From: Paramoeba atlantica
Taxonomy: Eukaryota > Protista > Discosea
Reading direction: 5' to 3'
Assembly (NCBI GenBank): GCA_977017575.1
Contig: CDRNVI010000046.1
Span: 62,001-126,000 of the forward strand
Length of the DNA stretch: 64,000 nucleotides
The notes below the pieces were generated by a model. That model was given only the letters and a program-made list of their open reading frames with translations. It did no database searches and was not told the DNA's origin. Numbering within the stretch: the stretch's first letter is position 1; each line of letters starts with the position of its first letter. Made by a program: the position numbers and the translations under genes. This document shows positions 1 through 64,000 of the stretch, in pieces.

Positions 1-1589
1 TCCTCCTCGAACTTTGCGGACTCGTTCACCATGCGCTCGATCTCCTCCTTGCTGAGACGCCCCTTGTCGTTGGTGATGGTGATCTGGTTCTTCTTCCCCG
101 TGCCCTTCTCCTCGGCGCTGACGTTCAGGATACCATTGGCGTCGATGTCAAACGTGACTTCGATTTGTGGCACCCCGCGCGGCGCGGGTGGAATTCCCGA
201 GAGATCGAATGTGCCGAGAAGGTGGCAGTCGCGTGTCATCGCGCGCTCACCCTCGAACACCTGGATATGCACCCCCGGTTGGTTGTCGCTGTACGTGGAG
301 AAGGTCTGGCTCTTCTTGGTCGGGATCGTCGTGTTGCGCTTGATCAGGGACGTCATGACACCCCCGGCGGTTTCGATACCCAACGTCAGCGGGGCGACAT
401 CCAGGAGAAGAAGTCCCTCCGTCTGCTTACTCTTCCCGCCGGTGAGGATGTAGGCTTGCACCGCGGCACCGTACGCCACAGCCTCGTCCGGGTTAATACT
501 CTTGTTGAGTTCCTTTCCGCCAAAGAAGTCGGAGACGAGCTGCTGCACTTTGGGAATACGAGTCGAACCACCGACCAGAACCACGTCGTGCACCGTGCGC
601 TTGTCAATCTTCGCATCCGTCAGGACTTGTTCCACCGGCTTGAGTGTTGAGCGGAAGAGGTCCGCGCAAAGCTCCTCGAATCGCGCACGGGTGATGCTCG
701 TGTAGAAGTCAATCCCCTCAAAAAGAGAGTCAATCTCCACGGAACTCTGAGCCGCGGAAGACAGAGTACGCTTGGCTCGCTCGCACGCGGTGCGAAGACG
801 GCGTAGTGCTCGCTGGTTCTGCGACAGATCCTTCTTGTGCTTTCGCTTAAATTCCTCGACAAAGTGGTTCACGAGACGGTTGTCAAAGTCCTCACCACCG
901 AGATGGGTGTCTCCCGCCGTGGCCTTGACCTCGAAGATTCCACCATCGATGGTGAGCAGAGTGACGTCAAAGGTGCCGCCTCCGAGATCAAAGATGAGTA
1001 CGTTCCGTTCTTGTTGGTCCGAGATCTTATCCAGGCCGTACGCAATCGCCGCCGCCGTGGGCTCGTTGATGATTCGAAGCACTTCCAGTCCGGCAATCGA
1101 GCCCGCGTCCTTCGTGGCCTGTCGTTGGGAGTCGTTGAAGTACGCCGGGACGGTGACCACCGCCTTCTTGACCTCCTTACCGAGATATGCCTCCGCAATC
1201 TCCTTCATCTTAATCAACACCATGGAGCTAATCTCCTCCGGCGTGAAGGTCTTTGCCTCGCCCTTGTACTGGACCTCCATCACGGGCTTCTCGTCCCCCT
1301 GGGAACGTACCTTAAAGGGCCAGTGCTTCATGTCGCTCTGAACAACGGAGTCGGAGATCTTACGCCCGATTAATCGCTTCGCATCAAACACACTGTTGGT
1401 CGGATTCATCGCTACCTGGTTCTTCGCGGCATCCCCAATCAGACGTTCAGTGTCCGTGAAGGCCACGTAGGACGGAGTCGTGTAGTTCCCCTGGTCATTC
1501 GCAATGATTACCACACGCTCGTTCTGCCACACCCCAACACAGGAGTAGGTGGTCCCGAGATCGATACCAATAGCTCCTTCGTACGTCAT
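1..1589 (-). CDS. HSP70: Cytosolic HSP70, copy 1 (C-terminal part runs off the window edge)
   Basis: ATG at 1589 reads [19 protein letters not shown]. It matches copy 2 at an offset of 2366 bp. Confidence 0.97.
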
Positions 1590-1948
1590 CAAGTTAATAA
1601 TAAAATGGAGAGATATGCAAAAGCAATGAAGCTATAGAATTAAATACATTTGAATTCAAGTTCCAACTAACAGACGTAATAATGCCGTGATATTGGGCGC
1701 GTAGTGGTCTTTTTTAAAGAACATATTGAAGCCAAAGCGGTAAAAAACACGACGCACTCATTTGCTCCAAAGTTGTTAGAACCAAAGTACGCTAAACAAG
1801 GTCAAACTAAATTATTTTACCCCAATTTTCCGAATTACGCACAAATAATTGCGTGGTTTACATTGTTAAATAATTTATCTATCAAATATGTGATCCGAAA
1901 AGAAAAAAGGAAAACAAGCAACCCGTTGGAGCAGTCCTAACCCTTGAT

Positions 1949-3955
1949 TTAGTCTACCTCTTCAACCTTGGGTCCCGAGCTCGCCGGTGGGGCTGGGGCG
2001 GCTCCCCCGGCACCTGGGAATCCCTCCGGCATTCCTCCAGGAAATCCCCCGGGCATCCCACCGGGAAACCCTCCCGGGGCTGCACCCTCCGCCCCTGGGG
2101 CGCCTCCACCCTGCTGGTACATCTTGGTCATGATGGGTGTGCATTTCTGCTCCAGCTCCTTCTGCCGCCCTTCGTACTCCTCCTTGCTCGCCTCCTGACT
2201 GGACTCAAGCCACTTGATGGTTTCCTCCACGGCATCGAGAAGGGTCTGCTTGTCGCCCGCGTCCAGCTTTCCCCCCACATTGGGGTCATTCGCGGTGTTC
2301 TTCATGCTGTACGCGTAGTTCTCGAGTCCGTTCTTCGCCTCGATACGCTCACGTTGCTTCCGGTCCTCCTCCTCGAACTTTGCGGACTCGTTCACCATGC
2401 GCTCGATCTCCTCCTTGCTGAGACGCCCCTTGTCGTTGGTGATGGTGATCTGGTTCTTCTTCCCCGTGCCCTTCTCCTCGGCGCTGACGTTCAGGATACC
2501 ATTGGCGTCGATGTCAAACGTGACTTCGATTTGTGGCACCCCGCGCGGCGCGGGTGGAATTCCCGAGAGATCGAATGTGCCGAGAAGGTGGCAGTCGCGT
2601 GTCATCGCGCGCTCACCCTCGAACACCTGGATATGCACCCCCGGTTGGTTGTCGCTGTACGTGGAGAAGGTCTGGCTCTTCTTGGTCGGGATCGTCGTGT
2701 TGCGCTTGATCAGGGACGTCATGACACCCCCGGCGGTTTCGATACCCAACGTCAGCGGGGCGACATCCAGGAGAAGAAGTCCCTCCGTCTGCTTACTCTT
2801 CCCGCCGGTGAGGATGTAGGCTTGCACCGCGGCACCGTACGCCACAGCCTCGTCCGGGTTAATACTCTTGTTGAGTTCCTTTCCGCCAAAGAAGTCGGAG
2901 ACGAGCTGCTGCACTTTGGGAATACGAGTCGAACCACCGACCAGAACCACGTCGTGCACCGTGCGCTTGTCAATCTTCGCATCCGTCAGGACTTGTTCCA
3001 CCGGCTTGAGTGTTGAGCGGAAGAGGTCCGCGCAAAGCTCCTCGAATCGCGCACGGGTGATGCTCGTGTAGAAGTCAATCCCCTCAAAAAGAGAGTCAAT
3101 CTCCACGGAACTCTGAGCCGCGGAAGACAGAGTACGCTTGGCTCGCTCGCACGCGGTGCGAAGACGGCGTAGTGCTCGCTGGTTCTGCGACAGATCCTTC
3201 TTGTGCTTTCGCTTAAATTCCTCGACAAAGTGGTTCACGAGACGGTTGTCAAAGTCCTCACCACCGAGATGGGTGTCTCCCGCCGTGGCCTTGACCTCGA
3301 AGATTCCACCATCGATGGTGAGCAGAGTGACGTCAAAGGTGCCGCCTCCGAGATCAAAGATGAGTACGTTCCGTTCTTGTTGGTCCGAGATCTTATCCAG
3401 GCCGTACGCAATCGCCGCCGCCGTGGGCTCGTTGATGATTCGAAGCACTTCCAGTCCGGCAATCGAGCCCGCGTCCTTCGTGGCCTGTCGTTGGGAGTCG
3501 TTGAAGTACGCCGGGACGGTGACCACCGCCTTCTTGACCTCCTTACCGAGATATGCCTCCGCAATCTCCTTCATCTTAATCAACACCATGGAGCTAATCT
3601 CCTCCGGCGTGAAGGTCTTTGCCTCGCCCTTGTACTGGACCTCCATCACGGGCTTCTCGTCCCCCTGGGAACGTACCTTAAAGGGCCAGTGCTTCATGTC
3701 GCTCTGAACAACGGAGTCGGAGATCTTACGCCCGATTAATCGCTTCGCATCAAACACACTGTTGGTCGGATTCATCGCTACCTGGTTCTTCGCGGCATCC
3801 CCAATCAGACGTTCAGTGTCCGTGAAGGCCACGTAGGACGGAGTCGTGTAGTTCCCCTGGTCATTCGCAATGATTACCACACGCTCGTTCTGCCACACCC
3901 CAACACAGGAGTAGGTGGTCCCGAGATCGATACCAATAGCTCCTTCGTACGTCAT
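1949..3955 (-). CDS. HSP70: Cytosolic HSP70, copy 2 (complete, 668 aa)
   Basis: Has the [18 protein letters not shown] and [14 protein letters not shown] signatures, GGMP/GGFP repeats and C-terminal EEVD. The [10 protein letters not shown] start is kinetoplastid-like. Confidence 0.99.
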
Positions 3956-4115
3956 CAAGTTAATAATAAAATGGAGAGATATGCAAAAGCAATGAAGCTA
4001 TAGAATTAAATACATTTGAATTCAAGTTCCAACTAACAGACGTAATAATGCCGTGATATTGGGCGCGTAGTGGTCTTTTTTAAAATATGGATAATAAACC
4101 GAATTTCGGAGCGAT

Positions 4116-5069
4116 TCAGTACGATGATCGTCTGGAAGGTCTCTCCGAATCTAGTTTGTAGTTTGTAAAGCTTTCTGAATCAGTGCATCCTTCAGAGTCA
4201 CCTGCGCTGCTTGAAAGGCCTTCAGAGGCGTACGAACGGGAAGAACCGCTTTTTGAATCATAACTACGAAGGGAAGAACTTTCGGACTCGTACTTACGAC
4301 GTGAAGGGCTTTGAGAATCATATCTGCGATGACATAGAGGACACCTCGATCGCTTGCGATGTCGTCTCGGAAGACTGACAGAATCGTATCGAGGAAGATG
4401 CCTTGAGGAACTTTCAGAATCATACCGACGACGACGTTTCTGAGGACTTTCAGAATCATACCGACGACGACGTTTCTGAGGACTTTCAGAACGTTTGCGA
4501 GGACGACGTGAGAAAGGCTCAGAATCATTACGGCTATGTAACGCACGTTCACGTAAACCGAGTGGAGCACCTCCTTTTTGTTCCACCCGAATTCGACTTC
4601 TACCAATCTCTCGATTCCTCATATCGAAGGCGAGTGCCTGCTCACGAGCAGAAGCAAACCCCACAAAGGCATAGGCGCTTCCACCTTCCTTGCGACTGAA
4701 ATAAGTAACGGGCCCAACATTGCTCTCAAAAAAGCTAATAAGCTCCTTGTTTGTAGTTTGGGGCCGAATGCTACCCACGAATACTTGATGAGATTTCTGA
4801 CCTGTGCCTCGTCGATTACTGCTCTCTGGATCACTCTTGATTTCTACTCGAATAGGTAAATCATTAAAATTACGTCCCGTATACTTGGGTGCTTGATCGC
4901 GAGAAGAGACTTTGTCGAAACCGATAATACCAAAAGTGTCCACTCCATTGTCTTTCAAGTAGAGATGATCAACGTTTCCACACTCACCAAAAAAATTACG
5001 TACCTCATTCTTTGTTACACCCGAGGGCATTCCCCACACGCAAATCTTCTGCTCATCGGGGGTTCCCAT
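4116..5069 (-). CDS. SR-like RNA-binding protein (two RRMs plus Arg/Ser-rich tail)
   Basis: RNP2/RNP1-like motifs ICVWGM/FGIIGF and VFVGSI/YAFVGF. The tail is built from RRRRYDSESPQK-type units, with a 36-bp tandem repeat near 4410-4491. Confidence 0.8.
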   Translation of the reverse strand: MGTPDEQKICVWGMPSGVTKNEVRNFFGECGNVDHLYLKDNGVDTFGIIGFDKVSSRDQAPKYTGRNFNDLPIRVEIKSDPESSNRRGTGQKSHQVFVGSIRPQTTNKELISFFESNVGPVTYFSRKEGGSAYAFVGFASAREQALAFDMRNREIGRSRIRVEQKGGAPLGLRERALHSRNDSEPFSRRPRKRSESPQKRRRRYDSESPQKRRRRYDSESSSRHLPRYDSVSLPRRHRKRSRCPLCHRRYDSQSPSRRKYESESSSLRSYDSKSGSSRSYASEGLSSSAGDSEGCTDSESFTNYKLDSERPSRRSSY

Positions 5070-5212
5070 AGAAAGAGTAATAATTCAAAAGTTCATATTG
5101 ATGTGAAAAATAGTGCAACCAGATTTTTGCTGTAGAGAATCGTACAGAAAAGATTTGCTTCTTTTTTTTTGCCTCCATAGCCTATAAAGAAACCTATAAC
5201 GTCTACTGACCA

Positions 5213-5824
5213 CTACCTATTCACTATTTGAGTTCCGAACCACCTTTTGTCTTTTAAAGATTGGGGTAGTTTCTTGATAACCACTTCTCCATAAAGCTTC
5301 CGATTGCCGTTAAGAGAAATTCCTATTAAACCTTCATGTAAATAAGAAAAATCGACCAGTCCTTCGAAATGATTCTCACGCAGAAAAAGCTCTTTCAAAC
5401 TGACGGGCAATTGACATAAGTTTACCTCACCTACAAATAAATTGGATGACAAGGCCACTATTTCGATGCGGGAAGGCAACATTTCCAACTCTACTGTTCC
5501 GCTTAGGTAATTGTGAGACATCAGTAGTTCAGTTACCGAATCGGGCAGGAATGCCATGCGAATATTACCCTTAAGATCCTTTGTCACTTGTATAAGCTTC
5601 ACTACATTGCCAGCTTCGTCAACCCTTACTCCACGCCACTCATTCAATGCAACATCAGTTTTCCAAGAATGATGCGGATTACTTATCCCAGCAAAAAACC
5701 GATGCAGTTGGTTTTCTTGGGGTAAACTCGCGCCGCGTACTCTAGCAAGACGGGAGCAACGATTGCTTGCTTCAGACAAAAGAAAAGAGTTCACAAAAAT
5801 TGTCAATGTGCGCAACACCAGCAT
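5213..5824 (-). CDS. Leucine-rich repeat protein, paralogue 1
   Basis: Repeats of LPxxLxxLxLxxNxFxGxV follow a WRGV N-cap. The ATG at 5824 comes directly after a T-rich tract and AG (ttttagaATG) and begins a short hydrophobic N-terminus. Confidence 0.8.
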   Translation of the reverse strand: MLVLRTLTIFVNSFLLSEASNRCSRLARVRGASLPQENQLHRFFAGISNPHHSWKTDVALNEWRGVRVDEAGNVVKLIQVTKDLKGNIRMAFLPDSVTELLMSHNYLSGTVELEMLPSRIEIVALSSNLFVGEVNLCQLPVSLKELFLRENHFEGLVDFSYLHEGLIGISLNGNRKLYGEVVIKKLPQSLKDKRWFGTQIVNR

Positions 5825-6213
5825 TCTAAAAATCTGTAAAAAAGGTAGATAAAAATTTTTATTAAAGTACTTTTCTGACCTTCTTATACGAAATTTCATT
5901 AAGATCACTCTACTAATACTGTTTTCATAAACGACTAACGAAACATTATCTTCACAAAGTATAGGAAAGCTGTAAAATAAAAAGAACAAACTTCCTTACA
6001 AAAACAAAACAAGTGTAGGCACTCAACCCACGTGACCCGTAGTATACAAACTGATCTCAAATTTACAATCAACGTCAATCATATTGTTACATCCATTCGT
6101 TAAAAACAAAAATAAAAGAAACCAAAAAAAGCAGGGCACGAGCACACCCCTTTCCACCCTGTCGTCCCCCCCCCCTCCTAGCTCGTTGCGTGGCCGTGTA
6201 CCCCCCGGGGCTA

Positions 6214-8187
6214 CTAGCGGTACTCCGGCGGGTAGTGCGGGGGGGCTGCGGGGTGACTGCTGTCGTAGGCCTCCGTCCCCGGGCTGGGGCCGAGCCCCGG
6301 GTTCGTCCCCGGCCCGGACCCGTAGGCCATCACGCGGGGGGGGTGCGCCCCGGCCTCCCGCACGCCGTGGGGAGGGGGGTGGGGGTAGCCCCCCCCGGGG
6401 TAGCGCGAGCCCTCGAGGGCTCCGTAGGGTACGACGTGGAGGGGCTGGCCGGTGTGGGGGTCGTACAGCACCCGCGGGGGGGCGGGCCGTGGGTGGGGCG
6501 CCCCCTCGGGGGTCTTCGAGCCCATGAAGTCTTTGGGGCCAAGACCCCAGAGGGAGGGACTCCCGGGGAGCGCACGGTGTCGGGTCTCCCAGGAGGGGTG
6601 TGGGGGGAAGGGGTCGATGGGGGAGGCGGTGGGGGGGAGGTGCGAGGCCCCCGGGGGGTTGCGCTCACTGTGGGGGGCGGTGGGGTGGGGAGTCCCGTAG
6701 TGCGTAGTGGGGTGCGGTGGGGTGGGGTAGTGTTGTTGTCGCTCGGGATGGGACTCACGTAGGCTCCAGAGGGTGGGGGTCTCGGCGGGGGCGTCGCGGT
6801 ACATGGGGGGAGGAGGGCGATGGGGTGGCCGATGGGTGCTGGGATAAGAAGCCGGGCGTGCCGGAGAGGTTTCCAAGGAATCCTGTCGCTGGTCGAACTC
6901 ACTGGGGCGTCGCTGCGTGCGGGAGGCGTCACGTTGGATCGAGGTCTCATTAAGGGTGCCATGGCGAATGCGCTCCATTGAAGAGGAATTGTCGCTTAAC
7001 GTGGAAGGCTGAAGGGGATCCAGCACATCATGGGAGGACGCGGATATACGATCGTTTAAATTCAATGCGTGAACGAGATCACTTACAATAGAGTGGGTGG
7101 GGTTGGGGCGATCCGTATTTTCCGGTTCCTCCAGTGGAACTTCGGTTTCGTCGCATCCAAACACCACTTGGGGATAGCCTTCCTTCCGCTGCATCCAGGT
7201 TGCAACATACGCTGGGTAGGATAATGTAACTTTGTGTGGAGGATTGCGCTCAGGCAAACGAGTAGCTTGCTCATCTAATTGAACAGGTTTGACCTTCTCA
7301 ACAGTAGTGTCCTCATGGCCGAAAATCCAAGATGTCTCTCCTTGTTTGTCGGATTCAAATACGGATTTCGCGGTGACGTAAAGCTTATTGCTGATATTCT
7401 CGAGCTCAACATTCTCTTTTACTCCCACAGCCTCATCTATTTCCTCAACCCATTGCTCCTTTGATGATTCGTTTATTATTGGATCGTTCACTTGCATCTC
7501 CACTGTCTGTGATAATAGTTCATTCGAGAAGTTCAAGGTTCTGGTTTCATCAGTTTCAGCATCTGCGCTTGTCCCATCGATTTCTCTTTCTGTAAGTGTT
7601 TTTGCGACAGATCTTTGTAAGGCCTCTAAATACGATAGTTTTGCTAGTTCACGTTGCACAGGTGCTATTGGGTCATGTGTAGTCTCAGGTTCAGCGCTGG
7701 TGTGCACAGACACCGATCCGCCTTCATTAGCTTTCTTCTTGTCTCCAAGAGTATGCTCCGTGTGACCGAAACGTAATTTTTGATGTCTATCAGCAAAGCG
7801 ATTTACTTTGCCATTCCAATCTATTTGCCGCGCCTCTCCGTAAGCCCTATGTCTACTATTATTCGTATGATGTCGTCCAGTACGCAATGTTTTTGTTTTT
7901 TCTTGGTCCGACATTTGCGTCTCCTTAGGTGTTTTCTGAGACTTCGTGGCAGACTGTGCCTCACGTGAAAGCGCATTAGGGACAGAAGAGTCTACGCTTT
8001 CTCTACCACCTCTACGAGAAACGAATGGCCTTGCGCGATAAGAATTCTGTGTAATTCGAGAAGCGGTCCGGGCTGAAGACACCCAACGTACCTCACCGTG
8101 ATCCCTTCCTTCATATTGTTGAGATTGTGCAGAGCCTCTAGCGCGCCCTCGCGAACTATACCGGTACCCGCGTTCTTGATATGACAT
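6214..8187 (-). CDS. Hypothetical protein (about 657 aa): RG/R-rich N-terminus, acidic middle, Pro/Gly/Tyr/His-rich low-complexity C-terminus
   Basis: Long ORF on the cluster strand. The ATG at 8187 follows a pyrimidine tract and ccagcctcc. No family recognised. Confidence 0.7.
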   Translation of the reverse strand: MSYQERGYRYSSRGRARGSAQSQQYEGRDHGEVRWVSSARTASRITQNSYRARPFVSRRGGRESVDSSVPNALSREAQSATKSQKTPKETQMSDQEKTKTLRTGRHHTNNSRHRAYGEARQIDWNGKVNRFADRHQKLRFGHTEHTLGDKKKANEGGSVSVHTSAEPETTHDPIAPVQRELAKLSYLEALQRSVAKTLTEREIDGTSADAETDETRTLNFSNELLSQTVEMQVNDPIINESSKEQWVEEIDEAVGVKENVELENISNKLYVTAKSVFESDKQGETSWIFGHEDTTVEKVKPVQLDEQATRLPERNPPHKVTLSYPAYVATWMQRKEGYPQVVFGCDETEVPLEEPENTDRPNPTHSIVSDLVHALNLNDRISASSHDVLDPLQPSTLSDNSSSMERIRHGTLNETSIQRDASRTQRRPSEFDQRQDSLETSPARPASYPSTHRPPHRPPPPMYRDAPAETPTLWSLRESHPERQQHYPTPPHPTTHYGTPHPTAPHSERNPPGASHLPPTASPIDPFPPHPSWETRHRALPGSPSLWGLGPKDFMGSKTPEGAPHPRPAPPRVLYDPHTGQPLHVVPYGALEGSRYPGGGYPHPPPHGVREAGAHPPRVMAYGSGPGTNPGLGPSPGTEAYDSSHPAAPPHYPPEYR

Positions 8188-8361
8188 GGAGGCTGGAGGG
8201 GGCAATAAAAAATAAATTAAAAGATATATAAATGAAAAGGATGTTAACACTTGCATAAAGTTGTGCAGGGGGAAGCTAATGATGATGATATCATATCTTT
8301 TAAGATAGAGTATTTTGAGGATGTAACTAACTTGCGCATATGACGCTGTTAGGTGCATCCC

Positions 8362-11300
8362 TTATGCGGACAGTGTCTCTGCATCGCTCCATTGCGGGGA
8401 ATCACGCTTGTGCCATAATAAGAAGCTGGAACGGATAGCAGCTCGGGAGAGTGACGCCCGACATTTAGCCCCCAAATCTTCGTCCCCTCCAAACAACCGA
8501 TTAATATCCGCTGAGGAGGCTACCAGACCACCTCGTGCTCCAATTTCGAATACGAGGAGGTACGTGTTCGGGTGCACTGTTCGTCGTTCGTGTAATAGGG
8601 CGTTGTACTTGAGGCGTTTATATTCATTTGCCTGCATACAGTTTTCTTCCCAGGGGACAGTGAGCTCAACGATGTATTCTGTACCGTCAGTCAGTGCAAC
8701 GAATCCGTCTGGGCGTTGATGATTTGTATTGTTGTGCAGCCAGTGTGGTGGATTTCGGTGACCTAGTAGGTCAAAATGCTGGTATTTTGTATGCGGGGAT
8801 TCTTGGATGCGTTTGGCCAGTTCAGTTAGCACTGTGTCGTGTCTGAGGGTATAACGCCCCTGATCAAGAGATGTTTTGCAACCTGAAATAACGTGTCGTA
8901 CCGTCTGTGCTTCTTTTCCGCATACCACACATGTCGCATTTGAGAAGTGAAGGCCCCATGTCCGAAGGTTTGACTTTGAGGGTAAAGGAGTGGTAAGTAG
9001 AACCGAGGTCGCAAAACGTGTTAGCTTCGTGCTGTTCAGGTTGTTCAGTACGGCGGAAAACTCCTTCGCAAGTTCAGTTTCGGAAGGTGTTGTCCACCAT
9101 TGGGCTGCGACCGGTGCTCGTTTCTGAAGGTCTTGTACAATTTTCGCTTCGTAATATTCCCGCATGGTTTGTTTGGCGCGTTTTGCGTCGTTTAGATGTT
9201 GGAGGATTTCGCATGCTGGTCGTAGTTGCCCTCTAGCTCGCCTGTTTTGCTCCTCTTCAATGCGGGAACGTAGCGCTGCTTGGACATTGATGTCTCTGGA
9301 TTTATTCATTTGAGTCATCGCGGTGGCAGTGCATTCGAACCAAAGCTTAGAGAGTGCTGTTAGGCCCCAACCGCGATCTGAGTACAGGACTTCTGTGCTA
9401 CCTTTAGAGGCCATGTTGATCCATTTCCTAATGTAGGAGGTTGCCGTCTTCTGGAGTCGAAGTATAAAGTTGAACGTTATGCATGGATGGACCGTGAAAG
9501 CATATCGTAGGCGAGCGAGCATGACATTTTGATAGATCCATAGTTTTTCAGGTAGCGTATGTGCGCTTCGGTGCACATTTTGTAACCAAGTCTTAAGTTT
9601 CGCGTTCAACTTTTTATATAGCTCTCTGGCTTGTTGTGCTCCAGGGGCCAGTGTCATTCCCAGGAAGGCACTACCTCTGTCGCAAATGTGGGGAATCGGA
9701 TCTCCGTCACATTCAATCTTTGGCCGCCTCGTCATATATCCTGGATGTTCCGTTCCCGCTCGCATGGCCATACATTGTACCCTACTTTTTTCGACGTTGA
9801 TAGACAATCCAATGCGTCTAAGGACGATAAAGAGTGATTGTATAGCATTGTTCATGTCGAAATCACTTGACGTAATTATCGTAAGGTCATCAACATAAGC
9901 CTTTAGGAAGTGCTTTGGTGTATCGGGGTAGGATATGCCATAGTACGGGCATGTGCGACGCATGTAGCGGAGGACGATCTCCATCGCAATATTGAAGAGC
10001 ACTGGGGATAGAGTATCACCTTGTAGTACGCCACGTTGCACTGCGATTTCCTTGGTTAGTCCTTGGTCGCATTTGAATCTCGTAGTGGCTGGGAGATACA
10101 TGCCTTTGATGTATTCAATGATTTCGGGTGACACGCGCGCCCAGGTGAGAGCTTCGAATATGATGTCGTGGGAAAGCGAACCGAATGCGTTTCTGAGGTC
10201 GATCTGGGCCAGACAGTACTGATTCTTCTTGCGCTGATGATGTTGCAGCAGGTTACACAGTGTTTGGGTGTGTTCCAGAGTTCCATTCATCCGTGGTAGA
10301 AACCCCTTTTGGATAGTCGTGTCAATGACTCCTGAGCTTACAGCATGGTCAAGGAGTTGGTGTCCTATGATGCTGTGAAGAAGTTTTCCCAGACAGCTTG
10401 TGAGTGCTATGGGCCAGTTCCTAGGTATTTTAGGGTCTCCACCTTTGTGGATAAGACGCGTGATCGCTAGAGACCACGACGTGGGGCATGTCCCGAATTT
10501 TATTAAGTCATTAAACATTTTGGCCAGGGAGCTGTATAGTGCTGGGCATCGTTTTAGCGCTGCGTTTGTGATTGTATCTTGCCCTGGTGAGCTAGAGCCC
10601 CGTTTGCTTGAGATGGCATTGGCGATTGTTTCGGCTGTTACTAGTATCCACGTCATTTCGTTGGTGGCTCTAGGGCCTAGTATATCGAAGTTAGGGAGCC
10701 GAAGAGTGTCGCGCTCTTTCGTTAGGGTTTGACTGAAATGTTCCTCTATTTCGAGCATTGTACAGCTTGGGTATTGCGTGTTTGTGACTTCATCCTCACT
10801 GGGTCTGTCCATGGCTTCAGCAGCCGCAGTCCATGGGTTTCTTGAGAAACGTTCATGCGCCCATCTACCTTCTAACGCTCGGCGTTGCACGTCGGCCTCG
10901 TCTGCGTAGATTCTTTCTAGCTTCTTGTTTTCTTTGATTTGGCGGCGTAAGGTATTTCGGGCTTCCGTGCCATGGGTGAATCTAAGGGATCGTTTCAGTC
11001 GTTGTATATGCTTGGATAGTTCTCGGTTCACTTTTTCTATGGCTAAAGGTCTATATTTAAATTTGGAATGTCCTTGTTTTGTGCGAAGAACGAACCCTTT
11101 GGTGGGATTCACCTCTTGACTCACCTCAAAGGTTGATACAGCGATAGACGCGGCGAGTATAGCACCGTTCTCCTTTGCTAGGAACGCGTTTGTGGTGTCT
11201 TCGTGTAGGAGCTCCTTGCATCTCCCTAGGGCTCGCTTTTCTACTGAACGCCATTGATCATCGTTTAGTTTGACGCAGAGTTTCCCACCTTGAATGTCGT

Positions 11301-12892
11301 TGTGTTGTTGAAGTAGTTCATGCCTTTTCTTGTGTAAGGGATCGTCGCGGTTCGGTGCCGGGCAATGATTCGTTGCTTCTCCGGAGATATTCGTGGTATT
11401 TCTTGCATGCGTGGAAGATTGCAGTTGAGAGAGAGGCCCGTATATCTTGCAGCATCGGTGGGCGCATGAGAGCTTTTCTCGGCATGTGTGCTTGCAGGGT
11501 CCTTTTCCCCCCGCACCTGGGTACCCAAATGTAACACAAGTCGTACTGGGTCGCGCTGCGTGATTCGTGCTTTGATCTGGCTGTAAACTCGCGCTTTTAG
11601 GGGCTTCTTTGACGTCATTCTTCCTAGATATGTGCTTTGCTTCGTAGTGCTTCATAGTGCTGCGGTACTGCCAGTCACGCTCGGGGTCCTGTGTGGGGTC
11701 GTATCCTGACTGCATCGATCTCTCGCTTTTCTGTACTGCCTCGTTGACAGGGGCCCCTGCTTTTCTACCAGTTGCGAAAGCTTCACAGAGCTCAGAGACC
11801 CTACTAGTTGCCCATCCTGCCAGCACTCCGACCTTTTCCAGAAAGGTTGTATCGTCATCATTCATGTCAGGAACTGGATTCAGGGTGGGCAGGTCGTTCA
11901 CTGGGCCTTTGTACTGTGATGTTGCCGCTTTCTCTGCTCTTGACTGCGGGTTTCGCCGACTTCTAGTGGGCATGTCTGTGGCCTTCGGGGAGTGACCAAG
12001 TTCGCGAGTCGAGCTTCTCAAGTCCCATTTTAGCGTTCTGCCGGTGGTCGAGTTCAAATTCGTTGTGTCAAGGGTAGAGGTGCTTGCAGGTTCTTGATTG
12101 TGGGTAGGTCCAAATATTTTGCAACACTTGTGCAGGCACGTTACCTTGCTAGAGCATTTGTGTCTGCAAGGTCCTTTGAGAGGTTCCACGGTCTGTGGTT
12201 CGTTGGGTTTCGTAGAACGTGGCTTCGCAATTTGGAAAGGTGTGCCCTCTACTCTTTGTGCCGGTTGGTATGGTGTAATTTCGGTGTTGGAGTTTGTGTT
12301 TCGGGTAATTTTGATGGTAAACTTTTCAAGCCCCGGTACTTTAGCCCCGCTCACGGACTTCAGGACTGCTTTGCCTAGGGCGTTCGGGCTGGAGTACGAG
12401 TCGCTGATGCTAAGGTGGGGGTCATTGAATAGGGAAGTCCAGCTGGCGTGGTAGTACTTTTCCGATGGGTGCGAGTTTCTGCTAATTTCAATGTAGTCGC
12501 AGGCATGGTGATGTATTAGTTCCTCGAGTGTAGCTGCCTCTATTACCAAATCATGTGGTGTTCCCTTGCCGTTGAGGGCCTTACTAAGTGCAGCTTCAGC
12601 ACCTTGTTGTGAAGCGATGCGTTGTCTCACGAGGTGACTAAGACAAGCGGACTTTATGTCGGGGTAGTAGTTCCAAAGCATACTATCCATCGTGCGTATT
12701 TTGACGGGTCGTGCCCGGCTCTGGATGAAATGCAAAGACTGTTTCCGCGCAACGCCGGGTCCTTGAGGAAGGCCTGGTGTTGCATTTTCCTCCTGTGTGG
12801 CGGTTCTGGTTGTCATGGAGGTTTCATACAGTTAGTACCAAGTAGAAAAATTAAAATAATTCGACAAGGTACAGAAACTGTATCTTTATTAT
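8362..12892 (-). mobile_element. Non-LTR retrotransposon with restriction-like endonuclease (R2/NeSL/HERO-type); ORF 8362..12816, 1484 aa
   Basis: RT motifs SSPGQD, QKGF, DLRNAFGS, GVLQGDTLSP and YVDD. C-terminus has the CCHC knuckle CVVC..HVISGC, RHD, and the RPD..IVELTVPWE endonuclease motif. Confidence 0.95.
12865..12892 (-). other. Spliced-leader (mini-exon)-like sequence
   Basis: The minus strand reads ATAATAAAGATACAGTTTCTGTACCTTG, containing GATACAGTTTCTGTAC, the conserved core of kinetoplastid SL exons. It is followed by TCGAA, not the GTATG intron donor. Confidence 0.8.
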
Positions 12893-12923
12893 ATATGTAT
12901 ATACTATATATATATACTATATA

Positions 12924-13975
12924 CAGGGGTGCGGGTCTAAAGGTGGGGGGGGTCTAAAATTCGTAAAAGTTGTCCAATTTTGGAAAATAATAGCGCATTG
13001 GATAGCTCTCACAGAGTTGTATGTTTTAGGCGCATTAAAATCCTGTGATTTTAACGTACATATTTTTTGATACCACATTTCGCTTTTTTCCCTCGCAGGA
13101 ATTACATTTTTTACTAGAAAATGCCCCAAAAGCGCGCTCGCTCGAGGACTTCCCGTGGAGTACTGAGCGATAGATCGTATTCTTCCCCCGCCCCCGTCAA
13201 AGAGAGTCACCGCATGCTTTTGGTGGCGGAATACGAGCGCACAGGATCGTACTCCGCTACGGCGCAGCACTTTGGTGTTCATGAGAACACTGTAAAACGT
13301 TGGGTTGAACGTTTTACCCTTACGGGTGACGTGTTAACGGCATCCCGAGAGCGTGTCTCGACGGTGGTTACCCCTGCGTTCCTGGATGTGGCTCTCAAGC
13401 TTGTCGACGAGGGGTATCGCGACCTTGTTTACGGCGTAGAGAGCTGGAGCGATCTTCTGCGAGAGATCCGTAGCCAAGGATTCACCTGCAGTCGACGGAC
13501 CCTAGTCGACACATTGAAGAAGCAAGGCGTTGTGCTCCGCACTCTTCGGCGACGACCATCACTCACACTCGAACACAAGGAGAAACGGTTGCAATTTTGT
13601 AAGGCGATGCTCGAGAAGAGCGACGCTCAACTCCTTCATTTTGTTTATTGTGACGAAAAGAAGTTTACTTGCGGTCGTGGGCGTTCCGGGCGAACTTACC
13701 TTTGTCGGAGGACGGACCCCCATAAGGAACAACGAGGCGAGCTAGAATCATGGTACGGCGGAAATGGGATTATGGTTTGGATGGGTGTGAGCCTCAAACA
13801 CGGATTCCATCTCCACATTTTCCCTCCTCGAAATTCAGAAGGCCAGAAACTCACCGTTACGGGTGAAATTTTTGATCAGGCTATGAAAAAGCCACGGGGC
13901 TTTCTTCAATATTTAAAGCGACATCCAGCGGCCACGATTGCCATGGACAACTGCCCGGCCCACAACAAGGCGCGT
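12924..13975 (+). mobile_element. Tc1/mariner-like transposon copy A, 3'-truncated (ORF from ATG 13121)
   Basis: Left end TA|CAGGGGTG.. resembles the TIR of copy B. It has the HTH, YCDEKKF and AMDNCPAH motifs, but coding breaks right after the second Asp, so there is no catalytic Glu or right TIR. Confidence 0.9.
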
Positions 13976-14075
13976 AGTATATATACTATATATATATACT
14001 ATATATACTATATATATACTACGCGCCTTGTTGTGGGCCGGGCAGTTGTCCATGGCAATCGTGGCCGCTGGATGT
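13921..14075. repeat. Perfect 65-bp inverted repeat with a 25-nt TA-rich loop
   Basis: 13921-13985 is the exact reverse complement of 14011-14075. Confidence 0.95.
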
Positions 14076-14336
14076 ATATACTATATCTTTATAGGGGATT
14101 CTTCATCTCAGATGAAAGGCAGAAACGCCTTCAAGGGCGAACTATCTCGGTCCAGCTAGAAGAACAATTCGTCCTTCGCCATCACACACGAGGATTTTGG
14201 AGAATACATTACGCGTAGACACACCGAAACACTTCCTTCAGTGTCACTTCAAGAGCCTTTTCTTTATGTATAAAGTTGCTAGTCTTGCCCCCCCCAATGG
14301 ACATACACGATTCGCGTACCGGGTAATATGCACCTA

Positions 14337-14653
14337 CCGTATACCCCCCCAGTAAGATACCCCCCCAGTAAGAGAGATTTGGCCCTTTTTGGGCTGACCC
14401 CCAGTAAGAGAGATTTGGCTCGGGAGCCCCACAGGGGGCGTATAGGGGGTAGGGGGTGGGTGTCTGCATGTTGGGGGCCTCGGGGGTAACTCAAAGAAGC
14501 GTTTTAACACGTTTTCAGAAGAAAAAATAGAAAAAATAGTCAAAAAAGTTGGGAGAAAAGAGGAAACTGGCCAAAAAAGCATACCCCCCCCAGTAAGAGA
14601 GATTTGGCCATTTCGACCCAAAACCCATTCTCTTACTGGGGGGGGGTATACGG
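14337..14653. mobile_element. 317-bp MITE with TA target duplication
   Basis: Ends read TA|CCGTATACCCCCCCAGTAAGA ... TCTTACTGGGGGGGGGTATACGG|TA. Internal CCCCCCAGTAAGAGAGATTTGG repeats are present. Confidence 0.85.
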
Positions 14654-16128
14654 TAGTATAGAGGCGATGCCGCGTTTCATACATACCCCCCATTATTCAC
14701 GAAAAAAAGAGATGAGAAGCATGCCTTCATGAGAAGCACACCTCCCCAATCCCTGGTTCACCTTTGCTCCCGCCTGGATGATTTCCTTATGACCGCAATA
14801 GAAGCAACTATCTGTCCCCTCGACGAGTCAGCGCGATCCCAAGTGCAACGTATGAAGCGGGGGGCCCGGCCTCAGATCCGCAGCCCAACGCGCCACAGCG
14901 GCTTACGTTACATCCGTCGCCTTTGCCGCTGAAAAAGATTTTTGTTTTTTTCTTTGTTGGGAGGCTGTAACTTCTCTACTCGATCCCCCAACTCTCCATG
15001 CGAGAAAGCTATCAACGCATCGTACTTCTATAGGAAGAGAAAACACCCCTCGCCAGGAAATGATCCCCCCCTCGGACGAGTCTCCCGGACAAACTCTTCG
15101 AACGACGTTCCGCACTGCGAATACGCCCGCGGACGCTTATCGACGCATTCTCCACCCCACTCTATGGTTCGAAAGTTTGCCACAGGGGTCGCACAATTGA
15201 TCCTTAATCTCATCACATATCGTGGTGGGTGGCTGGGTGCGGAGCACGTACGAGACGGCTTTATTAGCGAAGCCGGCCTGGAACTTCGTTCTGTTGTTGC
15301 CTCACACGACGAATTCAATTCGTCTGATCCTGAAGCTGAATGCAAGGCATTTTGGAATTTTTTTCCGATATACCTGATTTTTGCCATATTCTGCCGTATT
15401 CTGCCTATCACCACCGACCGGCCGCCCCCCCTCTAATAGTCCACGTTTTGAAATTTAGCCGAGGGGCTGTTATGTATTAGCCTGCTGGCCCTGCGGGGCA
15501 CATAATTTCTTCAATGATTTGTGTTCTATAATTACATGGATTGGATATTTTACTATTTCTTATACAGTATGCAAAAAAACTGTTCACATGTTTGACACTT
15601 TTTTGTTGCTGGTGTTTCCCTGTGGCCAGGTGTCGTGTGCATTGAAGTAGTATATCAGAGTAGAAAAAGTAGTATAAAAAAATGTCGTAGAATGGTAGCT
15701 GAGGTCTCAAACTCTCCAAATGCGTTTTTGGAGTCGATTTTGGAAAAATAATATTTTTACTTCTTTTTGGGCCAAAAAAATATTTTTTGGTCATCCCAAA
15801 AATTTCGGAATTTTTGACCTTGTAGGACCCCTCCCGCGCGTACCAGGGGGGGTACCCCCAGGTGGGGGGGTGGAAAGTCATCGCCGCGGCCTACTCTACC
15901 ACTTCCCTGCGCTCGATTTCGAAAATCAAGATTTTAAAAATTTCAAAAAACGACGTATGCCCCCACTGGGCCCCGCCCCATGGACCCCCCATTTTTTTGA
16001 TTTTTCGATTTTGGACCAGCTCTTTTATATTTTTTTCTTCTATTATATTACTGTGTTTATATTTTCACTGTTTTTGTTTACTTTTTTTTCAATAATCGAG
16101 GGTAGAGCTGTAGTTATACAACCACCAC

Positions 16129-16186
16129 AATAATCCGTATTAAAGGGGGGAGGTCAGGGGGGTCCGTATGAAAGGGGGGGTCACAG
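16129..16186. mobile_element. Right terminus of a pogo-type MITE (left end not found)
   Basis: TCCGTATTAAAGGGGGG..GGTCCGTATGAAAGGGGGGGTCACAG|TA closely matches 23339-23390. Confidence 0.7.
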
Positions 16187-16241
16187 TATACTTTCGTTAT
16201 AAACATTTTTAGTAGCTTGCTTGATAGGGCATGTGTACATA

Positions 16242-17799
16242 CAGGGGTGGGCGCCTTCAGAGTGGGGGGGTCTAAAATTCGTAAAACTTGACCAATTCTG
16301 GAAAGTAATAGCGCATTCGAGAGCTCTCAAATAGTCTGGTGTAATGGCAACATCCGTTTCCCGTTTTTAGACATTCGAGATAAATGACAGAAAAACAAGG
16401 AATTTATTTTTCCCCGAAGATGCAATTTTTCAGTTTTTTTGGCTTTTTTTAGTTTTTTTGCGCCGTTAATGCCTCAGAAACGTGTACGATCGCGAACATC
16501 ACGGTTTCCCTTCCAGAGAGATGCTTATTCACCACCTGGGAAGGTAAGGCCGTCGCATCGCATGCTTCTCGTAGACCATTACTTTCGTTCTGGCTCCTAC
16601 AATGCTACAGCACGCCACTTTGAAGTAGCGGAGAGCACTGTGAAGCGATGGGTCATTCGTTACAGCGAAACTGGTGATGTCGAAAGCATTCCCAGACGTC
16701 CGAATTTTACAGTTAGGACATCACTGTTTATCGGAGAAGCACTCCGCATAGTAGATGAGGGTACACGGGATCTTCCTTATGGTGTGGAATCATGGTGCGC
16801 TCTACATCGCGAACTTCTATCCAGAGGGTTTCAGTGTTCCAGACACACTTTGGCTCGAGCTTTAAAGCCCGATATTATCCTCCGCGTAGTTCAGCGTAAA
16901 CCACGACTAACCCAACAGCATAAAGACGTTAGAGTCCGATTCTGTAAGGACATGTCGGGCTGGAGCGAACACCAGCTTGATAATATTATTTGGTGTGATG
17001 AGAAAAAGTTTACCTGCAAGAAGTCTACCAAAAACACCTACCTTTGCCGACGGTCCGACCCTGTAAAAGAGCAGCTAGGTGAGCTGGAAGCGTGGGTAGG
17101 GGGCGATGGTATAATGGTGTGGATGGGGGTAAACATAAAGCATGTATTTCATCTGCACATTTTTCCTAATAGAGATGAGCAGGGAAATAGAGTTACTGTG
17201 AACGGGGCTGTTTTCGAAGCTGCCATGACCAAGCGTAATGGTCTTTTGAACTACCTACACAGGCACCGTGCAGTTGTTGCTATGGACAATTGCCCTGCGC
17301 ACAACTTGCCAAGGCGTACTTTTCAGCAGCAAAACGTGCGAACGCTCCCCTGGCCCGCAAAGTCACCGGATCTCAACCCCATCGAAAACTTGTGGAATAT
17401 CATGGATCAGCACAAGGATCGCATGCGACCACGCAATCGCGCAGATCTCCTCTCTTCTATCGAGAGTGCATACGAGGCACTTCAAACCGATCTCAAAAGT
17501 ACTTGCGTGAAGACCATAAAGAGTGTCTCCAAGCGCTTTCAAATCGTTATTGAGAAAAAAGGGGGAAATTGTGGGTACTGAGATTTTTTTTGGAAAAAAA
17601 GGACTTTTTCGCTTAAAAAATAAAGTTGCAATTCGTGTTTGGGACCATTCTAGCTTTCTTTGATTCCCGTAAACTTTCGCAGAGTGCTTTTTACGATTAC
17701 ACCAGACTGTTTGAGAGCTCTCGAATGCGCTATTACTTTCCAAAATTGAACAAGTTTTACGAATTTTAGACCCCCCGACTCTGAAGGTGCCCACCCATG
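16242..17799 (+). mobile_element. Intact Tc1/mariner-like transposon copy B (1558 bp)
   Basis: 104-bp TIRs (16242-16345 and 17696-17799, about 7 mismatches), TA duplicated at both ends, and one uninterrupted transposase ORF. Confidence 0.95.
16469..17581 (+). CDS. Tc1-like DDE transposase, 370 aa
   Basis: N-terminal HTH (STVKRWV), then WCDEKKF, VMDNCPAH-type and WPAKSPDLNPIENLW motifs. Confidence 0.95.
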   Translation: MPQKRVRSRTSRFPFQRDAYSPPGKVRPSHRMLLVDHYFRSGSYNATARHFEVAESTVKRWVIRYSETGDVESIPRRPNFTVRTSLFIGEALRIVDEGTRDLPYGVESWCALHRELLSRGFQCSRHTLARALKPDIILRVVQRKPRLTQQHKDVRVRFCKDMSGWSEHQLDNIIWCDEKKFTCKKSTKNTYLCRRSDPVKEQLGELEAWVGGDGIMVWMGVNIKHVFHLHIFPNRDEQGNRVTVNGAVFEAAMTKRNGLLNYLHRHRAVVAMDNCPAHNLPRRTFQQQNVRTLPWPAKSPDLNPIENLWNIMDQHKDRMRPRNRADLLSSIESAYEALQTDLKSTCVKTIKSVSKRFQIVIEKKGGNCGY

Positions 17800-17805
17800 T
17801 ATATG

Positions 17806-18669
17806 CTAGACTTCCAGACAGTCGCGATGAAACTTCGTCTTTTTATACAAATATGTAATTTCTGTGAAATTGTTGTAGCTTAAAAGAATACCAGTCACAC
17901 CAGATCTACAATAAGGGACTAACAAACGACCAGTGAATTGATTTCGCGTAAGTCTTAAGCATTTTAGCGTTCGAGGGAGTGCCGTAATGTTCAACGAGCC
18001 AGTGAGAGCATTGTTAGCCGCAAGGAGCACTCGCATGCCGTGCGGAAGCTGAGTAAGATCAACATGCCCACTGAATTTGTTCCATGTCACATCGAGTTTT
18101 GATATCTTCAACGGGAGATGAGTGAGAACCAGAGGTCCGTGAAAACGATTGCGGTCCAAAAACAGGAAGCGGAGTGTTGGTGGAAGATGACAAAGATCTG
18201 CGTCAGAATCGAACTGATTTTGGCTGAGTACCAGACGTTCCATAGAGGAGGGAAGCATGTCGAGCGCAAGTTCCCCTGAAAGTTGGTTTTCATCTGCCAC
18301 AAGTCGACTCACGCGTGACGGCAAGAGATTCAACGACAATTCACCTGTAATGCAATTTACCACCTCTAACCTTCGTCCGAGATGAAGCCACAACAAGGTG
18401 TGGGGAAGATGACTCCAAAGTAGGTTACCGTCGATGAATTTTCCGGCCCATTGCAGCTTTGTTACTTGCTTGTGGCGATCACATTGTACCCCTTCCCAAT
18501 GGCAGGCAGATAAATTTGTGTTCCACGATTGGGGACGACGTTTCATGCTCGTGTTCTGTAAAAAAGCCTCCAGGATATGCTCTGCCGGAAGCAAAGATTT
18601 GGAAACCTTGTGAGCCCTTCGTGGTGGCTGGCTGTCCGCTGAATTTAGTCCTGAAAGCAGTTGAAACAT
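17806..18669 (-). CDS. Leucine-rich repeat protein, paralogue 2
   Basis: CHWEGVQC N-cap and about 7 repeats of LPxxLxxLxLxxNxFxG. Same family as 5213..5824. Confidence 0.85.
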   Translation of the reverse strand: MFQLLSGLNSADSQPPRRAHKVSKSLLPAEHILEAFLQNTSMKRRPQSWNTNLSACHWEGVQCDRHKQVTKLQWAGKFIDGNLLWSHLPHTLLWLHLGRRLEVVNCITGELSLNLLPSRVSRLVADENQLSGELALDMLPSSMERLVLSQNQFDSDADLCHLPPTLRFLFLDRNRFHGPLVLTHLPLKISKLDVTWNKFSGHVDLTQLPHGMRVLLAANNALTGSLNITALPRTLKCLRLTRNQFTGRLLVPYCRSGVTGILLSYNNFTEITYLYKKTKFHRDCLEV

Positions 18670-19430
18670 AATGTAGGAGGCCAAGTTACCGGTGACACAC
18701 TTTTTAAGGTAATTAAAATGTATTGAGTCCAACCTTTTAGACTTTTAAAATGTACTTTTTTTAAATTAACGTAGCATAAATTAATTTACCGTCCCCCCCG
18801 TATTTACTATTTAGTACCTCGCCCCCTACTTAGTGTTTAATTTCAACGCTTAGTAGAGATTGGCCCGGCAAAGCGGCGCCGATTTTTGATAATATACCAT
18901 TTTGTCTGATCTACCCATTTGAAATAAAAGTGGAAACAGTTTCGTTTTCTTGACACGCCCCTCTCAGTTGTATGTCGATTGGACCTCTTTCTGGCTGGTG
19001 CAGATCAAGCCAACCACTCCCTCGAGTTGGTTCACTGACTAAACGGATCGACAGAGCCATCAAAATCTTTTTTATCCCTCTTTCTCATTGGGTGTTCAGT
19101 GCCAACTATGTTCGCCAACGATTTTTACCACCGGAACCTGTCATCGTGATTCCGTCACCTGAAGAGGTCAGCACTTCATTGGTTCAGGTTGGTACCCTGC
19201 AGCGAGAGAAAGCTGTACCCGCGAAAAAACGACGCATTCATTACCCCCCTCTAATAACTAATTACTATCACCCCCTATTTACATACCCTGGAGTAATCGA
19301 TGCAGTAAATTACTACCGGTTACTACCGATTACTACATTGTTCAGTGTAATTATCTGCTAGTCCCAAAATTTAGTGTGAGTATCACCAATTCTATATCCC
19401 GCCTTGTGGTTGTACATACAGTTGTATATA

Positions 19431-20138
19431 CTGTACCCCCTACTTAAGAGTCCTTTTTGACGGAGCCTCGGGCTGCCTGCGGCGCGAAGCGCCGCCAGAT
19501 TTTTTTGATTTTTGATTTTTTTCTATTTTCTATGATTTTTTAATGTTGTCTGCCCATTGCGTTTAGTTGCGTTTTTAATATTTCCAAGCTATTTATACTT
19601 GATAGTACTCCGAGGAAGGAGTAGACTACGGGCAGGCATGGGACACAACCATCCTCCTCAACCCCCTTCAACTCTCTCGCGAACTCATCGAAGTTCTCCT
19701 CCCCTCCGATCACCCTCCTCACACGAGAACGGCAAATCTGCCGACCAACCCCCTTCATCTATCTCCCCACCTAACCAAGGTAACCTTCCGTTACCCCATT
19801 CCGGTAGCCAACCTCGTTCTCTTCTATCCCAAGTGTGCGCGGTATTGCATTACGAATATCATTATATTCTCCTGCATATCAAGGGTCATATTTTGAATAT
19901 ATATGACAGTTTTTTTGAACATGTACCTCTGTAGCACGTGGGGTACAGACGCCAATCTTCATTAGACAAAAATAGAGAATAAAAATAGAGTAAAAAAATA
20001 TAAACAAAAAAGGAACCGGCTATATAGAAATTTTATGAAAAAATGCTGACCCCCTACTTAAGAGTCCGAAAAATTGTGACCCCCCCCACTTAAGAGTCCA
20101 AATGCCCAAAGTCGGCGGACTTAAGTAGGGGGGGACAG
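19431..20138. mobile_element. 708-bp MITE with TA TSD inside the left arm of the hAT
   Basis: Ends read TA|CTGTACCCCCTACTTAAG ... CTTAAGTAGGGGGGGACAG|TA. Extra CCCCCTACTTAAGAGTCC-type copies lie at 20048-20100. Confidence 0.8.
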
Positions 20139-21672
20139 TATGTATTTCATGGTCGAAATGACAATAGTCTTGTAATTTCTACTCTCTCCATTGTTCAGTC
20201 ATGATGCGGCGGGGCACGAGGAAGCGCGTGCGGAAAAGTAGAGAATCTGAATCGGTGGCTGGAGGAGGCGAAGCTGTTGACGTGGGTGGAGAACCTGAAT
20301 CCCCAAGAGTCACCCAAGAGCAGCGTTCTAATCCTTCATGGCGTGTGCGCAGGGAATTGTCGAGGGCACTGGGGCAACGTTAGAATGAATCTCCAACACA
20401 GGCAGCAGTAACTACTTCAGGATTGTTAACTCCGAATTCACGACAATTAACATGAGCACGTACGGGAAATGTGGATGATCCTTTGAGATACGGAGAGCGA
20501 TCCTCGTTTTTTAAGTACGAGCTTTGCAATTTCTCTAATTCTGAAAACGAAAATGATTCTACCAGCGCATGCCAGAAAGAACTTGAAACACGCACCGACA
20601 TTGGGACATACCTGCAAGACGCAGCAAACCAACGACGTCATGCAATCTGCCTGTACTGTGGCGCTGTTTTTCGCAGCCGTTGCACACAGACTTAGAGGGC
20701 TGAAACCTGGAGGACCCTGTCACTTATCAGGTGGGATCGGGTGGGATCGGTCGGGATCGGCGCTTGAGTGGCTTCTTAAGATACCGTATTTTTTACTACT
20801 TTGACCTTTTTTCTATCACTTTTTATTCTTTATTAGGCTTTTCGTTAAACGTAGTGGTTGTTTTCAACTTAGATGACACCACTGCTGCGCGCTTCGCCTT
20901 GAAACTACTTTATCGAAGAGACTAAAAAAATGGAGAACGATACTAAAACTGGTGAAAGTGAAGCATTATTGCGCCAAGAAAACACGTTTTTACATTTTTC
21001 AAATATTGGTTTGAACCAAGTATATTTTCTTTTAGAGTGTGTCAGATTATTAAAAATACAAACGTTTTTCACGGTTTATCACTATGAACTGCGCACAACA
21101 ACACAATTAATTAAGTTGTCTGCTGGAAGCCGAACCGTAACGCGCACTGATTGCTGGCGAGCGAGTCGCTCGCTGGGAAACGACTTGCGGCATGAGACAG
21201 TGAGATCATCGACGATCTTTGGTGCACACCAATACTGTTGAACGCATGAATGAGATGCCCAAGAAGGCAGTACGATCCCGTGGGAATGGGACCCTTGGGT
21301 GCTTTGATGAAGAAAGAAAAGATCGACCAAAGTTTAGCGGAGAAGTCGTCGATGATCTGAAGATCGGAAATAGCGGGCGAAATCCTACATAAAGTGCTTT
21401 TTAAAATCCCTTTAAGCGCTTTTTCTAAATCCTTTAAAAAAGCGAAATCAAAAGAAATAAGTACTAGCGGCCCATAAAACTAAAAAAATATCTTCATTTA
21501 TTTTTTTCCAAAAAAGGCGCAATAATGCTTCACTTTGACCCTAAAACGACAATGATCGTATCTACAACTTTGCTCGTATCAACTTTGCTTGTTAAGTAGT
21601 ACTTTACTTGTTAAGCAGAACAGTACTTGCTTTAGAGGGGGGAAAGTCCTTCAACAAAGTACTTTCAGCAAT

Positions 21673-22284
21673 TCAACCCTGAATGTATTGCATCACGCAA
21701 TTCTCCCCTATTTTTGGGATATTTAAACTAAATACTAAATTAGTATTTTTGTGTGATTCAATTTGTCCCCAAATATTTTCGATGGGGTTGAGATCAGGAG
21801 ACTTAGGGGGCCAAGCCAGCATTGTGACACTATTTTCATCAAAATGGTGAGGAGTCAAAATCATGAGGGGTCCACTCCGACAGCTCGCGGCACAGCTCTA
21901 TTCGTTTCTGCTTGTGGGCAGCCGTAAGAGCTGGATGACGGGGGACAGCGCGCAAAATGATGCCTTCACACTTTAAAGTGCGCGTGATAGAGCGCCGGGA
22001 ACAATAAAACCCTTCGGACTGAAGGGTTGACACGAGGTTCGACCATGAACGGAATTCCATAAGGCAAATCTCGCGTACCTTCATCAATGAGGGTTATAGC
22101 TCGGCTGATTATCCACGTCTCCTGTCTCCTCGTATCGCTGAATCCAACGCTTCGCAGTGTTCTCGTGACAACCTGCTTCGCGTGCGTCAGAGGTTTTACC
22201 AATTGGACGAACTTCTTCAACCCCTCAAAAGGCGTTAGTCGGATAGGAAAATGTTCTGAGCAGGGGTCAAAGTCACAGAGGACG
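21673..22284 (-). pseudogene. Tc1-like copy C, transposase remnant with several deletions
   Basis: Pieces HENTAKRWIQRYEETGDV, IDEGTRDLPYG, CSRRSITRTLK and WPPKSPDLNPIENIW are homologous to copies A and B. Confidence 0.85.
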
Positions 22285-22286
22285 TA

Positions 22287-23390
22287 CTGTGACCCCCCCC
22301 TTTAATACGGACATATTTTTGGACATTGTCCGTATTAAAGGGGGGGTACTAAAGATAAGAAAATGACCCTGTTTTTAAGCTAAAAATTGCGACAAAAAAA
22401 GTTTCGCGCCGCCTTGCGGCGCCTGTTTTTTTTGATGAAATTGGTGAAGGGGGGTGATCTGTAGGGGAAATAAATTTTACGAGCACAACCCAGACTAAAG
22501 TGGACGAGGGAGATACTAAACCACAGTCCGGTTTAACATTCCGGGGAGAATGTTAAGTAGCTACAGGAACGTTAACTTTTTTTTGAGTTTGGTAATCATA
22601 TTCTTCAAAACAATGATGGCATAAAAGTTAACATACCTGTAGCAAGATATCTGTAACAAGATAACATACCGGGGGGTATGTTATCATGTAACACCATTTA
22701 CAGGATAATGAGACGTTTCCTTCAGGAAGTAAAAAGTTCGATTATTTTGAGTCGCCTTTTTCCGATATACCGTAGACCCACCAGTAATAGACCCCCCAGT
22801 AACAAGGATTTGGCTCGGGAGGGTGGCTCAAGGGGGGAAGGGGATTTGGGCGCGGTGAGGGCGGTTGCGCGGGAGCGAGTGTTTTTCTTTTACCCTAAAT
22901 GGGTTGCCCGGGCTGCTCCGATTTTTCATGCACTGATAAGTGGTCCAATACTTTGCTTTATATGGCAACGGAAGACACCATCATATTCCGGATAAAAATC
23001 ATGCTCTTATGTATGAGGCCGTTACTTGTTCGAAAGGTCATGAGCCACGGGTACGTACTCTTAAGGAAGATCATTGGTTATGCTTCGATATAAAGTGCCG
23101 CGGTAAAACTTATTTTTGGGAACCTCTTCTGACGGCCGCACATGGGCGCACCGCAAACCAGGTTTTTAAAGTCTTATACGGTATCACTTCTATAGCCGGC
23201 TACTGATCTCAACGAAGAGTGGACTTAGGGCAAAAGCGATCACTCGGCTGACAAACATCCCTTTGAGTCGTGCTCTCGAACAATGAAAATCGAAAAAATA
23301 GAAATCGAAAATTTTCCTTCCAAAAAACTTCAAAAGATTCCGTATTAAAGGGGGGGATCAGGGGGGTCCGCATTAAAGGGGGGGTCACAG
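22287..23390. mobile_element. 1104-bp pogo-type non-autonomous element, TA TSD
   Basis: Ends read TA|CTGTGACCCCCCCCTTTAATACGGAC ... GTCCGCATTAAAGGGGGGGTCACAG|TA. Confidence 0.85.
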
Positions 23391-23481
23391 TACTTTAATT
23401 CAAAGAACGCTCAGATAAAGCAAAAGAATCAGACGACAAAGGATACACGCAGCAGAGATTTGCACTCAAGTCCAAAAGAGC

Positions 23482-23552
23482 GAAAGAGGAGAAAGAGGAA
23501 GAAAGAGGAAGAAAGAGGAAGAAAGAGGAAGAAAGAAGGAGAAAGAAGAAAG
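23482..23552. repeat. Purine minisatellite (GAAAGAGGAA)n
   Basis: Four perfect 10-bp units at 23491-23530 plus degenerate flanks; a polypyrimidine tract on the minus strand. Confidence 0.9.
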
Positions 23553-26500
23553 GGGCTTTCTATTTAATAGTAAATGTTTGTTTAGCTTCTCCTACCTTCA
23601 TATGAACATTGTTTTTGATTTTTAACAATTGAATGAGTTTCTGTAAAAAAAATGGTCGCTATTTCTTTCGCCGAATTTCTTGAATTCGCGTTTTCACCAA
23701 GTCTTTTCTTCCACGTAAATTCAACCAGGACCGGTGGGATCGGCCGGGATCGTAAATCCCTAGTTTCAGCCCTCTTATTATGTGCACAAGAACGAACGCT
23801 ATAAAGTGCTTCATAACCGAGAACAGCAGGATACCCAGTCGAATGTTGTCAAGTGCGTTGATTTCATAAATGAAGGCCTCTCATGCTTGGCCGCTAAGAG
23901 CAGCATGTCAACGGAAGCCTTCCTTTCGTTCGTATGAGGAAATCATATGAAGAAATACGTCCAAACAGTCCACCAGCAGAAATACTGTCTCATTTGCCTT
24001 GCCCGAAGACTTTTCATGTGAAGGAAAAAATTGTTGCTAGTAAACTTTGGGAAACGATTCGTGCAACCGTGAAGCAGCACTCATTTTTTGGGCTAGCTGT
24101 AGACGGGAGAATAGACAATGTCAAACATCAACACATAGTTGTAAGCGTAATATATCGGAGAAAGTTCGTTTGTGTTGCCACTTGTATATCATAAGCGAAA
24201 AAAGGCCTTTAGTGGAGCCGAAATGTCCGCACACCTTGTGACTATGTTAAGAAGAGGTTTGGGAGACGATGTCTTAAAGCTGCGGTACTTGATGGTGGAC
24301 GGATGCGCAGTTGATCATGTTGCACGTGCCGCCACAGAAGAAGCACTTAAACAATTTTATGAGCGGTACGAAGAAGTAGGTACTCTTGACAAAGAGCATT
24401 TGTGTAACGGGGTGCGTTCTGTTGTTCCATGCGTTCGTGAGCTTTCTTGCTTCGGTCACCTAGTAAATTTAGTTGCTCGTGATGCGCTTGCTCACTATCG
24501 TCAACGTCCTTTTATGCAACTCCGCGACTCTTTCGCGCACCTGTTTTATTCAGGAGGAAAACCTAGCGCCAAGAAAGGAAAGTACTTGGGGAAAGCTCTC
24601 GAGGACCTTGTATGCCCGTACGACACGACTACGAACGAGTGCGTAGATTTTTTTCGCAGTGGTATTCCTTGTCTGAAGAAACTCCTCTCACTAAAGCTAT
24701 TTTACAGAACCATTTCAGTAAACTATTGAAAGCACTAGAAGGACTCCAAAGAGTATGTGGGCTAGATCTAAGTGATATCAAATGAGTACTTTCGTCAGAC
24801 ACCAGCTCAGAAAGTAAGCAGGAAGCATTGAAGCAACAAGGACCAAAAATTGTTGATGCGTTGCAGAAGGCTCGGCAAGTTTCCACTGTACCCGCTCCAA
24901 AACTTGGAGGCGCTACGCGATGGTGCACAGATTATTTTGACAGTGTTCAGTGCTTAGCTACTCAGATGCCAGCGATTATATCGTACGTGCAATCTGAAAT
25001 TGAATCTGGACGGCCATCCAAATCTGTTGAACGGTGCGCAAACATCGCGGCTGCGAACAGCATGGAAGATATGATGAAGGAGGCGACTATGTTCTTACAG
25101 GAACTGAAGCCTGTTCACGACATACTGAAGGAACTTTCTGACGTACGGGACAGTCCTATGGCGCTGATTCCCTACCGGGCTACTAAACTTTTACTCAGAG
25201 AGGCTGGTCGTGAAGGTTGCCCCGCAGCGTTAGGTGCGGCTCTTCGAAAACACCTAGACGGACTGCAACAAAAGTCGTTCATGTTCTTCTGGGAGGGAGT
25301 GATGAGTTTTTCACCAATGTACGTACTCATGGTTCGAGAGCATGGGGAAGAGGCCGGCACGATCACTGGAGTTGACGAGGCTAACGATCTCTTCAAAAGT
25401 GGGACACCAGTGTTTGGAATTACTGCCGAGGTTTGGTCTGAGTACTCGTCCGGCAAAGGTTTTAACCGCGATCCAGCCAAGCATAAGACGGCCTGGAGTT
25501 GGTGGCAGTCAAGAGGGCGGGATTTGTTTCCCACTATTTATGAAGCTGCTCGTCACTACCTCTTTGTTGTCCCTGTTGTCACCGAATGCGACTCTCTGCT
25601 TTCCATCATAGGATGGAAGTATGATGCGCGGCAGGCTTTTCTAGAATCTGACGTTATTGCGACACAGATGTTCCTCCGCGGTAATTTGGAGAACATTGGA
25701 TTTTCGTGAAGTTGGTTTGACAAGATAGCGACGTTTATAGACTTTTGCTATACCTGTAGTACATTTTTTTAAGTTTACTTAGGTTTTTTTTCCCGTGAGT
25801 TCTTAATGCTGGTCTTGTTTTTCCCTTTGTAAACATACAAGTTTGAAATTTCTTCCGTTCTATATTCTATAATATTATATTCGTTCATAGAAATTTTTTA
25901 TAATTGTTGTTTGAATAGTAGTATTTCGTGTGATGTCATGAAAGAAGATAAAGTGTTTTTGGTCTAATTTTTAATGCTAAGATATACATCTCAAATGGGG
26001 GGTTTAAATGAGGTGTGTCATTCAATCGAAGTGCAACGTAATAACTCCATGCAAAAGACAGTTGTAGACAATGTAGAGTTGCAATCTATTTGCTTCATAC
26101 ACAGTGATAATCATAATAACGTCCTCTGGTGTGATCATCATACACACGTATCTTTAGAAATTTTTTTGCCAAATCTCAACAACCTACATAGTTTATGACA
26201 CCGGTTGCGAGGAGTGTCTTTATGTCGCATCGGTTCTTTTGTCTGCCTCAACCATGTCCGAAACTGCTGCTCCACACTCTCAAAAGTCGAATGTAGTAAT
26301 CGACGTAGTAATCAGTGTTCGGTGTAGTAATCAGTAACCAAAATGTAGTAATTTACTACCGATTAAACATCATGTAGTAATTTACTACATGATTAATCCA
26401 GGGTTTGTATTTAATAGGACTCCGATTTTGAGCAAAATGCCCTTTTAAAGGGGGGGTACATGGAAAATAATGTGAGAGAAAAAAATCGGCGCCGCTTCGA

Positions 26501-27885
26501 TTTTTTTATCTTCCCTGAAATCTATTTTGGCCTTCCAGACAAAATGGCCGTATTAAAGGGGGGGTCGCACGTAGCCCTATTAAATAGGGGGGGGTAGTAT
26601 AAATACAAATTATAAACGTTTTGGATTTATCTTTATAATTATAAATTTATTTATAATTATAAATAGTTTTTAGGTGCTGTAAACCCAATTCCGAGAAAAA
26701 TGGACCCTTTTTAGGCCAAAAAAGCTGTTCTGCGTATCCGGATTTTCGTATTTTTCACTGCCTCCGAGCCGCTCAGATGACGCTTCACCCCTCTTGCTTT
26801 ACCTTAAATTTCGAGCAGACTCATTTTTGTTTATAAATAAGAAGTATTTATAAATCTTGAGAACAGGGTAATTTATAATTAGTTGTTAGAGGGGGGTATA
26901 CTATCCTGGAGAATATCCTGGAGAATATTTACTCCTGGACGATATCGACGAGATATAATTTATGATATCTCGATATTCTGGATTGGATATTCTGGATTGG
27001 ATTCCCCGATATTCTAGTTCGATATCGACGAGTGTCCTGAAGTTCGATATCAGACGTTGCAAAAACAAAAAATATCAACCGGAGCACAGCCAAAAACGCG
27101 AACACGTCTAGGTTGCGGTCGCGCTAATCAACACCACCCGAAAAATCGCGAGCTCTATGAAGAAGGTACTGCGATGCTCCACATACTAACGGAGGCAATG
27201 GTCGGAGTCACAAAGCCTATGATGTTCAAGTATTTTGCAGAAGTTTCCCAGCATTTTAGCACACTCACTGAGAAAGGACAGAATAAATTTTGGCTGCGGT
27301 TATGTAAGTATGCAAACATTGTTCGTTGCCGAGTCAATGGCTGTACACAAATGGTTCCTGTGGCTCCGTGTTACAAATCTACATGCATCAGTACTGAAAA
27401 CCAATCGGAACATGTGAGGGGCTGCGGGTGTGATCTCGCGTGATCTCGTCTTGGGCCTCACCCGCAGCCCCTCATGTTATGCTACCTCCTCATTTGATCT
27501 GAGGAGCGTCATCATTTTCCGGCCCCATTTCGCGTGATGGTGCCCGTGCCGCAAAAAAATATGGGTGCACGTCGACTACAACGAAAACACTGGGGATGAC
27601 TTTTATGAAAGGATTAAATACGAAATCTATTTATAAAGAAAAATACGTCGCATCAACCGCCCTATGTGCACTAGTACGCTACTTATCCTCAAACTGCCTG
27701 TTTTGAAGACGAAATGCGAAACATCTAATGGGGATAACGATAGATGTGTATACGCTTTACTACACTGACATGATACTGTACAGATGATGCACATCAGCTA
27801 GTCACTGATGGTTCAAGGTCCATTTTTATAGGGAGCTGTTTTCTTGTGCAGTCACCCGCAGACCTGATTGGAAGTTCTGTCAACC

Positions 27886-29091
27886 TTATTTGAGTGTATA
27901 CACGAATCCGTGTCGTCTAGAATCTATGGAAATAAAATCGACTTTTTGAAGAGAAAAGGTTTGACTTTCAAAAGGAAATGCGTTATCAGGGACATCAAAA
28001 TCATGAATTTGACCACGAACGCCCTCGCCATGAGCATCATAAAAACATTGTACAGACCGAGCTAATCGAGCAATTCGCGATGTGTTGCCTTTAAATGTGA
28101 AACTGTTCGGAAAATCAGTGATCTTCTTGTTCTCTTGCATGCGAAAATAATATGCATCCATATCGATTGACTGTCCCTGCTTCACTGTAAGTATACTTGA
28201 TTGATTAGAAGATTTTATAGAAATTCGTGTATCGTCGTCATCAATGATCCATGTGTGACCCCGAGTCCAGGATACCACACTATCCGCATCTTCTTCCTCT
28301 ATGTCGCATTCGGACAAACCTAATTCAGTATTAGATAGAGTTGAAAAAGTTGAGCTCATTGAGCTAGCTGTATCCCCCAACGAGCCCTCAGATTCCTTTC
28401 TTTCGAGCGGTACTATTTCTTCGAATAGGGTTTCAAGAGGAGCTTCACAACATTCATTATCCGAAAACGTCATTTCACCTAATTTAGGATGAGACCAAAA
28501 ACAATTCACCTGACTATTCTCCCCTACCTGACAGCTACCTGACTCTTCTCCAAGAACGATGGTAGTTCCTTTGGAGGTGTTTCGAAGGAATGTGGGTTTC
28601 GCAGTTTCGCTTTTTGCCATCTGGGAATTAGTAAAAATTTCATTCCCCTGCGAATCGCTGCGGACGTTAACACGTTCAGTATACGATTTATTAGTTTCAT
28701 CTCCCGTACCGCCGTTGTGTTTATTGATCGAGACCTTGTACACGTACCTCCGGCGCGCACGGAGACGCACCCACCATGGCATCCAGTGTTGATACTGTGG
28801 GAAATTTCTTAGCATAGGACGATCAAAATATCCAAGTGGATCTTCCGTGAACATCTTATTTCGTTGCAATGTATATCGGTTTTCTTTTATTTTCTTTCGT
28901 TTGCGTGGTTTTCTGTGTTCAAAACTCTCCGCCGTCTCCGACTTTGAGCTCTCATCTAAAGTTGCTGAGAATTCTTTATCGTTTTTCTCAGAATCCCCCC
29001 CACCAGAAAGTGCAACTGGTAAAGCGGTCGTTTCGGCATCACCCCGAATTTCAACCGCTTCCGTCTGGTTGGCATTGGTGAGCCAAGGCAT
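27886..29091 (-). CDS. Hypothetical protein (about 401 aa) with Ser/acidic-rich middle
   Basis: Long ORF on the cluster strand starting MPWLTN. It has a W-rich stretch (WMPWWVRLRARRRY). No family recognised. Confidence 0.7.
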   Translation of the reverse strand: MPWLTNANQTEAVEIRGDAETTALPVALSGGGDSEKNDKEFSATLDESSKSETAESFEHRKPRKRKKIKENRYTLQRNKMFTEDPLGYFDRPMLRNFPQYQHWMPWWVRLRARRRYVYKVSINKHNGGTGDETNKSYTERVNVRSDSQGNEIFTNSQMAKSETAKPTFLRNTSKGTTIVLGEESGSCQVGENSQVNCFWSHPKLGEMTFSDNECCEAPLETLFEEIVPLERKESEGSLGDTASSMSSTFSTLSNTELGLSECDIEEEDADSVVSWTRGHTWIIDDDDTRISIKSSNQSSILTVKQGQSIDMDAYYFRMQENKKITDFPNSFTFKGNTSRIARLARSVQCFYDAHGEGVRGQIHDFDVPDNAFPFESQTFSLQKVDFISIDSRRHGFVYTLK

Positions 29092-29268
29092 GTAGAAACA
29101 AAATCTCACTGCATAGGGATAATAACTAGTTAGACATACTGGATGAGAGCACTACAAAATTAAGAGGTTTCAGTATACAGAGATAACATACATACGTGTT
29201 GTAGGTACTATTTTCGGAGTAGTCGTGGATAGTACTATTGACCTATTTAAGGTAATTTAAAGCAGACA

Positions 29269-29955
29269 TCATACATTGGTTGAAATGTTTCGGGAATATA
29301 TCCGACTGACCCAAAGAGCGTCAGCAGGTTCCACTGAGGTGTAATAGTTGGAGACGATTTCTCCTATTTGAAAACCATGATTGCGATAAAAAGACAACGC
29401 TTCATCATTCCCTACTTGAACATGCAAAGCAATTTCGACTACGTGATGTTCTTCTGATGAAATTTTATCTATCGCGCCCATGAGTCTGTAAAATAACTTG
29501 GTTGCTACACCCAGGCGACGATAGGCCCGTAGTACGGCAAGCGTCATGATATAGCAGCGAAAAGGTCCATTCTTCTGACTAGTGCCTGAAGGAATCTCCT
29601 TTGATTCCGACTTCAGTGCGTACTCTTTTTCTCCAAAAGTCGTCAATGATTCCTGTTTTTTTATGTATTCCAATCTGCAGCATATAACGCCTACTGGTAT
29701 TTCGTTACAATATGCCATGTAGTTGAGCTCCAAGGAACTGTCAAAAATTCTTTCGTAAAATGTGTCTGAGTATTTCACAGGTAACACGCTTTCTTGTATC
29801 AGCCGGACGCGAAACGCCATTCGAATATCCTTCAAGGGTTGTATACGTATTTTTAGCTTGTCGGACTTAGAATCGTGCCCTGGAATGTATTCAATTTTCA
29901 CATTGTCTTTTGTTTCGCAAGGACCAGACACTCCAGAGACTATTTGTTCATGCAT
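29269..29955 (-). CDS. NAA50: N-alpha-acetyltransferase 50 (NatE/San)-like GNAT
   Basis: LPVKYSDTFY, YIMTLAVLRAYRRLGVATKL (acetyl-CoA motif A), LHVQVGNDEALSFY and NYY. Confidence 0.9.
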   Translation of the reverse strand: MHEQIVSGVSGPCETKDNVKIEYIPGHDSKSDKLKIRIQPLKDIRMAFRVRLIQESVLPVKYSDTFYERIFDSSLELNYMAYCNEIPVGVICCRLEYIKKQESLTTFGEKEYALKSESKEIPSGTSQKNGPFRCYIMTLAVLRAYRRLGVATKLFYRLMGAIDKISSEEHHVVEIALHVQVGNDEALSFYRNHGFQIGEIVSNYYTSVEPADALWVSRIYSRNISTNV

Positions 29956-30576
29956 TTCTCAACGAGAAAAGAAAAGGTACAAATTATTTTATTTAATAAA
30001 CGCTCAAAATAAGCATAGAAGAGATTTTGAAAGAAAGAAATGTCTGTACCAAAGCTGAAATGATATTGTACCTCCCGACTTCATTGTTACCCCTTTTTAG
30101 AGAAAAGCGACAAATAACTAGGAGGTAGCTGTAGCTAGGCACAGTCCATCTGAAGATCTTCGACCAAAACTGAAAAATAAGTAAGGGGGCGGGTATTGGC
30201 CATTGTGTTGGGGGGGTATAGTAATATAGAGAGCAAAATGTAGTTCGAAATATTTCGTGTTACTTTTACTTCGAATGAAATCGAAAGATCCCCTAGACGC
30301 TCCACTCCGTAGCTACGACTTGCTAGGTCGGGAAACGGTTTCCTTTTCTTGACCGACATATCTAAGCGACGAGGATAAAAACGCTGCAAATTGCAAATAA
30401 ACATTCTGTTCTCCTCATGATGTCATTGTGATTGAGGCGAGTATCCTGCTGAAGTCGATGCGAGTAATCCCACTTTCTTCAAAATATGAAGCCCAAAAAA
30501 GAGAACGTTCAGCATTCAGGATAGATCACTTGCCAATACTTCTCCCGATTCTCCTTTCTCCTGGCTCGACCATTTT

Positions 30577-33500
30577 TCATTCTTCTTCTTTTTCCTCTTC
30601 TTTCGTCCACTGTTGCCTTTGAGATGACGAAACGTTATACTCTGTTGTACTGGGAACTAGTTCACCTTCGCTTTCGCTTTCCTGATTGAGTAACCTCCGT
30701 AGCGTGCCTTCACGATACGTAGAAAGTCGGGCAAAAAGAGCCTTACCAAACATCATGTGCTTCGAACGCTCTTCTCGACAAGTTCGTATTACTTGATGAA
30801 AGGCTGCATTCACTGCTTCAGAAAGCGTTCGGGTGTGAGCCTGACTGCCAGATATTAAAAGTATCGAACGCGTGCTTGAAGGAGTCAACAACCTTTTGAC
30901 CATAGGATCAGGAGCAAGGAGGAGTGCCTGGGATAAACCCTGTGCTACATATCTTGCCATAACGGGGTACGTTTCGGAGTCGTTGTCCCAGTCTAACGGA
31001 ACTGATCGTTGTAAATTGTTCCGTATCACGTGCTTCAGAAGTCCGTGAGTCAGCAATTCAAGAGGAATACGAAGAACATGGCACGAGCTGAGCTCAAACG
31101 CGCTCAACAAGTCAAAAAAGAGGTGCGCGAGAGTTTCTGTTAATTGGGTCTCAGTAGCGTATACATAATTGCGGTATTTTGGGACGAGCACGCGAATAGA
31201 CTGGCTTTTTTCTGATAGTACGTGTTGCACCTTATATTGAGAATCCTTAGAGCTTCGCAGAGACGCAACGCTTATGTGACATACGTCGGGAACATACGAA
31301 TCGCGTTCACCTTCAATTTCTTTTGAAAGACGTTTGAGATGAAAAACGTTATCTCGAGCATCATTATCGATTGCCAAAAAAAGAGTCTGCATTTCCGCGA
31401 GGTGCTGTTCCGTTGGCGCAAAAAGTTCAAGCTCTCGAACAAGTTGACTTTGAATCCGACAAAGGGAAAGGCTGAAACGAAGATTTTGAAAAAGCGTCCC
31501 GGAGGTGACGTGAAGCCGTAGTTGGCGACCACGGAGAGACCCCACTGGTGTGTTTTCTGCGGTGTTCCCAGAAGAATCTGTGGAAGGGACTTCGACAGAT
31601 GATTCATCATCGCTTGTGTCCTCCGACTGAAAATGGTTCCACTCTTCACCCTCTTTGCGAAAGGCATCCTCTAGTGCCCCAATCAGGACTTCGGGGGTAA
31701 GTGAAATAATAATCTCTCTTGCTGGAGATGGGAGGCTGGACATCTCAGCAGATAAAAAAGGGGTCACACGAAGTTCCCTGTACTCGCGTGGTGCCCAGCG
31801 AAGTCGATTAAATAAATGTGCGTACGCGCGTTGAAGTTTAACTCGTAGCCTCTGTATCACCTCTTGCATGGCATCAGAAAATTGCGCTCCCATAGAACGC
31901 AAGTGGTGCAATTCGTCTTCAGCCTCTGTCCGTAAAATGCGTTCCAATGCATCGATGTCCAGCATGTGACCGGTGGAGCGTGGGTGTGTTGAGGAATCAG
32001 GACCGACATTTACGTCGCGAAAAATATAGGACGTGTACCGCGCAATTCGAGCAGCCGTAGTAAACAGGATGCCACTTGTAGTTTCGTCATCTGCGGGTGT
32101 TGACACATTTTCTCGGTCGCTATCCGCATTTCGCGTTCCCCCTACGATCTCTTTTACTGGAGAACCACTAGTTCTGTCAGTGGAGGATCCAGTCCCTTCA
32201 TGAGACACGAAAGAAACATCAAGAAGAAACCTTGTGTTTTCAAAAACAACCTCGTTAGTAAGCTCGTCCATTTGGTCGGTAGACACATACAGGTCCGCGA
32301 TTTCGCTAGACACCGGAGGGGTTAAGCCTTGCTCAACTTGCGATGTGATGAGAGATATATTGAGACAGGGATTCCTACCGCTGCTGTACAACATTAGTCT
32401 CTGCGGTGGGCACGACCGATATAAATCGTGAGCCGTATGAAGAGCGGCTTCAAGCAATTCGCTATTTTGACCCGCAGCGTATAGCTCATTGACTTCATCT
32501 GTGCCATAGAGGTGAGGAACTGCAAGTATTGTTTGGTACATGTGAAACATCTCCGGATCTTCCAGCCCAAGTTGGTTTGACTGCCGCAAAATAGTGTCGT
32601 AGGTGCGATCGAGTTCCAAGCGCGCATGTAGCATCATGGAAGCAGACAGATAGACGGGCATGAAAAGAGGGTCAGTCGCAAAGAAAAAGTCAAAGAACCG
32701 ACCGACGACGTGTACGGGGCCCTTATCGTAGGCTGTAGCAAACAGAGTCGCGATCCAAGCCATGGCGTAGTTCCCCTCCATGTGCCCGGAGGCCTCGATG
32801 TGCCTGGCTACTATGGGATTACGATATTCCACCAGAGGATGAACAAGGCGATATAAAGCCTGGGTAAATTTCATTCCATGAGTAAGATGCGGCCGAATCC
32901 AGTATTTTTTTAGCAGATGCATCAGAGGAATCGCGTCATCTTTGCTGCAAAGAAGATAGGGCACTAAAGCCACTTCGTTCAGCCCTTGATAGTAGGACGC
33001 TTCGTGATCGTTAGAGAACACTTGTTTCATTATGAACCAAAGATCATCCTGCTGCTTGAGATCTGTTGTGTTTCCATAGCGGCATCGGGACAAATCCTTT
33101 TTTATTTGTACAGACGTAGTGGCTTCCATCAATGATTCCGTATAACCTATGGGCCACGTAACCGTATTCTCGTACTTCAGTAGTCTACGCCATGCACAAC
33201 AGCGATCCATGATGTCCGTTCTCAAACCGGACTGAATCGCCCGATGGCGCAGACGAGCCAAAGCGGAATGAAACTGATTCTCCGAATCCAGGTTTTGCTT
33301 TAACCAGCTTCGTGCGTCCGAATTTCTCAAAATTAAAAATGGCGTCGAGTATACGAAATAGCTGCGAGGAGCATATCGAAAAGAGAATCTACCTCCAGAA
33401 CGTTCTGTACAGTTCATATAAAAATGAAAAACGTTTTCCGTTTTTTTGGCGGCTAAAGCTAATGTCTGAATAGCACTTGAGGAGATGGATGTAGAAGTTT

Positions 33501-35004
33501 CTTTCGAAACAGTTACGGCGGAAGCCAGCCATGAGATCGCGGCCCTGCTTTCGTCATTTGTAGGCAGCCCCGCTTTAATTGCAAGTCCACACTTAGTCAA
33601 GCGTTCTCCTTTTGTCCAAGTTACATTTATCATCTCTTCCTCAAAATATACAGGCAATTGTTTCTCTGCAGAAAGAAAAGCTGTGCTTGATAAGAGCAGG
33701 GGAACGGGTTGAGGTTCTGGACTTAGAAATACAACTTCTTCTAGTTTCTCAGCCTGATTTCGGATAAAGAAGTCTTCGCTATACGTCTTTGGCACCGCTG
33801 GTGGCAAGAATCCGTTGTCTTCGATGGGAGCTTCAAGAAGGTCTACACCATGGAAGACAACTCGGTACCACCCTGATCGAAGCTCTTTGGAGGGAAGTAA
33901 AAGCTCCCATTGATGTTCAGGAAAATCTTCATATTGTGTTGATTTCGCGAGACCTTTTTCGGCATACGTTGAAAATCGGGACATAATCTGTTTGAGTGGA
34001 ACTTTATGGTTCGAAGGAAAGGAACGAATTACTCTATGTCTTCGCGAAAGTGAGGCGTGCGAGAATCTAAGAGCAATGTTCGGAATAGGAGAATATGTTG
34101 TGGAAGCAGAGCGGTACTCTACGCTTATCATTGCTCGGCTTCCTACCCAATTGCGATACGCTCTGTACAGAAAACTTAGTTGAACCGATAAAGTAAGCTC
34201 AGCTTCGGACACTACGATGGTATTATAAAGGGGCTCCTTCTTGGGATACTGTATCAGCAGTTTCCCTCGTGGCAATAAATGAAAAGGTTCAGTGTAGCGC
34301 AAGCCCATACGGAACACGTAGCACGCTTTTAACGGTTGGGATGAAGTGTGTAATGTTCCTCCTTCTCTTTCCGGTACGCGTAAGAGAATTCTTTTACGTG
34401 TGTCACTCCACACGACTTTTTCGCACGGAATACACCCCCCTTCCTTTGGATTTTGCAGAATCGGATGAAACTCTAATAGATCGATTTCACAGAGATCTAC
34501 ACTATCGGCACTTGAGCGCAAGACCTGAGAAGCAAAGGCGTCATACCAAGAATGATTTTCCGTATCTGTGCGACGTAGACAAATTCTGTCCCCGGCAAAT
34601 AAAACAGGACCAAGGCGCTTGTCACGGCACACTGGCGTTCTGTCCTCCACAAGAGAAGTCTGAGACGTGTCCGAACGTGACTTAGGGAATGGATAAAATT
34701 CCCAGCCCGCATACCTGGCCCATTCGGGTGTTGCATATGCAGGAGGTCCCAAAACATTTGATAGCTGAATCGCTGGATCGGCAATAATCGCCGCTCGAAG
34801 GCTTTTCCTCTCCTTTTCAAGTTCGGAGTCGCCATCTACACAAGAAGTTGTGATAAATGCTCTTACGCATCGAATCCACGGAAGCGTGGCAGATGACGAT
34901 TTTTCTTTTTGTGACACACATCCGTCCGTACTGCACAATCGATTTGAGGTCTTGTCAATCCCGTTCAAAAGAGATAAAAACAAGCAGAAGAATAGAAGTT
35001 TCAT
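30577..35004 (-). CDS. Signal-peptide-bearing TBC (Rab-GAP) domain protein, paralogue 1 (about 1475 aa)
   Basis: The first ATG gives MKLLFFCLFLSLLNG. The TBC1D20/Gyp8-like core has IKKDLSR (Arg finger), YYQG (Gln finger) and WIATLF..RFFDFFFATDPLFMPVYLSAS. Confidence 0.85.
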   Translation of the reverse strand: MKLLFFCLFLSLLNGIDKTSNRLCSTDGCVSQKEKSSSATLPWIRCVRAFITTSCVDGDSELEKERKSLRAAIIADPAIQLSNVLGPPAYATPEWARYAGWEFYPFPKSRSDTSQTSLVEDRTPVCRDKRLGPVLFAGDRICLRRTDTENHSWYDAFASQVLRSSADSVDLCEIDLLEFHPILQNPKEGGCIPCEKVVWSDTRKRILLRVPEREGGTLHTSSQPLKACYVFRMGLRYTEPFHLLPRGKLLIQYPKKEPLYNTIVVSEAELTLSVQLSFLYRAYRNWVGSRAMISVEYRSASTTYSPIPNIALRFSHASLSRRHRVIRSFPSNHKVPLKQIMSRFSTYAEKGLAKSTQYEDFPEHQWELLLPSKELRSGWYRVVFHGVDLLEAPIEDNGFLPPAVPKTYSEDFFIRNQAEKLEEVVFLSPEPQPVPLLLSSTAFLSAEKQLPVYFEEEMINVTWTKGERLTKCGLAIKAGLPTNDESRAAISWLASAVTVSKETSTSISSSAIQTLALAAKKTENVFHFYMNCTERSGGRFSFRYAPRSYFVYSTPFLILRNSDARSWLKQNLDSENQFHSALARLRHRAIQSGLRTDIMDRCCAWRRLLKYENTVTWPIGYTESLMEATTSVQIKKDLSRCRYGNTTDLKQQDDLWFIMKQVFSNDHEASYYQGLNEVALVPYLLCSKDDAIPLMHLLKKYWIRPHLTHGMKFTQALYRLVHPLVEYRNPIVARHIEASGHMEGNYAMAWIATLFATAYDKGPVHVVGRFFDFFFATDPLFMPVYLSASMMLHARLELDRTYDTILRQSNQLGLEDPEMFHMYQTILAVPHLYGTDEVNELYAAGQNSELLEAALHTAHDLYRSCPPQRLMLYSSGRNPCLNISLITSQVEQGLTPPVSSEIADLYVSTDQMDELTNEVVFENTRFLLDVSFVSHEGTGSSTDRTSGSPVKEIVGGTRNADSDRENVSTPADDETTSGILFTTAARIARYTSYIFRDVNVGPDSSTHPRSTGHMLDIDALERILRTEAEDELHHLRSMGAQFSDAMQEVIQRLRVKLQRAYAHLFNRLRWAPREYRELRVTPFLSAEMSSLPSPAREIIISLTPEVLIGALEDAFRKEGEEWNHFQSEDTSDDESSVEVPSTDSSGNTAENTPVGSLRGRQLRLHVTSGTLFQNLRFSLSLCRIQSQLVRELELFAPTEQHLAEMQTLFLAIDNDARDNVFHLKRLSKEIEGERDSYVPDVCHISVASLRSSKDSQYKVQHVLSEKSQSIRVLVPKYRNYVYATETQLTETLAHLFFDLLSAFELSSCHVLRIPLELLTHGLLKHVIRNNLQRSVPLDWDNDSETYPVMARYVAQGLSQALLLAPDPMVKRLLTPSSTRSILLISGSQAHTRTLSEAVNAAFHQVIRTCREERSKHMMFGKALFARLSTYREGTLRRLLNQESESEGELVPSTTEYNVSSSQRQQWTKEEEKEEE

Positions 35005-35323
35005 CTCATGTTGGTATGACAAGGTTCTCGCATTAGATTGCTGCGCATTGCTGTTCCATTATTGTAAAAATAAATTGTTCGCTTTAAGAAACATTAGTTT
35101 GTATTTCTAGTCTGAACTCAAAACTATGGTTCTCCTGATTCAACACGCGAATCATACCATATTCGACATGCTGCGAATGACACATGCGAATCTTGAATTG
35201 AACTGCGAATCAACTGTGATTTTTTTTTCTCTTGCTCTTGTATGTAGAAGTATAAAAAGTAAAATACGTTTAAAATGCCCCAAAAAACAAGCTAGCGAAA
35301 TATTTTTGAACGGTGTAACTATG

Positions 35324-35944
35324 TTAATTTGGCGCCCCAAAAGCTTCGGGAAGTCTTTCAATTGTATATCGATGACGACTAATGTACATGATGGGAACAC
35401 CCGGGATCTTTCTAATTCTTCTTTTCAGATCTTTATCACAGGTTGCTACAATATAAATTCGATGTTGCGTGATGCGGTCAACAATGCAATCATCCGCGTA
35501 AGTGCTACCGCAGTGCAAACGCTGAAAACGAGGATCCCGTGCTAATCGAAGTGCGATACGAAATTTTTTCCCCAATTTTTCCATTTCAGCCAGCACGCAA
35601 TCACAAACACATGGTACACATTTCGCCATCAGGCAGTCCATCATTGAAGGAATGATTTCCAACTTATTTTGCATGGAAAAATTTATAAAATTTGTGTCTA
35701 GAAGAATGTGAAAGGGAGGCCCAAGGGCGTGATTATACGTGAGAAACATTGAGCTTGGCATTTGTTCGGTGCGACGAACTTCCTTAGCGTCAAAATGTTG
35801 AGCATCTGGGTCGGTAAGACCTTTCCTGTTGTATGTAACTTGATACTGGTGATGCTCTTCGTCCTTTTCTCGTTCTCTCTGTAGTCGGTCTTTATGGAGA
35901 ATGCGCTTTATAGCTACCCTGCGTGTTTGTCGTGATTTCGTCAT
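35324..35944 (-). CDS. FCF1: rRNA-processing PIN nuclease Fcf1/Utp24
   Basis: [51 protein letters not shown]. Confidence 0.96.
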
Positions 35945-36208
35945 GTTAGAATATTTTTTATCGGAAAGTAAACTTGTACGGTGTCAAAAGAGACAAACGA
36001 ACCACAGACGTAGAAAAAATAGGAAAACTGTAGAGTTGAGAAAAGCAGAACGCCAAAAGTCGAACTTACAACGGTGCGCTAAACGTAGCGCATCTTTTCA
36101 TAATAGAATTTTGAAGGTGCGTGAGACGTACACTTAAAAGTAGAACGGTGTGACAAAATTTTTACAAAACATACCCTGGATGGGGTAATGAGGTAATTCC
36201 CTCCCATC

Positions 36209-36305
36209 AGTGACTTCGTTAAACGCGGTGGTTGTTTTCAACTTAGAAGTCACTCATGCTGCGCGCTTCGCGTTGAAAACTACCTCCGCGTTTAACGAAG
36301 TCACT
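36209..36305. repeat. 97-bp fold-back mini-element (34-bp arms); degenerate second copy near 20846-20920
   Basis: Arms 36209-36242 and 36272-36305 differ at 2 positions. The loop TTAGA..GCTGCGCGCTTCGC is shared with the second copy. Confidence 0.8.
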
Positions 36306-37134
36306 AAAAAAGAAAAATTGCCAAAACAGCATGAAAGAACAATTTTTTGGGTGAAACCGAAGTCAACTTCGTGTTTTGGCGTATTAAATAGATTACAATG
36401 GATTTGGTCAAGGGACACCACAAGGAAGATGCCTTTTCACAAGCACGATGAACTTCACACATTGCCTCTGCCTTATTGTACGTGACAGACTCCGGGTCGT
36501 TGTAATCACCTCCTTTGGTGTTAAACCCTCTGTTACGATGCTGGTTCCCCATATCTCGATTTATTAATTTTTGATAATTCAATATCCCAGTCGCACGGAT
36601 GTCGTACACTGTTCTCCGAGATATCCCGTACTTTTCTCGAATAGCCTTCACCGAATCCTGGGTTCGACAAATCTCGCGTTTGTCGTAAATTGTGAGTTCA
36701 ACTCGCTGCCGCTTTTTTTCGTTTACCGTTGGAGGTGCATTCGTTTTTAGAACAGGTGCCCGTTCCCCTACCTGGGGGGAGGGTGGCGCTGACCGAGCCC
36801 AACTCGACAGCGGACCTTTTATCATATGCACGGTTGTCGGTACACCGTCCGTGTGCGGCATATGTTGACGAAGAGAAACAGATAGAGCAGATAGAGAAAG
36901 CTAAAAAATCTACAGTATTGAGTAACTTAATGTTGGAAGTTGGTAGCCTAAGTGACTTTCCAAATAGAATAAAAAAAGAAAAAATCAAATCGGTCCCACC
37001 ACACGAACTTTTTTCAGCTTCAATTTTGTGCGTATTAAAGGGGGGGTCCCACCACACAAATTTTCTTCAGCCTCCTTTTTGTGCATATTAAAGGGGGGTA
37101 AGAGGGGGGTGCATATTAAAGGGGGGGGTCACAG
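36306..37134 (-). mobile_element. 5' fragment of a pogo/Tigger-like transposon (ORF from ATG 36861)
   Basis: CENP-B-type HTH (RVELTIYDKREI..AIREKYGISRRTVYDI) lies next to the terminus TATTAAAGGGGGGGGTCACAG|TA. No catalytic domain. Confidence 0.75.
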
Positions 37135-37687
37135 TATTTTATGCAATGCGATGAAATCATTTCTTTTCGGTTCGAAAGCGCCATCGTGGACAACATGGTA
37201 TGAGGCGTGTTCGGAGTGAAGGGACAGAAATCGCCGACAATTGCATCCACTACAAGAACTCTACTAAGTTAATAGACAGAAATTCTGCATATTGTACGTT
37301 TGCGCCATAAAAATAGAAAAAAAGTCAAAAGTATGAAAAAGACCAAATTTGCTTCACTTTAACCAATGATCCCTAGGGTATTTCAAAGAGCGCTCATCGA
37401 AATTGCCCTCCAGCCGAGAGCTTCTTTTAGGAGAAATACTCTTAATTAGACTTTGTCGTTCAAAATGACAATGTTTGTGGCTTAACGTGTCTGAAATATG
37501 CTGTATAAGTTTATCTTGGCAAAGCCCTTGGCTTGACCCATTTCTTGAGAGCGAAAGTTTCAGGGTATCTTCAACTTTTATGATAACACACTAAAGCCAA
37601 GGATGAAAATCATCGATGAATTGACGCATTGCTGGCTACTCATACTGATTCTCGGAAGTTGAGCACTCAAATCCTGAAGAATCTTCC

Positions 37688-38284
37688 CTAAGTATCTTCC
37701 TTGAAGTGTCTTAGTTCACAATTTGGTATTTCTTTGAGTGCTCCGGAGTACAAATTTAGCATTCGAATTCGATGCTCGAAGTAGTCTATGGCCTGTTTGC
37801 TGGGAAGAGTAAGAAAAGCGTGGGCAGATAAAATAATAAATAATGTCCAGGAAAAAAGAATAATTTTTTTGAAACCACATAGCCACATGGCCCAAAGCGC
37901 AAGCAAAGTTTGTGATATGTATAATGCTACAGAAAGAAATTCAGATTTTATCCGTAGATTTCCGTACATAATTCGCATTCGATGCCTCGCGAAAAGCACA
38001 AGGAGGGGGAAGAAAAAACGGGGATAAATGCAACTGTACCCCAGCCACACCGCAAGTGCTATATTAAAGTAATTACGCATAAAATGTCCCCAGTTGATAA
38101 CATAATATGCAGCATGGCATCCCGATGGGGGGATGCATGGAGGGTGCAGTAATGATTTCCACGATCTTATCTCGCTGCTTTTAAAGTGAAAAACAAAATT
38201 TATCGCAATAAAAACAAAATCAAGTGTCGACTGCCCCAGCATACATGAAACTAAATTAACTAAGTATTCTAATTTGTCTATCAT
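37688..38284 (-). CDS. PRA1: PRA1-family (prenylated Rab acceptor) membrane protein
   Basis: N..HF..NY..I motif, two long hydrophobic hairpins, and the LSAHAF motif. Confidence 0.6.
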   Translation of the reverse strand: MIDKLEYLVNLVSCMLGQSTLDFVFIAINFVFHFKSSEIRSWKSLLHPPCIPPSGCHAAYYVINWGHFMRNYFNIALAVWLGYSCIYPRFFFPLLVLFARHRMRIMYGNLRIKSEFLSVALYISQTLLALWAMWLCGFKKIILFSWTLFIILSAHAFLTLPSKQAIDYFEHRIRMLNLYSGALKEIPNCELRHFKEDT

Positions 38285-38864
38285 TCTTATCACAATATTC
38301 CTTAAAGCAGTACTATATTTGCAGCTTGCGAGATGCAAAGGAAGTTTGAAAAAGAACTTAAAAATCCTACTAAAAAGTCAAACTAAAGAGCATACGATCA
38401 GTTAATTTGACTCAAAACAGAAATCATTTTTTTTATCATGCGAAAATTGAAAACATCATGTAAGAACAGAATGCTCATTCGAAGACGTTCGCACACGCGA
38501 TGCTACATAGCATGCTAACCTGTTGTCTTGGCTAAGGAAGAATGAAAGTGAACTAAAGATTGAAAGTTAACAGACTTTTCTTAATACACGTTCTTAGTAC
38601 ACGTGAGAGGCTGCGTGTATCATCTCGCGTGATCTTGTTTTGCCATAGCAGTTTTGACACAGTAAAGAAAAAACAGTAAAACATAGTGTCAGTTTTCTCT
38701 TTCACAACGTTTGTATAAAAGCGTACACGTTTTATATAAATTTTATATAATATTTTATAACATGTATCTACACGTTATTTTATATACATGTTTTTTGATT
38801 ATTATTATTATTGGTTTTCATTCGATTATCTATCTTTCATTCGATTATCTACTGCATTTCTTCA

Positions 38865-39292
38865 ATGGAGTCGAACGCTGAGGTGAAAGACCGAATCCAA
38901 AGTTCCATTGAGTCCTCTTTGTCCTCCGATCATACTCTTCACGACCTCGTCGTTCTCACCATGAAAAAAAGCTTTACTACAAGTGTAGAAGGCCCAACGT
39001 GTTTACGAAACCACGTTTGGAAATCTTAACTGAGGATCTGGAAGGAAAGGTTGTAGAGACAATGGAGCGAATTACCCGTACGATGGATACGTTTGTCCAC
39101 CGCGGGCGTTCCATTTGCGGTGTGACGCTTTCGTGCTCGCTTATGGAACGAGTAATTTGTTTCCTAATTGAACATCAAGAGCATCTGCTCTTAGACGTGG
39201 GGCCCCGTGGTGTTTACTTCTTGGAGCAAGCCACTCAAGACTTAGAATCCTTTCTTGAGAAGAACCCTCTGTATGCCCCGCAGCGAAAATGA
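38865..39292 (+). pseudogene. Possible plus-strand gene (about 142 aa) frameshifted at an A7 run
   Basis: Adding one A at 38964-38970 joins MESNAEVKD.. to ..VFTKPRLEIL..LEKNPLYAPQRK. A pyrimidine-rich leader precedes it. Confidence 0.4.
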
Positions 39293-40195
39293 GTAAGTGA
39301 CGTTTTGCTCAGTATGGAGATCACTTACTGGAAGTCCCTCACGGGCCTGCCGTGCGTGGCGTAAACGTGCAAAAGTTGACAGTAATCCTACTACAGAGAC
39401 GGATGCTGACTTCTTTGTGTTTGTGTTCTTTAAATTGTACTTGGGAGCAGTTGTTCGAACTACAAGGTCTGTGGACCCTATCGGATACACGTGTTTCAAT
39501 TCGCACTCTGCGAGAGGACTTCACCCGAGTGGCAATGAAGGTGTGAAGGTCTGCTGAAACCTTGCAAAGCTCCGTTAAAACTCGCTGAACCACTGCATCA
39601 GTCTAACGTGACCGAAATCGGTTCTTCACGAACGCGGTTAGCTCACGTACAGAAACGTGTCCAAGAAAAACCATTTTCGAGATAAGCTCTGTGTGTGGCA
39701 TGGTCAACTAGAAGTACAACAGGGAAAGAATAGCACAGAAGGCGTTGAGATTGTAACACTTAATTTTATCAATCTCAAAAGAATTAAACAGGAGATCGGT
39801 AATGAATAATGCAGATTTCGAAGCGGCCATTATTTTGTGCACATAAACGTCGAAAATAGGTCGTCGTTTCCGGGTAGTGAGCAATAAATAATATAAAAGA
39901 AATATTTCCCTTCAAGCAAATTACTTTTCTATAAGCAGAACGTACTCGAAATAGTAATACTTATTGAATTCCAGAGAAATGGTTGTATTTCAAGATTTCA
40001 GCATAAACGTGTATACAATATACGTCATATTAACGATCCACATTTGCTTTAATTGGACGTATAAAAACGCGCGCATCGCCAAAGAGTCCAAGAATACTTT
40101 GGCAAAAGAAGTGTCATAAAATTTACAGGATATATAGAAGTCTACTCCTTATAGACATTGATTCGGAATTCGCACAAAAACTTCCTCATTATTAT

Positions 40196-43100
40196 TTACT
40201 CTTCTTTAGAATGTAACGGAACTCCACTCAATTTCCTACGTGTCACACCTTGAGGTACCGAGAAGTCTGCCTCAGCGGAATTCGCCGCCGGGTGAACGAC
40301 TAACCGCTTCGGGGAGGATCCACTTTCCATCTCCTCACTGTTCTTCCCCTCCTCTCCCCACTGCTGTGTCTCGGCATTCGACTCCACTGGACCAAGAAAC
40401 GGGTCCTCCTCCTCCTCCTCCTTCCCCCTCAACTGCATCGACGACCCTTCCCCAGGACCTGACGTTGTCTCCCACCCCTCTTCCCACAGCGAGGTCCCGC
40501 CGGACTCCTCCGGCTCCCTGGATGATCCGAGGGCACTGCATGTGCTGGTCTCATCCCACTCACTCCCGTCTGCTGTTGCTGTGTGATTCTGCTGCTCTCG
40601 AAGTATGGGCTCCTCCTCGTACGACCCGACACGGAATCGGGAGGGGGTGAGATGAATCGGCTGGGGTGGGGGCGCGGGAGGTGCGGAGAGGTGAGAGGAC
40701 GAGGGCGTCGGGGAGGCATGGGAGAGCGTACGGCCGCGGAGACGAGAGCGCGACCGGGACCGACGCCCGCCGGTACCGCTGCCAAACATCGCTCGTTTCG
40801 CTTCCTCTTCACGCCGGGAGAGCACGGCACGGCCAAAGGCTTTGTTGAGTGCCTTAGTGTAGATTTTTGACCCTTTGCGGGATCCGGCGCAGAAGTAGAC
40901 CGCGTGGGCCCCGAATGGCTGGTTGAGACGGTGAATCATAAGATCGGGGGCTCGTAAGAGGGTGTCTATGAGGGCTTTGGTGTTGTACTGTGCTATGGCT
41001 TTGGTGCAGTAAGTTTGGTTGTTCCATTGACCCTCTGGGAGTCGTTTCAGATGGTAGTACAGGACGTGGCGAACAAAGTCGTGCGTGAGTTCATCGACGG
41101 GGATGCGTAAGGAGTAACACGGACTGCGCTGAAACTCATCAAAGAGTCGGTAGTACAAATTTGATAAGGTCTCTGTCAACTGCTCTTCCGTGGAATAGAT
41201 GTACTGCTTGAAGCGAGGAAGAAGTACCCGAATACGACAACTGCCGTCAGATTCTACGGTAAAAGGATCCACTTCGAACTGTGAGGTACCGGAACTCAAA
41301 ATAAACGCCGCTGGACGAGCTCGAGCACCTTTTATGTACGATCCCTTATTCACGATTTCTTCAACCTCAGTAGAAATCACGCTTTCAACGCGATTCGCAG
41401 TTCGTACTTCCTTGTCTTGAGCGCTATACTTGGCTGAAATAAATAATGATTGCAGCTGCTGCAGATCATTCCCGGAAGTAATGTACAAGGATGGACGCTG
41501 TAACGCCACTGACATGCGAGTTCGGGACAAAAATTGCCGCAATTGAACGTACAAATCGTGCTGTGGAATGTAGAGTCGCAGTGCCATTTGTAATAAACTA
41601 CGTCCTCCATCATACAAAAATTGAGAATGGGTAGATGAACGCTTTATTTGAAACCTGGAATCTGAGCCCACGGTTTCATTGCTTGGAATTTCCGGGCAGG
41701 ATGCTGCGCTCTTGGGATCAGAAAATTCTTCCATGGCTTGCTCTTGTTGCAAAACTTCATCAATGGCTTGTAGAATGGCCGGAGCCGTGAGATGCATAAT
41801 GGAGGAGGCTAAGGGGTTTTTGGCCCATTCAAGCATCTCTTCGTATAAAAAGGGCTTCATAAGAAACTCAGCTGATCGCGAATTCCACCTTTTCCAACGT
41901 TTAAAAGCCTGTGCGTAAGCTTCTTGTAATTCTTGGCGTAATGTCGTTTCCGGAGTTTCGCCACTTAAAGATGCAGTTTCAGAATTGAATAGTTGGTTCA
42001 CAGTATCTTGAAGCGTGCTTTCAAGTTCATCTAGTTGTAACGCAACATAGGCGTCTTCTAGCGGACCGGCGGCATCCAGTACGCTCATACAGTCAACAGG
42101 AGAAGAACTTTTTGACGCAGTGCTAGACCCATGAGGTGATGGGCTTCGACTGTGTCCACCTTTTCGTTCTGGTGCAGCAAAGAAACGAAACGGGTTCGGG
42201 ATACCCATGTCACTTCGACTTCGATCTCTGCGTGAGGATGACGACCTGCGTGAGGATGAAGATTTGCGAGGCCTACGATTTAGCCTCACGTCACTTAGAG
42301 TAGAATTCGTGTATTCAACCTCAGTGCTATCTTTATTCGACTTTCCAAACAGCCCTGCACTAGACGGTCTCGAGTTTCGGTCTGTTAAGGAAATTTCTGC
42401 GCAACGACTTGATGGCAGTGGTTCACTGTCGGCCGATTCAATATAAACAAATTCTGGATCATTCATCAGCTTTTCTACTGTGTCTTCAAAGGACATGAGA
42501 ACATCCACACGAACAGAAGAAACAGCCCCCTCCGATAGCAACTGATCGCTGTCAAGAATGCTTTGGCTTGGCGTATCTATAGGAGACAACGTTACATTCG
42601 GGGATAACACGGGAGACACAACATCACTCGATTGATCGCCTTCCTCATTCGGTCGCTGACCCAAACACGGGTTTGTCCCTGGCTCGTAGAGCATTAGTCG
42701 CTCCGGTGGGCACACCTTGTAGAGCTCCAGAGCATAGGCGAGTACATTTTCAAGAGGTTCGTCTGTCTTACCAGAACCATATAGTTCATCAATCTCGGTA
42801 GTACCATATCGATGGGGGACAGAAAAGATGGCTTGGTACATGTGAAACGTCTCCGGCTCCTCGAGTCCCAGTTCCTCGGCCTGGCGGACTATATCGTGAT
42901 ATGCGCGATCCAAGTCTGCCCGGGCATGTATCAGCATGGAAGCAGAGAGGTAAACGGGCATAAAGAAAGGATCGGTAGCAAAGAAAAAGTCGTACATGCG
43001 TGCAACCACATGCAGTGGCCCTTTGGTGTACGCTGTGGTAAATAGAGTTGCTATCCACGCAAAAGCATAGTCTCCTCCAGCCTGGCTGGCGGCTTCTATG

Positions 43101-45370
43101 TGCCGAGCACCGACAGGGTCTTTGTACTCAACCAGAGGATGGACAAGCCGAAACAGGGACCTTGTTACTTTCGTCCCTGGTGTTAAATGTGGTCGAATCC
43201 AATACCTCGTTAATTGCTGCATGAGAGACACAGTTGTTTGAGTATCGCATAGAAGGTAAGGAACCATAGCCACATCGTCCAATCCCTGATAATAAGGCGC
43301 CTCCAAATCGACAGAAAGGATATGATTCATAATGTAGCTAAGTTCATTTTGCTGGTGAGGATCTGAAGAATTTCCGTAGCGACATCGATGTAAGTCTTTT
43401 TGAACCTGGTGGTAATTGGGAAGAGCATCAGGTTTATTTGCCCTACCTAGCCGCATTGCAGTATCGAGATTACCCACTAACATTTGCTCCCATGCCTTGC
43501 ACCGACGTTGCGCAGCGTCCTGTAATCCAAATTCAATGGCTCGCTGTCGTGTGCTCTCTAGAGAAGGGGCGGCATGAGGAGATTCCATGTGCTGTCGCTG
43601 TACGCGTTTTACCCACTGCTGCGCGTGATCTGGATTTAGAATAAGAAAAGGAGTAGAATCCACGACAAATTTTTTTTCGTCCTTTATCAACCACATAATC
43701 CCCGAGTGCGTTTCCTGGCAAGTCATTCGAAAGAAAAATAAGGAAGTAGGTAGCCTCATTGGGTCTATCACAGCGTTGTACAGCACATCCGCTTCGACCG
43801 GAGGATCCAAATGCGACATTTCAGAAACCTCTATGTTAGAAGCCAGCAAGAGAACTTGATTAGGTTCTGCGTCTTCCGGTGTACCGGCAAACAGTGCGAT
43901 ATCACAATGCGCTTTTAGTTTGTTGCTCGCGTGCCATGCCACATTGATGTGCCTATCGGTACTAAACACAGGAATACGTCTTTCCCGGATAGATGCCGAT
44001 TCCTCCCCATCAGGGAAGCCTCCAGCAATAAGACGAGCCTCCGGAGAAACGAATCGCACGTCATATTGGCTTTGTTGTCGTTGCACACGTATGTAGAACT
44101 TTTCGCTGTACGTAAACTCTGTGGTGGGTGGGGAAAAGTTGTTTTGCTGTGTGGGAGGATCGATGATGTCGACGTGGTGAAATGCTACGCGGTACCAACC
44201 CGTTCGCATGCGAGACATTGGCACAAGCAATCTCCAGTAGTGCTGAGCGTGATCCTTAAAATACTTCGTTCTTACTGCATTCTTTCGGCTAATAGAGTAA
44301 TAGCGAGCAAGAATCTCCTTAAGTGGGATCGTGTGCGATCTGTCCGCGTCCATTGAGCGTCTCCAAGGTGTCATTTTCTGAGAATCCCCTCTTGCAGCGG
44401 AACCGAAAGACATATCTAGGCTGACCTCTGGCACAGGAGAAAATTCATCGGACCCCGGGGCTTGATGTTGCAAGCTCAGCGCGGCCAATGGGCCGACGGA
44501 TTTATCCCATGCACGGTAAAGAAATCGAACGATGACTTGTGAGTACCCACCTGGTACAATTTCAACGAGATTAGGGTGATACGTCGGTGCATACGAAGGT
44601 TCTTGAATATGCAACACTCCGCGTCGCATTAGAGTAAACGGGGTGCTGTACCGAAGCCCCACGCTAAAGACGTAGCACCCGAATGTCAGTTTGTTAAACA
44701 AATCTTGTGAAGCAAGGTCTTTCCCCACAGGATTTGGTACAATAACGACAATACTTTTCCCAGAGCCACTCCACGTGACGTTTGGCAACGTGACACAACT
44801 TCCTTCTTCCGTGTTCCTTAGGGCCGGATGAAACTTATTGAGATCAACTCGACACATCTCAACCGACTCAGTATTGCGATGTAGAGCTTGGGTGGCAAAG
44901 GTTTTGTACCAAGCTTCATGATGAGGTGACCAGGGTTTCTCTTTCAACTCTACTGCGTCTCCCATGAAGAGAATTGGGCCACGGTACGCGTCATAAGTAG
45001 GTTCCGAGATTTGTACGCCTGGAGGTAGATGTAAGGTGGTATTTGCTTTTCCATGACCCCCCACGTCCCAATGCGTGTATCTAATCCACTGTGGTGAGAG
45101 GTACTTCGGTGGGCGATACATTTCTGAGACCAACAAGCTAGGGTCGCGGTTTAGAACCTCAGCAAATGGACCTTCAAATTTCATGATAGATTCAGCTTTT
45201 GTGAGGTTGTAGGGCCCTTTCGGTGAAAAACGATTCCCCTCTTGTAGCTCGCCGTCATGAGATTCTACACTTCTGTTCGCCACTGATGAATCGCGCAGAG
45301 GTGCCGATAACAGTAAGAATAATGCCACGCAACGTACAAGCTGAAACATTCCTATTTTTTCCTTTCTCAT
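40196..45370 (-). CDS. Signal-peptide-bearing TBC (Rab-GAP) domain protein, paralogue 2 (1724 aa)
   Basis: N-terminus MRKEKIGMFQLVRCVALFLLLSA; VQKDLHR and YYQG fingers. It aligns by eye with paralogue 1 across the N-terminal, TBC and C-terminal domains. Confidence 0.85.
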   Translation of the reverse strand: MRKEKIGMFQLVRCVALFLLLSAPLRDSSVANRSVESHDGELQEGNRFSPKGPYNLTKAESIMKFEGPFAEVLNRDPSLLVSEMYRPPKYLSPQWIRYTHWDVGGHGKANTTLHLPPGVQISEPTYDAYRGPILFMGDAVELKEKPWSPHHEAWYKTFATQALHRNTESVEMCRVDLNKFHPALRNTEEGSCVTLPNVTWSGSGKSIVVIVPNPVGKDLASQDLFNKLTFGCYVFSVGLRYSTPFTLMRRGVLHIQEPSYAPTYHPNLVEIVPGGYSQVIVRFLYRAWDKSVGPLAALSLQHQAPGSDEFSPVPEVSLDMSFGSAARGDSQKMTPWRRSMDADRSHTIPLKEILARYYSISRKNAVRTKYFKDHAQHYWRLLVPMSRMRTGWYRVAFHHVDIIDPPTQQNNFSPPTTEFTYSEKFYIRVQRQQSQYDVRFVSPEARLIAGGFPDGEESASIRERRIPVFSTDRHINVAWHASNKLKAHCDIALFAGTPEDAEPNQVLLLASNIEVSEMSHLDPPVEADVLYNAVIDPMRLPTSLFFFRMTCQETHSGIMWLIKDEKKFVVDSTPFLILNPDHAQQWVKRVQRQHMESPHAAPSLESTRQRAIEFGLQDAAQRRCKAWEQMLVGNLDTAMRLGRANKPDALPNYHQVQKDLHRCRYGNSSDPHQQNELSYIMNHILSVDLEAPYYQGLDDVAMVPYLLCDTQTTVSLMQQLTRYWIRPHLTPGTKVTRSLFRLVHPLVEYKDPVGARHIEAASQAGGDYAFAWIATLFTTAYTKGPLHVVARMYDFFFATDPFFMPVYLSASMLIHARADLDRAYHDIVRQAEELGLEEPETFHMYQAIFSVPHRYGTTEIDELYGSGKTDEPLENVLAYALELYKVCPPERLMLYEPGTNPCLGQRPNEEGDQSSDVVSPVLSPNVTLSPIDTPSQSILDSDQLLSEGAVSSVRVDVLMSFEDTVEKLMNDPEFVYIESADSEPLPSSRCAEISLTDRNSRPSSAGLFGKSNKDSTEVEYTNSTLSDVRLNRRPRKSSSSRRSSSSRRDRSRSDMGIPNPFRFFAAPERKGGHSRSPSPHGSSTASKSSSPVDCMSVLDAAGPLEDAYVALQLDELESTLQDTVNQLFNSETASLSGETPETTLRQELQEAYAQAFKRWKRWNSRSAEFLMKPFLYEEMLEWAKNPLASSIMHLTAPAILQAIDEVLQQEQAMEEFSDPKSAASCPEIPSNETVGSDSRFQIKRSSTHSQFLYDGGRSLLQMALRLYIPQHDLYVQLRQFLSRTRMSVALQRPSLYITSGNDLQQLQSLFISAKYSAQDKEVRTANRVESVISTEVEEIVNKGSYIKGARARPAAFILSSGTSQFEVDPFTVESDGSCRIRVLLPRFKQYIYSTEEQLTETLSNLYYRLFDEFQRSPCYSLRIPVDELTHDFVRHVLYYHLKRLPEGQWNNQTYCTKAIAQYNTKALIDTLLRAPDLMIHRLNQPFGAHAVYFCAGSRKGSKIYTKALNKAFGRAVLSRREEEAKRAMFGSGTGGRRSRSRSRLRGRTLSHASPTPSSSHLSAPPAPPPQPIHLTPSRFRVGSYEEEPILREQQNHTATADGSEWDETSTCSALGSSREPEESGGTSLWEEGWETTSGPGEGSSMQLRGKEEEEEDPFLGPVESNAETQQWGEEGKNSEEMESGSSPKRLVVHPAANSAEADFSVPQGVTRRKLSGVPLHSKEE

Positions 45371-45897
45371 GACAACATGACAAGTAAAATAAATTACGCG
45401 TAAAATTAGGCAGTCAAATTATTCGATGTGATTAATAGGGAAAAACGATTCTCCGCTTTATGAAATACAATACTATAAAAGAATAGTAGTTACTTCTCCA
45501 TTCATAGCTCAAAGGAACTACAGGCAGTTCTCGAATGGCCCATTACTCATCATTCAAATATTCCCAACGAACTCTTAATTATTACACAAAAAACGAGCGA
45601 TTTTTTACTTATTTCCACCCCACTGATCGCGAAAGACAATATGGACACCGAAATTCGGGGCGAATCACCTTGCACACGCTCTCTGAACATTCATGAGGCT
45701 GCTGCGTTTCGGATGCAGCCTTGGCGACCATTACTGATCTAGCCCAGTCCCCTGTACCAGGCGTTCACTCCTGTCAGCGTGAGACAAGAGGCGTGTAGCT
45801 ACTTGATGTCAAATTTTGATTCCAGAGTGCGACGCACTTTAGGGATTATTCGTCTCCGCCCCTGACTGCTCCAGAGGTTCTCTCAGGAGATCGACAT

Positions 45898-46398
45898 TTA
45901 CGGTTCGTCATGGGATCGAATTCTTTTTGCCTTTAAGTATACCTCAATCTCTTTGTGGTCATTCGCAAAAGCCAAATCCTCCGCAGTCTTTCCCGCCTTA
46001 CTCATGTGAGACAAACACAATGGACTGTGATTGACCAGTACTCGCGTTATTTCTTCCCATCCCCCAGCCGCAGCGTAGTGCAGCGGTGTCTTCCCGGCAT
46101 CATCGATGCCATCGCAGTGCGCTCCATAGCGCAGCAAAATATCTACGATTTCTTTGTGACCACGAGAGGCCGCGAAATGCAACGCGGACCATTTTTGGTT
46201 ATCAAACGTTCGAGCGGAAGCCCCGTGTGAGAGAAGAAGTTCCGCCACAGCGCCCTGACCGGAGTGTGAGGCGTGGTGTAGCATTGTCATGCCATTGCGG
46301 TCACGCTCTTCGGTGGCGTTGGAGTGCTGTAGGAAAATCCGAATGCGTTCGAGGTCACCTGTGCGACACGCGTCGTACAGAGATTGTTCAGAGGACAT
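45898..46398 (-). CDS. Ankyrin-repeat protein (about 166 aa)
   Basis: Repeats GMTMLHHASHSG, WSALHFAASRGH, GKTPLHYAAAGG and GKTAEDLA. Confidence 0.95.
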   Translation of the reverse strand: MSSEQSLYDACRTGDLERIRIFLQHSNATEERDRNGMTMLHHASHSGQGAVAELLLSHGASARTFDNQKWSALHFAASRGHKEIVDILLRYGAHCDGIDDAGKTPLHYAAAGGWEEITRVLVNHSPLCLSHMSKAGKTAEDLAFANDHKEIEVYLKAKRIRSHDEP

Positions 46399-46581
46399 AA
46401 GAAGAAAGAGCAATGATTGGGCTATAGAAAAAAAAGCTTTGCGCTACAGACGTGCAGTGTACACTCTTGGACAATGACAGACTGTCACATAAGAAAATAT
46501 CTTTAACAATTATTTCAAGGTTACAAGAGTTCTTTTTGATCGAAGACTTACATCTGCCTTTGCAAAGTGTGAACTGTTGCT

Positions 46582-48489
46582 TTACCGGAATCGTTGTCTT
46601 TTGCGCTTCATGACTGGTCGATTTTTCAAGCGGGGCGACGCATTGTTGATCGCGTCAGTAAAATTTTGTGTCGTTTCTTGTATGTCCTCCAAAGCATTCG
46701 ATAACTTGTGTTCATCATGCGTCAAGCATGATACAACCGACTCTCTCGCGTGGTCTACTTCAATCGATTCGACATCTTTGCGTGATACGTCCTTGGGTAT
46801 GGGAATCTTTGATTCAGTGCGATATTTTTTGGACGCTTTAAAACCGCCCGCCTTCCCCAATGCGTGGGATACAAGCCGTCCAGAATGCTTGCTGCGTAGC
46901 TCACGAGTTCTTTGTCGAGAGAGATATTTGAATTTTCGTGATTCAGTTGAAGTGGCATAGGGTGCATACCACCGCAATGGAGCTATTTCATTCAAAGTGC
47001 GATCATCAGTTGTCAAAATGTCGATGGCATCTAAAGCGATATCCTGAGAAGGTACAGTTGCGTACCGAAATTTCGTAGCGGTTTCAGTACTCAGCGGGGT
47101 CTGAAGATCACGAAGAGCTTCGCATACAGACGGATCAGACAGAAGTTGTGATTCCACAGCGCTTTTCTTTAAGATATGAGAATAATCTATGCTATCCGTT
47201 CCCTGTAGGGAACGTAGGTTTGAATCACGGTGCATTTGATAGTCGTTTTCAATATTTTCGTTTTCGTCTGAGTGAAGTTCGCCGCTATCTTTTTCAGCGT
47301 AAAAATTTTCACCAAAAAGACCACTCATCTGTTCGTCCCATTTTGAGGGATCAAAATCCCCTTTAAGAATGTCCGTAAGATTGAGCTGTTTCATGCACTC
47401 GGAACCTGCGACACGACTAATAGCTTCGATACGTTGTTTTCTCTCCTCTTGTTTCAATCTGCGTAATCTTTGAAGTGATTCACGTTTCTCTTGCTCGGCC
47501 TGCTGCTGCCTTTCTTCTTTGAGTTGTCTAGAATGTTTTCGAGACGAAGACTTATTCCGCAGACTTTGTTCCGCTGTCCGTGGGTAGACGTAAATACGGG
47601 ATTGTCCTTCAATCTCATTGACGCCGATGCCGTTTTCTTTCTTTGTGTCATCCTGTTCTTGCTGTGGGTCATTCTTTTCGACTTCAGGACGTAATGAGAA
47701 GTCTTCTGACCTATTTGGTTTCTCAACGTGAGACTCTTCTTCTAAGTCTTCATTTGTGGAAATTATTTTTCTCCATCCATCTCCACGAAAATAATCTTTC
47801 AGAAATTTGTCCTCCTCGGTATCGGCTTTATTTTTCGTTAACACTTCGTAAAATCGCACAGACTTTGTAGGAGCTTGTATAGACTTTTCTTGTTGAGCTG
47901 GGCCTGTATTTGGTACCACCTTAATGATATCATCTTGTATTTCGTGACTATTACTCTGCTCCTCCCTCGCAGCTAGCTCTAGAAAGCGTGCTCGAGTTTT
48001 TTCTGCATCAGGATCACGCACAAGTCGTGAATTTCCTTTAAGCGTGAACTCAGTAATATGTGACTCGGAATCCGGAGCCTGATCAAAATTGCCAGAAACA
48101 TGTTGCGAAAGTTGTTCCGAGATCTGTCTCTTCAGTGTAAGCGGCGTATGCTCCTGGCTGGATTTTTGAACCTCGTCGTCACTCAGCTCTGGTGTAATTT
48201 CATCGTCCCACAAGGGCTTCTTTATATTCTTCAAGGACTCTGGATTATTTCGAATTTTCCACAGAACATCTGCGAAGACATTTTCACTTTTAGTTGTACA
48301 AAGGACAGCCTCGTCGTCTTCTATAACTCCCGCTTCACTGTCGGAATCTGAATCTCCGTAAGTACGTCGTAGTCTTCGAAGTTCGTACGCCTTTCTGCGA
48401 TCTTCGAATGTCTTTGCATATCCCTCATTAATTGTCAGATGTGAGCGTTCATCCTCATCGGATTCGCTTAGTAAATCTATCTGTTGCAT
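46582..48489 (-). CDS. KRI1: KRI1 (Krr1-interacting 40S biogenesis factor)
   Basis: INEGYAKTFE..EL..L...YGD, YPR, FDPSKWDEQM..LF, FRYATV..IL..DD..LN..APY. Confidence 0.88.
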   Translation of the reverse strand: MQQIDLLSESDEDERSHLTINEGYAKTFEDRRKAYELRRLRRTYGDSDSDSEAGVIEDDEAVLCTTKSENVFADVLWKIRNNPESLKNIKKPLWDDEITPELSDDEVQKSSQEHTPLTLKRQISEQLSQHVSGNFDQAPDSESHITEFTLKGNSRLVRDPDAEKTRARFLELAAREEQSNSHEIQDDIIKVVPNTGPAQQEKSIQAPTKSVRFYEVLTKNKADTEEDKFLKDYFRGDGWRKIISTNEDLEEESHVEKPNRSEDFSLRPEVEKNDPQQEQDDTKKENGIGVNEIEGQSRIYVYPRTAEQSLRNKSSSRKHSRQLKEERQQQAEQEKRESLQRLRRLKQEERKQRIEAISRVAGSECMKQLNLTDILKGDFDPSKWDEQMSGLFGENFYAEKDSGELHSDENENIENDYQMHRDSNLRSLQGTDSIDYSHILKKSAVESQLLSDPSVCEALRDLQTPLSTETATKFRYATVPSQDIALDAIDILTTDDRTLNEIAPLRWYAPYATSTESRKFKYLSRQRTRELRSKHSGRLVSHALGKAGGFKASKKYRTESKIPIPKDVSRKDVESIEVDHARESVVSCLTHDEHKLSNALEDIQETTQNFTDAINNASPRLKNRPVMKRKRQRFR

Positions 48490-48698
48490 ACGGCAGAAAT
48501 GCTGTGTAATAAAGTGTTTTAAAGTTTTTCTATTTCGAAAATTTCTTTGTTGAATAATTAAACAAAAAGGCTAGAAAAATATGATATCAAAATATCATAT
48601 TTTACTAGGGGAAATACAATGTCCGATATCCCTTTCCTGATGTACAGTAAATCACGGCACACAATACCCCGGTGCGAGTGCACAAGAAACATAACGCC

Positions 48699-49556
48699 TC
48701 ATTCGGCTTGTCGGGCGCATCTCAAGAAGTATAAATCCAACATGAGCGCCTTTTTTTTGAGAGCTTCCCTTTCCCTAACACTTGTAAGCGTATTGATCAT
48801 TTGTTGAATCTCTGAGTTCAGGATGTGCAAATTTGCCTTTATAATTTCTAGACAAGGTGTTTCTTGTTCGTTCTTGTTTCTTACTTCATTTCCCTTCAAC
48901 AAATAACGTTGTATTTGAGCTCGATGCATAAAGGGAAGGTCCGATTTAGCTTCTTTCGGAACCTGTGCATACTCTGGAATAAGGGGATAACCCAAAGGGT
49001 ATTCCGGCAAGATGCGCTTCTTTCTTTTCCATATCCAGTACGCGAATACGTGGGCTTTAACATCCAAGGATATATTCTCTACCTCGTCTAGCACAGTCTC
49101 ATCGGGAAATGTGTCCTGCATATTTTCCCACATAAAGTCTTCTAAAAAATTCAGAAGAAGTCGAAGTTCGTTTTCTGTTATGCGTAGAGTGCATTTCCAC
49201 ATCTCCTCCGGAATTCCCGTTACCACTGGAACGGATGGTAAATTGATAAAGTGACAGTGCGACGAACAAGAGGCCTCACTCTTTACACCATTTCTATTTT
49301 CCTCTGAATGAGTGAAAAGGAATTCAGCATCTTCGTGGTCAATCGTATAAGGCGCGATTTGTGCCGCTGGTGGGGCGCGAAGTGTAGTCACTGGAAGCTG
49401 AAATTTCGTTGTACGTTTCTTTGGAACAGACTCTCGCTTCGAGTACCGAGGCAATAAAATGGGGGGCAATACCTCGGGTTTGGGTGGGTGGGGTAATGGA
49501 ACCCTTGTCACACAGAGAGGATCGTCGAGCGAGAATTTTAGGTCCAAACTTTGCAT
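48699..49556 (-). CDS. Enhancer-of-Polycomb/Epl1-like chromatin protein
   Basis: YTIDHEDAEFL, LLLNFLE and VFAYWIWKRKKR..PLIP resemble the EPL1/EPc-A motifs. Confidence 0.6.
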   Translation of the reverse strand: MQSLDLKFSLDDPLCVTRVPLPHPPKPEVLPPILLPRYSKRESVPKKRTTKFQLPVTTLRAPPAAQIAPYTIDHEDAEFLFTHSEENRNGVKSEASCSSHCHFINLPSVPVVTGIPEEMWKCTLRITENELRLLLNFLEDFMWENMQDTFPDETVLDEVENISLDVKAHVFAYWIWKRKKRILPEYPLGYPLIPEYAQVPKEAKSDLPFMHRAQIQRYLLKGNEVRNKNEQETPCLEIIKANLHILNSEIQQMINTLTSVREREALKKKALMLDLYFLRCARQAE

Positions 49557-49796
49557 GAGTGCCTCGCGTGTGTACAACAGGCGGATTTAATAGCGTAACA
49601 TTGAGTAGAAGTCACAATATCACTTAGAATAAAAGAGGGTTTGTACACGACACGCCGTGTATGAATAAAACTTTGTGTACCCCAAAATACCTTTCAGCAC
49701 AATTTTTCCCTCCACCACATGACGACCATCAACCCTATGTACACTGTACCACCCCACCTTACTTGTACTGCCCACCCCCACCCCTCTATCCCCACC

Positions 49797-50429
49797 CTAA
49801 TCCCACCTGTACCTCGGTCGTATCACCGGACCCGTCACCTTCTCCGGGCACCGTTGCAGCACATTCGGATCCTGATACCTCTCCGTCAACCCCAACGGTC
49901 GTTGTATCTCATACAACCACGCATGCCGCCTCCTTGCCACCTCCCTCACCACCCCCTCCGTTCCCTCCCCCCTTCCCACGCTCTCCCGTGCCGTGCGCAT
50001 CCCGTGGAGCTCCCCCGCGACGGCCGGCTCCCCGGGGCGGTACGGGTCGTAGGCGCCGGAGTGCCTGTGGTGCCGCCGCATCCACTTGGTGCAGTACGCG
50101 CGGTGCATGTCGGTCTGCACCTCGACCCACTGGTACGACGGGTTCACGACGCTGTGGCGCAGTGCCATTACCCCGGGGGCCGTGGAGTGGAGGGTGTAGG
50201 TGCGGGGGTGGAGCGTGGCGCCGGGGCCGTCGTGGTAGAGGGGGGCGCGGGTGTAGTAGCGGTGGTCGTAGCGGTGGCGCTGGCGGAGGAGCTGGGCGTG
50301 GGGGCCGGGGACGGGGGAGCCGAGGTCGAAGTTAAACTGGAGCAGGGTGCGGCGGCGGTGGTGGTAGCGGTTTTTGAGGTAGCCGGAGGTGGCTTTGCTG
50401 GCATAGGTGGTGGGGGTGGCGTGGAGCAT
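49797..50429 (-). CDS. MRPL27: Mitochondrial ribosomal protein bL27m-like, with C-terminal extension
   Basis: ASKATSGYLKN, GSPVPGPHAQLLRQR and TYTLHSTAPGVM match the L27 pattern (ASKK.GGS.KN, G..V..G.I..RQR, DHTLFA...G.V). Confidence 0.7.
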   Translation of the reverse strand: MLHATPTTYASKATSGYLKNRYHHRRRTLLQFNFDLGSPVPGPHAQLLRQRHRYDHRYYTRAPLYHDGPGATLHPRTYTLHSTAPGVMALRHSVVNPSYQWVEVQTDMHRAYCTKWMRRHHRHSGAYDPYRPGEPAVAGELHGMRTARESVGRGEGTEGVVREVARRRHAWLYEIQRPLGLTERYQDPNVLQRCPEKVTGPVIRPRYRWD

Positions 50430-50793
50430 GGGCAGGGGGGAGAGGAAAAGGAAGGAAAAAAGAAGGCGGGAAAAGAAGGTAGGAGACGGGGGTTGGGGGG
50501 TAAAAAGTGTGGAATCGTGAAGAAAAAGTGCGGATTGTGGAAATGGGTGAGGGGGAAAAATCTACTAAACACTACTAGGGGGTTATTACTACTAAGGGGG
50601 GTGGCAAGATTGGCTTCTGTGTGTGGATTTGGCATTCAATTCAAAAAAACAACGAAAATAAGGTGATCCTTGGAGATGACTACTCCCCCGTGGGCATGTT
50701 CCTTGTCTTTGCCTTTAAACACAGGTTCAACCTACCGCCCACTACAAATCCTACCTACTCACTCCTGTTCACGTACAACACCCTCACCTCTAC

Positions 50794-52065
50794 CTACACC
50801 CATCCGGCACCATCAAACGAGACAGCATGTGTGGAGGGGATACTCGGAGGGGACATGGGACACAGAACCGAGTCCGGCCCCTCACCCTGGGCCTCGCCCC
50901 CATAGGCACTCGCCCCGGTCAACGGGGGACGCACCTCATCAAACCACGGGCTGAGGAGTGCCGCCTTCGCGGAGACCCGTGCCATAGGGTCATACCGCAG
51001 CATCGAGGACAGCAGTGCCTCCCCCTCCGGGTCCAGCTCCGGAAACAGCGACCGCAGGGGCTGCGCCCTCCACTGCGGGAACTGCGGGCAGAAGTCCTCC
51101 AGCCCCTCCACGGCATGCCACACCCCCGCATTCGGGGTCCCGAGCAGCTGGAATATCTTATAGAGCTGGTCAATCTCGCAGTCCCCCGGGAACAGCGGGG
51201 TGCCACGCCCCAGCAGCTCCCCGAGTATACACCCCACACTCCACACATCCACCGCAGCCGTGTAACTCGGGGACCCGAGCAAGATCTCCGGCGGTCGGTA
51301 CCACTGCGTCACCACCTCCCGGGTGTACTCCGGGGTCGGGACATGAAACGCCCGCGCGAGTCCAAAGTCCGCCAACTTCACCTCCTCCGCATCCGCACTC
51401 ACCAGAATGTTATGCGGCTTCAAGTCCCGGTGCAGCACCCGTCGCCCGTGGCAGTGACACAGCCCCGCGAGGATTTGGAACACAATCCGCTTGATGGCGT
51501 GCCGGGTCGTTTTTGTGTTCGTAGGGGTCATGGTCTCTGCCCCCCCCTCGGCCCCCCCCTCCCCGAAGGCCCTCTCCATCCACGCCTTCAGGTCCATGTC
51601 GACGAACTCGAACACGAGCGCGAGGCGGGCGGGGGTGCAGACGACGTCGTGGAGCCGCACCACGTTGGGGTGGTCCAGCGCGAGCAGCAGGGAGGTCTCG
51701 CGCAGCGCGGTGGCGGGGATCCCCTCCTCGGCGTCCTCCGTGGTGCGCATCTTCTTCAGCGCGACGGTGCGGCCGGTGAGGGTGTCGCGGCACTGGTACA
51801 CCGCCCCGTACGAGCCCTCCCCGAGCTTCATCTGCTTCACGTAGCGCTGGGTGGGGTCCGGGGCGCCGGGGGGGAGGGGGGGCGGCGCCGGGGAGGGGGG
51901 GCCGGTGGCGTTGGTGCGGTCCACGCCGAAGGCCGGGGGGTCCGCGCCTCGGGCACGTTTCAGGGGTAGGGCCTCCTGTGTGGGGTGCGGGGGGGCGGTG
52001 ACGCAGGTGGGGTGGACGTGGGTGTGGGGGAGACGGGGCTCGTGGTGACTTCCGGGGTGGGTCAT
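50794..52065 (-). CDS. cdc2-related cyclin-dependent kinase (CRK3/CDK1-like) with Pro-rich N-terminal extension
   Basis: GEGSYG, VALKK, EGIPATALRE (PSTAIRE variant), HRDLKPHN, DFG, YTREVVTQWYRPPE, GDCEIDQL. Confidence 0.92.
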   Translation of the reverse strand: MTHPGSHHEPRLPHTHVHPTCVTAPPHPTQEALPLKRARGADPPAFGVDRTNATGPPSPAPPPLPPGAPDPTQRYVKQMKLGEGSYGAVYQCRDTLTGRTVALKKMRTTEDAEEGIPATALRETSLLLALDHPNVVRLHDVVCTPARLALVFEFVDMDLKAWMERAFGEGGAEGGAETMTPTNTKTTRHAIKRIVFQILAGLCHCHGRRVLHRDLKPHNILVSADAEEVKLADFGLARAFHVPTPEYTREVVTQWYRPPEILLGSPSYTAAVDVWSVGCILGELLGRGTPLFPGDCEIDQLYKIFQLLGTPNAGVWHAVEGLEDFCPQFPQWRAQPLRSLFPELDPEGEALLSSMLRYDPMARVSAKAALLSPWFDEVRPPLTGASAYGGEAQGEGPDSVLCPMSPPSIPSTHAVSFDGAGWV

Positions 52066-52369
52066 CGGGGTAGGGAGGTGAGGGGTAGAGGGAGTAATCG
52101 GTAAGGTTGGGGTATGGGTTCATTGTGATGAATGTGCAAAACGATAGATTACCTTTTTTAAACACCATCTTCCTTTATTGAAGTGTGTGTACGTTCCTCT
52201 TTTACAAAATCTTAGATGGTAAGACAGTACTCACGTAAAATCATGTGTGACTCTTTTGGTCCCCTAAAAATTAACTTCTTTCTCCACTTTCTTCCTCTTC
52301 CTGAGACTCTCTCACTTACACGCTTAGCACATGCCCCGTCCCGGGCGCTCCTCTCCCGCTTTGTACGCT

Positions 52370-53116
52370 CTACTCGGTGCCCCAGTTGTACGGGTTCTGG
52401 TTGTCCTCGACGCCCCACTCCACGTTGGACTGCGGGGGCTGTCCTGCGGCGCTGTCGGCGGCGGGGGCCGCGGCGGCCTGCTCCTCCTTCTTCTTCATCA
52501 CCTCATCTGGGTCGCGGTAGAAGAACAGGTCCGGGACCACCTCCCACGGGACGTACCGCGGCACCCGGCCTCGCATCCGCAGCACCTCCCGGGCCAGCAG
52601 CCACCACAGCAGCCCGATGCTGTGGGCGCCGCGGTTGTTGCAGGGGATCGCGACGTCGAGCTTCCCCATCGGGCTGTCGGTGTCGCAGAGGGCGAGGACG
52701 GGGATGTTGCAGTACGTGGCCTCGGTGATGGCCTGGTGGTCCGTGCGGGGGTCCGTCACAATGAGCAGGCGCGGCTGGCGGAAGGTCTTCTGCGCATGAT
52801 TGGTGAGCATCCCGGGGGTGAAGCGACCGGCAACATAGGTGGCACCGGTGTAGTGCGCAAACTTCAGCACGGCGCGTTGTCCAAGGAGGCGGGAGGAGAC
52901 GACCATGACGTCTTTGGGATTCTCAATGGCTACCACGATGCGAGCTGCGAGAATCAACTTTTCCCAAGTTCCGTAAAGATTGATAATATTGATGCCGTCA
53001 TCCTTTTTAGTGCCCGCAATGTACCGCTCAATACCGGAAGTTCGATTTTTGGTGCCGATGTGAACCTTGCAAGCTAGCATGCGCTGCACGTCCTCTGTGG
53101 TCAGGTCGAGAGCCAT
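52370..53116 (-). CDS. RPSA: 40S ribosomal protein SA (uS2)
   Basis: [56 protein letters not shown]. Confidence 0.99.
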
Positions 53117-53205
53117 GATATGCTAGAGAAACAGATGAATGGATTATAAGGTGAAAATCTAAAAAAAAAAAATTATTATAAGCAGAAAAAATAAAAAATG
53201 TGTAA
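53117..53205 (-). promoter_or_regulatory. Putative trans-splicing acceptor region of RPSA
   Basis: The minus strand has poly-T tracts followed by tttctctAGcatatcATG. Similar tracts precede other genes. Confidence 0.6.
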
Positions 53206-53723
53206 ACTCATGCAAGAGCATTTTAAACTTACACAAGTCAGGTACAAATAGAGATACACTACCGGGAATTGTGCATCATAAATATGATAAGAAAGAAAGA
53301 AAGAAAGCACTAAGCAAAACAATATCTTCATTCCCGTCTTCTATCTGACATTTGATACGTTCAATTCTATGCACATTCAAAATTCATATGAATACTGTAT
53401 GACCGGTCATAATATAAGAAAATTAAATAATCCCACAAAACGCCTGTCCTCTCCAAGCTTGCGAACGGGTGACGCGGGGACCACCTCGCACAACTTTAAC
53501 TGTCGCGAATTAACAAAGGAAACAAAGTCTTGAATTTATAATCACCATAGCAAACGTCATATTCGTCTGTATACACATGGGGTTACATCTGGGGGGTGTA
53601 TATCAAATCAGTTGAATTCTTACAACAGGTACAATGCCCCTCGGCCATCACACAATAGATAAACTGGCATAACGTAAATAATTTATTCGCCCAATTCTCT
53701 CCGTAAACTATGAAAGGGCGTAC

Positions 53724-55578
53724 TCCAGGAGGGGTGTCTAGGGGGGTGCCTAGGGGGTTGTCCAGGAGGGGGTTTCTAGGAGGGGGTGCCTAGGGGGGGA
53801 TGTCTAGGAAGGGTGTCCAGGGGTGGTTGTCCAGGGGAGGGGTGTCTAGGGGGATTGCCCAGGAGAGGAGTGTCTAGGGGGTTTGTCCAGGGGAGTGTCT
53901 GGGGGGGTGTCGAGTGGGGGTGTCTAGGCGGTTTGTCTAGGGGGTGTGTCCAGGGGGGGGTGCATGGGAGGGATGTCTAGGGGGGGTGTCCAGGAGGGTT
54001 GTCCAGGGGGGTGTCCAAGGGGGTGTCCAAAGGGGTGTCCAAGGGGCTGTCCAGGGGTGGTTGTCCAGGGGAGGGGTGTCTAGGGGGATTGTCCAGGAGA
54101 GGTGTATCTAGGGGGTTTGTCCAGGGGAGTGTCTCGGGGGGTGTCTAGGCGGTTTGTCTAGGGGGTGTGTCCAGGGGAGGGGTGCATGGGAGGGGTGTCT
54201 AGGGGGGGTGTCGAGGAGGGTTGTCCAGGGGGGTGTCCAGGGGGGTGTCCAGAGGGGTGTCCAGGGGGGTGTCCAGGGGTGGTTGTCCAGGAGGGGGTGT
54301 CTAGGGGGGTGCCTAGGGGGGCATGTCTAGGGGGGTGCCTAGGGGGGCATGTCTAGGGGGGTGCCTAGGGGGGTGTCTAGGCGGTTTGTCTAGGGGGTGT
54401 GTCCAGGGGAGGGGTGCATGGGAGGGGTGTCTAGGGGGGGTGTCGAGGAGGGTTGTCCAGGGGGGTGTCCAGGGGGGTGTCCAGGGGTGGTTGTCCAGGG
54501 GAGGGGTGTCTAGGGGGATTGTCCAGGAGAGGTGTATCTAGGGGGTTTGTCCAGGGGAGTGTCTGGGGGGGTGTCTAGGCGGTTTGTCTAGGGGGTGTGT
54601 CCAGGGGAGGGGTGCATGGGAGGGGTGTCTAGGGGGGGTGTCGAGGAGGGTTGTCCAGGGGGGTGTCCAGGGGGGTGTCCAGGGGGGTGTCCAGGGGTGG
54701 TTGTCCAGGGGAGGGGTGTCTAGGGGGATTGTCCAGGAGAGGTGTATCTAGGGGGTTTGTCCAGGGGAGTGTTTGGGGGGGTGTCTAGGGGGTTTGTGTA
54801 GGGGGGGTGTCGAGGAGGGTTGTCCAGGGGGGTGTCCAGAGGGGTGTCCAGGGGGGTGTCCACACCCAGGGGGGTGTCCAGGGGTGGTTGTCCAGGAGGG
54901 GGTGTCTAGGGGGGTGCCTAGGGGGGCATGTCTAGGGGGGTGCCTAGGGGGGTGTCTAGGCGGTTTGTCTAGGGCGTGTGTCCTGGGGGGGGGTGCATGG
55001 GAGGGGTGCCTAGGGGGGTGTCCAGGGGGGTTGTCCAGGAGAGGTGTATCTAGGGGGTTTGTCCAGGGGAGTGTCTGGGGGGGTGTCTAGTGGGATTGTC
55101 CAGGGGGGTGTCCAGGGGGGTGTCCAGGGGGGTGTCCAGGAGGGGGTGTCTAGTGGGGTGCCTAGGGGGGTTGTCTAGGGGGTGTCCAAGGGGTTTGTCC
55201 AGCAGGGGTGTCTAGGGGGTATCTAAGGGTTTGTGCAGCAGACGTGTCTAGGGGGTGTCTAGGAGGGGTTGTCTAGGAGGGGTTGTCTAGGAGGGGTTGT
55301 CTAGGGGGGTGCCTAGGAGGGGGTGTTTAGGGAGGATGTCTAGGAGGGGTGTCTAAGAGGGTGTCTAGGGGGGTTGTCCAGGGGGTTGTCTGGGGGGGAG
55401 TCTAGGGGGGTGTCTAGGAGGGGTTGTCTGGGAGGGGGTGTTTAGGGAGGATGTCTAGGAGGGGTGTCCAAGAGGGTGTCTAGGGGGGTTGTCCAGGGGG
55501 TTGGCTACGGGGGAGTCTAGCGGGGGGGTCTAGGGGGGTGTCCAGGAGGTGTGTCTAGGGGGTGTCTAGGGGGGTGCC
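53724..55578 (+). repeat. G-rich degenerate tandem array (10-13-bp units such as GTCCAGGGGGGT / GTCTAGGGGGGT), with about 200-230-bp higher-order blocks
   Basis: Continuous G-run units on the plus strand. The block starting CCAGGGGAGGGGTGCATGG recurs at 54171, 54403 and 54601. Confidence 0.95.
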
Positions 55579-56068
55579 TTATGTCGATCAACATTTCGTC
55601 GGTCGTTAAAAAAAACACGCACCAGAATTTCATTTCGTGTGTATAGCCAAATATAAGTTATAATATAATATTCTGAAATAATTGAACTGAGATAATGCAC
55701 CCTACTCTTGTAATACGATATCAGAAACAGTTTTGTATAGGACTACTTTTGTATAAAACTTTCCCATTGAAAGAACTACTATCTAGTGTAAAGCTAAATC
55801 AATATAAATACGAATGGGCGGTTTGCGCCCGGCCGCAAAAATAATGCAAAGATCGTATATAGAAATACTATTAGAAAACAAATGAGGGCCAAAGAAGTTT
55901 TCTGCACTCGGGCGTCACCGCTCCCAATGTTCCAAATTTTGCATTGAGCAGTGCGAGGCAGCAGGCACACAAATCGTCGCGACTGAAGTTGTGAAATCAC
56001 AAAGCTTTGATGTGCATGTTTGCGAGAACTGCAAGCTGGAACCACGCGCAGCAAGCAGCTGAGCGCCA

Positions 56069-56722
56069 AGAAATTCACGGATCCTTGCTGTCATAAACGT
56101 GAATCAAAATAGCAAAAGAAGAAGCAATAACTCAAGTATAAATATAACTTCCTTCAATTCAGCCAAAAATATCAGTTTCCCATTTTCTCTCATCTTCTGT
56201 CATAAACGAATCAAAAACATCACAGAATCAATTGTATCTAACGAACGGGCTTCATGCCCACCACGTCGCGAAATGGTTGGGGGTTGGGTGGGTGGGCACG
56301 CTTATGTAGTTTTAAAGTTGGAAGGATACTAAACAATATAATCCTAATTTAAATCCAAATCGTTCATATGCATCTTTACGTATTTAAATGGGGGGTGTAT
56401 AAACGAAGGGTGTATAAACAGGGGATGGGGGAATATGCTTGGGAAAGGACGTGCAATACCCCCCATCCACAAAAATAAGAACTTCAGTTATAGTATCCTA
56501 AATTTCATATCGTAAACTCATAGAAATTCACGGATCCTTCCTGTCATAAACGTGAATCAAAATAGCAAAAGAAGAAGCAATAACTCAAGTATAAATATAA
56601 CTTCCTTCAATTCAGCCAAAAATATCAGTTTCCCATTTTCTCTCATCTTCTGTCATAAACGAATCAACATCACAGAATCAATTGTATCTAACGAACGGGC
56701 TTCATGCCCACCACGTCGCGAA
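56069..56722 (-). repeat. Split direct repeat block 1 (56069-56272 and 56522-56722)
   Basis: 204/201-bp near-identical copies separated by a 249-bp spacer. Confidence 0.9.
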
Positions 56723-57166
56723 CCAACCCGTTCGCACGTCACTCACGCACTCCACTTCTCCTCTCTCCTCGCTCCCCTGACTCTCTCCTCGCTCCCCTGA
56801 CTCTCCCTCACACGCCAACAACACAACACACATCTCCCTCACTACTGCTCCTCCAGGCACCCTTTCACACGTCGTGCAACTACAGTCAGCAAAAAAACCG
56901 TTCGAATGTTTCGGTTTTTTTTCTTTTGTATAGAGCTATTGATTAAATATCACCGTTGCGCTGGTAATGTGTGCTAGTAGTGTAGGCATGAGTGTCACCT
57001 AATAGTACCCTTAGATAGTTCACCTCAGTTCGTTCTACCAAAGAAATAAGAATGAATATAAAAAAGTTTAGCATTCGAAAGGTTTTTTTGCTACCTATTA
57101 TAGAGAAAATCTTGTCTCAAAAAATAGATGAAACGTAATCGCCCAAGAGAGATTATGCCCGTAAAA

Positions 57167-57845
57167 TTAGTATTTAGTATTCCCCCCACGAGCCTTCAGC
57201 ACTTCCTTCATACGGGCAGGCATACTGTCCACCTGGGCACGACATACTGAGGGTGGTATGTTCGCCCATTCCATTTTTACCCTCTCCCACAACTCTCGGA
57301 CCCCGCTTGGTGGATCATCGTGCGCTGCAAGGCGCCGCTTGAGTTCCCCCCAAACGTTTTCGATTGGATTTAAGTCAGGGGACTGCGGGGGCCACCGCAT
57401 GACTTCAAACCCGGTACCCCGGAGGTGCCGTTGCGCACAATGGCTTGTGTGCTTGGGGTCATTACCTTGTTGGAAGATGACCATTGGGGGGTCTAGACCC
57501 ACAGTTTCGATGGAGGGGGCAAGAATCTCTTCAAGAATCTCGACGTACTGTGTGGCGTTCAGGTTCCCTTGAACTAGAAGCACATGCCCCACACCGCTTC
57601 GGGACATGCACGCCCAAATCATGATGTGCCCCCCTCCGTACTTTACCGTGGGAATTACCCCTTTTTCACCCAGTTCCTCCCCCGGGGTCCCCCATGTCCA
57701 AAGACTTCCCCGACAGCGGTGTGTCTATGAGGTCCATCTCTGATACAGTAAATTTAAGTATCTCAACAATTTCTATGATATTAAAAAAAGAAAGGCCTGA
57801 TACTCTCAGGATGCAGGGTGGACGCCCTCGAAAGCTTTCCGAGCC
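57167..57845. pseudogene. Rearranged canonical Tc1 transposase remnant
   Basis: Minus 57690-57167 encodes PTVKYGGGHIMIWAC..FQQGNDPKH..SPDLNPIENVW. Plus 57694-57845 encodes an HTH (SISTISMILKK..GGRPRKLS). Confidence 0.85.
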
Positions 57846-58259
57846 GTGCACTGTAAACGGTACAAAGTATTGGATGGTAGGCATCTTGCACGCGGTATCC
57901 TCGGATACTTTCTCAATTACATTGCACTTTAAGAGTTCGTGAATGTCAGATGGCACCAGATTCCCTTTAATAGGTGGTTCAGGTTGCGGTGCAACTCTAG
58001 TACAAAATAACTTATTAATGACAGTGTTAAAACGGTTACGCGTATCCGTCCGCATCCATTCCTTAATCTTAACCAAATCCATGCTCGGAATGCCCTCTTT
58101 CACATGAAGGGGAAATTCCATATCCTTCGCCTGCGCCAATCGAGATGTTCGTCGCGTGCACAGAATGCTATAACATTTAACATGCGGGATTTGTTCCATG
58201 CATCTGTCAACATCGCTCTGCGTTATTAGATAGATAGATAGATGAGGCTTATTATCCAA
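57846..58259 (-). pseudogene. Fragment of a YR-retrotransposon pol ORF (pre-RT region)
   Basis: AKDMEFPLHVK..SDIHELLK..QYFVPFTV aligns with AKDFEIPLHVK..SDIALLLK..QFIIPFTV in the 60907..62505 ORF. Confidence 0.8.
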
Positions 58260-58629
58260 CTAGGGGACGTAGCCGCCGGAGACAGCCGGTTCTTTTCCAA
58301 TTGTACTGCTTTTGTGCTGTGTGAGCCATGCTATGTTTCCATAGAGTTCATATACTACGCTGACGAATCAGCGTAGCAATGCAGGCAATCACTTTATCAG
58401 CGGCAGATAAAAAAGATTCCGAATGGCTTGCACCCTAGTTGTTTGGTATCTTGCTGTATTCGATACCGGGTGGTGTCACTCACGCATGGCCAGAAGGATG
58501 GCGAGGAGGGCGGGGACGGCGGCAGGAAGGACCGTCGAAGGGGACGGCGACGGTGGGGACGGAGATGAGACGGTGGGGGTGGCAATGGTGGCGGCGGAGG
58601 GGGACGGCGGAAGGGGAGGTGGGGCGGGA

Positions 58630-58745
58630 GCGTGGCGGGTGGCGCGGCGGGGGCGTGGCGGGTGGTGCGGCGGGGGCGTGGCGGGTGGCGCGGCGGGAGC
58701 GTGGCGGGTGGCGCAGCGGGGGCGTGGCGGGGAGCGCGGCGGGTG
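58630..58745 (+). repeat. GC-rich 23-bp minisatellite, about 5 copies
   Basis: GCGTGGCGGGTGGCGCGGCGGGG-type units start at 58630, 58653, 58676, 58699 and 58722. Confidence 0.85.
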
Positions 58746-58792
58746 GGGAAAACGGCGGGTAGCGGGGCGATGAGCGGGGATAGGATCGGTTA

Positions 58793-59383
58793 GTGCCTCG
58801 AAATGAGATATATTTATATACTGATGGGGCACTGTCTACCAAAAAACAAGAAATAGCCACAGGTTGTGCATTCGTATTGGTAAGACTTGGCAAAGAAAAA
58901 CTCATGATAGGCATGCGCCCGCCGGAAGATGTACCTCCCACCGTCATGGCAGCTGAAGCTTACGGGGCATTCGCTGCATTACAGTTCTCTATGGAAATTC
59001 CCGGGATGTTGTCATACACACAGATTCTCATAATCTCTGGGAGTTTTTCCACATACATATGCATCAAAAATCGATTAACAGGATTTAATAATTTTGAGCA
59101 TTCAAACCTCTTCAGACAGATTAGCCGAGCATGTAATAAACTTGAGTCAGATGCTAGAAATGTCTACTGCATTAAAGTTCGAGCACACGAAGGGAACCCG
59201 CACAATGAGAGTGCTGATTTGGTGGCAAAAAAGGCGATCGATACAATTGAAGCAGGTTCCTCATTTACGTATCGAGAGCCCAAGGCCGTATCCAACGGAA
59301 AAAAGAAAGTTCAAAATTGCCCTAACAGAACAACAAGGTACAGAGGGCAGTACATAGGGTTAGCCTGGGACCCCGTGTACTAG
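58793..59383 (+). pseudogene. RNase HI domain fragment (non-LTR/cellular type)
   Basis: LYTDGA, AAEAYG and KVRAHEGNPHNESADLVAKKA. The third acidic residue is replaced (IISGS). Confidence 0.8.
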
Positions 59384-59427
59384 CCAAGCTGAAGCGCGAT
59401 CGATTCGGTACAATCACATTTTCCCAA

Positions 59428-59872
59428 TTGGAGACGGCGGTGGGGCGTCTCCTCTACGCTTCAGCGGGACTCGGTTGCGTTATTCCTCGTTTTCACTTCA
59501 CACTCAAGATAGCGAGACGCAGAATCAATCTACTCAATCGTAATTTACATCTCGCGGATGACCCGGTTTCCCTCCCGAAACATACGCGGTGCATTTTGGC
59601 ATCTTGGAGAGATGAACTTTTGACGAATACGCCGATCGAGCCTCCACCGCACCCGGATGTTGTGCCCCATAAACATAGTCTCTACACGGATGCCTCTGGC
59701 AAGGGATGGGGTGCGGTACTTTATCTTGATGATGGACAAGTTCATATTACAGGGGATTCTTGGCCAAGAAAATTTTGCTATGAAGTTAACCATGTCGAAG
59801 CCATGGCCGTTTCTAATGCCATGAGGGATTTCGGACATCATTTTCAAAAAGGAACGTGTTTAGATCTGTTCA
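59428..59872 (+). pseudogene. Inverted fragment of YR-retrotransposon RT thumb/RNase H
   Basis: LETAVGRLLYAS..LYTDASGKGWG..GTCLDLF is homologous to the 60907 element but on the opposite strand. Confidence 0.85.
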
Positions 59873-59884
59873 ACAAGGTACTCT

Positions 59885-60095
59885 GCGTTATTGGAGTCGC
59901 AATCGAGCCGAAGCTCGATGTGTACCTAGGACTCTTGCCGTCGTGACGAGGTTCGCGTTGTAGCGCAAGAGGGAGGTGACGTTTTGATGTTTCGCTATGT
60001 TTTTTACGTCGTCGATTGTTAGCTTTCCGCGAGCGACTTCCTGGAAGAGGTGTGTAACCGCTCCGCGTTTGATCGAATGTGCCGAAATTCGGGCC
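59885..60095 (-). pseudogene. C-terminal tyrosine recombinase fragment (not in ORF track)
   Basis: Manual translation HSIKRGAVTHLFQEVARGKLTIDDVKNIAKHQNVTSLLRYNANLVTTARVLG matches the YR at 62502..63191. Confidence 0.85.
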
Positions 60096-60906
60096 TAGAA
60101 ATCCAGGTCGGGCTGCTCATAAAACATCTAGTAGAACTAGTATATAAAAATATATGGAAGCAATAATAAGAAATTTGAAGACTGCTGATTTCTCAATGAT
60201 CTTACGAAGATATATCTTTCCTGTAGTGTATTTATGGAAATAAACCCAAGAGACTAAGTGAGATCGTCATAACCTATCATAATCAATGCTAAAAGAGTAC
60301 CAAATAAACTAATAACGTTGTGAACGGGAATGCCCGTCCGCGCAACCCGCAGCCAAATGGTTGGGGGCTGGTGGGTGGGCACAAAAACTAGTGGTAACGT
60401 TCGGATGAAAATAGTCTCTAAAATAGTCAAATAATTGTGTATATGTCAAATTGTTCATGATTAGAAAAAACGGTGATATAATTCGAATAATATTCCTAAG
60501 CCCAAAACTACAACAGTATGGAGCATAATGTTTGCCCTCCTGAATTTCAAATCGTAAACTTATAGAAATCCAGGTCGGGCTGCTCATAAAACATCTAGTA
60601 GAACTAGTATATAAAAATATATGGAAGCAATAATAAGAAATTTGAAGACTGCTGATTTCTCAATGATCTTACGAAGATATACAGTATCTTTCCTGTAGTG
60701 TATTTATGGAAATAAACCCAAGAGACTAAGTGAGATCGTCATAACCTATCATAATCAATGCTAAAAGAGTACCAAATAAACTAATAACGTTGTGAACGGG
60801 AATGCCCGTCCGCGCAACCCGCAGCCAACCAACCCGATCACTAGTTACATTTAACACTACCCGAGCACTCGTGATATTCCTTGGGGAACTTCTCCTAAGT
60901 TCCAGG

Positions 60907-62505
60907 CTAAAATTTCCTGCTAATCGGGTCTGCTGGATTCTCTGACGAGGCAATGTAACGTGCCTGAATGCATATCCCTTTCCTTTTCGCTTCCTCTAAA
61001 ACCATGCGCAATTGACGTGCAATATTGTCCGACTTAGAAGTTTTCCTATTCAGTGCCTCTTTACATGAAGTGTTGTCCACAAAAAGATCCAGGCACGTTC
61101 CGCTTTCAAAATGCTCACCGAATTCTTCAAGGGCCAACCTTACAGCCGTAGCTTCAGCATTGTTTACTTCATACGTTGTTCCGGCTTCCCATGGCTTGCC
61201 TGTTATCAAAACCTCTCCTGTATCCAGATACAGAATCCCTCCCCACCCTTTGCGAGAAGCATCTGTGTAAAGACGATGTTTGTGAGGAACGAAATCTGGA
61301 TGAAGTGGAGCTTTAATCGGAGTATTTAATACTACCTCATCCCTCCATTGTGCCAAAATAATACGTGTTTTTCGTGGAAGGTCAACAGACTTATTACCTA
61401 TCCACGGACATCGATTCAACAAATTAATTCGTCGCTGAACAATCTTGACAGCGAAATGAAATCGCGGAATGACTATACCAAGCACAGCAGATGCGTACAG
61501 AAGGCGCCCCACCGCCGCCTCCAGATCTTTGAAGCTTAACGAGTAAAATCTGTCATTCTGCAACTTACGCACCACACGTGGTCCCAGGCTGACCTTGTGA
61601 TTGACGTGATCGTAATGAACTCCATTAAATACATAGTGCTGTGTCGGCTCATGACCTTTCTCCTTGAATTTTCCTCCCATCTCATCGCACCGTTTATCCA
61701 CAAAGCGTGCGTACTCCTGCGCTTGTTCCACAGTTCCCGAAAACCGAACTCCATCAACGTACACATCCATAGCTCCTCGTGTAAAAGCAGATTTAGCGCT
61801 ACACACTGTGATAAGTCCCCCAAGGGCGGAAGTTATCGTATGCATGATTTCTGGGGCACATCTATGCCCCATCGGAAGAACGTTCATTTCATAAGTACGG
61901 CCTTTTGATGAAAAGCGAAATTTACAACGCGCAGCTAGAGGAAGTGGTACTTGATAGAATCCACAGCTTAAATCTCTTTTCACTCCTATAGCGTCGTCAA
62001 CTCGATGCAAATATTTACTAGGATGAAGCAGGGGAACATCAGGGACATAATCTTTCAACCGGTCATTATCCCCGCGCGACCAAGATATAAATCTCCTCCG
62101 ATCGTGACCAAATTCGTCTTGTTCCACTACAGTAAACGGGATGATAAATTGAGCTGTAGGACGACGCTCTAATTCATCAGAAGAAACTTGAGAAATGATA
62201 CCGGCCTTCAAAAGAAGCGCAATATCGGACACAGGTAGAGAATTGAGTCCTTTCGGCTCTTTTTCAGCTATTTCAGGAACGTGTAGAAGTTCGTCCATAA
62301 CATTTTGAAAGCGCATCTTGGTTGGCAAGTCCATCCATCCTTTCACTACCTTTAGACCCATTAGAGGTGTATTCATTTTCACGTGTAATGGTATCTCAAA
62401 ATCTTTTGCCGTGGCCAGCTTAGACGAGCGCCGCGCGCAAGTAATCGAGTGCCGTTTCAAGTACGATACCTCAGAGTAAACTTGCTCCAACAGTTCAGCT
62501 GTCAT
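60907..62505 (-). CDS. Reverse transcriptase-RNase H (DIRS-group type); frame is open upstream to 63234
   Basis: KRDLSCGFYQ, LPMG and YVDG (variant of YxDD/N). RNase H motifs LYTDAS, AEATAV, FVDN and NPAD. Confidence 0.85.
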   Translation of the reverse strand: MTAELLEQVYSEVSYLKRHSITCARRSSKLATAKDFEIPLHVKMNTPLMGLKVVKGWMDLPTKMRFQNVMDELLHVPEIAEKEPKGLNSLPVSDIALLLKAGIISQVSSDELERRPTAQFIIPFTVVEQDEFGHDRRRFISWSRGDNDRLKDYVPDVPLLHPSKYLHRVDDAIGVKRDLSCGFYQVPLPLAARCKFRFSSKGRTYEMNVLPMGHRCAPEIMHTITSALGGLITVCSAKSAFTRGAMDVYVDGVRFSGTVEQAQEYARFVDKRCDEMGGKFKEKGHEPTQHYVFNGVHYDHVNHKVSLGPRVVRKLQNDRFYSLSFKDLEAAVGRLLYASAVLGIVIPRFHFAVKIVQRRINLLNRCPWIGNKSVDLPRKTRIILAQWRDEVVLNTPIKAPLHPDFVPHKHRLYTDASRKGWGGILYLDTGEVLITGKPWEAGTTYEVNNAEATAVRLALEEFGEHFESGTCLDLFVDNTSCKEALNRKTSKSDNIARQLRMVLEEAKRKGICIQARYIASSENPADPISRKF

Positions 62506-63191
62506 GCCGGGAGTCTCGCCGATACACGTTGCGTTCCGAGCGCTCTGGCCGTCGTTACTTGGTTTGCATTGTATCTTAACAGACTTTCGACATTTAAATG
62601 CTTGGTCATGTTCTGAACTTCTGATATCGTTAGATTCCCTTGAGCCACTTCCTGGAACAGCCACGTGATTGCACCCCTTTTTATTGAATGCGTCCCATAG
62701 CCATTTCCCAAGATTTCGCGTATTTTGCTGTCCATTCGAGATACCTCCGTGTAGCACATTCTGCACCTTTGGGGTATTCGTCTCATGTAGTCCGCTAACT
62801 CGGCAGTTCCGGGGCCCGTCACAATCGCGTACATATACGGTCGAAAGGGGTTCATTCTCGTTGACTTCGTTGCTCTTCCCCAGTAAATCACCACCTCTTC
62901 GGGAGTAACCTTTAATATCTGTTCTGTCGAGAGTTCCGCCGTTTCCGTCCAACGAGCTGCCGTTTTCCAGCACAAAAGAGCCGTCATGCTCTCGGATGTT
63001 GTTAGACTTCTTCTCAACCGTCTTAGAAGGACGGGAGTAATTGCAAGCATTTGTCTCTGTGGTTCTAGTCCGCCTTGCGCTTGCAACGCCTTTCCGTACA
63101 TCTTCAATGGGGTTGCTTCGGCCCCCATGAGCGTAATAAGAGTCTGCAGATTCCTTGCGTAGGCCAGTCGTGTCGACGTCGCCAGTTTCAA
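62502..63191 (-). CDS. Tyrosine recombinase (N-terminus interrupted)
   Basis: WKTAARWTE (Arg), HSIKRG, TKH and LLRY catalytic pattern. Confidence 0.88.
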   Translation of the reverse strand: MKLATSTRLAYARNLQTLITLMGAEATPLKMYGKALQAQGGLEPQRQMLAITPVLLRRLRRSLTTSESMTALLCWKTAARWTETAELSTEQILKVTPEEVVIYWGRATKSTRMNPFRPYMYAIVTGPGTAELADYMRRIPQRCRMCYTEVSRMDSKIREILGNGYGTHSIKRGAITWLFQEVAQGNLTISEVQNMTKHLNVESLLRYNANQVTTARALGTQRVSARLPA

Positions 63192-63200
63192 TGAGTCTAC

Positions 63201-63858
63201 GAAATCCAGTTCGTGCTTTCACGTACATTAACAAAGAATATGAAAAGATATATTAAGAAGAAATATAACTGGAAATAGAACATAACGAAAATTCATTGAA
63301 ATCGTCATACATGTAGATCAGTTTCTCAAAGAGTACAAGTCTCATCACATCAGCACAGTTTGAAACAATATTCCGGAATTCCATAATCAAAGTAACTTGT
63401 GAACGGGAAGACCCATCCCCTCAGCTCGCAGCCAAATGGCTGGGGGCTGGTGGGTGGGTGCGAAAACGAGTGAAGCTTTACCCAAATAGAATAGTCACTA
63501 ATACAGTCACATAAGAATAAAATCAATTTCACGCGAAAATGCATACAGTTCATACACGTACATAATTATTAACAAACCCTATTCAAATATAATCCCTCCT
63601 GAATTTCAATCCGTAAACTTTTAGAAATCCAGTTCGTGCTTTCACGTACATTAACAAAGAATATGAAAAGATATATTAAGAAGAAATATAACTGGAAATA
63701 GAACATAACGAAAATTCATTGAAATCGTCATACATGTAGATCAGTTTCTCAAAGAGTACAAGTCTCATCACATCAGCACAGTTTGAAACAATATTCCGGA
63801 ATTCCATAATCAAAGTAACTTGTGAACGGGAAGACCCATCCCCTCAGCTCGCAGCCAA
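63201..63858 (-). repeat. Split direct repeat block 3 (63201-63435 and 63624-63858), probable 3' end of another YR element extending off the window
   Basis: Two 235-bp copies with a 188-bp spacer, sharing junction motifs with blocks 1 and 2. Confidence 0.9.
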
Positions 63859-64000
63859 CCAACCCGAGCACACGTCACGTCGCGTAATTCATACCCGAGC
63901 ACGTGTCAGTAACCCAATTACTCGCTACCGACTGACTCGTCCGCCCCCTTTTTTTTCTGATGATTCTATATAAATAAGTTTTTTTTTTTTTTTTTTTTGA

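Follow-up and report, generated by a model that had tools for sequence, protein, structure and literature searches.

Two giant paralogous Rab-GAPs of the TBC-M type with signal-peptide-like N-termini and no tail anchor: candidate secreted regulators of membrane traffic

Our analysis of a 64-kb stretch of DNA (the window) indicates that two giant proteins encoded on its minus strand, p1 and p2, stem from a kinetoplastid TBC-M Rab-GAP by a duplication specific to the lineage, and Rab-GAP activity is predicted for both. Compared with the TBC-M plan, the tail anchor is gone, and a short hydrophobic N-terminus, an N-domain of ~500 aa and an alpha/beta C-domain of ~400 aa have been added. The pair may be secreted and regulate membrane traffic in another cell; that these TBC-M duplicates carry an ER signal peptide and are exported from the cell is, in our estimation, quite possible, though short of an even chance. 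The two genes are located as follows:

30577..35004, minus strand: p1 coding sequence, 1475 aa and stop (ORF list and translation)
40196..45370, minus strand: p2 coding sequence, 1724 aa and stop (ORF list and translation)

BLASTP aligned residues 76-882 of p1 with 76-904 of p2 (~840 aa) at 41% identity, and a C-terminal block (p1 1015-1419, p2 1111-1529; ~430 aa) at 31% identity; by these alignments p1 and p2 are paralogues. The initial annotation had described a paralogous pair of giant Rab-GAPs, and the intact ORFs together with the BLASTP identity bear this out. The layout is shared: a signal-peptide-like N-terminus is followed by an orphan N-domain of ~500 aa, the TBC domain and a C-terminal domain. 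Both C-termini are hydrophilic (...KEEE in p1 and ...SKEE in p2). No further copy of either gene was found within the window.

The assignment to the Rab-GAPs comes from the central part of the proteins, which holds the following features:

32365..33237, minus strand: p1 TBC Rab-GAP domain (Pfam PF00566; TBC1D20 structure 4hl4, E 4e-12)
33085-33105, minus strand: p1 Arg finger, IKKDLSR, I634-R640
32986-32994, minus strand: p1 Gln finger, YYQ, residues 671-673
42665..43543, minus strand: p2 TBC Rab-GAP domain (Pfam PF00566)
43385-43405, minus strand: p2 Arg finger, VQKDLHR, V656-R662
43286-43294, minus strand: p2 Gln finger, YYQ, residues 693-695

The Pfam RabGAP-TBC profile (PF00566; cut-off 25.2 bits) matched p1 with 57.2 bits (E 2.4e-15) and p2 with 54.3 bits (E 1.8e-14). 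The finger motifs align with those of TBC1D20, and both catalytic fingers are intact (IKKDLSR/YYQ in p1, VQKDLHR/YYQ in p2), as had been claimed. The best PDB match of the TBC domain was TBC1D20 (4e-12), with TBC1D1 and TBC1D4 reaching only 1e-5, and the top HMMER representatives carry the KEGG label K20372 (TBC1D20/GYP8). This ranking and these labels uphold the kinship with TBC1D20/Gyp8 proposed earlier, and by these comparisons the domain is of the TBC1D20/Gyp8 type (TBC-M). Used alone as a word-search query, the TBC piece returned no matches. Most of the nearest relatives measure ~320-450 aa and have a TM helix at the C-terminus. The TBC-M class inactivates GTPases of the Rab1/Rab2 type where the ER meets the Golgi. 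Its hallmark is a C-terminal transmembrane tail anchor, and the known members all act at the cytosolic face of the ER (PMC3655817). A hydropathy scan found this anchor absent from both p1 and p2, which, being 1475 and 1724 aa long and carrying two further conserved domains, are too large for the compact TBC-M plan (~350-450 aa, TBC and anchor).

The TBC tree took in TBC-M-like sequences only, so that it addresses placement within this group, with Pelomyxa as the sole named amoebozoan. It recovers p1 and p2 as sister sequences with an SH-aLRT of 99; the stem that leads to them measures 1.78 changes per site, and their TBC domains agree at 56% of the aligned columns. The phylogeny, which the initial annotation had proposed, placed the pair beside the prokinetoplastid TBC1D20s (Papus, Apiculatamorpha) in a loose grouping with weak support (89), apart from Pelomyxa. 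Because of the sister pair, the long stem and the prokinetoplastid grouping, the TBC domain appears to be the lineage's own gene, evolving fast after a change of role. A host-derived TBC domain acquired by gene transfer is not supported, as the tree puts Pelomyxa, its only named amoebozoan, elsewhere.

The question of cellular location turns on the N-termini:

34960..35004, minus strand: p1 signal-peptide-like N-terminus, MK + LLFFCLFLSLL + NG; Kyte-Doolittle (KD) value 2.91
45299..45370, minus strand: p2 signal-peptide-like N-terminus, MRKEKIG MFQLVR CVALFLLLSA P; KD 2.75

The N-termini were judged by simple rules of hydrophobicity and charge. Within the first 35 residues the best 10-residue KD mean is 2.91 for p1 and 2.75 for p2, and at most 1.18 in seven neighbouring genes. 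Both follow the layout of a signal peptide, with a positively charged n-region, an h-region within 7-15 hydrophobic residues and a polar c-region (p1 MK/LLFFCLFLSLL/NGIDK; p2 MRKEK..MFQLVR/CVALFLLLSA/PLRDSS). The h-regions, 10-11 residues long with positive charge on the N side, are too short to span a bilayer. Candidate cleavage sites, placed by eye only, are LNG|I in p1 and LLS|A or SVA|N in p2. The two N-termini have no alignable sequence, yet share the same signal-like property. In a second allele (run X2) the p1 h-region is changed only by an in-frame +3 nt (an extra Phe) and L13F. Past the N-terminus no second TM candidate was found: no 19-residue window exceeds KD 1.3 in either protein, and the longest uncharged runs are at most 19 aa with a mean KD below 1.3, except for a 30-aa Pro/Ser-rich tract in p2 (KD -0.46). 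Thus, two statements made at first reading hold up: the signal-peptide-like start of both proteins is seen in the KD values and charge layout, and the lack of a second membrane-spanning segment is confirmed by the KD windows and the uncharged-run scan. A hidden TM helix is ruled out by the same two scans.

The TBC domain is flanked by the following regions, of which the N- and C-domains are conserved between p1 and p2:

34780..34959, minus strand: p1 variable linker, residues 16-75, with four Cys, unalignable to p2 (BLASTP begins at residue 76)
33280..34779, minus strand: p1 orphan N-domain, residues 76-575, 34% identical to p2
43586..45145, minus strand: p2 orphan N-domain, residues 76-595, with five Cys, all conserved in p1
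30745..31962, minus strand: p1 conserved C-terminal alpha/beta domain, residues 1015-1420, 31% identical to p2; model pLDDT 54
40781..42040, minus strand: p2 conserved C-terminal domain, residues 1111-1530 (BLASTP with p1)

About 550 aa of shared beta-rich sequence had been reported for the N-terminal region. The sharing stands; the length does not, being ~500 aa (residue 76 to ~575, with the first 75 residues unalignable), and a beta-rich character appears only in a low-confidence AlphaFold model built from a two-sequence alignment, which at pLDDT 37 is unusable. No relatives of the N-domain were found among 1.84 billion representative proteins, in a 5.8-billion-cluster word search, in JGI metagenomes (two scans) or by PDB profile searches, and homologue searches with the N-domain and the whole proteins returned only the window's own allele. 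The three N-modules and both C-domains drew no usable Pfam match at E up to 10, and hhalign comparison of the three modules, all against each other, revealed no internal repeats. N-glycosylation sequons are neither enriched nor conserved, and the conserved Cys of the N-domain number five, an odd count. The initial annotation had considered that the same architecture might be general in free-living kinetoplastids; the N-domain occurs in no other protein searched, and on this sampling neither kinetoplastids nor other groups have the architecture as a general feature.

In p2, the C-domain is preceded by a 200-aa low-complexity linker with Arg/Ser-rich runs and followed by a 190-aa low-complexity tail. 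A fold search of the PDB with the C-domain model (pLDDT 54) gave no significant match, G-alpha being weak, and a PDB profile search with the domain gave no matches. Comparison with Swiss-Prot models yielded weak similarity to the PARP9 macro region, an aminopeptidase N-domain and GTPases (TM at most 0.26, PDB G-alpha included), and the ESM Atlas offered Fy-3/C12orf4 and Macro at 0.80, below the reliability line. These matches of the C-domain, including the macro-like and Fy-3 ones, are weak and serve as leads only.

A translation start downstream of the hydrophobic segment had been named as an outcome that would speak against export. In p1 such a start is disfavoured: M1 is the sole in-frame ATG before the conserved region, the next is M233, located after eight out-of-frame ATGs, and a protein begun downstream of M1 would forfeit 157 conserved residues (76-232). 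A 33-nt polypyrimidine tract with an AG behind it codes for the hydrophobic core of p1 and resembles a trans-splice acceptor; this caveat is new relative to the initial annotation. Furthermore, uORFs precede p1 M1 in any UTR beyond a few bases. In p2, the polypyrimidine tract lies upstream, and since its first AG falls inside codon 2, the true start may be M8 and not M1; the DNA of the p2 h-region contains no clean pyrimidine tract. Met63 and Met84 of p2 are positioned just ahead of or at the start of the conserved region, so that the choice of splice site could yield a signal-less isoform. A probable RNA run provided two contigs of <200 nt on the stretch, in the 3' part of p1 and in the Fcf1 gene, and no SL-bearing ends were present in these two contigs. 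In its last bases, the window's SL-like sequence departs from the SL primer of Perkinsela CCAP 1560/4. Exact look-ups of neighbouring proteins turned up no named cluster mates, and for Fcf1 there is no named relative at 90% identity or above.

If p1 and p2 are exported, their N-terminus would be a cleavable ER signal peptide that takes the whole protein into the secretory pathway; with neither a TM segment nor a GPI signal nor an xDEL-type end to retain it, the protein would leave the cell. As both fingers are kept, the GAP must still meet Rab-GTP, which after export would be possible only in the cytosol of another cell. Perkinsela lies naked in the cytoplasm of its host amoeba. If the organism studied here lives in the same way, exocytosis would deliver p1 and p2 to host Rab1/Rab2-type GTPases. 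Secretion into the host cytoplasm was proposed in the Perkinsela genome paper (PMC5601477), and microsporidia, according to a published study (PMC6460350), equip otherwise cytosolic enzymes with signal peptides and secrete them into the host cytoplasm. In its fullest form, the proposal is that duplication of its own TBC1D20-type GAP and replacement of the anchor by a signal peptide gave a kinetoplastid endosymbiont two products that it releases into the host cytoplasm to inactivate host Rab1/Rab2-type GTPases; we regard this complete scenario as rather unlikely. The released GAPs would then influence traffic between ER and Golgi in the host, or the identity of membranes surrounding the symbiont, and the orphan N- and C-domains would supply targeting. 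Several sequence features call for caution with regard to export: the acceptor-like DNA of the p1 h-region and the uORFs before M1; the Arg/Ser-rich and acidic low-complexity linkers, which are more typical of cytosolic proteins; and the unenriched, unconserved sequons with the odd number of conserved Cys.

The main alternative is a cytosolic location, in which p1 and p2 would regulate the organism's own Rab1/Rab2, and the h-stretch would either be untranslated in the main mRNA (through trans-splicing or downstream initiation) or form a peripheral or monotopic membrane element replacing the tail anchor. We hold this to be almost as likely as export, and likewise short of an even chance. It agrees with the ER cytosolic face as the workplace of all known TBC-M proteins (PMC3655817), with the polypyrimidine/AG site in p1, with the alternative Mets at 63 and 84 in p2 and with the cytosol-like linkers. 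In addition, the Rab set of Perkinsela comprises two Rab1 and one Rab2 (PMC13393502), the substrate class of TBC1D20, which two Rab1/2-type GAPs would fit; by analogy, if the Rab set here is as small, the TBC-M pair could be the organism's own housekeeping GAPs. However, dispensing with M1 in p1 removes residues 76-232, which are conserved with p2, and passes over eight out-of-frame ATGs, and h-regions of 10-11 residues with N-side positive charge predict that the C-terminal part is translocated, as opposed to an N-out/C-in anchor. It is also hard to explain as an unused segment that both proteins lost the anchor yet keep unalignable hydrophobic N-termini.

A translocated protein could alternatively employ the TBC fold for binding, as a luminal or extracellular scaffold with no GAP role; the signal-like N-terminus and the five fully conserved Cys of the N-domain would be in keeping with this, but we know of no GTPase substrates in the lumen, and the strict retention of both fingers in TBC copies only 56% identical argues for continued GTPase-directed catalysis, which makes such a role improbable. 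Still less probable, and already disfavoured, is that the long ORFs are pseudogenes or were fused by chance, their hydrophobic start being the read-through of a non-coding polypyrimidine tract. The tract in p1 and the ENA gene call of the other allele, truncated to 1214 aa, could be taken in this sense; nevertheless, both ORFs (4.4 and 5.2 kb) are intact, the protein-level conservation spans three separate domains, and the p2 h-region lacks a clean pyrimidine tract. The other assembly has its frameshifts in homopolymer runs on a contig of low depth; the 77x contig shows none of them. Between the alleles synonymous changes exceed non-synonymous ones (12:8 and 4:3).

To our knowledge, TBC-family Rab-GAPs are known only as cytosolic regulators of their own cell's traffic, and the Rab GAPs known to target a host come from bacteria, plus a single oomycete effector, none of them a true eukaryotic TBC protein. 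If exported into a host, p1 and p2 would be the first TBC Rab-GAPs to act as effectors secreted from one eukaryote into another and would offer a testable molecular handle on the control of host membranes by a eukaryote living in a eukaryote. If the affiliation with Perkinsela holds, the sequenced relative of their lineage keeps only Rab1 and Rab2. Even as cytosolic proteins they would stand alone in architecture within an ancient class of GAPs, with the anchor lost and two new conserved domains without relatives among billions of proteins.

Among known systems, TBC1D20/Gyp8 resembles the pair in the TBC domain (PDB 4e-12), the dual Arg/Gln fingers and the K20372-labelled relatives. In contrast to TBC1D20/Gyp8, p1 and p2 are 4-5 times larger, have a signal-peptide-like N-terminus, a very long stem and no C-terminal anchor, and carry the TBC domain in mid-protein between two orphan domains. 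Comparable size is found in a 1598-aa 'putative C-tail anchored protein' of Mastigamoeba and in thrips proteins of 1656-1662 aa, whose TBC domains match the same profile; unlike in p1 and p2, the domain of these giants lies close to the C-terminal end, the annotation of the Mastigamoeba protein gives it a C-tail anchor, and nothing is shared with the N- or C-domains of our pair (matches cover columns 627-856 only). The secreted hexokinases of microsporidia are likewise cytosolic enzymes given a signal peptide, although they belong to another enzyme class and organism, and their secretion was shown experimentally whereas that of p1 and p2 is predicted. Legionella LepB, Shigella VirA and EPEC EspG are bacterial TBC-like effectors acting as Rab1 GAPs. 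The Phytophthora RXLR effector Pi17063 is described as an atypical GAP for host Rab-G3 (PMC12315501). If export is real, p1 and p2 would work in the same way as these four effectors, being delivered to the host cytosol, where GAP catalysis inactivates host Rabs; whereas the latter have non-homologous or atypical folds and depend on bacterial secretion systems or RXLR uptake, p1 and p2 are predicted from sequence to combine a true eukaryotic TBC domain with a classical ER-type signal.

The two giant TBC Rab-GAPs, here p1 and p2, share the minus strand with the following features:

30577-35004, minus strand: p1 ORF, 1475 aa counted from the ATG
35001-35048, minus strand: uORF ahead of p1, 15 codons, start 35048, its TGA overlapping the p1 ATG (ATGA)
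same stop as the 35048 uORF, minus strand: uORF of 2 codons ahead of p1 (ATG AGA TGA)
36304-36861, minus strand: ORF between the paralogues, 185 aa, with weak HTH_23 / CENP-B_N transposase-type DNA-binding matches
37688-38338, minus strand: ORF between the paralogues, 216 aa, orphan
40196-45370, minus strand: p2 ORF, 1724 aa

The surrounding gene cluster is one-way (minus strand), as is typical of kinetoplastids, and the neighbouring genes encode a GNAT acetyltransferase, Fcf1, an ankyrin protein, Kri1 and a protein kinase. Because Fcf1, the transposase-type HTH ORF and the orphan ORF sit between them, p1 and p2 are not strictly tandem; the ORFs at 36304-36861 and 37688-38338 may represent a mobile-element insertion that split a once-tandem pair. 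Elsewhere, the 2-kb segment 54001-56000 reaches a GC content of 0.59 with a skew of +0.53, far higher than the remainder of the window.

According to our analysis, the two proteins are indeed paralogous: BLASTP aligned p1 76-882 with p2 76-904 at 41% identity and p1 1015-1419 with p2 1111-1529 at 31%, leaving residues 1-75 and the linkers unaligned. One RabGAP-TBC domain was found in each (Pfam), and both catalytic fingers reported in the initial annotation, Arg and Gln, are intact (IKKDLSR and YYQ in p1, VQKDLHR and YYQ in p2). Their retention in TBC domains just 56% identical over aligned columns suggests that GAP catalysis on a Rab is still under selection.

The best solved-structure match of the TBC domain was TBC1D20 (4hl4/4hlq; E 4e-12, against 1e-5 for TBC1D1/4). 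A profile built from residues 1-900 of p1 and p2 was run with HMMER, exhaustively, against 1.84 billion representatives; the sole match over the full length was the window's own allele, and the other 149 among the matches listed covered the TBC columns only (about 620-870). The named TBC matches among those listed bore TBC1D20/GYP8 labels and came from the prokinetoplastids Papus and Apiculatamorpha, euglenids, Amoebozoa, a foraminifer and a mollusc. Most of these are ~320-450 aa long and carry a TM helix at the C-terminus, the distinguishing mark of the subfamily named TBC-M (Gabernet-Castello et al., PMC3655817). Among the 58 TBC domains of a maximum-likelihood tree, p1 and p2 were sisters (SH-aLRT 99) on a stem branch of 1.78 changes per site and, subject to the warning of long-branch attraction, loosely adjoined two prokinetoplastid and three unnamed sequences (support 89). 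Since Pelomyxa, the sole named amoebozoan in the tree, fell elsewhere, the TBC domain seems to come from a TBC-M gene native to the lineage, duplicated and fast-evolving, and acquisition from a host is not supported. No other protein with the p1/p2 architecture was found in the databases searched, and this architecture is therefore not general in free-living kinetoplastids, an objection that the initial annotation had foreseen.

The orphan region between the N-terminus and the TBC domain (N-domain; p1 76-575, p2 76-595) had no relatives in a word-based search of 5.8 billion clusters, in the ESM Atlas, in Pfam at E up to 10, in PDB profiles or in two metagenome scans. Its three rough modules showed no detectable repeat relation to one another, and an AlphaFold model from the two-sequence input was unusable. 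For the conserved C-terminal domain (p1 1015-1420, p2 1111-1530), a low-confidence model suggests an alpha/beta fold, with weak and mutually inconsistent matches (macro-like, Fy-3, G-alpha-like). The linker and tail of p2 only (42056-42658 and 40199-40780, minus strand) contain Arg/Ser-rich runs, such as RKSSSSRRSSSSRRDRSRSD and RSRSRSRLRGR, and a 30-residue Pro/Ser tract.

The N-termini (p1, MK-LLFFCLFLSLL-NGIDK; p2, MRKEKIG-MFQLVR-CVALFLLLSA-PLRD) bear out the signal-peptide-like starts noted earlier: within the first 35 residues, the most hydrophobic 10-residue stretch scores 2.91 in p1 and 2.75 in p2, against <=1.18 in seven neighbouring genes. The sequences have diverged past alignment, with the property retained. 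Their hydrophobic cores, at 10-11 residues, are too short for a membrane span, and they are flanked by positive charge on the N side, a pattern that by von Heijne's rules would mark a cleavable signal peptide, or else an N-in orientation, rather than an N-out/C-in anchor. Beyond the N-terminus, every 19-residue window has a Kyte-Doolittle (KD) value of <=1.3, hydrophobic uncharged runs are <=19 residues long with mean KD <1.3, and the top internal peak is a buried TBC-fold helix found in TBC1D20 too. Neither C-terminus (...KEEE and ...SKEE) contains a hydrophobic segment; a hidden TM helix is thus not present, in agreement with the initial annotation. The acidic tails are alike (p1 ...KEEEKEEE, 30580-30594; p2 ...HSKEE, 40199-40210; minus strand) in final 50-190 residues that are otherwise unrelated, and may reflect either a short C-terminal motif or coincidence.

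M1 is the sole p1 start giving the conserved protein, because the region conserved with p2 starts at residue 76 and no further ATG occurs in frame until Met233, which eight out-of-frame ATGs precede. The frame upstream of M1 is open for only six more codons, and short uORFs precede it. The DNA of the p1 core is a 33-nt, almost wholly pyrimidine run followed by AG, which also resembles a kinetoplastid trans-splice acceptor. In p2, the first AG after the upstream polypyrimidine tract falls within codon 2, so the true start may be M8 (MFQLVRCVALFLLLSAP...), from which the signal-peptide look is retained; Met63 and Met84 could start an isoform lacking the signal. No 5' ends of p1 or p2 transcripts occur among the two sub-200-nt contigs of the single probable RNA run. 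A spliced-leader-like sequence, GATACAGTTTCTGTACCTTGTCGA, lies at 12860-12890 (minus strand); it has the CAGTTTCTGTAC core in common with the Perkinsela CCAP 1560/4 SL primer and differs in the last bases.

Annotation artefact is an unlikely explanation of these proteins. In a second p1 allele (77x contig, run X2), the core is changed only by an in-frame 3-nt insertion (+1 Phe) and L13F, and four synonymous versus three non-synonymous changes lie downstream. The public ENA copy (ERZ24900291 ctg3917l) is 98.8% identical to positions 29269-36917 of the window with 14 gap openings, and its C-terminal third differs by 12 synonymous and 8 non-synonymous changes. Its gene call for p1 is 1214 aa, shortened by single-base deletions in homopolymer runs that are absent from the 77x contig; the CDS indel examined lies in such a run and shortens the automatic call. 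The protein collection holds no record of p2. A lumenal, non-catalytic role is likewise unlikely. All five p2 N-domain Cys are conserved in p1, and their odd count and the equal Cys conservation in the TBC domain fit lumenal and cytosolic settings alike; N-glycosylation sequons occur at chance density, and none is conserved.

Both copies have lost the tail anchor and have a signal-like start, for which we tentatively hold two self-consistent readings, export being favoured by only a narrow margin. In the first, p1 and p2 would be cytosolic self-GAPs whose hydrophobic start is bypassed or used as a peripheral anchor. Perkinsela keeps just two Rab1 and one Rab2 (PMC13393502), exactly the TBC1D20 substrate class, and two such GAPs could thus be housekeeping. 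In the second, export, the proteins would enter the ER, be secreted for want of an anchor or retrieval signal, and then meet Rabs in the cytosol of another cell. The appeal of this second reading depends on the organism living in host cytoplasm. The nearest named TBC-M matches are prokinetoplastid, and for Perkinsela, free in host cytoplasm, secretion into that cytoplasm has been proposed (PMC5601477).

Compared with TBC-M (TBC1D20/Gyp8), p1 and p2 have neither the tail anchor nor the compact size, both of them defining traits of the subfamily, and are for this reason set apart from TBC-M proper; by sequence they derive from TBC-M, but are a variant form outside its membership. The export route would resemble that of microsporidian hexokinase (PMC6460350).
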